Shown piece by piece: positions 1 through 60,000 of a stretch of DNA of 60,000 nt. The position numbers and the translations under genes were made by a program. The notes beneath the pieces were generated by a model. That model was given only the letters and a program-made list of their open reading frames with translations. It was not told where the DNA came from and made no database searches. Position 1 is the first letter of the stretch, and each line of letters begins with the position of its first letter. The DNA is from Squalus acanthias (lineage: Eukaryota), in contig CM059432.1 in NCBI GenBank assembly GCA_030390025.1, positions 89,592,001 through 89,652,000 of the forward strand, written 5' to 3'.

Positions 1-752
1 ACTGTCATCATCAGTAATGCTTTCAACTTCCCCGCTTGCCACGGCCTCTGTGACGGCCCCTCCAATAATGTCTAGAACTCCTTGCTCTAGCTCTGTCAGG
101 TTCTGGAGACGAGCTTCCCCTTCACCTGTCTGCTCCTGGCGGTTGTGAGCCACCTTTACCTGCAAGGGAGCAGGAAGTGTGTCAGTGAGTGTGGTGCAGT
201 GTGTTTGGGTGATGTGCCTGCCTAGGTTGAATAGCTGGCAGTGTGTGTAAGGTGTGAGATGTGGGTGTGGGTCTTGCAGCAGTGATGAGTGTGTGACGGC
301 TTCAGCAATCTCCTCCCACAGCCTGCTGATGTTCTGCCTTGAAGGCCTCCTGCCCCCCTGCGGGCAGAGGACCTGACAGCATCTTTGAACCCCCAGGACC
401 AAGGCCTCCAGTGCTGCATCGGAAAATCTTCTTGCCCTTTCCCTTGGCTGTTGGGCCATAGCTCTCTACACAATGACAATGAGGTGCTTCTGCAACAAAG
501 CACCTCCCCTTTAAATAGTGCAGAGAGCCTAGGCCAAACTTTATTGGCCAGTAGTCTGCACCCGATATTGGCCCCCCCCGTTCAGCTCTCAGCCAATCAG
601 CAGCGCGTTTAGCACTGAGCTCAGCGCTCCAATCATTATAATGAGCAGGCAGCATGAATTTTGCATGCTGCCTGCACCACTTTGAACGGGCGTGGGCACA
701 TAGCGCTTCGCACTGCCTGTGCCCGTTTCGGGCCTTATCCAATTTCTAGGCC
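1..752 (-). mobile_element. Harbinger transposon fragment: terminus plus decayed Myb/SANT gene exons 1-2 (runs off the window start)
   Basis: Terminal motif AATTTCTAGGCC at 741-752 (reverse complement GGCCTAGAAATT; compare GGGCTAGAAATT at 4841). The minus strand near 380-440 reads RARRFSDAALEALV, like RERARRFCDQALEALV at ~11.9 kb. The intron/acceptor at ~160-220 resembles 5860-5921. Confidence 0.75.
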
Positions 753-851
753 ATTGTGTCTTGTATGGCATAACAATCCTATTATTATAAAACACCATGA
801 ACTGCAGTTCACAATGAGCTATGGGAGATCCACTAGTACATAGAAACACTT

Positions 852-1016
852 GGGGCTGAATTTCCACAGAACATTCACTGTAACTTCAGTGGAAGAACCG
901 TGGAAACCCTGGAAAAATGAGGTAAATGCCATTCAGTCCATTTTTCCAGAGTTTGCCCGATTCTTTCATTAAAATTGTGGCAGTCAATGGGCGAACACCT
1001 GCAGAAATTCACTCCT
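852..1016. mobile_element. Short palindromic Harbinger-type MITE
   Basis: Imperfect TIRs GGGGCTGAATTTC / GAAATTCACTCCT; CTT on both flanks (849-851, 1017-1019); similar to 18684-18860. Confidence 0.7.
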
Positions 1017-1303
1017 CTTGCATGTCTGTCGCACCTCAATATGTCACAGAACAAAGTATGTGTTACATTTACACCTGCTTTGTTCAAGTATCAAATTCAT
1101 AAAGCAGCAGCAAATCGCAACTGGGTAATCTTAAAAAGAAAATGTATTAGAAAAGAAACAGAAAGCCACTTAGTTCCTGGTGGTTTCCGTAACCATGATT
1201 AAACATAGTGCTAGCTTAACAGCAGACAGCTTTTTCAAGGCAGTTCCTTTACAACTATTGGGAAAATGCCATCAACATGTAAGCATTCCCCTTATATTTT
1301 TGT

Positions 1304-1400
1304 TAGGTGAGGGTATTAAGGGATAGGGAACCAAGGCGGGTAAATGGATTTGAAATCCAGATTGGCCATGATCTAATTGAATGGCAGAACAGGCTCAATG
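1304..1400 (+). mobile_element. Old CR1 LINE 3'-end remnant
   Basis: AAGGGTATTAAGGGATA-like segment and GCCATGATCTAATTGAATGGCAGAACAGGCTC resemble the CR1 3' ends at 8060-8150 and 32840-32930. Confidence 0.6.
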
Positions 1401-3362
1401 TAACTGTATTTACCCCCTTTTCCTTTACTTAGTGTCTGGGAAATGAGTATTCCCCGGGTCCTAGGGAGAACAATATCAGGGTCACTGTGCAACAGCACGG
1501 GAAATCTGCTAATAGTTACCTCATTATCTATGTATAATGCACATAACCAGGACCTGATCTTTATTATAATCATATTCATTCCCTAGGGGGTTTATTTTCC
1601 TCTGTTTACTCATTTTAGAAAAATGTATATATAAGTATTAAGTCTAATTCCCTGCTTTATCTCTATGTCTACTTTTTACTGAAATTAGTGAATGGAGGAA
1701 AATATAGCCCTGGATGTTGTTGGTGTTTTATTACAAAGAAATAGAGCAATGTTCCACATGCATGAAATATCACTTAGTGGCCTCCACTGTTCACTACATT
1801 CTGGAATGGATTTAAATGCCAGCCCAGTAAGACATTAGCTCATGGTGTGTTGCAATAGTTCAAAATGCACCCTCACCTGGTGTGATATTCCATTTATTCT
1901 ATAAATGTTAAACATGTGTTTTTCTGGATGTGATTGCTGAAATCAATACAAAATTCTGTTGTGCTTGTTTTCATTTTAACATTTCTTGTCAAGTAAAAAT
2001 TAACCTGACAAAAGAAAGCTTTGCCAAATAATTCTCAGTGATCAGCTATGGTTCAGGCATGTTAAACCTTGTGCTTTTTATGTAATAAGGAGAACAGTAA
2101 ACAAAATGCATTTGAGGCACAATAAAAATATGAAAAGTTATAAACGGTGGAAGATCATGACAATATTTAACGTAATGTAGACTCAGTTCAATAAAGATCT
2201 CTTTTCATTACAACAGACTGTTGTTTCCAAGACAGAAGTATTAGTGACCCTATATATGCTGCATGATGCATACAATAAAACAACGGAAATTAATCCCTTT
2301 CCCATGACCTCTGGAAATGAAAATCCATTAAGCTAATTATATTGTGCTAGTGCCTTGATGTTTTCTTATTTCATTCTGAATGCTTTGATGTGATTATGTC
2401 CAGCTACTGATGAAGACACATGTACAGCTAATTATATAAAATAATCCTCTTTATATAGATGCAAGGTGACACTCTAACCAAGGTGTGACAATCAACCAAA
2501 GCCTGATAAAAACATGTAATCATTTGCCAGGTGGTTTAGTGAGTCTTCCATGAACTTGTACAAAAATATAATACAACATCACATGTAACAAAAAGATATA
2601 TACTTGCCATATATTCATATTGTGATCACATTGTTTTTGATTTTTTTTTAAACTAAAAATCTTTGAGAAGAAATGCCATTACAAAATAATCCTGAGAAAA
2701 CATCTGCATTGAAGGATGATATTAACATTTTTTAAATAGATAGCAAAACCATGTCACTTGTGATTGTGTGCTGTAGCTGTAACAGCATTAAAGGCTGTGT
2801 GCATCCAACAGGGAGGCAGCAAGATTATAGCAATGGCTATTTACAATAGCTTAAAGCTGTCACCATAGCAACAGAGACCGTATGAGTACCATGAAAGATG
2901 GCAGTGGAAATGCATGTCTGTTGTGACGTGTGCAAGAATTGTGTTTTTGGAGAACTCAGAAGTATTGTCTTCATATAAAAGTTATTAAGTGAAAATGTAA
3001 TTCATTTTCTGCTAATCATATTTGTTAGAGTTGTTGTTACCTTTTGGGTATTACTCAAATATTTTCCTCATGCTCAGTGCCAAAGACCACTCCTGTAAGT
3101 GAACCCTCGCTCCCCATGAACTGGAATGTACCTTTATATGGCCAATATCTGTTAATATAGCAGGTCCAAGGCTATAAACTGCAAGCAGGTTTATTAAAAG
3201 TAACTGAAATGCAGTAGAAAAAGCAATACAGTACTTTTCATTATTTTTACAGAACTTTTCATTCATTCTCCCTCCTAATTTACAAAACACAAAAAATGTA
3301 ACAATTAATTAGCTCTACTGATAATAAACCCATCTGTCTTTATAATATAACGCATACACAGT

Positions 3363-3553
3363 GGGGGGGGGGGGGTAAAACTCAACTTTGGCGGGGGTGC
3401 AAAATGGCAGTAGCAGATCGGCCACCCGTTATACACCCGACAATTTTCCTTTACACCGAAGTTAACAAAAAGGAATGTTGAGCAGGGTGTATAATGGACG
3501 CTCGATCCACTATGGTTCAATGTGCACCCCCGCCAAAGTTGAATCTTATCCCC
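3363..3553. mobile_element. Palindromic MITE (whole-element hairpin)
   Basis: Arms GGGGTAAAACTCAACTTTGGCGGGGGTGCA and TGCACCCCCGCCAAAGTTGAATCTTATCCCC; inner arms TTATACACCC / GGGTGTATAA. Confidence 0.75.
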
Positions 3554-3705
3554 GGTGTTTCACAGGAGCCACTGACTCTACAGCCCCATCTCAATATCCT
3601 CAGAAGAACTGGTGAACTGGGAAGTTCTCAGTTAAAGAGCATCTACTCTGGATGTGTTATGCAAATCAAAGCCATGGGTTTTGTTTGCAGTGGATTGTGT
3701 ATTTA

Positions 3706-3898
3706 GAGCTGAATGCCAGGAATTGCTTTGAAGGTTCTCTCGGTCGACCACTGTAGCTTCAACAGCAGATTGACAAAAACCATGTTTATTCATCTATAAA
3801 GTTTCCACCAATCTTCTGCTAAAGTTATAGTGGCCGATCGGAAGAACTTCCAAGGAAATTCTCGATGGAACATTCATTGGGCCGTACAAAATTACCCC
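3706..3898. mobile_element. Decayed MITE related to 852-1016 and 18684-18860
   Basis: Shared internal motifs (GGTTCTC..., CTGTAGCTTCA, AAAGTTATAGTGG, GGAAATTC) and a terminal AAAATTACCCC. Confidence 0.45.
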
Positions 3899-3964
3899 TT
3901 ATAAGTATACAAAAAGGAAAATATATTTATCAGCATGTATATTGGCACTTTCAGAAAAAATGTA

Positions 3965-4193
3965 ATTCATTCTCGGGATGTGGGCATCGCTGGTAAGGCT
4001 CATCCCTAGTTACTCTTCAGAAGGTGATGGTGGCCTTAAAGCACATGACCCAGTTGTTCTTTTTACAGTTTTTACTGATACCAGCTTTTTATTTCCAGAT
4101 TTTTTTTATACAAGTGATTTGAACTCACGTTCACCTGGATTATTAGTCCAGGTCTCTGGATTACTAGTCCCATAACATAAGCACTATACTAGC
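3965..4193 (-). mobile_element. tRNA-headed SINE, internally deleted
   Basis: Shares TTTTACTGATACCAGCTTTTTATTTCCAGATTT and GGATTATTAGTCCAG with 48454-49176; B-box-like GAGTTCAAATC on the minus strand. Confidence 0.6.
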
Positions 4194-4289
4194 GTATGTT
4201 ACTAGATTTATAATTCTCTCACATTTATGCAGCATTTACAAAACCATCTACATGTCAGCAATGGAAGGACACTTTATACAAACATATTA

Positions 4290-4835
4290 AAGCAGCACGA
4301 AAAGACCATTAGACCCATCAAGGCAGCCCCATTAAGACGTTTTGCTAACGTATACACTATTAACCCACCTCCTATTTATGTTATTTCTTGAGAGAGGCAA
4401 AAAACAGGGTGAAATTCTGAGAAATTTCTCTCTGTTTCCCTAAGGCAATCAAGCAAACCTACAGGAGAATGTGGCCCCTATAAATCCTCACAATCACAAC
4501 TACCAGCAATTTGTTCTCTATAACTGAAAATGTCCTCTTCACTCAGGATCCTGTCAAGTTCAGCAGCAAATCCATACCCACCACATGTTCAGTTCCAGAG
4601 GGCAATGACTCTCTATGAAAAGAAATACTTCCTGGCATCGAGCGCAACTCTTATGATTTTTGTTTGCATACCCTCTAGTTCTACCATCCCTATCCATTTC
4701 AAATAACCTGTCGAATCTGACTGAGATCAACCCCTTCATCATTTTAAAAACCTCTATCAAATTCCCTCCCTTCACTTTCTTTAAAATAAATAGCGCTAAA
4801 TGATGGAATCTATCCTGATAACTAAGAGCCCTTAG
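4290..4835 (-). mobile_element. Old CR1 LINE 3' fragment
   Basis: ORF 4560-4775 GNLIEVFKMMKGL...RLFEMDRDGRTRG matches the CR1 ORF2 C-terminus (GDLIETYKILTGL...SRTRGH). Confidence 0.7.
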
Positions 4836-5451
4836 ACCAAGGGCTAGAAATTCACTTTAGCCCAGGAATGGGTGGGGTCATTAGAAAAGTTGGAGAATTA
4901 GCCGCAGGTGCTAATGCTTTAGACTGCACGGAGTGTCTGTGTGGGAGACTTCAGATGGCCTTGCGGGACGCCCTCGACCAGTTCTGGGCCTGGAAGGCCC
5001 AGCTGTAGACTGCACCACCTCAGCATAGGCGGCAGCAGTCTGGGCTGGCTAGATGACAGGCAGCGACAAGTGCAATGGCGGCATGGCAGTGGTGAGATCA
5101 GGAATGCTGTCATCCTGAGAGAAGACATCAGCTTCCTGCTCCACTGACCCACTGCCACTCACCCGGGGCAGCACCTCAGCATCCCTAGCAATCTGCGCAA
5201 AATTCGTGCTCACTGCTCAAAAAAATGATTGGAGTTCTAATTCATGTCTTATAGCCCAAGCTCATTGGCGTTACACTCAAAGGGTAGAGTCTAATCGCAA
5301 ATCATGATTGCCATGGGCTCTTTTCGATACTTAAAGGGGAGGTTCATCGATGCTACAAAACCTCATTCTCAACATTGCTGGCTGTGCAGCTGTCTCAGCA
5401 AGCAGAAGCATGACAAGGAGAAGAAGCTGGAGGACTGAATCAGCTATACTC

Positions 5452-7229
5452 ATGGCAGATCCATGCACCAGGGAGAGAGCCTGCAGATTCTGCGATCAAG
5501 CATTGGAGGTGTTGGTGTTCGCTGTGGAGAGATGGAGGGCAGTGCTCTACCCGGCAAGTGGCAGGAGGCCCTTCCCGCAAGTCTTCCGAACCATGTGGAA
5601 GGAGATAGCGCAGCACATCTCGGATAACACTGTGGTCGCCAGCACCTACACACAGTGCAAGAAGAAATTTAATGACCTCACTCAGGTGGTCAGGGTGAGT
5701 GAATGCTTCAACAAATGCTACATACCACCATCTGAACCATAGTCTTCACACACTGCCCAAAGCACCACACCCCCAGCACTCACCCACCAACAATCTCTAC
5801 CTAACAACACTCACACCCACATCTCACACCTTGCACACAATGGCAGCTATTCAACTATGGCAAGCACATCACCCAAACGCATTGCTCCCCACTCACTCAC
5901 ACACTTTCCTTTCTCTTGCAGGCCAAGGTGGTTCATAACAGGAGGGAACAGGAGCACACAGGCAGGGGACAACTTGACACCCAACCACTGTCTGCGCTGG
6001 AGAATAGAGTGTTGCAGATTATTGGGCACCAGGTGGTGGGCACCATAACCACCAGTGACATTGACCCCCTTGGGGACAACAACGGTATGTTCATCCTTAC
6101 TCCTTCTCTCATCCCACTTCCCCCTCATGCCACAAGCATTTTGCAGTTTCCAGCTAATCATGCTGTATGCATGCATTTCTCCCTTCCTGTCCCCTCCCCT
6201 CACCTTAACCTGACTCTTGTGCCTTTATGCTTTCGGATAATGAGCAAGCACCTGAGCAGTCTATCGCTGAGGGCACCGTAGAGAGAGAGGAGGGAGAAGA
6301 GGAGGAGGAAGAACACACCGCGTCACTGCATGTCCCACCCGCAGGCACCAGCTCAGATACTGGCACTACGCATTCTTTAGAGGCTAGTATAGTAGCGGGA
6401 TCTGCACAGGGTGAGGCACTGGGGACGAGTGAGCTTTAGCAAAGCCAGGGGGAAAGGGTAGCTGGGGGGCCAGCTCCCGGAGGGCAAGTTCTGCTGGACA
6501 GGACTCAGATGAGGACCTCGATGGGGAGGCATTTAGAAGAAGGGTAATGGGCATGCACATGGAGATGATAGGTCCAATGACAAGAGTGCCCAAGAGCCTC
6601 TCAGCAATGGTAAGGCTTCCATTGCAGCACAGGCGGAAGTGATGCAACGACTTAGTGCTATAATGCAGTCTATGCTTGGTGGCATCCTATCTCAGATTGC
6701 TCTCATGCAGTCTCAACTTGATGCCATACAAGCTCTGACTGCTGCCATCATGGCTGGGTCTACCACCATCGACTGGGGCTTTCACGGTGTCGCAGCAGGC
6801 CTGCAATCTGTGCTCCAACAGATTGTTAGGGATGTTGAGGTGCTGCCCCGGGTGAGTGGCAGTGGGTCAGTGGAGCAGGAACCTGCTGTCCTCTCTCAGG
6901 ATGACAGCATTTCTGCTCCCACCACTGGCACTCCGCCATTGCCCTTGTCGCTGCCTGTCATCCAGCCAGCCCAGATTGCTGCTGCCCATGCTGAAGTGGT
7001 TCAGTCTCCAGCCGGGCCTTCCAGGCCCAGAGCTGGTCGAGGGCGTCCTGCAAGGTCATCTGAAGTCTCCCACACGAACATTCAGCAGCCTTCCACCAGC
7101 CGATCTGCAGCCACTGGGCCAACACTTCGTAGGAGCACTAGAGTAGGCAAAGGCACAGTAACGAGAGGCACTAAGGGATTGCACAAGGGTGAATCGTTAA
7201 TATTTTTGTTGTACATATATGTTCACTGA
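5452..7229 (+). pseudogene. Harbinger Myb/SANT-like DNA-binding protein gene, 3 exons (about 5452-5694, 5922-6084, 6237-7229), disrupted
   Basis: Exon 1 RERACRFCDQALEVLV...WKEIA...QCKKKFNDL then GTGAGT (5695). Acceptor TTGCAG (5921). Exon 2 AKVVHNRREQEHTGRG then GTATGT (6085). Third acceptor mutated (TTTCGG versus TTTCAG in copy B). In-frame stop at ~6439 and an internal deletion near 6615 relative to copy B. Confidence 0.85.
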
Positions 7230-7359
7230 TTATTGATAAATTTATTAATTCAGTTTCAATTCTTTTGTGGTGTGTCTCATTTCAGCTTTGCACTGTGCTA
7301 TGGCCTGCGACAGGGATGGAATGTTGGGGATGTGGTGAGCAACGGGGATCTGGGGTTTA

Positions 7360-7729
7360 ATTCATTCGAACCGTAGTCTGATGAGGCAATCAAGGACTGC
7401 CCTTAAGGAAGGCTGATTGAGTGGCTGCCTCCTCCCTCACTCCTGTTCCTCTTCCTCCTCGTCCTCCTCATCTTCCTCTTCCTCCTCCTGAGGTTGTCCA
7501 CAATCCCTGGTAGCAAGGGCTGGGCCCTCTTGATGGCCAAGTTGGAGTATGCAGCAGACCACCACAAAATGGGACACTCGCTCAGCCGAGTACTGGAGGG
7601 CTCCTCCCGAGCAGTCAAGGCAGCAGAACCATTGCTTCAGCAGGCCGATCGTCTGCTCAATGATGTTCCTGGTGGCAGCATGCCTCTCATTATAGGAGTG
7701 TTGGGGTTGTGGAGGGGAGTCATGAGCCA
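7360..7729 (-). pseudogene. Harbinger DDE transposase, C-terminal fragment
   Basis: Reverse complement of 9560-9942 (…NLAIKRAQPLLPGI… followed by an acidic tail). Confidence 0.85.
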
Positions 7730-8204
7730 GGGATGGCAGGAATGACGTATGAAGAGAGATTGGGTCGATTGGGCTTGTATTCGCTAGAGTTTAGAAGAAT
7801 GAGAGGGGATCTCATTGAAACTTATAAAATTCTAACAGGACTAGACAGACTAGATGCAGGAAGGATGTTCCCGATGGCCGGGGAGTCCAGAACCAGGGGT
7901 CACAGTCTAAGGATAAGGGGTAAGCCATTTAGGACTGAGATGAGGAGGAATTTCTTCACCCAGAGAGTGGTGAACCTGTGGAATTCTCTACCACAGAAGG
8001 CAGTTGAGGCCAATTCATTAAATATATCCAAGAAGGAGTTAAATATATTTCTTAAGGCTAAGGGGATCAAGGGATATGTGGAGAAGGCAGGGACAGGGTA
8101 CTGAATTTGGATGATCAGCCATGATCGCATTGAATGGCGGAGCAGGCTCGAGGGGCCGAATGGCCTACTCCTGCTCCTATCTTCTATGTTTCTATGTTTC
8201 TATG
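7730..8204 (+). mobile_element. 5'-truncated young CR1 LINE
   Basis: GMAGMTYEERLGRLGLYSLEFRRMRGDLIETYKIL...; (TTCTATG)n tail; near-identical to 24657-25096. Confidence 0.95.
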
Positions 8205-9120
8205 CCCAAAACGTCGACATGGAGCTGTATATGGTTAGACCAATTAACTCCAGTCTGAACACCATTCTGGGCACAGTAAACCCCTTCCCTGAAGAAGTTT
8301 GGCCCAAGGACTGGCACAGTAGTAATCAACACTCTATTCAAAAATACTTCATCTGGGATATGCCGATAAATATACAGCAGTGATTATCTGGTGTCTCAGT
8401 CTTTCTACATGTTTCTGTGGTGTGCTAGCAGCAACAAAGTAGCTTCATTTGTGCATGCTTTGTCTTAATGCAGATACATACACTGGCCACGTTTCAAATC
8501 ATCAACTTTTCATCACCACATTCTGTTTGTCATCAGCTTGCAGGATAAGTAGAACATAATATCACTTGCTTTTCTTCAACATCAGGAGTCTAAAAAGATT
8601 GTAATTTTTTTTTTATTCAAACACATGGCACGTTTATGCAAAGACTGCAGTGCACTTTCATTTCTGTCACCAATTTTTCTTGCAATAAGAAAGTTCTGAT
8701 GATATTACGGGTAATATTTGGTATCAGTGCAAATGCCAGTGACCTCTGTAATTTGTGACTAGGTAGTAGCAGTAGTAGTACTTTCATAAGGCAGGCTATT
8801 TTCCCTTATCGTTTAGCAGCAGAGAACAACCATCAGGACTTAGGAAAGTGTTAGGTCTGTCACTGAGGTGTGGCTTGGTGGTAATGCTGGACTGCCATTA
8901 GATTTTCTCTTATCATTTTATCAGTACTGGGCTATAGCCAGTGAAAGCTGGTGTTAACCCTGCTCTGATTATAGTCTTCAGCATGAAAGGGCTCCAGTTG
9001 TTTATAGAAAAAGTGTTTCGGGGAAAAATTCAGTTAGTTAGCGCCTAGCAGGGGCGCTGATGCAGTAGTACCGGGGCAAGGTGAATCCAGCTACGCACGC
9101 TAAATTCTGCCCCCTGTAGT

Positions 9121-9942
9121 GCCGCAGATCCTTCCAGTCTGCAACAGGAGATATAGGTAACATCTCGCAGTTGACCGTCCATTGCTGCATCCGGGAGGTC
9201 ACAGAGGCGCTCTACAGTAAGAGAAGGGACTACATTTCCTTCCCATCACCAGAGAGAAGCAGGACGAACATGCATGTGGCTTTGCCAGGGTAACGGGCTT
9301 CCCCATGGTGTAGGGTGCCATTGACTGCGCCCACGTGGCTTTGTGGGCACCGCATAACAATCCTGAGATCTTCCGTAACCGCAAAGGCTACCAATCAATT
9401 AATGTGCGGATGGTGTGCGACCACAGACAGCGAACCCTCAATGTCAATGCCCGCTAATCTGGCAGCAGCCACGATACCTTCATCCTGCGCCAGACTGGTG
9501 TGCCAGCACTCTTCCAGCCACCACGTGAAGCTCATGGCTGGCTGGTTGGAGACCAGGGTTATCCGCTCTCCACCTGGCTCATAACTCCCCTCCACAACCC
9601 CAACACTCCTGCCCAGCACTCATAAATGAGACCTATGCCGCCACCAGGAACATCATCAAGCAGATCATCAGGGTACTCAAGCAATGGGTTCACTGCCTTG
9701 ACCGCTCGGGAGAAGCCCTCCAGTACTCGGCTGAGCGGGTGTCCCATTTCGTTGTGGTGTGCTGCATGCTGCACAACTTGGCCATCATGAGGGCCCAGCC
9801 CTTGCCGCCAGGGATTGCGGGACCACCTCAGGAGGAGGGAGAGGAGGACGAGGACCAGGACCAAGAGCGAGGGAGGAGGCAGCCATATTCGGCCTCTGGA
9901 AGGGTGATCCATGACCGCCACATCAGACTGCGGTTCCAATAA
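9121..9942 (+). pseudogene. Harbinger (HARBI1-family DDE) transposase, N-terminus missing, with stops
   Basis: Manual translation: SFQSATGDIGNISQ...GFPMV*GAIDCAHV...FRNRKGYQSINV..VCDH...[10 protein letters not shown]...LVGDQGYPL...LQYSAERVSHFVVVCCMLHNLA. These are the canonical GAIDC, GSSHD, GD.GY and CC.LHN motifs. Confidence 0.93.
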
Positions 9943-10157
9943 ATTAAACTCCAGACCCCCATTGCTCACCACATCCCTATCATTCCATCCCTCTCGCAGG
10001 CCATATCACAGCGCAAAGCTGAAATGAGAGACGCCACAAAATAATCCAAACTGAATTAATAAATTTATCAATAATCAGTGAACATATATTTACAACAAAA
10101 ACATTAACTATTCACCCTTGTGCAATCCCTTAGTGTCTCTCATTACTGTGCCTTTGC

Positions 10158-11981
10158 CTACTTTGTGCTCCTATTAAGTGTTGGCCCAGTGGCTGCAGCA
10201 CAGCTGGTGGAAGGCTGCTGAGTGTCTGTGTGGGAGACTTCAGATGGCCTTGCAGGATGCCCTCGACCAGCTCTGGGCCTGGAAGGCCCAGCTGTAGACT
10301 GCACCACCTCAGCATAGGCGGCAGCAGTCTGGGCTGGCTGGATGACAGGCAGCGACAAGTGCAATGGCGGAGTGGCAGTGGTGAGATCAGGAATGCTGTC
10401 ATCCTGAGAGAAGACATCAGCTTCCTGCTCCACTGACCCACTGCCACTCACCCGGGGCAGCACCTCAGCATCCCTAGCAATCTGTTGCAGCACAGATTGC
10501 TGGCCTGCTGAGACACCGTGAAAGCCCCGGTCGACGGTGGTAGACCAAGCCATGATGACAGCAGTCAGAGCTTGCATGGCATCCAGCTGAGACTGCATGA
10601 GAGCAGTCGGAGATTGGATGCCACCAAGCATAGACTGCATTACAGCACTAAGATGTTGCGTCGCTTCCGCCTGTGCTGCAATGGAAGCTGCCAGATCGCC
10701 CATCACACGTGGCATCAGGTCTGGTTCGCCACGGTCTCTCTGGGAGTCTTCCATCCTTTGCAGACTGGAAATGATGGGCTCCATGGTGTGCGCAGAGCTT
10801 TGTGCAATGTTGGAGGCGGACGCCTCTACACTCCTTACCATTGCCAAGAGGCTCTCAGGCACCCTTGCCATTGCACCTATCATCTCCATGTGCATGCCCA
10901 TCACCCTTCTTCTAAAAGGCCTCCCCATCAAGGTCCTCATCTGAGTCCTGTGCAGCAGAACTCGTGTGTGAACTCGCCCTCCGGGGAGCTGGCCCCCGAG
11001 CTACCCTTTCCCCCTGGCTTTGCTGTAGCCAACTCGTCTCCGGTGCCTCACCCTGTGCAGATCCCACTACTATACTAGCCTCTAAAGAATGCGTAGTGCC
11101 AATATCTGAGCTGGCGCCTGCGGGTGAGACATGCAGTGACGTGGTGTGTTCTTCCTCCTCCGCTTCTCCCGCCTCGCTCTCTACGGTGCCCTCAAGGACA
11201 GGCTGCTCAGGTGCTTGCTCATCATCTGAAAGTTTAAAGGCACAAGATTCAGGTTAAGGTGAGGGGAGGGGGGCAGGAAGGGAGAAATGCATGCATACAT
11301 CATGATTAGCTGAAAAGTGCAAAAGGCTTGTGGGGTGAGGGGGAAGTGGGATGTGAGAAGAAGGTGTAGGGATCAACATACCGTTGTTGTCCCCAAGGGG
11401 ATCAACGTCGCTGGTGGCCATGGCATCCACCACCTGGCGCCCAATAACCTGCAGCACTTGAATCTCTAGCTCAGACAGTGGTTGGGTGTCAGCTTGTCGC
11501 CCGCCTGTGCACTCCTGCTATCTCCTGTTGTGAGCCATCTTGCCCTGCAAGAGAAAGGCAAATGTGTGAGTGTTTCGGTGATGTGCCTGCCATAGTTGAA
11601 TAGCTTTCATTGTGTGCAAGGTGTGAGATGTGGGTGTGAGTGTTGGTAGGTAGAGATTGTTGGTGGGGTGTGCTGGGCAGTGTGTGAAGACTGTGGTTCA
11701 GATTGAAGTATGTAGCATTTGTTGAAGCATTCACTCACCATGACCACCCAAGTGAGGTCGTTAAATTTCTTCCTGCACTGTGTGGGTGTCCTGGGGATCA
11801 TAGTGCTGCCAGAGACATGCTGGGCTACCTCCCGCCACATGGTGCTGAAGACTTGCAGCGAGGGTCTCCTGCGACTTGCCAGGTTGAGCACCGCCCTCCG
11901 TCTTTCCACTGCGAACACCAAGGCCTCCAATGCTTGATCGCAGAATCTGCGGGCTCTTTCCCTGGGGCGTGGATCTGCCAT
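10158..11981 (-). pseudogene. Harbinger Myb/SANT-like gene, 3 exons (about 11981-11739, 11544-11382, 11225-10158)
   Basis: ORF 11607-12086 contains RERARRFCDQALEALVFAVERRR...WREVA...QCRKKFNDL. GT-AG sites lie at the same positions as in copy A. Long Ala/Ser/Gln-rich last exon (ORF 10158-10940). Confidence 0.88.
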
Positions 11982-12736
11982 CATTACGGCTACTTGAGTT
12001 GTCTGGCTCCTTCTCCTTGACCTGCTGCTGCTGGCTGAGACGGCTGCACAGCTAGCAATGATGAGAATGAGGTTCTGCAGCATCAATGAACCTCCTCTTT
12101 AAGAACAATGATGACTTGTGATTAGACTGCACCCGATAGTGGTCAGCATTTCGAGTTTAACCCCACTGTGCTAGGCCATTAGCGCTTGATTTTGCGCTCC
12201 AATCCTTTGTTTGTGCAATGAGACTGAATTTTGCGTGCATTCTGAAGCATTAGCACCTGGCGCAAATTCTCAAACTTTTTAAAAGTTACCGGCTATTCTT
12301 GAGCTATAATGAATTTCTCCCCCTTTGAGCGAAAACCTTTTCAAAAAGAAACAAAAAGTAACCTTCTGTTTACTGTACAGATGGCACTGCTAACAGCTTT
12401 CCACTGATGGCCATCGGCAATCCTGCCTCCCACGTCATATTAAAAACATTTGGTAAAAATAGTTTAATCATCTGTGCCTGCGAGGCAAAAATATGATTGC
12501 TGACTAGAAGCAGATTTCCTTCTAGCAAACCAGAATTAAAAATAGCCCACTATGGGGTGAATCATGGGCAAACCAACACCACATTTTTAAACAGAAAAAA
12601 GTAATTAAATTGCGTATAGATATTTCTCCAAACTGCTGTGTTTAGTATGCTTCTTATGAAATACTGTTGAGTATATTTATATTTTGTGGAATAAAGTGTT
12701 TGTTTGTGAGTGGAGGAAGAAGAGTTTAGTAAAAAT

Positions 12737-13193
12737 GAAAGAAAGAAAGACTTGCATTTATATAGCGCCGTTCACAACCTCAGGACGACCCAAAGCGCAT
12801 TACAGGCAATTAAATACTTTTGAAGTTTAGTCACTGTTGTAATGTAGGAAATGCAGCAGCCAATTTGCGCACAGCTAGTCCCCACAAACAACAATATGAT
12901 AATGACCAGATAATCTGTTTTTTTAGTGATGTTGAATGAGGGATAAATATTGGCCAGGATACCAGGGAGAACTCCCCAGCTCGTCTTCAAATAGTGCCAT
13001 GGGATCTTTTATGTCCACCTGAGAGAGCAGATGGGGCCTCGGTTTAACATCTCATATGAAAGACAGCACCTCTGAAAGTGCAGCACTCCCCTGGTACTGT
13101 GCTGGAGTGTCAACCTAGATTTTGTGCTCAAGTCTCTGGAGTGGGACTTGAACCCACAACCTTCTGACTCAGAGGCGAGGGTGCTACCACTGA
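12737..13193 (-). mobile_element. tRNA-derived Deu-domain SINE with L2-like tail (SacSINE1/AmnSINE1-like)
   Basis: Minus strand: tRNA head with B-box GGTTCAAGTCCC, central conserved block, tail GGCGCTATATAAATGCAAG(TCTT)n shared with the L2 end at 25511; homologous to 27749-28125 and 59530-59946. Family name is from recall, not a search. Confidence 0.8.
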
Positions 13194-13883
13194 CAGCAAT
13201 ATGTGAAATTGTTTAAATGGCACCAATTCCAGAGCTGAATGCAATATGCAAATCAGTAGTAACAGACAGAGAGACCCCATTATTTCTGCAAGGAAATGTA
13301 TCCTCTCCAAAGTGTTGGGCCAACACTGGATTTATCCAACGGTATGGTGGCAATAAAGGAGAGAATAGACAGCACCCTGCATACTGGCCTCCAGATCATG
13401 GCAGCTGCGATGCATACTACTGTCTCTCAGGGCATTTAGGATCTGATACCGATCATTAGGCTTGCCATCCTGTTGATCAGTGGGGCATAAATTCAACACC
13501 AGTGCAATGGCTGCCATCTCTCAGGACAGCAGCACATCCCAGGTCTCTGGCCTTCCCCTTCAGAGCACCATGTCAGTGGAACATAGGAGGCAACACCAGG
13601 CTGCCCAGGAACGAGCACCAGAGATGCAGCCAGCATCTGGAAGGCGGAGCTGTCTAGAGCAAGCTGCCATGAGAAAAAGGCCACCTCAGTCCCACATTTC
13701 ATACATTGTCATTCATGTAGTTCAGACTCATACAGGAAAGAGTACTCTTCTTCTGAACTGACTTATTCAATAAGATGATGGTTATTGGCATGGTCATGTA
13801 GGGACAAAGAGGGCTGATGTGTTATCATAGATTGAAGCACTGTGCCTTTATTTGAAGGTGATGGGAAGAAGGTAAGGCATTAC

Positions 13884-14165
13884 GCCTGAATTTCGCTCGG
13901 GTTCTCCCAATATAGGAACATAAGAACAGGAGTAGGCCATACAGCCCCTTGAGCCTGTCCCACCATTAAATTAGATCATGGCTGATCATATAGGAAGATA
14001 GGAACAGGAGTAGGCCATTCAGCTCCTTGAGCTTGTTCCGGCATTCAATTAGAGCATGGCTGATCATATATGCCATAACTTCAGCAGAAGATCAGCAGAA
14101 CCCCTGGAGAAATAGTGTAAATGGTTGTTTTGTTGCTTGGAGTCATCGGCCAAGAAATTCCATGG
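13884..14165. mobile_element. Short MITE (852-1016 family) interrupted by two tandem CR1 3' tails (about 13910-14071, minus strand)
   Basis: CCTGAATTTC...GGTTCTCCCAAT, resuming CATAACTTCAGCAGAAG...CCCCTGGAGAAAT...GAAATTCC; the insert is two ~80-bp AGGAGTAGGCCAT...TGGCTGATCATATAT units. Confidence 0.6.
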
Positions 14166-14275
14166 CAACTCTGTCCACGTGGCACAAGTGACATTTCTAG
14201 CTGACTTCCTACCATAGACACCCAGCAGTTTGTGTCTCCTGATGTCAATTTCATTGAGGAGGGCTTGCAGTTAAT
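14165..14275 (-). pseudogene. Possible highly decayed Myb/SANT exon of another Harbinger family
   Basis: Minus strand reads LQALLNEIDIRRHKLLGVYGRKS...W, resembling the LEALV.AV.RRR.VL...W pattern. Confidence 0.35.
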
Positions 14276-14821
14276 TTGTGGCATCTTCTTCTCTCTGTCT
14301 GTGTGCTACACCCTAGCGCCTTGTTTATCTGCATGTGCCAGCTGTTTCTGTAGTATACATTCTTGTGAGGTGGCACAAAAAGATACATGACACACGCAGT
14401 CAAGCTAACTGACAGTCAAGTGAGTGAGTTGATCACTGTTCTTTACTCACTTCCCCAGCCTGGTGCTGCAATCTTCAGCCAGAACTGTCTTTTTAAAGGC
14501 TGCACTCTAATTTCCATGCACCCCAGTAGGTTATATTCATTTTTGCAGGATTTAAGCCAATGACTCCTCTAACGGATAAGCAAATAAGCAGACGTAGGTA
14601 ACTCTCATGTTATTGGCCCAAAATTTCCTGTGGCAGGGAAATGATCATGCCCACTGTTAGTTAGACTTGCCCTTGCCCGTATAATGTCAATGATATTTTG
14701 CGTTGCAAGTTGCTGGAAGTGCAGGATGGAAATGGTGCAGCGAACGCTACGGAGCATCTGGGATCTGAGTGAACAGGAAAAGCAATTGTGTATCTCCTTA
14801 ACCAATCAGATTGAAGTCATA

Positions 14822-15646
14822 GGGGGAGATTTTGCCAGCCCTGGGGAGGCGGGTTTGGAGGCAGGACTGCCGGGAAAATGGCAGAATTTGGGGGCGGGTG
14901 CCCAACCCGCTCCCAACCCGCCTCCATGCCATCTTGCCAGGAGGCAGGGTCCCACGCCGGGTCCCGTCTCCTTGGAGGCGGGAAGGGATTAAAGCCACTT
15001 AACTGCCTGTTAACAGATAGTTAACAGGCATAAAATAGGATTATCCCCTTTTTGCCCACACAAGTGCGGACTTCCCGAAGGCGCCGAACCCCGCCAGGGT
15101 CACCGAGGCGAGTAGAGGGTCTGCGGGGGTCTGCGGGGTCCAAAAGTGTGCTGTGGAGGTGAGTGATGGGTGCAAGTGTGGAGAGGTAAGTATCTGAGGT
15201 AAGTGCAAAGTGTTAGAAAAAGTGTACTTACCTTTGTTTCTTCCTGCAGGCTTCAATCGGTGGGTTTGTGGAGAGTCTCGCACCTCCATGGTAGAGATGA
15301 CAGATGGCTGTTGCATTTTCCAATGCAGCAACCATCTAATTTCTACAAAAGAAAGATGTTTGATGAGGTCTTGAATTCAAGCCCTCATCAAACTACAGAG
15401 AATGTCACTGTTTCACAGCTTCACAGAGCTGTCAAACAATGACAATTCATCTGTCAAAAGAAACGTCATATGTTGACATTCTCTGCAATCGGCTTTCCCT
15501 TAATTGGCCTAAGCCCGCTGGGTGAGCTTAACAATGTCAATCAAGGGAAAATAGCGTGGGTTGGCCAGAAGTTGATGGAGGCGGGACTGAAACCAGACAA
15601 GTGGGAGTCCCGCCTCCAAAAGCTCCCCATTGGCAAAATCACCCCC
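14822..15646. mobile_element. Non-autonomous Harbinger element (825 bp)
   Basis: TIRs GGGGGAGATTTTGCCA / TGGCAAAATCACCCCC; TSD ATA (14819-14821, 15647-15649). Confidence 0.85.
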
Positions 15647-18012
15647 ATAGAGTCATAACGGCACAGGAGGAGGCCATTCGGCCCATTGAACCCCTGCCAG
15701 CTCTCTGTAGAGCAATCCAGTCAGTCCCATTCCCCCGCTCTATCCCTGTAACCCTGCAAGTTTATTTCCCTCAAGTGCCTATCCAGTTTCCCCTTGAAAA
15801 CATTGAGGCCGTGATTTTATAGATCGATGTGGCTTGGGAGCTGGTCAGCTGGTTTCCGGGTTCCAGTCCCGCCCCCAACTTTATCCGGCCCACGGACGTG
15901 ATTTTTCGTCAATTGGCCTTGTTAAGCCCGCCCTGCGGGCTTGTCGGCCAATAAAGAAGCCGGTCAGATGACGTCATTTGATGACGTATCATCTGCCAGT
16001 TTTCTTAAAGGGACCACGCATAATTTTTCTTTGACAGCTCATATCTCAGTGTTTGACAGCATTGAGGTGCTGCAAACACTGACAATGACTGTTCACAAGT
16101 GAGTTCTTGCACCCAGGCTCTCCAGTGACTCCCTCCTTAGGCTAGAACAGATGGCAGCTGCAGGTGAGGTTACAGAAGCGATCTGTCACTGGTGAGAGAG
16201 GTTCTCCCAATGAGGTGGGACTACACAAACACTTCAAAACTTGTTACCTACAGAAAAGTCTAAATGCATTAAAAATGAATTTTCCAACATTTACTTACCT
16301 CTGAAACTCACCAGTGCACCATTGGATCCTTCACACCACTTCTGCAGCTGTCATCAATGCAGAAACATTACAGCAGACTCACAACACGCCACACTTACCT
16401 GGTGTGGTGTCCGGACATCAGGAAGCCCGAAATAGAAGTGTCAAAATTGCAAAAGAGCCTGTTAACTGCCTGTTAACCTTTAACAGGCAGTTAAGTGGCT
16501 ATAATCCTCTTCCCGCCACTAGGTGTCAGGTCCCCGAATTGCGCATGTGAAGATTGATTGGAGGCGGGTTGACAGTGGATTTCCTGTCCGCTGTCAATCT
16601 TTGCGATTTTGCCGGATGTCCCACCTCCAAACCCACCCCGAGCGCCAGCAAAATTCTGGCCTGAGTGTCTCGACTTCCTCCACTTCCGTCAGCAGCGAGT
16701 TCCAAGTCCTCACCACCCCTGTATCTCTTGCCCAAAACCTTAAATCTGTGTCCCCTAGTCCTTGTACCATCAACTAGTGGAGACAGCCTTTCCTCGTCTA
16801 GCCTATCCAAACCCGTCAAAATCTTGTACACCTCTATCAAATCACCCATCAACCTCCTTTGCTCTAATGAAAACAAATCCAGCTTCTCCAATCTGTCCTT
16901 GCAGCTAAGATTCCCCATCCCCAGAGCCATTCTGGTAAATCTCCTTTGCACCCTCTCAAGGGCCTTCACATCCTTCCTAAAGTGTGGTGACCAGAACTGG
17001 ATGCAATAATCCAGTTGTGGCCTAACCAGCACTTTATAAAGGTTCAGCATAACTTCTCTACTTTTGTACTCAATACCTCTATTTATGAAGCCCAAGATCC
17101 CATATGCTTTGCTAACCACTCTCTCAATATGTCCTGCCACCTTCAGGGACCTATGCACATTAACTCCCAGGTACCTCTGTCCCTGCACACGACTTAAAAC
17201 TGTGCCATTAAGTGTATATTGCCTCTCCCTGTTCCTTCTGCCAAAATGCATCACCTCACACTTCTCTGTATTAAATCCCATCTGCCACTTGTCTGCCCAT
17301 TCTGCTAGCCTTTCTATGTCCTGTTGCAGTCAATTGGTATCATCCTCACTGTTTGCCACAACCCCAAGTTTGGTGTCATTGGCAAATTTAGAAATTCTAC
17401 TCTGTATTCCAATATCCAGGTCATTTCCGGTCTACCATCCTCCAGTCTGAAAAACAGCCATTTACCACAACTCGCTGTTTTCTGTCCTTAAGCCAATTCC
17501 TTATCCAAGCTGCCACTGACCCACCTATTCCATGAGCCTCAATTTTGTTAACCAGCCTTCTATGTGGTACTTTGTCAAACACCTTCCTAAAATCCATGTA
17601 GACAACATCCATTGCATTCCCTTCATCAATCCTCCCTGTTACTTCATCAAAAAATTCAATTAGATTAGTCAAACACGATCTGCCTTTTACAAATCCGTGT
17701 TGGCTCTCCTTAATTAGCTTAAACCTCTCCAAGTGTCCGTTAATTTTTTCCTTGATTATTGTTTCTAAAACTTTACCCACCACTGATGTTAAACTGACCG
17801 ACCTGTAGTTACTAGGATTGTCCTTACACCCTTTCTTAAACAATGGTGTCACATTTGCCACTTTCCAATCCTCAGGCACCTCCCCCGTATCTAGGGAAGA
17901 TTGGAAAATTATGGCAAGCCCTTCCGCTATCTCCTCCCCCAATTCCCTTAGCAACCTGGATGCAAGCCATCTGGACCAGGCAACTTAACCACTCTAAGCA
18001 TATCCAGCTTTT
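15647..18012 (-). mobile_element. CR1 LINE, 5'-truncated RT region, interrupted by MITEs
   Basis: ORFs 17421-17954 (NYRSVSLTSVVGK, QHGFVKGRSCLTNL, DFRKVFDKVPH) and 16526-17281; the 3' UTR is at 15647-15806. Confidence 0.92.
15807..16661. mobile_element. Non-autonomous Harbinger element (855 bp)
   Basis: TIRs GGCCGTGATTTT / AAAATTCTGGCC; TSD TGA (15804-15806, 16662-16664); shares GCCTGTTAAC repeats with 14822-15646 in the opposite orientation. Confidence 0.8.
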
Positions 18013-18683
18013 CTATTGTGAAATTACAGCGCAAGGACTGAGAAGGAAGTGTAAATTAGAGTGGATTAATTCAATGTCAAATCAGGTACAGAAAGAGAAA
18101 GAAAGAGAGGAAAGAAAGATTGGACTAAGAGACAGAGGAAAAAAAGAGGCAGAAAGGTAAAGTAAAAATAATTTTTCTTTTAAATCTCCAAGAATTAAAA
18201 TCTGAAGGAATGAGTCTCCACGCTTGTAATAGTACATTTTCAGTGCCAGAGAGGTTGATTGGCAGTAATTAACACTCATCACATTGTTAAAAGGATACTT
18301 AGACTTGACTTAACTTTCTGTAGAAACTTCACGCCATTCATTGCATTTGAATGGGGAGCCAGACAGCGAGATGCTATTTTCACAAAGCTAATGGTGGAGA
18401 GACGCATCTCTGACAGCAACTCTTCGATTTCCGTGTTTAATCACGCATCTGCCCTCGCCTAAAGTTGCTGTGGCATTTGTACATAAATAACGCTGAGCAC
18501 TATTAGGCTTGCCGTTATTTTGACAGCAAAATTTGGGCCATTATCTCTCCACACCATCGATGGTGCAAATCTTCTTCCATTGGCAGAAAAGCAGTACAAC
18601 TCACTGTGTGGAAATTCTGCCCCTTAGTCTCATGCTGTATTCTACTGCTTTTGTGTAATTATCTTACTTGTAAATAAGTGTAT

Positions 18684-18860
18684 GGGGGTTGAATTTCCAT
18701 GGGGGTTCTCCCAATCATCCATTGTAATTTTGCCGGAAGATTCACAGAAACCCTGGAGAAATGGTGTAAACAGTGTCATTCACACGGTTTCTCCGGAGTT
18801 ACTCCAGATCGTCAAAGTTACCGTGGACAATTCGAAGAGCTCCCTTGGAAATTAAACCTC
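18684..18860. mobile_element. Short palindromic Harbinger-type MITE
   Basis: TIRs GGGGGTTGAATTTCCA / TGGAAATTAAACCTC; TSD TAT. Confidence 0.75.
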
Positions 18861-19229
18861 TATTTGTTTTGGCTGGACTATTATGGTCTGACAGTATGAT
18901 ATTTAGTGCATTTCAGAATGGACAGGACAATGTGGTGCATAGTCTCCAGTATATAATCCTGTAGTAAAATGCTAATTGTTATTACTGTGGAACACCTTCT
19001 CATTCATGGAACATATAAAAGGTACAAGTTTCAGTTTAATAAGTGACTCAGGCAACTTATAGAAACTAATTGTTTTGCTGTGAATGTGAGTTTAAAATGT
19101 TGGTGGAAAGTCTAAATTCTAACATGGGTTATGAAAATTTTTACCGCGGAAAATGTAGACTGACATGACTGTTCTGCCTTGCTGAAGCAATTCTTTTGAT
19201 CATTATAATCATCACCCTCCGGAACAAGA

Positions 19230-19575
19230 AACCGAAACATGCAATGAGTATGGATTCATGACAGTTCTTTAAAATGGAACTTGATGAGTTCCTGAGTGAA
19301 GAGGAAATTTCTAGTTATAGAGGATAAGTTGCTAGTTAGCTAGGACTATGAGGAGTTAAGGACTGTCATGGTTTTCTTGAACCTTGCTTGATTGCCTTAG
19401 GGAGTCAGAGAATATTTCCTAGAGTTTTTCATGAATTGTCTGCGGTGTTTTTTTTGCCTCTTCCAGGACATTGTGTCATTAGGGAGCAGGTCAATGGTGT
19501 TCGACTTGCACCATATCTGAATGACATGGTTTTGACGGACCAGATGGTCTTTTCCAAGCTTTCTTTTCATATGTA
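19230..19575 (+). mobile_element. Old CR1-like 3' remnant
   Basis: Resembles the reverse complement of 4290-4500 (TTGCTTGATTGCCTTAGGG, GATGGTCTTTTC). Confidence 0.45.
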
Positions 19576-19594
19576 TGAATGTATCTAATATATT

Positions 19595-20312
19595 GGCCCC
19601 TGAATTTCCGACCCCCACGGGTGTGTACGCGCCCATAGGGGCCGCGCAAGTTCCGGGTTTAGGCATGTGAAGCGCATACGCTGAAACCCGGAACTTGCGA
19701 TCTTGACAGGTCATCCGCATGCCCAGAAAAGTGCCTCTACGGGTGGAGAGTAGCGCTATTTGCTCAACGTCCACCCGCTGAAAGGCCATAGAATTCTTAT
19801 GCCTGGTAAAAGCAGGTGTAAGGCTTGCTTTTACCAGCATAAGAGTTTTAAAAAAATAGAAAAATAAGATTTTATCACTCACTTATAAATTAAAAACCCT
19901 GTCCAATAATGTAAGGTAAGCCCCGTGAAAACATACTAAAAAAAAATCAAAAAATTTATTTTTCTTTAACATTTTTGATTAAATGCTATTTCAATTAATA
20001 TTATATATGTAATTTTATTTATTTCAGTGTGTTGGTGTATTTTTGTAGTCATCCCCATTCATACTTTTGACAGTTCCATGCGTACGAACTGTCAAAAGTA
20101 TGAAGGGGGATTCCCTTCTTCCATTGGTTGAGCTGGCCCACGTGATCCCAGGGGTGCTTGTGAACCTTGGATATGTGGGCCTCTGCACATTTCCAAGAGG
20201 AGGCCCAGGATCGGAAGCCTCGGTACCTACGGAACCAGCAGGTAGGTTCGTAGAATTTTTTCTGATCGGAGGCATCCGCCCGCAGGAAGCCTCCAATCGG
20301 AAATTCAGGGCC
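19595..20312. mobile_element. Non-autonomous Harbinger element (718 bp) with internal hairpins
   Basis: TIRs GGCCCCTGAATTTCCGA / TCGGAAATTCAGGGCC; TSD ATT; the left part is homologous to 40768-41000. Confidence 0.88.
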
Positions 20313-22623
20313 ATTATTTCTGTTGATTTGACTTTAATGTTGCTATGAAACCTCATGAGGAAAGACAAGGAGTGAGATGACAAGTTGTAGCTGCTGCATG
20401 CCTTGGGATCACTAGTCTTATCTCCAGTAGTGAAAAGTGCTTACAAATTGGAAGGGAAACAGGAACTCTTAATAAAACATGTTTAAAGTAAGTGGAAAGC
20501 TTAAGTTGGCTTCATTTTGCTTTTAGACAGTCTATTTTGCACTTCAGCCAGTAACCACTAAATTTGAATATTCAAACATATGTTCTGTGGACCTTTGCCA
20601 GTGAAACAAACATTTTTCACTGCCACAGTCGTGTGACAGTATGGAGAGGGTAGAAAGCCTGCCTGAGTGTTAAGTGCCGATCTGTTTATAAAGAGTAAAA
20701 TCTTTGCTGAGCCCCTTCTTCCTTCCCCAAATGCCATTTGAAGTTAAAGCTGGAGTTTTGCCTTTTTAAGCACACACTCCAGCCATGTGTGAGACAAGAA
20801 GTAAAAAAAAGTGATATAAAATGACGCTGCTATCCAGCTGCTCTTATTTGTGCCTTTTTATAAAAATGGAAATTCTTCGTTCCACCAACCTGCCGTCATA
20901 TTCTAATGATAGTTCACTATTCCTAGATTTAGAACAAAAAATAATTTTAGCACCAAATAGATCTGGAGGTGACCTCACTTTACTTTGGATTACTGCAACA
21001 AAGGAAAGGTGCTAAAAATATCTATGTTGACTTGTAACTTGTTTTGTTTCTATGTTGTGCAGTTACAGCACAGTGTCACTGATTGCAGGCAGGCAAACAA
21101 CACCCCATTATTAATTATGATACACATCTGCAATTTGAGCTGTAGAAACAGCCCAATTTTTTAGAACATATATATTTCTTTGCATATGTTAGTAGAACAT
21201 TGGAGTTAAAATCCCACCAGATCTCAAAGATATCTACAATACAAATTAATGCTTACATTTTCAACATAAATTTTTATTTTCCACTTATATTCACCCACAC
21301 TGTATAGAATTAATGGTGCTGTACAACTGAACCTGCTTCAGGTGATGAGGGAACCAACAACCTACCTGTCGCATACACATTTATCTACAATAGTATTGGA
21401 AGAAGTTGCCATAACATAGTCCTTGTGAAAACAAAGTCTCATCTCCACTATGGTAACATTCTTCATTCTGTAGTGTGGCAGTACCACCATGCTAATATGG
21501 ACAGACTAAGGAGAGATCTAAAAGCCCAAACTGGACATCCATGAGTCACTGTGGGATATCACCAGTAGAAGAATTGTATACCACCACAATCTGTAACCTC
21601 AAGGCCCAGCATATCCCTCACTTCTCCATCAACATCAAACCAAAAGATCAAACCTGATTCAATGCAGAGTGTAGAAGGACATGACAGGAGCTGCAACAAG
21701 CGTACCTCAGAATGAGATACAACACAGGGTTAACTAAATGCTAAACATCAAAAGCATCAGGTTATAGACAAAGTTAAGCAGTCCCATAAACAACAGATCT
21801 GAGCAAAGCAATGATGTTGGACAACCAGGCAACAGGAGGAGGCTCCATGAACATCCCCATCCTCAACTATGTTGGAGACCAACATGTAAATGCAAGAGAT
21901 AAATCAAAACTGCCCTGAATGATCCCACTCAGCCTCCTCTTGAGGTTCCCACCATCATAGATAATTGGTATCTAACCAATTTGGTTCATTCCACATGACA
22001 TTAAAAAGCAGCTGAGTGCACTGGACACAGCAAAGGCTACGGCCCCTGAAAAATCACAATTTAGCACTAAAAACCTGTGGCCCAGAGCCAGCCGCTCCTT
22101 AAGCTATGCTGTTCCAATGCATCTTCCTGACAATAAGGAAGGTTGCTTAGGTATGTCCTATCTACAAAAAACAATATAAATTTAACCCGGCCAATTATCG
22201 CTCTATCAGCCTTCTCCCAATCATCAGTAAAGTAATAGAAGACGACAACATCAAAAGTGTTATCAAACAACACATATTCATCAATTACTTTCACACCGAT
22301 GCTTAGTTCAGTGCCCATCAGCACCATTTAGCTCCAAACCTCTTCACAGCCTTGATCCAGACATGGACACAAGAGCTGAATGACAGAGGAGAGGTTAGAG
22401 TAACTGCCTTTCACATCAAGGCTGCATTTGACCAGGTACAGCACCAAAGAATGCAAGCAAAACTGGACAATGGGGTTCAAAGGGTACACCTTCCAGTGGC
22501 TAGAGTCATATCTTAAGGAAGACAGTTGTAGCACTTGCAGGCCAGTCATCACAGCCCCAGGACATTGTTGTAGTGGTTCCTCAGGAAAAATCCTTGCCCC
22601 ATCTACAGCTGCTTCATCAATGA

Positions 22624-25096
22624 AATTAGAGATGCGAGCAATAAGGGCACAGCAGTTATCATGGGTGACTTTAATCTACATATAGATTGGGCTAACCAAA
22701 TTAGTAACAATACTGTGGAGGAGGAATTCCTAGAGTGTATACGGGATGGTTTCCTGGACCAATATGTCGAGGAACCAACTAGAGATCAGGCCATCATAGA
22801 CTGGGTATTATGTAATGAGAAAGGATTAATTAGCAATCTTGTTGTGCGAGGTCCCTTGGGGAGGAGCGATCATAATATGATCGAATTCATCATTAAGATG
22901 GAGAGTGAAGTCGTTGACTCAGAGACTAGGGTCCTGAATTTAAATAAAGGAAACTACGATGGTATTAGGCGCGAGATGGCTAGGATGGATTGGGGAGCGT
23001 TACTTAAAGGGTTGACGGTGGATAGGCAATGGTAAACATTTAAAGATCGCATGGATGAACTACAGAATTTGTTCATCCCTGTTTGGCATAAAAATAAAAC
23101 AAAAAAGGTGATTCAACCGCGGCTAACAAGGGAAATTAGGGATAGCATAAGATCCAAGGAGAGTACATATAAATTGGCCAGAAAAAGCAGCAAACTTGAG
23201 GATTGGGAGCAGTTTAAGATTCAGCAAAGGAGGACAAAGGGATTAATTAAGAGGGGGTAAATAGAATATGAGAGTAAGCTTGCAGGGAACATAGAAACTG
23301 ACTGTAAAAGCTTCTATAGATATGTGAAGAGAAAAAGTTTGGTGAAGTCAAGCGTAGGTCCCTTGCAGTCAGAATCAGGGGAATTTATAATGGGGAACAA
23401 AGAAATGGCAATCCAATTAAATACATACTTTGGTTCTGTCTTCACAAAGGAGGACACAAATAAACTCCTAGAGATGTCGGGGAACATAGGGGCTAATGAG
23501 AGGGAGGAATTGAATGAAATCAGTATTTGTAGGGAAATGGTGTTCGGGAAATTGATGGGATTGAAGGCCGATAAATCCCCAGGGCCTGATAATCTACATC
23601 CTAGGTTACTTAAGGAAGTGGCCCTAGAAATAGTAGATGCATTGCTGGTCATCTTTCAAAATTCTATAGACTCGGGAACAGTTCCCATGGATTGGAGGGT
23701 AGCTAATGTAACCCCACTATTTAAAAAAGGTGGTAGAGAAAAAACGGGGAATTATAAGCCTGACATTGGTAGTGGGCAAAATGCTGGAGTCCATTATAAA
23801 AGATGTAATAGCAGAGCACTTGGAAAACAGTGACAGGATCGGACAAAGTCAACATGGATTTACAAAAGGGAAATCATGCCTGACTAATCTATAGGAATTT
23901 TTTGAGGATGTAACTGATAGAATAGATAAGGGAGAACCAGTGGATGTGATGTATTTGGACTTTCAGAAGGCTTTCGATAAGGTCCCGCATAAGAGATTAG
24001 CGTGCAAAGTTAAAGCACATGGGATTGGGGGTAAGGTACTGACTTGGATAGAGAACTGGTTGGCAGACAGGAAGCAAAGAGTTGGAATAAACGGGTCTTT
24101 TTCTGAGTGGCAGGCAGTGACTAGTAGGGTACCGCAGGGATCGGTGCTAGGACCCCAGCTATTCATAATATATATTAACAATCTAGATGAGGGAACTAGA
24201 TGTAATATCTCTAAGTTTGCAGACGACACAAAGCTGGGTTGGCGTGTGTGCTGTGAGGAGGATGCAGAGAAACTCCAGTATGATTTGGACAGGTTGGGTG
24301 ATTGGGCAGATGCAGTATGCGAGGTTATCTACTTTGGTGGCAAAAACAGGAAGACAGATTATTATCTGAACAGCAATAGATTGGGAAAAGGGGAAGTGCA
24401 ACAAGATCTGGGAGTCCTTGTGCACCAGTCGCTGAAGGTAAGCATGCAGGTGTAGCAGGCGGTTAAGAAGGCAAATGGTATGTTGGCCTTCATAGCGAAA
24501 GGATTCGAGTACAGGAGCAAGGATGTCTTGCTGCAGTTGTACAGGGCCTTGGTAAGACCTCACCTTGAGTATTGTGTGCAGTTGTGGTCGCCTTATCTGA
24601 GGAAGGATGTTCTTGCCATGGAGGGAGTGCAGCGAAGATTTACCAGACTGATACCTGGGATGGCAGGAATGACATATGAAGAGAGATTGGGTCGATTAGG
24701 CTTATATTCGCTAGAGTTTAGAAGAATGAGAGGGGATCTCATTGAAACTTATAAAATTCTAACAGGACTAGACAGACTAGATGCAGGAAGGCTGTTCCCG
24801 ATGGCGGGGGAGTCCAGAACCAGGGGTCACAGTCTAAGGATAAGGGGTAAGCCATTTAGGACTGAGATGAGAAGGAATTTCTTCACCCAGAGAGTGGTGA
24901 ACCTGTGGAATTCTCTACCACAGAAGGCAGTTGAGGCCAATTCATTAAATATATTCAAGAAGGAGTTAGATATATTTCTTAAGGCTAAAGGGATCAAAGG
25001 ATATGGGGAGAAAGCAGGGACAGGATGATCAGCCATGATCTCAGTAAATGGCGGAGCAGGCTCGAGGAGCTGAATGGCCTACTCCTATCTTCTATG
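22624..25096 (+). mobile_element. Young CR1 LINE, 5'-truncated in the endonuclease domain, ORF2 fragmented
   Basis: Consecutive ORFs MGDFN..., KSPGPD, DFQKAFDKVPH, PQGSVLGP, KFADDTK, YEERLGRLG; TSD AATGA (22619-22623, 25097-25101). Confidence 0.95.
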
Positions 25097-25510
25097 AATG
25101 ACCTTCCCTCCATCTTAGGATCAGGATTGGAGCTGTTTGCTGATGATTCCACAGTGTTATGATTCATTCACAACTCCTCAGGTAATGAAGCAGCCCATGC
25201 CAGCCTACAACAGGACCTGCATAAAATGCAGTCTTGAGCTAACAAGCAGCAGGTAACATTTATGCCACTTAAGTGGCAGCTAATGATCATCTTGAACAAT
25301 AGAAAGCCCAGACATCTGCCCTTGATCTTCAATGGTGCCACCATTGCCGAGTCCCCCACTATCAACAGCTTGGGTGTCACCATTAACTAGACGCTTAACC
25401 AACACCGTGGCTACAAGAGAAGGGCAGAGGCTAGGTACTCTGCAACGAGTGACTCATCTCCTAACTCCTCACACCTTCTGCAAGGCTCAAGTTAAGAGTC
25501 TGATGGAATA

Positions 25511-27584
25511 GAACAACAACAACTTGTATTTATATAGCGCCTTTAACATAGTAAAACGACCCAAGGTGCTTCACAGGATTGTTATAAAACAAAATTTGAC
25601 ACCAATCCACATAAGGAGAAATAAGGGCAGATGACCAAAAGCTTGGTCAAAGAGATAGGTTTTAAGGAGCATCTTAAATGAGGCGGAGAGGTTTGGTTAG
25701 GGAAATCCAGAGCTTAGGGCCTAGGCAACTGAAGGCACGGCCACCAATGGTTGAGCGATTATAATCAGGGATGCTCAAGAGGGCAGAATTAGAGGAGCTC
25801 AGATATCTCGGGGGTTGTGGGGCTGGAGTAGATTACAGAGATAGGGAGGGGCGAGGCCATGGAGGGATTTGAAAACAAGGATGAGATTTTTAAAATTGAG
25901 GCGTTGCTTAACTGGGAGCCAATGTAGATCAGCGAGCACAGGGGAGATGGGTGAACGGGACTTGGTGTGAGTTAGGACACAGGCAGCTGAGTTTTGGATT
26001 ACCTTAAGTTTACAGAGGGTAGAACGTGGGGGGACAGCCATGGAATAGTCAATAGTTGGAATAGTCAAGTCTAGGAGGTAACAAAGTCATGGACGAGGGT
26101 TTCAGCAGAAGATGAGCAGGGTCGGAGACGGGCAATGTTACGGAGGTGAAAATAGGTGGTCTTACTTATGTCGCAGATATGTGGTCGGAAGCGCATTTGA
26201 GGATCAAATATGACTCCAAGGTTGCGAACAGTGTGTTTCAGCCTCAGACAAGGAGAAGGATGGAGTTGGTGGCTAGGAGCGGAGTTTTTGGCGGGGACCG
26301 AAAACAATGGCTTCGGTCTTCCCAATATTTAGTTGGAGGAAATTTCTGCTCATCCAATACTGGATGTCGGACAAGCAGTCTGACAATTTAGAGACAGTGG
26401 AGAGGTCGAGAGAAGTGGTGGTGAGGTAGAGCTGGGTGTTGTCAGCATACATGTGGAAACTGACGTTGTGTTTTTGGATGATGTCACCGAGGGGCAGCAT
26501 GTAGATGAGAAATAGGAAGGGGCCAAGGATAGATCCTTGTGGGACCCCAAAGGTAACAATCCAGGAGTGGGAAGAGAAGCCATTGCAGACGATTCTCTGG
26601 CTATGATTAGATAGATAAGAATGGAACCAGGCGAGTGCAGTCCCACCCAGCTGGACGATGGTGGAGAGGTGTTGGAGAAGGATGGAGTGGTCCACCGTGT
26701 CAAAGGCTGCAGACAAGTCAAGAAGGATGAGGAGAGATAGTTTACCTTTGTCACAGTCACATTTGTGACTTTGATAAGAGCCACTTCGGTACTGTGGCTG
26801 GGGCGGAAACCTGATTGGAGGGATTCAAACATGGGCACGGATTTGGGAGGCGACAGCACATTCAAGGACTTGAGAGGAAAGGGAGGTTGGAGATGGGGCA
26901 GTTGTTTGCAAGGATGGAGGGGTCAATGTTTGGTTTTTTGAAGAGCGGGGTGATGATAGCAGATTTGAAGGAGAGCAGGACAGTGCCTGAGGTGAGAGAA
27001 CCATTAACAATATCAACTAACATGGGAGCCAGAAAATGAAGTTGGGTGGTCAGCAGTTTCGTGGGAATAGGGTTGAGGGAGCAGGAAGTGGGTCACATGG
27101 ACAAGATGAGCACGATGAAGGCATGAGTGGAGATTGGAGAGAAACTGGAGAAAGATGCGAGTTCAGGGCTAAGGCAGGGGCACCTTAGAGGAAGTTTGGT
27201 CCGGTGGGCTCAGGGAAGGAAGGGAAGTGGCAGAGGCAGCTGATTGGATGGTCTCAATCTTAGAGACAAAGAAGTCCATGAGCTCCTCGCACTTGTTGTT
27301 GGAGGTAGGGTAGAGGAGACGGGGGAGAGGGGTTTAAGAAGCCATTTTGCAGTAGAGAAAAGAAGCCAGGGTTATAAGAAAATAAGAATTAGGAGCATTA
27401 GTAAGCCATACGGCTTTGCTTTCCAGAATGATCCTGGAATAGTGAGCAGTTTTGGCAGACGAGAGCAGGACCTGATAATGCTTTACGTGGTGCAGCCATA
27501 TCTGGCGGTGAATGGTTAAACCAGTTGTCCACCATATCCATTCAGGTCTGCATCCCTTGGACTTAAGGGAGCGAAGATGAGGGC
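25511..27584 (-). mobile_element. L2 LINE, 5'-truncated
   Basis: ORFs SAAFDTVDH...GVPQGSILGP...YADNTQLY, LQSGFRPSHSTE, QNSAACVL...LHWLPV; 3' tail GCGCTATATAAATACAAG(TTG)n. Confidence 0.92.
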
Positions 27585-27748
27585 TACCACTACTTACCTG
27601 GATGGGTACAGTGGCAACAACAATCACAAAGCTCAGCATCACCCAGGACAAGCCAATTCACTTGATCAGTGCCCCTGCCCATAAAACAGCTGCAATGAGG
27701 TCTAATTTCTAACCCTATAGCTTCCAAAGCTGCCATTTAAATGCTATC

Positions 27749-28125
27749 TTGGTCGCACTCTCACCTCTGAGTCAGAAGGTTATGGGTTCAAGCCCCACTG
27801 AGGGAGAGCTGCATTGTTGGAGGTGCTGTCTTTCGGATGAAACGTTACACCGAGGTCCCGTCAGCCCTCTCAGGTGGGCATAAAATGTCCCATGGCACTA
27901 TTTCAAAGTAGAGCAGGGGAGTTCTAGCCAACATTTATCAAAACAGATTATCTGGTCATTATCTCATTACTGTTTGTGGGACCTTGCTATGTGCAAATTG
28001 GCTGCCGGGTTTCCTACATTACAACAGAGTCTACGCTTCAAAAGTACTTCATTGGCTGTAAAGGGTTTTGGGACGTCCTGAGGTTGTGTAAGGCGCTATA
28101 TAAATGTAAGTTTTTCCTTCTTTCT
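27749..28125 (+). mobile_element. tRNA-derived Deu-domain SINE
   Basis: Head CTCTGAGTCAGAAGGTTATGGGTTCAAGCCCC; homologous to 12737-13193; L2-like tail. Confidence 0.8.
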
Positions 28126-28261
28126 ATTAAAGCTTGAGAGCTTCTATCAATGGGCATGCTTGTATGAGTGATACTGTAAGATGATTTAGAGGAATGATAA
28201 CAGCAGACTTTTAGGACACCTGAAAAGGAAAAGATTGTGAGGGGCAATATGTATTGAGGTA

Positions 28262-28650
28262 CAGCGTCGACAGCGGGGGAGGAGGAGCCTTTCTTTCTCT
28301 CTCCCACAGAGCGGTCGGCAGCGGGGAAGGAGGAGCGGACCTGGTTGGAGCGGCGGGAGCGGCGGCGAGTCAATAAAGGGAGGCCCGAGGCTCAGGTAGG
28401 CCTCAGACCAGCGTCGACAGCGGGGGAGGAGGAGCCTTTCTTTCTCTCTCCCACAGAGCGGTCGGCAGCGGGGAAGGAGGAGCGGACCTGGTTGGAGCGG
28501 CGGGAGCAGCGGCGAGTCAATAAAGGGAGGCCCGAGGCTCAGGTAGGCCTCAGACCAGCGTCGACAGCGGGGGAGGAGGAGCCTTTCTTTCTCTCTCCCA
28601 CAGAGCGGTCGGCAGCGGGGAAGGAGGAGCGGACCTGGTTGGAGCGGCGG
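28262..28650 (+). repeat. 147-bp GC-rich tandem repeat, about 2.6 copies, at the CR1 5' end
   Basis: CAGCGTCGACAGCGGGGGA starts at 28262, 28409 and 28556; one mismatch seen between units. Confidence 0.95.
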
Positions 28651-28732
28651 AGGCCTGAGGTGAGTCATTAAACTCACCTACGTGGCCTTTTTCCCCAGCG
28701 GGGAAAGAGCTTCGCGGGCTTTTTCAAAGGCA

Positions 28733-28766
28733 GGGGGCGGGGCCAATTCATTGGTACCCGTATATA
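28733..28766 (+). promoter_or_regulatory. Candidate Pol II core promoter in the CR1 5' region (GC box, CCAAT, inverted CCAAT, TATA-like)
   Basis: GGGGGCGGGGC (28733), CCAAT (28743), ATTGG (28750), TATATA (28761), about 200 bp upstream of ORF1. Confidence 0.45.
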
Positions 28767-28957
28767 GGTGGAGCGGTTGCTAAACCCGAGACACTACACT
28801 AGTAGTGACTCCCACCCTCCCACCTCCTCTAACCTTTAGGGGTAGAGGGAATTTAAAAGGTAGGTTCGATTTTATCTTGTGTTTTCAGGGACTTAACTCC
28901 TGGACCTAAGATAAATAAGTTAAAATTTTAGTAATAAAGTAACATAAGGGTTAAGTC

Positions 28958-29902
28958 ATGACAGGAAGTCTCGGACCCGTTTCATGCTCCTCCTGTGCCA
29001 TGTGGGAAACCAGGGACACTTCCAGTGTCCCTGACAACTACGTGTGCGGGAAGTGTGTCCAGCTGCAGCTCCTGACAGCCCGCATGGCGGTGCTGGAGCT
29101 GCGGGTGGACTCACTCTGGAGCATGCACGATGCCGAGAACTCGGTGAATCGCTCATTTAGTGAGTTGTCCACACCGCAGGTAAAGGCTAGGACAGACAGT
29201 GAATGGGTGACCAAGAAGCAGGGCAATATCAGGAAGGTAGTGCAGGAGTCCCCTGTGGTCATCTCCCTCCAAAACAGGTATGCCGCTTTGGATACTGTTG
29301 GGGGAGATGGCCTACCAGGGGAAGGCACCAGCAGCCAGGTTCATGGCACCATGGCTGGCTCTGCTGCACAGCAGGGCGGGAAAAAGAGTGGTAGGGCTAT
29401 AGTGATAGGGGACTCAATTGTAAGGGGAATAGACAGGAGTTTCTGTGGCCGCAACCGAGATTCCAGGATGGTATGTTGCCTCCCTGGTGCAAGAGTCAAG
29501 GATGTCTCGGAGCGGCTGCAGAACATTCTGAAGAGGGAGGGTGAACAGTCAGCTGTCGTGGTGCATGTAGGTACCAACGATATAGGTAAAAAGCGGGAAG
29601 AGGTCCTACAAGCAGAATTTAGGGAGCTAGGAGCTAAATTAAAAAGTAGGACCTCTAAGGTAGTAATCTCTGGATTGCTACCAGGGCCATGTGCTAATCA
29701 GAATAGAGAGAGCAGGATAGTGAGATTGAATACGTGGCTTGAGCAGTGGTGCAGGAGGGAGGGATTCAAATTCCTGAGGCATTGGAACCAGTTCTGGGGG
29801 AAGTGGGACCTGTACAAAAGGGATGGTCTACACTTGGGCAGGACGGGAACCGATGTCCTCGGGGTAATATTTGCTAAAGCAGTTCGGGAGGATTTAAACT
29901 AA
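28958..29902 (+). CDS. CR1 ORF1p: zinc finger/leucine zipper plus SGNH esterase domain, intact
   Basis: CxxC...CxxC followed by heptad leucines; VIGDSIVR, PGA, VHVGTND and DGLHL esterase blocks. Confidence 0.93.
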   Translation: MTGSLGPVSCSSCAMWETRDTSSVPDNYVCGKCVQLQLLTARMAVLELRVDSLWSMHDAENSVNRSFSELSTPQVKARTDSEWVTKKQGNIRKVVQESPVVISLQNRYAALDTVGGDGLPGEGTSSQVHGTMAGSAAQQGGKKSGRAIVIGDSIVRGIDRSFCGRNRDSRMVCCLPGARVKDVSERLQNILKREGEQSAVVVHVGTNDIGKKREEVLQAEFRELGAKLKSRTSKVVISGLLPGPCANQNRESRIVRLNTWLEQWCRREGFKFLRHWNQFWGKWDLYKRDGLHLGRTGTDVLGVIFAKAVREDLN

Positions 29903-29949
29903 TATGGCAGGGGAATGGGAACCTATGTAGCGAAACAGGGGGAAGTAAT

Positions 29950-32884
29950 ATGCAGTCAGAAACAAATGTTAGAAGGGTGAGAAACAATAGGGGAAGGCCG
30001 AGTAAACAAAGGCAAGAAACACAAAGGGCCATACTAAATCATAAGTCTAAAAGGACAAAGGATGTTAATAAAACAAGCCTAAAGGCTCTGTGTCTTAATG
30101 CAAGGAGTATCCGTAATAAGGTGGATGAATTGACTGTACAAATAGATGTTAACGGATACGATGTGATTGGGATTACAGAGACGTGGCTCCAGAACAATCA
30201 ATGCTGGGAACTGAACATCCAGGGGTATTCAACATTCAGAAAGGATAGAATAAAAGGAAAAGGGGGAGGGGTAGCATTGCTGGTTAAAGAGGAGATTAAT
30301 GCAATAGCTAGGAAGGACATCAGCTTGGAGGATGTGGAATCAATATGGGTTGAGCTGCAGAACACCAAAGGGCAGAAAACGTTAGTGGCAGTTGTGTACA
30401 GACCTCCAAACAGCAGTAGTGAGGTGGGAGAGGGTATGAAACAGGAAATCAGAGGTGCGTGCAAAAAAGGCACGGCAGTTATCATGGGTGACTTTAATAT
30501 GCATATAGATTGGACTACTCAAACTGGAAGCAATACGGTGGAGGAGGATTTCCTGGAGTGTTTAAGGGATGGTTTCCTAAACCAATATGTTGAGGAACCA
30601 ACTCGAGGGGAGGCCATCCTGGACTGGGTGTTGTGTAATGAGGAAGGACTAATCAGCAATCTTGTGGTACGAGGCCCCCTGGGGAAGAGTGACCATAGTA
30701 TGGTGGAGTTCTACATTAGGATGGAGAAGGAAACAGTTAAGTCAGAGACCATGGTCCAGAACTTAAATAAGGGCAACTTTGAGGGTATGAGGCGTGAATT
30801 GGCGAGGTTAAATTGGCAAGCGATATTTAAGGGGCTATCAGTGGAAGGGCAATGGCAGACATTTAGAGATTGCATGGATGAACTACAACAATTGTACATC
30901 CCGGTCTGGCGGAAAAATAAAAAAGGGAAGGTGGCTCAACCATGGCTAACAAGGGAAATCAGGGATAGTATTAAAACCAAGGAAGTTGCATACAAATTGG
31001 ACAGAAGTAGCAGCAAACCCGGGGACTGGGAGAACTTCAAAACTCAGCAGAGGAGGACGAAGGGTTTGATTAGGGCAGGGAAAATAAAATATGAAAGGAA
31101 GCTTGCAGAGAACATTAAAATGGACTGCAAAAGCTTCTATAAATATGTAAAAAGAAAGAGGTTAGTAAAAACTAACGTAGGTCCCCTGCAGTCGGAAACA
31201 GGGGAAGTCGTAATGGGGAACAAGGAAATGGCAGATCAATTGAACAAGTACTTTGGTTCGGTGTTTACTGTGGAGGACACACACAACCTGCCGGAAATAA
31301 AAGGGGTCAGAGGATCTGGTAAGAGGGAGGAGCTGAGGGAAATCCTTATTAGTCGGGAAAAGGTATTGGGGAAATTGATGGGACTGAAGGCTGAAAAATC
31401 CCCGGGGCCTGATGGTCTGCATCCCAGAGTACTTAAGGAGGTGGCCTTGGAAATAGTGGATGCATTGACGATAATTTTCCAACATTCCTTAGACTCTGGA
31501 TCAGTTCCGATGGAGTGGAGGGTGGCCAATGTAACCCCTCTTTTTAAAAAAGGAGGGAGGGAGAAAGCAGGGAATTATAGACCGGTCAGCCTGACATCGG
31601 TCGTGGGTAAAATGATGGAAGCAATTATTAAAGATGTCATAACAGACCATTTGGAAAGTGGCGACATGATAGGTCCAAGTCAGCATGGATTTGTGAAAGG
31701 GAAATCATGCTTGACAAATCTTCTGGAATTTTTTGAGGATGTTTCCAATAGGGTGGACAGGGGGGAACCAGTAGATGTGGTGTATTTGGACTTTCAGAAG
31801 GCCTTCGACAAGGTCCCACACAAGAGATTGGTGAGCAAAGTTAAAGCACATGGGATTGGGGGTAATGTGTTGACGTGGATTCAGAACTGGTTGGCACACA
31901 GGAAACAAAGAGTAGGAGTAAATGGGTACTTTTCAGAATGGCAGGCAGTGACCAGCGGGGTACCGCAGGGTTCGGTGCTGGGACCCCAGCTGTTTACATT
32001 ATATATTAATGATTTGGACGAAGGGATTAAATGTAATATCTCCAAATTTGCGGATGACACTAAATTGGGAGGCAGTGTGAACAATGAGGAGGATGCTAGG
32101 AGGCTACAGAGTGACTTGGACAGGTTGGGTGAATGGGCAAATGTATGGCAGATGAAGTACAATGTGGATAAATGTGAGGTTATCCACTTTGGTGGTAAAA
32201 ATAGAGAGGCGGACTATTACCTGAATGGTGGCAGATTAGGGAAAGGGGAGGTGCAACGAGACCTGGGCGTCATGGTACATCAGTCACTGAAGGTGGGAAT
32301 GCAAGTGCAGCAGGCAGTCAAGAAAGCAAACGGAATGATGGCCTTCATAGTAAGGGGATTTGAGTACAGGAGTAGGGAGGTGATGCTGCAGTTGTACAGG
32401 GCCTTGGTGAGGCCACACCTGGAGTATTGTGCGCAGTTTTGGTCTCCTCACTTAAGGAAGGACATTCTTGCTATCGAGGGAGTGCAGCGAAGGTTCACTA
32501 GATTGATTCCTGGGATGGCCGGACTGACATATTAAGAAAGATTGGGTCAACTGAACTTGTATCCTCTGGAGTTCAGAAGAATGAGGGGGGATCTTAGAGA
32601 CATTTAAAATCCTGACTGGTTTCGACAAATTAGATGCGGGCAGAATGTTCCCAATGTTAGGGAAAACTAGAACCAGGGGTCACAGTCTAAGGATTAAGGG
32701 GAAGCCATTTAAGACTGAGCTGAGGAGGAACTTCTTCACCCAGAGAGTGGTGAATCTATGGAATTCTCTTCCACAGAAAGTTGTTGAGGCCAGTTCGCTA
32801 AATATATTCAAAAGGGAGTTAGATATAACACTCACAACTAGGGGGATCAAGGGGTATGGCGAGAAAGCAGGAATGGGGTACTGA
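29950..32884 (+). pseudogene. CR1 ORF2p (APE endonuclease plus reverse transcriptase); open for 861 aa, then a stop at 32533-32535 and a frameshift near 32595
   Basis: LNARS, ITETW, YRPP, MGDFN, SDH, PGPDG, NYRPVSL, QHGF, PQGSVLGP, FADD; TAT TAA replaces TAT GAA (YEE). Confidence 0.95.
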
Positions 32885-33036
32885 GGTAGCATGTTCAGCC
32901 ATGAATGCATTGAATGGCGGTGCAGGCTCGAAGGACCGAATGGTCTACTCCTGTACCTATTTTCTATGTTTCTATGTTTCTATGTTACACACAAGAACAC
33001 CTCCTTGGTGAGAAGGATAGTTATCCAGTGGCCTAC

Positions 33037-33232
33037 CTTGCCCCTTCTGATGAGGTCAGTGAGCTTCTTTCAGCACCGCATCCATGTGGAGTGAGAGTTC
33101 AGCTCTTCTACTATCTGCTGCCATGAATTGCATGCAGAGGCTTTTGGGACTTTTTTTGTCCCATGTGAGTAGAGCACTACCCTCCACCTCTCCACAGCCT
33201 ATGGCAGCTCTTCCTTTTCTTGTTGCTGCCAT
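33037..33232 (-). pseudogene. Decayed Harbinger Myb/SANT exon 1 (minus strand)
   Basis: Reverse complement GCTGTGGAGAGGTGGAGGGTAGTGCTCTAC matches 5521-5550; ends KKLTDLIRRGK followed by GTAGGC, the conserved donor position. Confidence 0.6.
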
Positions 33233-33604
33233 CTTTTCCTGCCAGAGAAAACAATTATCAGTGGAATTTTAAAACCAACAAAGAGGACTTACACCAGGGC
33301 AGACTTCAATCAAGAATAGATTTAAAGCATTTTTCACAAAGCCTTCAGGCACCCTTAATTTTGAACATTTTAACACTATCAGGATCAGCCAACCACTCAC
33401 TTGCCTTCTTCCAGGAAGCCACTCAACAATAATTCTGCAGCAGTTATTTCAATGTTGCCTCTTGTTGCTCCGTCCTGCTTTAAGCAGCCTTGAGCCTTAA
33501 ATGCATTCAGATGCATCTCTGATGCCAGTTAAAGGTAGCCAGCACCTCTTAGACGGGAGGTGCACTCTGGCCGCAGACAATAGGAAGACAGCTCTGTATA
33601 CAGA

Positions 33605-34277
33605 AATGCCTGCAGCAAGTTCTGAGGGTACCCAGGTTTTCCAGCTCTGCCTTGCAGTCTGTGATGCAGGCAGTAGACAGGAGGAGGGAGATCCTGTTCC
33701 CCCCAGGGACAGAAAGCCCTCCAGGCAACAGCTCCACCGACAATGGGAAGACATGGCAAATGATGTCAATGCCAGGAGCTTAGCTCCCAAGACATGGTTG
33801 CAATGCCAAAAGAAGTCCAATGATCTCACTGGAGTTGTCAAAGTAACAATATTGTTTCTTTCTTTCTGCTCATACCTCCACCACCTCCAGCCTCACAGCA
33901 CACAATACTCACAATACTCCCATCCCCTGTTTCCCTTCAATCTCCTACAATCACTGCACCACACTTCACTACATCTCCTTCTCCTCACACTCAACACTTT
34001 TGCAACCCTCACTTCCCTACAACTCACATCTAACATTCTGGCTATTGCACCATGACAGGCACATTCTCTAAGCACCTCACAAGAATGTCACTAATACACG
34101 CCCTTCTTTCTTTTAAAGGAAGATCGTCCACAACTCCAGACAGCACGTGGCCAGCGGAGGAGGCCAAGCTCGCCTGCACACCGCCTCCCCACTCGAAGAA
34201 AGTGTGCTGGTCATCACAGGCCGGGCCAGAGACATGGCCACGATGACAGGGGATGCTGGAGGAGACGTTGTGCAGGG
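33605..34277 (+). pseudogene. Older Harbinger Myb/SANT gene, exons 1-2
   Basis: PRFSSSALQSVMQAVDRRREILF...QWEDMA...QCQKKSNDL.GVVK then GTAAC (33843); acceptor at 34118; KIVHNSRQHVASGGG. Confidence 0.75.
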
Positions 34278-34529
34278 TTTATTCGTCCCTTATCCTCTTT
34301 TTCCCTTATTACTTCTATCTCACCCTACACACTTTGATAAATTTGAAAAGTTTGTTTTTTGTTCTGGATTTAGTGTTTATATTTGTAGTAAATTGGGGGC
34401 AAGACCCAAAGGCTGGACTAATGGTGGTAGTAAGGATTACGGCACTGTTGGTGTATTGGGGGATGGGAAGAATTGGTTCACGTGAAGTGCTCTTCAATGA
34501 GTTGCTGTCTGAGAGCTTTGGCAGCTAGG

Positions 34530-36190
34530 GGCACTGGTGGTCGATGCCTTTCCTGCTCTTCCTCCTCTGCATGCTCCTTCTCCTCCAGCTGCACTTCATG
34601 TTGCACAGGTGGTGGTGGGAAGAGCTGGTCCCTCATGATGGCAAAGTTATGGAGAATTTATCAGATGATCACAAATCTGGATACTCACTCAGGAGTGTAC
34701 TGCAAAGTTCCTCCGGAACAGTCCAGGCAGAATGCGATGTATAACATACACCATCCCAATTTAACTGCAATGAATCATACATTTTCTTTCCATTAGTTAA
34801 GTTAATCCCTTACTCAGCCCAGACTTTCTGGCTTTACTTGCAGGATTTCAGCTCCACATAACCAGAGGCTGTTCTTCTGCACACGGTGTGGAACATTCTT
34901 CCAAGAAGCCATTTTATTTAGCACCCAAAGAAAATCAAATCCAAGTTCAATGAAGTTGGATTTAGAAATAAAGACCAACTTTAGACTAGTTGGGGCTGAT
35001 TTTCACGGAAAAATTGGCGTTAACGGGGCTGTAGAGGCCTAAAAATGAGGTTGGTAGCTTAACCGCCCTGTTAACCCCGACAATCGGCCCACATTAACTG
35101 TCACAGAGGCCTGCTGCTGGGCAGCCACATCGCCTGCCTGAAACAAGCGGTGGGCCTCTTTCCCATGCAAATCAGGGGCCTAATGATGTAGTTATTGTTT
35201 TAATTCATTTTATGGGATGCATGGGCAGAGCCTATAATGTGAATGCTTCGCCTATGTGTACTGGTGTTTTGATCAGGAAACGGACAGAAAAATTTGCAAA
35301 TTTGTTTTTTGTGGAGCTGGAAGGAGCAAGAATTCTCCCCCTGGCCCCATATAAATGCTGCAGACCGCTGCTGTCAGGCCTCGCCCTACCTCAGCTCACG
35401 TCCCTCCCCTCAGAGCGCCTAGCTGTGGGCTTCTGCCAGCATGTCAGCTGAGGCCAAAGTGTGGCGAGCACCATCAGGAAGCATGTTTGGCATCTGCAGC
35501 TCACCTACCAAATTCAAATGAGGCCAGGGCCTCAAAATTATGGTGGCCTCTTTGTCACTGGAACAGGTGGCCAGTCAGCACTCTCCGCCATCCGAAAGTC
35601 AAAATAATCCCTGTTATATTTAAATTTTTAACTGAATGTATAAAGCATAGAAATAGTCAGTTTACAAATAACAGCAAGCATTTTTATAGTACCTTTAGTA
35701 TAGACAACGTCCCATGGCAAATAATATTAATAGTTACAGGCACCAAAAAAAGTGCAAGACAAAGACTCAGTGAAATGAAGTCAAGACACATTACAGACTC
35801 AGCGAGCAAGCAAAGGAGCAGCTCAGGGCCCGACCCTCTGTTCTATGGCTGGCAAAATGGACTTTATGATGTATGAAGTGGGTATAAAAAAGGTTGCCCT
35901 TTTAAGGCACTGCCCTGGTACCTCCCCATAGGTCAGCAGTGCAGCATACCTGGAATGAGCATGAGGCATAAGGGTTGAAGTGACCTTCACAGCCACTGGT
36001 TTGTTTGCAGGACAACACAATTCTGTTAGTGCCTTTCTCATACACATCCAGATAATGGCGGATGAGCACAGTCCTCTTGAGGTGCAACCATATATGGCAT
36101 TCATCCTTCTCATCCACCTCAAGAAAATGTAAATAGAGCAGGATATCCATAGGGAAATCGATTGTCCGGATTTCTCGAACCTAAGCAAAA
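34530..36190 (-). pseudogene. Older, heavily decayed Harbinger transposase, interrupted by a MITE
   Basis: PVAVKVTSTL / PYASCSFQ...DLWG near 35.9-36.0 kb; CLDCSGGTLQYTPE*VSRFVI..ILHNFAIMR near 34.63-34.73 kb. Confidence 0.7.
34992..35612. mobile_element. Non-autonomous Harbinger element
   Basis: Imperfect TIRs GGGGCTGATTTT / AAAATAATCCCT; GTT on both flanks. Confidence 0.6.
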
Positions 36191-36751
36191 TGTGGTTGTG
36201 TCAGACCCATGGCACAAACACCTCTCACCAACTAAGTGGGCCAAACAAATTTACAAAAGAAAAATGCACAAAGCACTTACAAACTATTCTTTAAAACCAA
36301 TAGATTGTTTTCCTCTATCCCCTTAAATCATCACTTCCACATTCAATGGATGCCTAATAATTCCAAATTGCCACTGTACATAGGCATTTTCAGGAATTAA
36401 TGCAGATCTGGCATAAACACTGGGAAATAGCAAGGGTATCTATTGACATCATTCTCCTCCAGTTTAATGTTCGAATGATGTGCTCGCCTCTTCCTGATGG
36501 GAGTTTCCTACACTGTTTAGAATACCCAACAAGATCCAGTGTAAGTAACTTCCACCCATTCTTGCACTCCGTTACACCCTCACTACACCCATTTATGGGG
36601 TGTAACACAACCAGAAGTCCTAGCTGTTAGGTCTATACATCCTCTCACTGGAGTAAGGCCTTCTCCTTGTTGCACTCCTCCTGTGTACTTGCACCTCACT
36701 TTATGTTTCCCACTCTGATAGCATTATTGGATCAGCTAGCAACACTGTCTA

Positions 36752-37244
36752 GGGCTGATTTTAACTTGGCCATCCAGTGGAAATGGGACAGTAGTGGCCC
36801 TAGAATAGCTGCGTTGCACTTATGACCCTGTTCCTGTCTGGATCCCGCCCGCCGCCATATTTCCCAGGGCCTCCCGTTGGGCAGCCCAGGTGCCCGTCTG
36901 AATCAGACAGGAGCCTCATTACTGCATGCAAATTGGGGTCCTATGACATACCCTCCACCCAGTTGTACTAGGCAATGAGGCAGAAAAGGCCCCAACAGGT
37001 AAGTGCAGAATTATTTTTATTGGGGCCAGGCGGAGCAGGACTGCATCCTGGGACATTGCCGCCCTGGGCTAGCCCCCTCCTGCAATGGGTCCCCTATTCC
37101 GGACCTACCTTCCTGCTGGGCGAGCTTAACAAGGTCAATCAAGGGAAAATAGCGTGAGTTGGCCAGAAGTCGATGGAGGCGGAACAACGACCAGACAAGC
37201 AGTAATCCCGCCTCCAATGTGCCTCCATTGGCAAAATCGCCCCC
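36752..37244. mobile_element. Chimeric Harbinger MITE
   Basis: GGGCTGATTTT left end; 37110-37244 is homologous to 15515-15646, ending TGGCAAAATCGCCCCC; no matching TSD. Confidence 0.6.
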
Positions 37245-38212
37245 ATGGATGCAGGCCATCGGGTCCAGGGGACTTGTCCACCTTTAGTCCCATTAGTTTG
37301 CCTAATGCTTTCTCTAGTGATAGTGATTGTTTTAAGTTCCCCCCCCCACCCCCACCCCAATAGCCCCTTGATTATCCATTATTGGGATGCTTTTAGTGTC
37401 TTCTACCGTGAAAACCGATACAAAATATTTGTTCAAAGTCTCCACCATTTCCCTGTTTCCATTATTAATTCCCCAGACTCATCCTCTAGGGGACCAACAT
37501 TTACTTTAGCTACTCTCTTCCTTCTTATATACCTGTAGAAGCTCTTACTGTCTGTTTTTATATTTCTTGCTAGCTTACTCTCATAAGCTATCTTCTCTCT
37601 TTATCATTTTTTCGTCATTCTTTGCTGGTTTTTAAAAATTTCCCAATCCTCTGGCCTTTCACTATTCTTCGCAACATTGTATGCTTTTGTTTTCAATTTG
37701 ATACCATCCTTTACTTCCTTAGTTAGCCACAGATAGTTCATCCTTCTCTTAGAGTCTTTTTTTCTCACTGGAATATATCTTTGCTGAGAGTTATGACATA
37801 TCTCCTTAAATGTTTGCCACTGCTTTTCTACTGTCTTACCCTGTAATATATTTTCCCAGTCCACTTTAACCAAGTCTGTCTTCATACCTTTATAATTACC
37901 TTGGTTTAAGTTCAGGACACTAGTTTGAGACCTAGCTTTCTCACCCTCAAACTGAATTTGAAATTCTACCATGCTATGATCACTCTTCCCAAGAGGATCC
38001 TTCACTTCGAGATCATTAATTAATCTAGCCTCGTTACACATTATCAGATCTAAAATAGACTTCTCCCTGGTTGGTTCCACAACATATTGTTCCAAGAAAC
38101 CATCCCGTATACACTCTAAGAACTCTTCCTCAAGTCTACCTTTTGCCAATTTGCTTTGTCCAATCAATATGAAGATTAAAATCTCCCATGATTATAGTCG
38201 TACCTTTCTTAC
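37245..38212 (-). mobile_element. CR1 fragment (endonuclease/linker region)
   Basis: ORF 37604-38167 EEEFLECIRDGFLEQYV...LGKSDH. Confidence 0.9.
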
Positions 38213-38249
38213 AGGGTCCTTCCTAGCCACTCATACTTTTATACACCTC

Positions 38250-38983
38250 AATTAGGTCTCCCCTCAGCCTCCTCTGTTCCAAAGAAAACAACCCAGCCTA
38301 GCCAATCATTCCTCATAGCTAAAATTCCCCAGCCCAGGCAACATCCTCATAAATCTCCTCTGCACCCCCTCTAGTCCAATCACATCCTTCCTGTAATGTG
38401 GTGACCAGAACTGCATGCAGTATTCTAGCTGTGGCCTAATTAGTGTTTTATACAGTTCAAGCATACCCTCCCTGCTCTTATATTCTATGCCTTGGCTAAT
38501 AAAGGCAAGTATCCCATATGCCTTCTTAACCACCTTATCTACCTGTCCTGCTACCTTCAGGGATCTGTGGACATGCACTCCAAGGTTCCTCTGATCTTCT
38601 GCACTTCTCAGTGTCCTACCATTTATTGTGTATTCCCTTGCCTTGTTAGCCCTCCCCAAATGCATTACCTCACACTTCTCCAGATTGAATTCCATTTGCC
38701 ACTATTCTGCCCACCTGATGTTGATATCTTCCTGCAGTCTGCAGCTTTCTTCTTCATTATCAACCACACGGCTAATTTTTGTATCATCTGCAAACTTCTT
38801 AATCATACTTCCTACATTCAAGCCCAAATCATTGATATATACCACAAAAAGCAAAGGTCCCTATACTGAGCCCTGCGGAACCCCACTGGAAACAGCCTTC
38901 CAGTCACAAAAACACCCTTCGGCCATTACCCTTTGTTTCCTGCCTCTAAGTCAATTTTGGATCCAACTTGCTACTTTGCCTTG
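38250..38983 (-). mobile_element. CR1 fragment (RT C-terminal region)
   Basis: ORF 38306-38695 EKCEVMHLG...LEYCMQFWSPHY. Confidence 0.9.
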
Positions 38984-39229
38984 GAAACAAACCATCTTTG
39001 CTGGCATGCCAGCTGCCGCCATCTTGGCAAGGGCTATTAGATGGGCAGCCGGAGCGTCCGCCTGTTTCAGGCAGGAGGTCACTTTTAAGATGCATACGGG
39101 GGTCCTGTGATGTACAAATGAACCTGATTGCGATTGTGAGGTACAAACGGCTAGCGTGTGCACCCCACATAGTTCGTTCATTTGTACCGGCTTTGAGCGG
39201 CCCAGCCAGTGGCCACTCAAAGCCGGTAT

Positions 39230-39735
39230 AACTGAACACAGTACTTTACAAGCAGTCTGACCAAGGCATTGTACAGTTTAACATGACATCTTCAGACATA
39301 TACTCAACTCACCAGTAATATAATTAAGCATTCTAGTTGCTTTTCTTATTGCTGTCCCACAGTGCTTTGACCTGCCAAATCTACTATCACCTCCAGATGC
39401 CTTTCTACTTCACCTTTACCTATTTCTACACCCTCCATGGTATTCTTATGACATCCAGTTCTCCTTCCAATGTGTCATACGTTGCACCAATCTACTGAAT
39501 TTCATCTGCCACTAATTTTTCCAATTGCTGATTTTATTTCCTTTTGTTGGCCTCTGACTGTTTCATCCATCCTGACTGCCCCAAAGCCCAATACATGTCT
39601 ACATCTAATTCACTAATTTAGATTAGGAATAGTACAAGTCCCAGCACTGATTCCTGTGCTACTTCACTCAATATTTTCTCACCAATCTGCAACAAGCACT
39701 GACTGTTTTCTTTCCTTCACCCAATTTTGTATTCA
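39230..39735 (-). mobile_element. Very decayed CR1 RT fragment
   Basis: Reverse complement shows CAGGAATCAGTGCTGGGAC (QGSVLG-like) and TGGCAGATGAAATTCA (WQMKF). Confidence 0.5.
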
Positions 39736-40246
39736 AGATGGCACTGAGAGGCTGGACAGTAGCAGCTGGCACCCCCCGGAATGACCAGGAATTTCCCAGA
39801 ATATCAGGGGTACCTCTTCCGAGCTGTGCGTCCGGCAGCCCGGGAGGTCAGCTAGGAGCCGCAACCATGTGGAGTGCAGTTGGCAGGGGGCTGGAGAGTC
39901 AGGACTGTCAGTCAACATTTTCCACAGATCCACGAGTAGCTGCAGCAAGGTGGTGAGTGGGAGCGGCACTGAGAGAGGAACAGCCAGTAAAGGGATGAAT
40001 AAAACCCAGAGACCTTCCTGTGGGTAAATAGTGGAAGATTATTTCCACTGGTGGGTGAATGGGGAACGAGGGAACGGAAAACCTTCGCACAAAACCGGAG
40101 TCGAGTCCAAACCAGAGTCCAAGGAGATAGGGAGCAAGATCGGGCCTGTTAAAAGAGGCATCGACTGAGGAGCCTGACTGCACCTTGTGCAGTACAGGGG
40201 GATTCTGGCTATGGTTTCAGGGTGAATATCAGTGGGTTATAGGATT

Positions 40247-40767
40247 ACAACAACAAAAACAACAATAACATTTATATAGCGCCCTTAAAATAGTAAAACG
40301 TCCCAAGATGCGGGTAGTGTGTTTGATGTAGTCTTTTTGGATTTTAGCAAGGCTTTTGACAAGGTTCCACATGGCAGACTGGTCAGAAAAGTAAAAGCCT
40401 ATGGGATCCAAGGGAAAGTGGCAAGTTGGATCCAAAATTGGCTCAGTGGCAGGAAACAAAGGGTAATGGCCAATGGGTGTTTTTGTGACTGAAAAGCTGT
40501 TTCCAGTGGGTTTTCCCAGGGGTCAGTACTAGGTGTCTTGCTTTTTGTGGTATATATCAATGATTTAGACTTCAATGTAGGGGGCATGATTAAGAAGTTT
40601 GCAGATGATACAAAAATTGGCCATGTGGTTGATAGTGAGGAAGAAAGCTGCAGAAAGATATCAATGGATTGGTCAGGTGGGCAGAAAAGTGGCAAATGGA
40701 ATTCAATCCGGAGAAGTGTGAGGTAATGCATTTGGGGAGGGCTAACAAGGCAAGGAAATACACAATG
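40247..40767. mobile_element. L2 3' tail (minus strand, about 40247-40310) followed by a CR1 RT fragment (plus strand)
   Basis: (CAA)n-CATTTATATAGCGCC tail; DFSKAFDKVPH, KFADDTK, WQMEFNPEKCEV. Confidence 0.8.
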
Positions 40768-41379
40768 GGCCATAATTTGCGGCCCCTACGGGTGCGTATG
40801 AGATGTGTACACGCCCGTAAGGGCCGCACAAGTTCCGGGTTTTTGTGCATGAAGCGTATGCGCGAAAACCCGGAACTTTCTTGACAGATCCAACGCATCC
40901 CCAGGAAAAGGGCATCCGCGGGCAGAATGTTGGGCTATTTGCCCAACTTCTGCCCAGCGAATGCCCGTGAAATTCTTACGCCTGGTAAAAGCAGAGTTTT
41001 ACCAGTATTACTATTATTCATCAGCGCAATTTCAGTGTGTTACCATTGATACTGGTGGAATCAAAGTTCCTCCCACCTCTGTTTTCCCCTCTGTGAATCG
41101 CTCTCCCACTTTTGGATTCCACGCCCTCGGTTTCCCTGCTCACGGGTGGCCTCCTGGTTCTTGGAACTTGTCGCACAACAGCTGCTGGCGCAAAACCACG
41201 AGCAAAATAACTCAACTGCCGAGGACCCAACCTTTATAAGGTAAATGCAGTAACATTTGTAAAAGTCATGTGATCAGCTATCATGTGATCAGGCATCACG
41301 TGGTCAGATGTCATGTGGTCAGAATGTCATGTGATCAACCCGATACACTGCTAACCCACCTGCCGTTAAAATCGGGGCC
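40768..41379. mobile_element. Harbinger MITE-derived composite
   Basis: Left ~230 bp homologous to 19595-19835; right end AAAATCGGGGCC; no matching TSD. Confidence 0.6.
41265..41338 (+). repeat. Five ~15-bp tandem units, each with an E-box (CATGTG or CACGTG)
   Basis: GTCATGTGATCAGCT ATCATGTGATCAGGC ATCACGTGGTCAGAT GTCATGTGGTCAGAAT GTCATGTGATCAA. Confidence 0.85.
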
Positions 41380-44376
41380 TTTGAATTTCCACTGCTTTCA
41401 GCTTCAGAAGCAGACTTCCACGAGGAACTTTTTTTCAAAGGTTTTTTGGAAATTTAAGTAAACATTTAGACTTAAATTAACTGGATTAATTAACCAACAG
41501 TAATAATAGGAATTAGTTTCACAGCATCAAATATCATATATCTAATATGCTATTGGCTTTATATCGGCCAAAGTATTCTTAACATCTTGATCATAGCTCC
41601 CTATGTTTTTTTATGGCTGGCGGAATCAGTGTTAGGACCTGAAAAAAATCTAAACAATGGCGATTTTGAAAATATTTAAATTATTACTGGCGATCACATA
41701 AATACTATAGGCTAAATGATAAAACATACTCTGATTAATGAAGTCCTATTCATTTAATTGTAACAGCTGTCAATAGCTTACTAGAATTACTAAGTTAATT
41801 CCTTTAACAGACAAAAGAAACCTTTGGAAAATGGCAGAAGCAATAAATGAGAATGGAAGCATTTTACATAATGTTTGAAAGCGGCAGACTCGCTGACAGC
41901 AATCATTGGTGCCTGCTACCTTCCTCCTTGAGTGAATTCATAGATATTGTTGGGGGAGGGGTGGTATTTGCTGATTTTCAGGCAGGCTATGCCCTTAAAT
42001 AGGGTTCAAAAAATCTTGAAACATTACCATTTTGCGACAGAGAAGTAAAAGAAAGCATGGACTGTGAGGTGATATGCACAATCAGCATCCAAAACAATAG
42101 AATTTGGCACAATGCCAGGAAACAAATGCATATAAGCTTTAAAGCTGCTTAGCTAGTCACGGTTTCCTCACTGTAATAGGCAAATACACCCCAGCCTTTT
42201 GCCCCATACCTTAGGTTCGAATGATCCTAATATTAGCGTTATGGATACAGGGCTGCCAATACAATAGACGATACCCCTGTTTCTTGCATGAATCCTTTGA
42301 TCCCTCCTCACCTGTTTTTGCAAAATTTCTACAGCCTTCTCATCCTCTTTTTTATAGGTATTCTGTCTCATTACACTACAGCAATCCCTCTTTGCTTAAT
42401 TGCTTCCCTTTTTGTTTAACTTTTCTCATGCTTCTACCCTTTCTTGCTTATTTTTAAAAGCCTCTTTTAGGTTGTTTCCTGCTTAATATCATAATGTTGG
42501 CTGACAAGTTGGGTACAAGATGAATTAATTACAGACACCAAACCTTACTTGGAGAAAGATAAACATACAAAAAAAATCTCACTAAACTGAGTAAGGCTTA
42601 CTATGCGCATGTTTAATTTGTGTTCTCTTTGTACACTGCACTGGAATATAGACATGCTTCAAAATGAATGGGAAAATGAATGGGTGCCTTCTCCGTGTGT
42701 TTAAAAAATGATCAATCTGGTTTGTTCCGAGATGAAGAGGTTTTGTATGTCGAAGATTTGTATATGTTAACACTTTAGGAATGTGGTGGTAATATATTTG
42801 AAATACAATACCTAACCATCCTAATCTTTGTGAGTGCAAGGCAGAAAAGGCTTTGAAGTGTAAATTTGAAAACTAAGTGATGTTGGTTATTCTGGAAAAA
42901 ACATGAAAGCTAATATATTAAAGAAAGATATATTACCGTGACAGTTTGCTGCGAAAGGCTGGTATAACAAACAGGAATCTTTATTTACATAGAATGTTGA
43001 TTTTTTTTTCCTCTTGAATACTGTAAGAAATAGCTGTGTTGCCACTAGGTGGCTTTTTCTGATCAAATATTTTTTTCTCACAATTAGTCTTTAATACCTT
43101 GGCAATATAAACAAAGATAAAATATTAACTATCTAACACATCTGGGCTGCTAGCACAGTCTACTAATTTTGATCTCATTTCTCTGCCACCTTTAATTATA
43201 GTCTCAAATCTAAGTTTTATAGATCAATAATTTTAATTTCTGAAGTGTCTTTTGATCCTTACATTTCAAGTTTGTTTGTAAAAAAAAATGAGCTGTAGAA
43301 CAAAGCTGATAATTTATGCGGAAAACAGTCTCCCAGCAGAGCTTACAAGCACATTCCTAGCCATCAACAGCAGAACGCAGACTAGGCTTGACACTGGTCT
43401 AATTAGCATGCAGATATGCATCGCCTCATTGGAAATTCAAATTGCTTTTTTTATAATGTACCTCAAATTGTGCTACTTCAAACATTGTATTTGATTTCCA
43501 AAGCCCCCTGGGCATCACATAATGTCTAGCTTCATCCAGGGTATGGAGCATTTATTGAACAATCTGCCGCGACTGTGCCTGGCTTTCGGAAAACACCCAA
43601 ACATTGTAGCCCTGGGACCAGCTTTCCATCCTGTCAGACAGCAAATATTCTCCTTTGGAATTCGGGATGCCACGTTTTGTAGGTTTAGTGACGATACGTG
43701 AAATCTTCATCCCACAGTGGCAGCTCTGTGGAGAGTTGCCTCTTTGTGCCACACGTTGTGGGGAGGGAGTGTTCATTTTCAACTCAGCACACATGAATAT
43801 GTGGCACATAACTGCAGCTGTGAATGCCAGTATTCCATTCTTCAATAAGCAAAATGGCCAGATCACAGTGATTGTGCTTCTTTTCCTTCTCTTACACAAG
43901 GCGCCGTCTGTTGTAGCGTATCAGTGTCAGTGTTGTGAGTTATGTGTGAAAAGTTGTCTGAGGCATACATGACATGTAAGGATATTCCTGCCAACATCAG
44001 GGCCCCTATTGCCATGCAGCAACAAGTGGCAGAATCAATGGTGTACAGTTATTCAGCAATGTAATTCATTTCACTGGCTTTGGCTTCTGGCCAGCTCCGC
44101 CATCTGTCTCTCTCTCTCTCTCTCGCTCGCATTTGCCCTAGATTTCGTAATGTTACGTGCTTGCCATCCTTATTCCATGTCAGAGGTACAGCACAAGTCT
44201 CGTCCCCGTTCCGACGCAAATTTTACATCAGTCCGGTGCAGTGGCATATTGGTCAATGCCATGCGAAAGGAAAGAGTAAGTGAACGCAGAGGTATGACTG
44301 TAAGGACATGGTATTCTTGTTTCCGATACCTGGTATATCAGCATTTATTTAAAGCAGTGAAAGGGATCTAACTCAC

Positions 44377-44562
44377 ATGGTGACTTCCTCTGCTTCGTTA
44401 GACCGTCTTCGTTATCCTTATCGGATACTGGCATTGCATGCCACCGCACAGCTCGTGGGGGTGCCTACAGTATAATGCTTGTAGATAACTGCCACCAAGC
44501 AGCCTCCTGCCTTGAAAATAGGGCGACTACTCCAGGATCTTATGCATGCTTGCTGTTTGAAG
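44377..44562 (-). CDS. Candidate host exon with 5' UTR and start codon (CDS 44434-44377, MPVSDKDNEDGLTKQRKSP); gene unknown
   Basis: Acceptor TTCACTTTTCTGCAG ends at 44563 and donor GTGAGT is at 44376-44371 on the minus strand. In-frame TAG upstream of the ATG. CpG-retaining, repeat-free context. Confidence 0.35.
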
Positions 44563-47500
44563 CTGCAGAAAAGTGAATAATCAATTAACTATTGATTTCT
44601 TGTAAGTTTTGGTAAATTTCAAAGGCAAGACAAAGAGCATGGTTTAAACAGAACACAGCGGGGACCTGGCGTAAATTAGACAACAAACAGCAGTCTGGAA
44701 TAAACTAACGCCTCATCAGAAAACCATCTTGGAAGAATTAATGCTAGCTGTTGGAAGACAATGGTTGCTTTAATCAAAGCGGCAGGCAAACAACAGTATT
44801 ACTCGTGAATGTGAAAGCGGATCTAATTATAACTGCCCGCAATTTTATGGTGGTTTCGAGTAGTGTAACAGATGCAAAGGTGTTCTCTTTATGAAGCAAG
44901 AAGCGAACCTTGAAATATGGCTTATGGATTATAATGCCTTTTTGAGATTTTAAAACCTTCCAATTCATCAAAACTGCAGTGCAGTTTAATATGTTTATCA
45001 GGAGGTATTTCTATTCCATCATAAGATACGTACACATCGGTCGTATCATCTGACATAGATAATCTCTGTTTGTAATCCTACATTTATTGCTTGTTTTATT
45101 TCCGGTATTAAGTAAATATATTGAACGTGGTCTGTAAGTAGGTTGATACTGTATATGTTTAAATGTTGCAGTCCTTTCTCTATGTTTCATTTGCAGTTAA
45201 AAAATACAGATAAGAATTGATTGGCGTAAATTTTGTTATTAAGCACTTTGAAATATAGTACAATGGTGAAGAAATTGTCAGCTGATGAGATCTATAATTA
45301 CCGCGGTATTATTTCCAGAAAAAATGAGCTATGGATTTTGACTATAAAGCAGAATGTTCTAATCAGTGGTGTAGCCTGTGATGCTGTTAGTATGCAAAGC
45401 ACTTCTTTTATGTAAGGCAGAGTGCAATAATATTTTAACTCTTTCTTCACTTGCAATATTACTACAGTATATTGCGTTTTCCAAAAGCAATTGCTTTATT
45501 TTGAACACTGGTCTTAAAAAGGTTCATTTCTTTCCAGTTTGCTTTGTATCTTTAAACCATAAAAATTATGCTGAGAGTTGTAAATCAGCAAGATCAGACG
45601 TGGGCGATTTTCCTGCACAAAGAGAAAGTCATCCAGAGGCCATTCCATTCTTTTTGTATCCAGAAGAACCAATTTTATTCAAACTGCCACACAAAGCCGT
45701 GTCAGAGAACACTATAACCCTATTCACGCAGGCATTTTTAATTTGATCTTGCTCTTAGCAGAACTGTGTAAACATGGCCAAGTACCAACATCTAAACTGA
45801 ATACAAACTAGAAACTCAAGTTATACTTGGAATCATAATCACTTTAGCATGAGAACATGAAAACTGAAGTAAGTATAGGTTAGCGATCCAGAATCCTGTG
45901 CACTGAGTATGCTTACTAATTGTATGTGATAATAATAGATCAAAAGTAACATGCACAGTAAAGTCGTCAAATGAGGACCACTTCTGGATTGATTTCAGAT
46001 GTCATTTATAGGCAAGTGGTCTCCTATTATAGGTGCAAGGCACAAATATTCTAAGACTGAATTTAGGGCATATTAGTGGAGTATGAATGAGATACGCCTA
46101 GTCTTGTATTGATATTATATGTGAAGGGAGTTATGTTAAGCTCCCTTAAGGTATTTATGTATAAGTTTGAATTTACAGTATGTTTTACAACACTTCCCTA
46201 TGTAAAATCAAGGTAGAATGATTTCTTTTAATTGACCAATTGGACTTAAAATGTGCCCGACATGCCAAGTTAAATGGTACAAAAGCCAATTTGATGACAT
46301 GTCATAATTGGTAACAGATGAGCTTGAAAATGTTAAATTCTGTAGGGACCAAACATGTTGCTGTCTCAATCAGATTAAACGGGTGGATTCTGTAAGCAAG
46401 TTTTCTATTTATAGGCTTGCATCATCTTATTGTTGGGACTGACATTAAGTAATCACTGTGGACCCATTGTTCTTCCATACAAATGATCTAAAAGACATGT
46501 TTCCCTCAAGATGCACCAGTTGCTGCTTTATGTCCTGCCAGTTAACTTAACAAACTAATACCACATGTCAACATTTTATTTTAACTAAAATATATATTAA
46601 AATCAATTTATTTATACTTAAATATAGTTTAAAATACTTCATTACAATTTGCACATTAATTTATCATAGTTTCTTCTTCATACATTAGTAGGTGGCACGG
46701 AACATATTAATCTAATAATGTGTTAATTGTGTTATGATCCAGAGGCCACAAATTAATCATTCAAGAAGTGTGGATTTGCCATGAATGAGGATCTTTTCCA
46801 TTTTGTAAAGACAAGATCACCATTTTAGTGGATACAGAATCATAATGTAACTTTTGGTAAATTCAGATTTGCTGTTTTAACTCCCCTTGTATCAAGTGTC
46901 AGTACAACTGGAAATATGCTGTGGATTGATTTGGTGCCTCCTTTTTGTTATAGAACTGCTATTACTAGAACCTTACTGTTAACAGAACTATAGGAATGGT
47001 TCTGTCATATTCTGGAGCTCCCAGTGCTGTGGAACACATCTAACATGTGGGCAGCTTTTCGTAAGTCATGAATTACAACTTTCATTCCTGGCTGTGGGAT
47101 TTCCTCAATGATGAGAAAAGATTGGTGCAAGCCAGTGAAGAAGGAACAACATTTCTGGCCTGTAGAGGCAATGTTTATAGTTGCTGCTGACAGCTTCACT
47201 GCTGCCAGAGGACCATGGGAGTAGCAGCTCTTTAGGAACTACCACCCGTTTGGATGTAGTAGACTACCCCATTACATTACTGCGCCACCACCCAAGTCAG
47301 TACTACCAGGAAATTACCTTATTTTAAATGGCACATCCCAAAATATTACATATCCATCAAGAGTATTCTGGGAAAAACAGCAAAGGGCACTCACTTGCAG
47401 TATTCATGTTATTAAGAATTAATGTGCATATTAGCATGGTTCATTCTCTGCACCAGCTTTAAAAAGTAGTACAATGTCACTGAAAGTATCAGCCTTGCAC

Positions 47501-48453
47501 ATTGGTACAGAGAATGTGGAATGATTGCAGATTGTGCTTTGACTGCATGATCGTCAAAACGGTTGCAAGTCTGAGCATAGCATTATATGTGTATAATGAT
47601 AATATTTTTCAGTACAAGCATCTCTTCTTGTCAACTAACCTTATGATAATGCTTTGCTAGCATTACATTCTTGTTGAACCGTCACATACTGCTACATAAC
47701 ATAAAATTGCATCATGAACTTGGGTGGTAGTCAGCAGCAGAAAGAAACAGTAGGAGCAGAAAATTTAGACTTGAAATTTAATAATTAGGCAGGCATCCTC
47801 AAAATGATTTTTTTTAAAAAATCAAGATCCTGTATATATGACGAATGAAAATGTATTTGGGCATGTGTTTGATGATGCTGCAATGTTGAGAGTATGAATA
47901 ATGTTCATAAACATTCTTGCAATTTACAGCATATTACCATCCAAACCCCAAAACAACCTTGTCTGTTATTCTCTACATTAGTAAGGAAGTGCACTGATAA
48001 AGGCAACTACACCATTAAAAATACATATGTGTACGGCTACATTCCATATTATGTCATGTGGGTTCTAAAATTTAGCATTAGTCAATTAAATCTACACAAT
48101 CTGTAAAATGCTATAAATGAAAATATCAAATACAAGATAAGTCCTCTCAGTTCATCTAGGTTACACTTGTTAATCTGTTGTGTGTAGAGAACCCCCTCCC
48201 CCAGATCACTCCATTCCCTATTGAGTCAGGAATCTTATAAAATTAGAAATCTGATAAGCGAATGTATGCTAAATTATAGAAACCACAAGCAAATATAATA
48301 TACATTAGATACCTGTACGTGAACTTAAGAACTCTGGGGCTAGCCAGACATCCAAAATGGTCTTTTCTGATCCTGTACATTCCTACGTAATCCAATTTTG
48401 AGATTTAAATGGTTAATTTAAAGAAAGTATGGTATTATTTGAATCCTTCAACC

Positions 48454-49176
48454 TTTTTTATTCTTTCTCGGAATTGGGCGTCATTGAGGGGGCTGACATT
48501 TATTGCTCTTCTCTAGTTGCCATGAGAGGATGGTGAAATCTTGAACCGCTGCAAATGGTTTTTGTTGCAACTGAGTGGCTTGCTGGGCCATTTTAGAGGG
48601 CAGTTAAAAGTCAACCATGTTGGTGTGGGACTGGAGTCACATATAGGCCAGGCTGGGTAATGACAGCTGGTTTCCTTCCCTGAAGGATATTAGTGAACCA
48701 GTTGGATTTTTACAACAATCCAACAGCTTCATGGTCACTTTTACTGATACCAGCTTTTTATTTCCAGATTTTAAAAAAACTGAATTCAAATGAAGGGTTT
48801 TGATAGAGTAATTAAGGAGCAATTGTTTCCACTGGCAGGAGAGTCAATAACCAGAGGACACAGATTTAAGGTAATTGGCAGCGAGTTGTTATGATTTTGA
48901 ATGCACTGCCTGAAAGGGTGGTAGAAGCAGATTCAATAGTAACTTTCAAAAGGGAATTGGATATCTATTTGAAAAGGAAAAAAATGCACAGTTATGGAGA
49001 AAGAGCAAGTGACTGGGATTAATTGGATAGCTCTTTCAAAGAGCCAGCAGAGACATGATGGGCTGAATTGGCTCCTTCTACGCTGTATGATTCCTTCAAA
49101 TTCTCAAAATACCATGGCGGGCTTTGATCTCACATTCTCTGGATTGTTAGTCCAGTAACATAACCACTATGCCACC
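48454..49176 (-). mobile_element. tRNA-headed SINE interrupted by a CR1 3' fragment (48792-49094, plus strand)
   Basis: Head GGTGGCATAGTGGTTATG on the minus strand; homologous to 3965-4193; the CR1 insert is flanked by TSD TTCAAAT (48785-48791, 49095-49101). Confidence 0.75.
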
Positions 49177-52100
49177 ATATCCATGTATCAGTATTCATTA
49201 TTCACTGTATACTCAGGTAGGTTCTATAAGCTGGCATATGCTTACTAACTTTCAAATGTTACATAATTATTCAAGGAGAACATTTATGCATGCTGCGGCA
49301 TGTTGTATTTTCATGTTTTACTACTTTAACTGTGTAAATGTGCCATGTCAAATTTAAAGAGGTTTGTGATAAATCATGTACCTATTAATGTATATCAGAA
49401 CACAGCCCTCCTGAGGACATAGTAACTCCATTGGAAAAGCGTTGCACTCCTAACCAAATGGTTTCAAGTATAAATCCCAGAATTGACTGGCACTTAAGCT
49501 TGTCTGCCCTCATTGGGGGAGTTATGGCAGTTTGCGACAGGGTCACTAGGAGTGGAACTCTCCATTTCAAGTAGGGCAGGCAGAGGACCAACTGGCAGGA
49601 GCGAGCTCTGCTCCTGGGTAGAGCACATCAAGTGGGTAAATGACACAGTCAGAATGATGGTGACAGTGGGGAATTCTGAAGCCAGAATCCTGCCATTCTG
49701 TGTGAAGGACAAAACACAACATTGGCGTGGAGATTGAGGACATGGGGGAAGCGTGGAATAATGTAAAACAAATGTAAACTCTAGACTATTATGCATAAGA
49801 ACTAGACTTCACAGAGAAGTTGAAATAAATATAATTATAATTTTATGTAAATAAAATACAATGCTAATCTCTATATTTTAGGCCTATTTTAATGCAAGCA
49901 ATAACTTAGTCCAATTCCAAATGTTCTTAAGAACTCAATTGGTCAAGTGTTCATTAAATATGTCTATATGCTAAATACCACTTAAGCACCCTATTTTTAT
50001 TAGTGGGACCTTTTATTTATAGGGGAGGTGCTCTGGCACTGAATCTATCCATACAGATTGTAGAGTGATTGTTTAATACACACAGTAAAATAATAGAACG
50101 TCTTACCTGACACATGCGTCTTCCCATTAAGATGCCTCTGTGTATGTGTTTATGTATGCACACATGTGTATATATAAAATGTATAAACACACAGAAGCAG
50201 ACCAGATGTCTAGCTGTGATTTATTTTTCTTCCACAAGAATAACTGATTAGAAAATGTGAAGTTACAAAATGCACTTTCAGTTATTTCATTAAATAATGT
50301 AATTCAGGGTTCTGATAGATCCATAGAAACACTATTACCAACAACTTCCTGTAGTAAATGAAATTTAAAAAAAATCATTGTCTAGGAAGCATCAAATTTA
50401 CTTAATGCAGTTTAATAAAATTGGTGTAACCTAATACTGTTATACCGCAGTATACTGAGCACAATGTTGTAGAGTTAGCTTTTGTTAAATTAAGGGATCT
50501 AGAAGTCAGTCACAGTGTGACATTCTTTATATGACTGTGTCTGGGGCATAATATGACAGGAAAAATATAATGTTTGGTGAATGACAGTTTCTAGATTTGT
50601 GTTGCCCGAGGTGGTTCAGCTGAACAATAAACTGTAATTTGATTGATGGGAAATTGAAGTGGTTCATCTAACATGCCAGTCCGTCTTACCCCAGGCTTTA
50701 CCACTGCACGTATGATGATGTATCACAGTTTTAGGAGTAATGTCATTTGTATTGTGTGATATGATTTTGTGCATAAAATGAAGATTTGATTGTACTGTAA
50801 TGATCTAAATCAGCTGCGGATTAGCAAGAGAACACATTTTATTGGGGAGGTGAGAGCAAAGCTGGATTTGCTCCAATTGTGTAGGCCAATTACAAGTGAG
50901 GCCACAAGAGCATTAATACAGTGCTAATATTCATACAGAAAAAGCAGCCTTTCTACTGGCTGAGGAGTTGTACCTCATAGTCATAAGGACATCATCAAAG
51001 AGCAGCTCAGAAGAGCCAATCAGATACAGAGCCAATAGTCACCTGATTCTGACTGCAGTAGTTTCTGGTTTCTGTCAAATTAATCTTGCACGAAAAACAT
51101 CGTGTGTCGTCACACTACATAATGACTGCTCCTGAGACAAGAATGTTCAGTTGTGTTCCCAAAACAGTAGTGTTTTCAATTTAAGAAAAAAAATACTTCT
51201 ATTTAAGCATGGGTAACATTAGAAGGCATTATAGAAACAAATAATAACCAGTAAACTCTGTTAATTGTTTCTGTGTTTATATTAATATGTTGTATGTCAT
51301 AGGGACAACTACATGGATAAACAGACACCTATTAACCCTATTTGGATCTATACTCTAATATGACTGTGTTTTCTAACATTGGATAAAATGTTTAATAAGA
51401 TTCATACAATTCAAATTATTGAACTATTGAAATATTGCATTGGAAAGATTTTGCTTCTTATCACTATAGCTGCTCATTTTTCATTTGAATACATCAATTT
51501 TATCATTTTTATTGCAGGAATTGAACCTTTTTGTTTCTTTGACAGAGATATCTATTCCTAACCCAAACAAAAAAGTGGTGCAGGCACTCCTATATGTTCT
51601 AACTCAATTATATCTTTGGCCATTTTATTAACTTTATGCTGAACTGGTAGAAATATTTACTACAGCTCAGCATAGGACTTAGTGAAAGGAACTAGATTTA
51701 ATTCATTTTAGTTTTTAACAACTTTTTTTTAAATCTGGAAGTGCATTCTTTATGATGAATGTTCTATTTCAAAACAAGTTTTTAATTTCTAGAGACCTTT
51801 TTCAATATTCAAACTGAAATTATATCATTCCAAAAATATTCAATTAAAACCAACTGGTTGCCAAAACACCACTCCTGCTTTTCTAATGCTTTTGTAATGT
51901 GTGCAGTGCAAGGTAGAAGATTAAATAATATGCACATTAGCTTTTTATTCCACCCCCGCCCCCCCTGTTTTCTCTTCCTTATCTCAAATCCATACTATCC
52001 TCATCCATGGACAAGGAGGATGGGACTGATCCACCCACAAGTCCCTCAGCAAATGGTGTCAAGATTGCTCTTTAGATGACTTGCCAGAAGGTACATGCTT

Positions 52101-52416
52101 GAGGGGCACTGCCACTAGACAGCTTTCCACTCTTCCCACAGGCAGTGACACATTTCAGATTGAAGCTCACCCAATTTGAGAAGCCCAAGTGCACACAGCA
52201 GTCTAGCTGAGGATATAAGAATGATTTTCTAGCCCACGGACCGTTGGATCTTTAAGACACACTAATTTCATTTGGGAACTTTTATTTATCAGTATTCTTT
52301 TTTGTCTTAGAACTTCCTCAAAACAATCATTTACTGTCACTGTTGTAAGTATATTCCACAATTGAATATGATACAAGCTTCAAAAATATTCTGTACTCTG
52401 ACATTTAAACCTTTAA

Positions 52417-52861
52417 AGGGAAGTAATTTCTGTCAAATTGTCTTATAATCCTAATGTTATAAAGGGAGATATATGTATACTCACGGATGTTTCTTAGTTA
52501 CCCCTTGTAACTATATTTTATGCTTTAGATTTGCTAGTTATAAGCAGCCTGGGAGCCGACATTTTGTGTCGAACTCCCCCTGATGTGACATAATGAAGTT
52601 TTGCTCCAGTGGCAGTCTTTCTGGGGATTGCAGCTCATGGTCCACTGTTCCCATTCATGATGTCACTGAAACAAAACCCTGTGAATTCACATCAAGGGCA
52701 GTTCTATACAAAATGTCTGCTCCCAGGCCGCTTATAACCAGCAAGTCTAAAGCATAAAACATAGTAACAAGCGGTGACTGAGAAACATCAGTACATTTAT
52801 AGATATATTCCTTCATAATATTTAAGGATTATGACACATTTTAATAGAATATATTTCTCCT
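52417..52861. mobile_element. Palindromic non-autonomous DNA transposon, Kolobok/T2-MITE-like
   Basis: TTAA|AGG ... CCT|TTAA termini; ~200-bp inverted arms, e.g. TTTTATGCTTTAGATTTGCTAGTTATAAGCAGCCTGGGAGC versus GCTCCCAGGCCGCTTATAACCAGCAAGTCTAAAGCATAAAA. Confidence 0.8.
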
Positions 52862-55800
52862 TTAAGGGTCTTCAGAATATTTATTATCCCAGTGAACTTA
52901 AATGCAGTAACACATACCACCATGCAAAGAAAATACCTATAGTACAAATGTGTTTGATTTTGTTACGTTGAAGTAGATATATTTTCCCATGCCGATGCCT
53001 TTTGTATTGAGTCTGCATTGCAATAGATGATACACATGAAGATAACAATGATGTTTTCTCGCAAGATTACACATTAACCACTGAAATAAATGGTCCAAGG
53101 TCAACAAGCAAACATCAAAGGGCCAGGTAAAGATTTCATTTGTGGTCTTAACTAGTTACAGTTGACCTATCACCATTGTCATGATTTTCATGGTTTACAA
53201 TGGGTTGAATAGAGAGAAGAGAACCGCCCATTAATTATGTGTTTTATATACTGTGCTTTGTTACTGTATCATGATATTCCTAATTGTAGCCAGATTGAAT
53301 CTGCAGCAACTACAATTGTTAGACATGTGTACAGCAGATCTTCCCTTAAAGATGACTGCACAATTATTTCATATTAATAACATCTACTCTTTTTAAGCAG
53401 TAGTTTTGTAAATCAATCTGTCTAGGATAATTGAACATAGGTAGAAATATTCTGAAATTATTCTTAAGACATCAGAATAAATTAATTGCACAGAGTCACG
53501 TGAAATACTGCAACAGATGTACAGCAGTTATATAGAAACACTTCAAATGGTATCTCAGTCATTGTCATTTCTGAGGTTCTGGAAAAATTCACTTCTGGTA
53601 GCTTGGCTTCAGAATGATCAAATCATTGCAGTCATGCTGAAAATGGCTCTCATTAAATTTGAAATGATGTGATAATATTTGGACAAATTAATTTTTTGTT
53701 CATTTTAGAACACTTAGTCCAAATTAATTTCGACTCTTGTGTTTATTGACATTGCTTCCAACGTGATGACTGTGACATTCATTTCCCCAACACATGGATT
53801 AATGTCTCTTTTTTTTAATTACTTCACCTAGGCAGGTGTTTCCTGTCTAAATCTGACATGAAATTAAACACAGCTCCAGATGTTTTGTCTGTAGAGCAGC
53901 CAGCTAAGTTTATTAGAACATTTAATCACAGGTCAACAAATCAGTATAACAGAAATACACTGTGCACAAAGCAGACATGTAACAAATCCGCCTCAGTACA
54001 AAAGAATCAGAAAGCCACGGGTAGTTTCATCTGCGTACTGATCAGATCACTCACCATGCACTGCAATTTCTTGCCTGTGTTGCTGAGCATTTAGAAAATC
54101 CCTGATGTCGCGTATCTTTTGAGTCCAGAATTGGCCCCAGCAACACTGAGCTTATGTGCATAGTGCAGTTGAGCTCCGTGGCATTCACTTATTAAACTCG
54201 AGTAGTGGTTTGCATACTATGTAACCGAAGTAACCAAACAGATGTAACGACTCCTCTTTGATGAATGATTTGTTTTACTTGCCTGTACAATGAATGGAGT
54301 TTTGTGGCTTTATAGAATGATTTTTCAAATAAATATTTTATAATGCTGTTGATTAAATATTCTGACTGCTTGACAGTTAGTAAATACAATGTAAGTCACG
54401 TCTGTTTAAACAAATATTTTTCTAAATTATTCATTTTTACAGATCAGTTTTACTAGATGCCATATTGTTGAAAGTCAGTCAAGTATTTGTTTTAGTGCTG
54501 CTGCGTCAGTTTCAGAGCTGGACAAATTCATCATTTACTTAAAACAAGTGTTAACTTAAGCACCGCCATCATACATTTCAACACAAAATGTGCATCGTCC
54601 CACAGTCGTTTAGAGTACACTGTGCCTGGTGTATGTGTGGAAAACAGTATGAATTATAGCAATGGATGGATATTGATGTTAAGTGGACCTCTATCTTTTA
54701 TTTATTATCGTAAAACAAAGTTAACATGGATAAAACAAGATTAAAACTGGAAATTTCTGTTTAATAATCAAATAGCCATTCTCTTTAAAAATAAAACAAA
54801 ATCATGGTTTTCCCAAAACATTTTTGACTACAGCAGCTCACTTTGACACCCTGGACAGTATGTTCAGAACTCATTTGTTTGAGCGGTTTTAATCTGAGGA
54901 CATTGAAAAGTTACACCCGCTGTGATGTCGTCAATCACACCAGGAGGAAAAATCGTGGCATGATTTGTTATCTGTTATTTCCCTTGCTGTGGTGACTATC
55001 TCCCAGTGCCAGGCCTGTCCTTAAGGCCATCACTTATAGGGACCACTGTCTGTCAAAACCACAGCCAACTTTAAGGCTGCCTTTGTTGCTGCAGACAAAT
55101 GAGTATGACCTTTAACAATAAAATAGGCACCTACTGAGGGAGATGAAACAGCAGCTGAAATTAAGAACACCACATAGTCATTTCAAACACTCAAGAAAAG
55201 TTAGATTTTGAACTATAACTTAATTATAGGAGTAAATGTGGACAGATGTTGTCAATAATGAAACATACATGGTCAGGGACATTGATTAACAGCTAGGAAT
55301 AAAACTTCATTCATCCAGGAATGATCCTCCAATTTATTAATTATGAATGATATTGATAGAAAATATAACAAAAAGATGAAGTTATTTCAGTTGAAGGTTC
55401 ATCTGCTTTATTCTATCACATGAATTACAAGTCTCCAATTCATTTTATGAATATTCTAGAAGGGCAAAGAGAAAGATAAGAACGTGTACAACCTTTGATT
55501 TGCACTAATAGCTACTTCAAAAGATCTCCAGAAAGTGCATCTGTCGGAGCAGTCATTGGATGTGGAACTGTCATCAATATTTTGTAGTGTTTCAAAGCAC
55601 AGCCTGAGCTTTCGAGGAGCAGCAAGTGCAAAAGACCACAGCACAGTTTGTGGTTTTGAAAGTCTCTTGTAACCAAACCTGCCAAGTGATCAGCAGAAAA
55701 AACATTTTACAGTGCAATGGAAATCAATTGAGCACTTTTCAGGTAATATAATACTCTTCATGTGACATTAAAGAAATTAGTGTAAAATATTGTTTAACTG

Positions 55801-58800
55801 TTGAAGCAACAATGTGAGCATGTAGTTGTCATTTTTTTATTTGTGCTTTATCAATGAAGGGTTATAATTCATTTAATTATTTAAATAATCAACATTTCAT
55901 TCATTTGCATGTTTGTTTTCATCCAAAATATTAGAATCTTGGTTGGTAATATTACAAATTAATAGTGTTGATTTCAATCATTAATTTTGTTTCACAACTT
56001 TTTCATTGAAGCCTAAGTGTGATACTCAGACAGTTAAAAGCTCTCAGTAAGTCTACAATAAGTTGAATGTATGGAAGCTATCGGGTCCTTTCTACTTCAG
56101 ATTCCTATCTCAAGGATAGTGCTGATACAAGTGTTGTGCCAGTTGTATGTATAGTGAAACCAAAGCCACTGTGTATTTCTGTGCAATCTGCTGTCACATT
56201 AGAAGATTGTGTCAAGAATGTTGATTCTTTTGACCAGATTTGCTTTGCGTGTTGCAATTCAGATATGTTTTTAATCTGTTGCTAAAAAAATTGGTTTTAT
56301 AAGTAATTGTGTTGAATTGAATTAAAATTACATAGCAGTCATGCTGTTTTTCCTAATCTCCATAAACTTGAAAAGTTCCAAAATTCTGATATTGGACAAT
56401 GATATTGCTGTAGTCCTGAAACATTTAAAGCTACAGGGCCTGAAATCCAAATTGGATCTGCCTACATATTTAATGCAGCACAAATCCTTACTGCTCATCT
56501 GATTTTTCTTAAAGGCATTTGAAGTTGCACAGTACATAAGTAACTGAAGCATCTCCAGAGCCTAATTATTATACAGCAACCCTTTTGGCATTTTAAATCA
56601 GAAATAAGTGATGCCTTGATTAACCAATGCTTTGTTGGTGGGAATGTTTGTTTAAAGGAGACATTTCTTTCTGCCAACAATATATCCCTATACCTCTACA
56701 TTCTTTACTTAGTAGGAATATTTGGACAAAGGGAACATTATTTTCACCTTGGGGATGTTCCTGTTCAGAAGCTCCTGCTGTATTTGTTTCTGATGATGCT
56801 GATGATAGATCACTGTGCAGATTAACCAAATGTTAAATCGAGCTGCTCTGCTGTCACTCTACAGTAAAACCTGTTAGTACAGCCATTGTAGATATTTGCC
56901 AAAGTAAATGTGGAAACTTTGGAAGTTTTTATCCAAAAAATGTTCCCGAAGCCAGAAGTCTCTGAAAAGTCTCTTTTTAGTAAACAGGACATCTAATGTT
57001 TGGAATTTAGCAGTTTGACACACGCTGGGGTAGATCTTGACTTTGTGCATTTGTGTAAAACAGGTGATAGCGAGTCAGCAGCCCATTTTACATCTTTGAT
57101 TTTTGTTTCCATTGGCACAAAGTCCCCACTGAGTTTGGATTTCAGCTTAGGTCTACCAGCCTAATACAAATTTGAACTGCTGTTATAATGTAGCAGTTCG
57201 CTGACTTTCATCCACACAGATTGCGGATGTTGTTGCCTCAGTCACATAGAAATAGACAGCATTATGATCATTCTGCACTAACATAAACAATTAACTGTTT
57301 AAAGTTTTACTGGTGGCAACTTAACATGAATTTGTAAAACTATGTGCCAAATTGATAATTTGTATATGATCATTGTGCATTCTGGGGAACATTGAACTTG
57401 CATGCCCAAAATGTCATTTTCCATTTTTGTAGTTTCGCTCTGCTTCGAAATGTTTTTTAAGTGTACGTCTTGATGCTAACTGGTGCCACTGCCACCATTT
57501 TGACTTCTAAACCAGAAAGTAATGGGCACGACCTTTTCTGGTAGATTGAATTATCATTCCCTCTTTCTTTATGTATCTGAATATAAAGTAGAACTCTCAT
57601 GTTTTGGGGGAGAAGAAGTTTTTTTGTAGGATAGTAAGAGTTGGAATGTTGGAAAATAAATAGTACACTTTTAATTAGATGTATTTAGACCTGGCAGGTT
57701 GTTGATGGTAGAATCACAACCTCAGCCATTCTGTCACCAACAATGTCAACTAAGTATTATCACTGTGTTGAACAAGCAATTTAGTGGAATATCAGTGGAG
57801 GAGGGCAAAACCAGGTTTTAATACAGTTACAGCAGCTTGAAAAATACTGACTACATCTCTGGCTACATCGAGTGCCGATACAGCATCTCTCATATATTGG
57901 CACTGTAAACGTCTGTACAACTGCCACTTAAATGTTTATAAAGAGGGATTATTTATACCTGTTCGCAGCACAGGGTTATGATACAAGCCTTCCTTTGCTG
58001 GAGGATATATATATTTTACTGAAGCATCATCCCTTCCTTAGTGGATTTTATGAAGCTGCAGTTTCAGAAAAGAAAACCCAGCGCAGCATGCTCCAAAGAT
58101 TCCACTTTATTTACATTCAAAGATCTGCCTACTTGGCCTGATTCCAATGTCAACATCCCATTCTGCACTAGTAGAATGATCCATTCAAGACTTCTGGTAG
58201 CAAAAAGGCTTATCAGATTTGCCTGGAGGACTAGAGTACCACCTTCAGATTCTTATTGGTCTTAGGCTGCACTTATACTGCAACTTACATTGTTTTAAAG
58301 CAGTTTTTAATGCACATTGATGCAAAAGTGTTATTATGTCCCAGAATGTTACCGGGTTTACCAAAGCACTGAGGTGTAAGACCCTTCCAGAAAGTTCTCT
58401 ACCATCAATTTAAGTTTGCAAAGAGTACAGTATAACTCCAGCCTCAGAAAAAAATACCTTGGAATGTTTGAAGTTCAGAAGTGGGGAGGAGCATTAATTT
58501 ATTACATCAAAGCCAAGAGAAAATTAAAATGATTCAGGAGTGAGGCTGAGCATGATGTTGGACTGTTAATAAGTGAGCTTCATGAGGATGGGGTTGACTA
58601 ATTATCGGCAATGTAATAGGACATATGTGTATAATGCTATATGGTGGAGGTACAATTATTTACCCTCTCCCTCTATTTCATATGGGGATGTGTATGATAA
58701 AATCAATAATAGTCTATTCCAAAAATATAACCATAATTTGTGATGGAATAATATCATAATGTCATTTATGACATTTCACCAGGATGATGACTCCCTCTTT

Positions 58801-59529
58801 AAAAACAATTTGTTTTAATAACTGCTGAAGTGTATCTACTCACAAACAACTTCCACAAAATTTACTTTTACAGTAATGCTGCCAGGCCTCTTCTGGTGCC
58901 ATGCTTCAGCTGTCCACCAGGAGGTGATAGAGAGCATCTTTGGGTTATTCCCTCTGATTTGTCTCTCCCTCCCCATGGAGATGTGTTGGGTACTTTCCCT
59001 TTTGAGGTTGATAACTTACCACATGGGCAATTGTGGCTACAACCCAACATCCTACCAAACTAGTGGATTGCATTTTGAGGCTTCTGTGCATCACACCACC
59101 ATGCACATAATATAAGGGATTTGTTTCCAAATTGATTTAAGACATTTGATTGAGAAATCCTTAATAAAGCTATAGTTGTGCTGTGTGGACTTCAACAGCA
59201 TAAGACCTTGGAGGTATGCTGCTTAAATATTAATGTGCAAACACTTAACACAGTCATATGAAATTCCTTTGTCTACTATTAAGGCATAACAGGGGTAACT
59301 TTCACCTTCATCATTTGTGCAGTAAAATGATGGAGCGGAACACCTGCCTGTTTTGATTTCAATGGTAGTGAAAATCTGGCAAGTTCTAGAACAAGTGGAC
59401 AATCCATTCCACCAGTTTATCATCCAAGCAGTTTAAAAGAGATGGGTTAATGTTAAAAAAGTAGAAAAGGAATTTCATATGAAGAAACAAAGCATTCATA
59501 CATGAATATTCAAATAGAGTAATTTCATG

Positions 59530-59946
59530 GCCTAAGATTTGTCTTTGAGCAAGAAGGTTGCGTTCAACCCTACTCCAGGCCTTGAGTGCAATCTAAACTG
59601 ACAATCTGGTGCAGCACTGAGGGAATGCTGCACTGTTCAAGGTGCCGTCTTTTGGACAAGACCTTAAAGTGAGGTTCTATCTGCCTGTTCAGATGGATGT
59701 AAAAGATTCCATGGCACTTTTTTGAAGACCAGGGAGTCCTGGCCAACATACATCCCTCAAACAACATCATCAAAACAGATTAATTGTCATCCATCTAATT
59801 GCTATTTGCAGATCTTTGCTGTGTGCAAATTGGATGCCAACTTTGACTGCAAAACATTGATGATTAAAAATAGTTAAAAGCTATGAAGTGCATTGGGACA
59901 TCCTGAGATCAGGAAATACATTGTATAAATGAAAGTTCTTTCTTTT
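59530..59946 (+). mobile_element. Older Deu-domain SINE
   Basis: Diverged homolog of 27749-28125 (CTGAGGGAATGCTGCACTG, CCATGGCACT, GTGCAAATTGG, L2-like tail). Confidence 0.75.
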
Positions 59947-60000
59947 CCTACACCTCTGAGGAGCTCTGTATAACTTCTATACATGCACACTAATGTAGAT

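Follow-up and report, generated by a model that had tools for sequence, protein, structure and literature searches.

Repair-mediated duplications are short, non-tandem copies of DNA that interrupt a transposon, come from a nearby donor on the same chromosome, and have microhomology, a filler, a deletion, or a short duplication at the junction (PMC2671141). They were described by Pace, Sen, Batzer, and Feschotte in 2009, who detected them as transposons split by other DNA. According to the excerpts available of that paper (PMC2671141), 824 of 1136 human cases have a donor within 5 kb, the duplications have a mean length of 162 bases and a maximum of 619 bases, and poly-A is present at 0 of 39 proximal breakpoints. 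The same excerpts report these duplications in chicken and zebrafish (80 zebrafish cases) and give their density as 0.08 to 0.65 per Mb of transposon DNA.

Three other systems are related to some degree, each as far as the accessible text of the source describes it. Mu killer of maize (PMC3440606) carries ~1300 bases of inverted 5' sequence of the mudrA transposase gene together with two TIRA ends, has been shown to be transcribed, and silences an active element; the model in which its hairpin arises by read-through is disputed in the same source. The Ac/Ds composite insertions (bioRxiv 10.1101/2020.01.07.897926) combine two neighboring members of one element family with an inverted duplication of element DNA, and the alternative transposition that forms them engages the element termini. 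Templated insertions made by polymerase theta or by fold-back (PMC2895639, PMC11724301) copy nearby DNA into a break with little homology, and those that arise by fold-back in yeast are mostly 5 to 34 bases long and inverted.

Here we describe a 265-base insert at positions 4931 to 5195 of a window of cartilaginous-fish DNA (the whole stretch that was analyzed, 60,000 nucleotides), which we regard as an ordinary case of the known local duplication type. It shares with the published repair-mediated duplications (PMC2671141, in the portion available) the form of a short, non-tandem copy that interrupts a transposon, a short filler or duplication at the junction, a size within their range, and the lack of poly-A. 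Its likely donor lies close by on the same chromosome, and its site is empty in other copies and probably at an orthologous locus. It is an insertion of at least 50 bases (265) that splits a transposon with the two halves in register, these halves being collinear both with a second copy of the element and with the empty-site joints described below. However, it would fall outside the operational filters as given in that part of PMC2671141, since it exceeds the ad hoc 5-kb limit by 24 bases and has a many-copy donor. Like Mu killer, it is transposon sequence inverted relative to its own copy within one locus, but it is 265 bases long at 90% identity, derives from the tail of a Myb gene, is accompanied by one element end, and lies among dead copies. 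The mark of Mu killer, a duplicated terminus and 5' transposase sequence with two terminal repeats, is absent here: the insert comes from an exon 3 and has no terminal repeat. As in the Ac/Ds insertions, there are two neighboring elements of the same family and inverted duplicated element DNA, but the junctions here are all internal, 90 bases inside the recipient element and ~1.2 and 1.8 kb inside the likely donor. As in the templated insertions at breaks, nearby DNA was probably copied with little homology, but unlike the yeast fold-back insertions, the insert is 265 bases long, direct, and 5 kb away from its source.

Three pieces of a Harbinger-type family

The window contains no N and is rich in decayed repeats. 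Its first 12.3 kb hold three pieces of one Harbinger-type family: fragment C (1 to 757, minus strand), which is a distant piece of the family; copy A (4841 to 7731, plus strand), which retains the left end and a Myb-like gene but, of the transposase gene, no more than the tail; and copy B (9019 to 12323, minus strand), which has both terminal repeats and a TTT target duplication (9016 to 9018 and 12324 to 12326). Copy B is marked as PIF/Harbinger by a Myb/SANT-like gene (Pfam PF13873), a DDE transposase (PF13359, DDE_Tnp_4), terminal repeats, and the 3-base target duplication; the corresponding marks in copy A are its Myb gene, the transposase tail, and one end only. Copies A and B have unrelated flanks and differ at 150 of 1486 aligned bases even where they match best; they are therefore separate insertions.

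The left terminus of copy A (4841 to 4930, plus strand) begins at 4841 with a 14-base terminal repeat, which was aligned to the two ends of copy B, and continues as subterminal sequence up to a break; it is 77% identical to the left end of copy B. The rest of the subterminal sequence lies at 5196 to 5451 (plus strand), along with a promoter whose position is a prediction. A motif scan of A, B, and C found reverse CCAAT, TATA-like, and initiator-like motifs common to all three; in copy A these are at 5228 and 5264 (reverse CCAAT), 5328 (TATA-like), and 5363 (initiator-like), with a predicted start near 5360. One CCAAT box of the family has been lost from copy A through a 15-base deletion, placed near 5280 by the A-B alignment and at 5285 by the consensus of loose contig ends. 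The Myb/SANT-like gene of copy A (5452 to 7190, plus strand, end approximate; PF13873, E value of 1.9e-5) has exons at 5452 to 5694 and 5922 to 6084 and a third from 6237. It has an altered last splice acceptor, a first stop at codon 203, frameshifts, and a 145-base deletion at 6615. Within exon 3, the segment at 6819 to 7083 (plus strand), 1623 bases downstream of the insert, is complementary to it. The 3' remnant of the transposase gene lies at 7410 to 7731 (minus strand); its start is approximate, and 7731 is where the alignment to copy B ends. The rest of that gene and the right terminus are missing, and 9019 to 9572 of copy B have no match beside copy A.

Copy A is truncated by the 3' fragment of a LINE (7727 to 8204, plus strand), which we take to be CR1 type and which differs at 13 of 369 positions from the LINE end at 24654 to 25022. 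Copy A does not resume after this LINE tail; therefore, a deletion accompanied or followed the LINE insertion. Both genes of copy B are also broken, the Myb gene with a first stop at codon 90 and the transposase gene with stops and frameshifts. As read from the sequence, copies A and B are both pseudogene-bearing, dead elements. A protein search with the exon 3 frame of copy B gave two matches among 2227 candidates, both labeled sawshark, which at 51 to 52% identity are too distant to be usable for counting diagnostic residues.

Positions 5196 to 7731 of copy A and 9573 to 12235 of copy B form a convergent inverted repeat with arms of ~2.5 kb that are 82 to 87% alike and separated by 1.8 kb. 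The terminus is the least similar part (77% identity) and exon 3 the most similar (~90 to 95%). A further distant Harbinger transposase fragment, ~70% identical to A and B, lies at 34556 to 34730. By coordinates, ~45% of the DNA from the start of the window to 10484 belongs to the family of A and B; therefore, neither a donor from the same family nor an antisense outcome needs a special cause.

The insert and its junctions

The presence of the insert at 4931 to 5195 (plus strand) is confirmed. The original prediction had described it as a copy of 10220 to 10484 with about six substitutions, and the alignment agrees: 6 of 265 positions differ, with no gaps (blastn E value of 1e-129). The reverse complement of copy A's own segment at 6819 to 7083 differs from the insert at 26 of 265 positions. 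Among insert, A, and B there are 27 variable columns, in 21 of which the insert matches B, in 5 of which A matches B (4965, 4982, 5051, 5082, and 5083, the letters private to the insert), and in 1 of which the insert matches A. The insert thus agrees with B in 21 of the 22 columns where A and B disagree, which bears out the claim that its diagnostic bases match copy B and not copy A. At the substitution rate between A and B (150/1486), six or fewer differences in 265 would be expected with a probability of 6e-7. The six differences from B represent five events, since 5082 and 5083 are adjacent. Two of them had been ascribed to CpG decay in copy B. This stands for 4969, the single column in which the insert matches A, where copy B has a CpG C-to-T change at 10258. 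It does not stand for 10254/4965: here copy A and 98.6 to 99.7% of the family depth in four sequencing runs have the letter of B, so the change lies in the insert.

The segment at 4841 to 4930 and its continuation from 5196 align in register and without gaps to the left end of copy B. A CG at 4929 to 4930 (plus strand) recurs at 5196 to 5197 on the other side of the insert, which is either a 2-base duplication or a 2-base filler, and removal of 267 bases recovers the subterminal sequence of the Harbinger family. As had been predicted, then, the insert interrupts the subterminal sequence of copy A with CG at both junctions and has no terminal repeat and no poly-A. It is a direct copy, in the orientation of the donor segment (10220 to 10484, plus strand), which belongs to exon 3 of the Myb-like gene of copy B; because copy B is inverted relative to copy A, the insert is antisense to exon 3 of copy A, upstream of whose Myb-like gene it lies, in agreement with the initial description. 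The copied fragment ends ~60 bases before the stop codon region of the gene in copy B. The donor segment is 5024 bases from the right end of the insert, or 4546 bases when the LINE fragment is subtracted, although part of copy A was lost in the LINE event as well. No structure was detected inside the insert (z = -0.03 against shuffles).

The empty site in other family members

We aligned contigs of four public runs (three studies, four organisms) to positions 4400 to 5900 at 85% likeness. They belong to a set of 22 candidate runs, each of which contained less than half of the query words and among which no RNA run appeared, the latter being no evidence either way. Over the element, the summed depth exceeds that of the flank by four to five orders of magnitude, which is not a copy number but indicates that this Harbinger family is very abundant. 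All four runs contain joints that bypass the insert (from 4928-4930 to 5196-5200). The precise joint from 4928 to 5196, a skip of 267 bases with 2 letters that fit both sides, is present in 15, 13, 6, and 7 contigs of the four runs, among the 15 of 228 joints available. Loose contig ends at 4931 and 5195 run on as ordinary exon 3, and the letters private to the insert occur in the family depth at background level (0.3 to 6.6%, including all third letters). Based on the empty-site joints and the background level of the private letters, we conclude that the insert is not a feature of any sizeable subfamily. In the four runs, other copies have the empty site.

One run, X1, bears on the orthologous locus. 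It has two abutting contigs at single-copy depth. One covers the flank from 4400 to 4758 with 3 differences in 359 bases at a depth of 4.6, and the next, record 2 (215 bases, depth of 3.8) overlaps the flank record by 29 bases, aligns to 4730 to 4930 with 6 differences and 1 gap, and stops exactly at the junction, leaving 15 bases unaligned. If the insert were carried, the alignment would reach 4945; therefore, copy A is probably present and empty in this relative. The contigs thus point to a probable orthologous copy A without the insert in a related organism, and the insert probably arose after copy A had landed. Flank differences from runs X1, X10, and X11 are 3/359 and 3/235, and run X4 has two flank contigs with 0 differences from the window. 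No junction-spanning contig occurs in any run, X4 included, among the 32 of 89476 pieces available, so that within these pieces the insert is seen in the window sequence alone; contigs drop copy-specific variants of abundant repeats, and this count proves nothing. A search of metagenome contigs for the exact junction pattern gave 0 matches, which is uninformative for an animal.

Rare letters shared with copy B

The depth comparison covers 6 of the 21 columns in which the insert matches copy B (among 40 of 206 rows available), and in all 6 the family majority has the letter of copy A. At 5027, 5095, 5123, and 5128, the nonmajority letters together make up 0.9 to 2.4% of the depth in each of the four runs, which is the level found at the insert's own five private sites (0.3 to 6.6%). 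The nonmajority letters make up 7 to 16% of the depth at 5098 and 12 to 26% at 5001. These depth shares are not copy counts, and the share of the family was judged from four runs. Based on the four rare shared letters, we conclude that the donor is copy B or a lineage that makes up at most 1 to 2% of the family depth.

At 5161/6853/10450, the insert, A, and B share a letter found at only 1.1 to 2.8% of the family depth, which may reflect an old common lineage or an exchange between the inverted copies. Because this letter is rare in the family and yet common to all three, rare letters can mark lineages. It lies in a 46-base run that is identical in insert, A, and B (6836 to 6881 in copy A). 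We rejected this run as evidence of gene conversion between A and B, since a divergence of 10% across 1486 bases should by itself yield roughly one run of the kind.

Probable origin of the insert by repair

Taken together, the rare letters shared with copy B, the empty sites elsewhere in the family, and the probable empty orthologous site support the earlier proposal of a templated insertion from B by break repair or template switching. It is highly probable that the insert is a direct copy of part of copy B, made once at this locus during repair of a break 90 bases inside the end of an already resident copy A, that is, a repair-mediated duplication. The inferred course of events is as follows. 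A double-strand break or collapsed fork would have opened at 4930 in copy A; one free end would have primed on copy B, ~5 kb away, with little or no microhomology; 265 bases would have been copied from this template; and the new strand would have been released and joined to the other end, leaving the CG doubled. Most likely, the insert has since been a neutral scar, aging in a dead, truncated element (five events relative to B).

Several features of the priming step were examined. Strict microhomology is 0 at both ends of the insert, and the offset matches, 4 and 3 bases long, each come close to what chance would give (P = 0.10, 0.22, and 0.10; jointly 0.03, after the measures had been chosen), so we rejected microhomology as a priming signal. 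Homology-guided invasion of copy B by the broken ends of copy A was likewise rejected as the direct route, since it would copy the terminal region of B in register and in sense orientation, and the segment seen differs. Nor does the insert have the marks of a retrocopy made by target-primed reverse transcription: there is no poly-A or LINE tail and no target duplication of at least 4 bases. Private changes number 4 events on the insert and 1 on copy B, which is slightly lopsided (P = 0.375). Divergence between insert and B is 6/265, or 2.3% (95% range, 0.8 to 4.9%). At the epaulette shark mutation rate of 7e-10 per base per generation given in the accessible part of PMC10587355, this would correspond to an age of millions of generations, an estimate that is unreliable given the species, the generation time, and possible error-prone synthesis; relative dating by flank differences is safer.

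Template switching is an established part of gap repair at Ds and P elements, and it provides the precedent for an alternative cause of the break in which B would still be the donor. Copy A, both of its ends then intact, would have been excised by a transposase acting in trans, the gap would have been refilled from the sister or homologue, and synthesis would have jumped to copy B after 90 bases and then back by 2. The jump is close to the terminus of copy A, as such abortive gap repair would have it, and the 2-base step back accounts for the doubled CG. However, the entire element would have had to be resynthesized and to have had an intact right end, which copy A now lacks, there is no excision footprint beside 4841, and there is no sign of an active transposase at that time. 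We therefore regard excision as a less economical cause of the break at 4930, and an unlikely one.

It is very unlikely that the donor was instead a distant copy from a small B-like lineage, serving as a DNA or RNA template, with copy B merely a close relative that happens to be nearby. The great abundance of the family would allow this, as would the position of the insert wholly within an exon, the fact that five of the six differences between insert and B are private to the insert, and the rare letter at 5161 that A and B have in common. But the four rarest shared letters limit the lineage to ~1 to 2% of the family depth, so that a B-like copy only 5 kb away would be a coincidence of that order, the insert has no poly-A, and most donors are local in the cases that the available part of PMC2671141 describes.

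That a piece of B was stitched into A during assembly is scarcely credible, even though no junction-spanning record is among the pieces available (X4, with its 0-difference flank, included) and record 2 of X1 stops at the junction: a mis-join would reproduce B or the consensus letter for letter, whereas the insert has five letters absent from A, B, and the family majority, retains the older C where B has decayed, and is bounded by a clean 2-base duplication, and contigs that lose copy-specific variants of abundant repeats, seen here as 32 of 89476 pieces, say little on this point.

A subterminal motif lies ~75 to 90 bases inside the element, at both ends in copy B and at the left end in copy A and fragment C (C, 641 to 671, minus strand; A, 4926 to 4930 with 5198 to 5209; B, 9094 to 9105 and 12228 to 12239). 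In fragment C it forms a perfect hairpin of 12 bp with a 7-base loop (-15.3 kcal/mol as DNA), and in copy A it is a palindrome of 5 bp in which the insert splits the border between arm and loop. At a guess, the motif is a candidate Myb binding site or a breakage-prone site.

The insert as a possible silencer

The original prediction had also proposed that a transcript starting near the terminus could fold into a dsRNA stem of ~265 bp, conceptually similar to Mu killer. On the reading considered here, RNA that begins to the left of 4931 would pair the insert with exon 3 of copy A and give rise to small RNAs against the family. The stem itself is geometrically possible. Plus-strand RNA pairs at 249 of 265 positions (239 Watson-Crick and 10 G-U pairs, with 16 mismatched) to form a duplex of -525 kcal/mol, with arms of 265 bases that are 90% complementary and 1623 bases apart, and there is precedent in maize, where MuDR and Ac are silenced by transposon DNA duplicated in inverted orientation (PMC3440606; bioRxiv 10.1101/2020.01.07.897926, as available in part). 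However, the remaining evidence runs against this proposal, and we find it extremely doubtful. The Myb transcript of the element itself has its predicted start 160 to 170 bases downstream of the insert, so that an outside promoter would be needed, and there is no hint of one. The window showed no host gene: 1 of 89 non-element frames of at least 75 codons matched Pfam, and this was a reverse transcriptase (short exons would be missed). Rfam gave 0 matches in the window; both of these tests are weak.

The inverted repeat formed by A and B is also far larger than the stem formed by the insert. The stem has one perfect run of at least 21 bases (46 bases), whereas the A-B repeat, with 2171 matched columns, has 22 such runs totaling 628 bases, and a 524-base arm that includes the same exon 3 segment pairs with copy B at -1035 kcal/mol, approximately twice the value for the insert stem. 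Because A and B already form a larger inverted repeat, fold-back at this locus was possible before the insert was there, and any read-through RNA would also contain the A-B runs. Moreover, at 12 or more of its 265 positions the insert departs from the letter of the family majority, the part copied is the tail of the Myb gene and not transposase or promoter, and A and B are both pseudogenes, with no active copy known from the window. In its fullest form, the idea would be that the insert is transcribed from an outside germline promoter and pairs with exon 3 or contributes to the A-B fold-back, giving small RNAs that help to shut down the abundant Harbinger family in one cartilaginous-fish lineage, and that relatives without the insert lack this silencer. 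If true, this would be a vertebrate counterpart of Mu killer built by a chance repair event, but we give it only a minute chance. Among the literature found on Harbinger, shark, transposon, and piRNA, no title describes such a locus.

Significance of the insert and other repeats in the window

The insert is one clean example of repair-mediated duplication in cartilaginous fish, a group outside the survey as the available text of PMC2671141 presents it: the word "shark" does not occur in that text, and we found no paper on repair-mediated duplication in shark. Nor did a literature search find a paper that treats templated sequence insertion together with polymorphism, target site duplications, and a donor. 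The analysis further indicates that rare shared letters can pinpoint a local donor even when its family has many copies; cases of this class are discarded by the published pipeline, as described in the same excerpts. Given the published densities of 0.08 to 0.65 per Mb of transposon DNA, such events should be numerous in a repeat-rich genome. Presence or absence of the insert may be useful as a marker for comparing related species, and the insert would have greater importance only if insert-specific small RNAs exist.

Three other repeats of the window deserve mention. An imperfect palindrome of 460 bases at 52409 to 52869, 75% self-complementary, is probably a miniature inverted-repeat element. 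An inverted pair of 360 bases at 38625 to 38985 and 40407 to 40766 (87.5% identity, 1.4 kb apart) lies inside LINE-like sequence, includes a 94-base part that is 97% alike, and is possibly another local inverted duplication. Finally, three tandem units of 147 bases, the first two of which are 99% alike, are present at 28262 to 28702.
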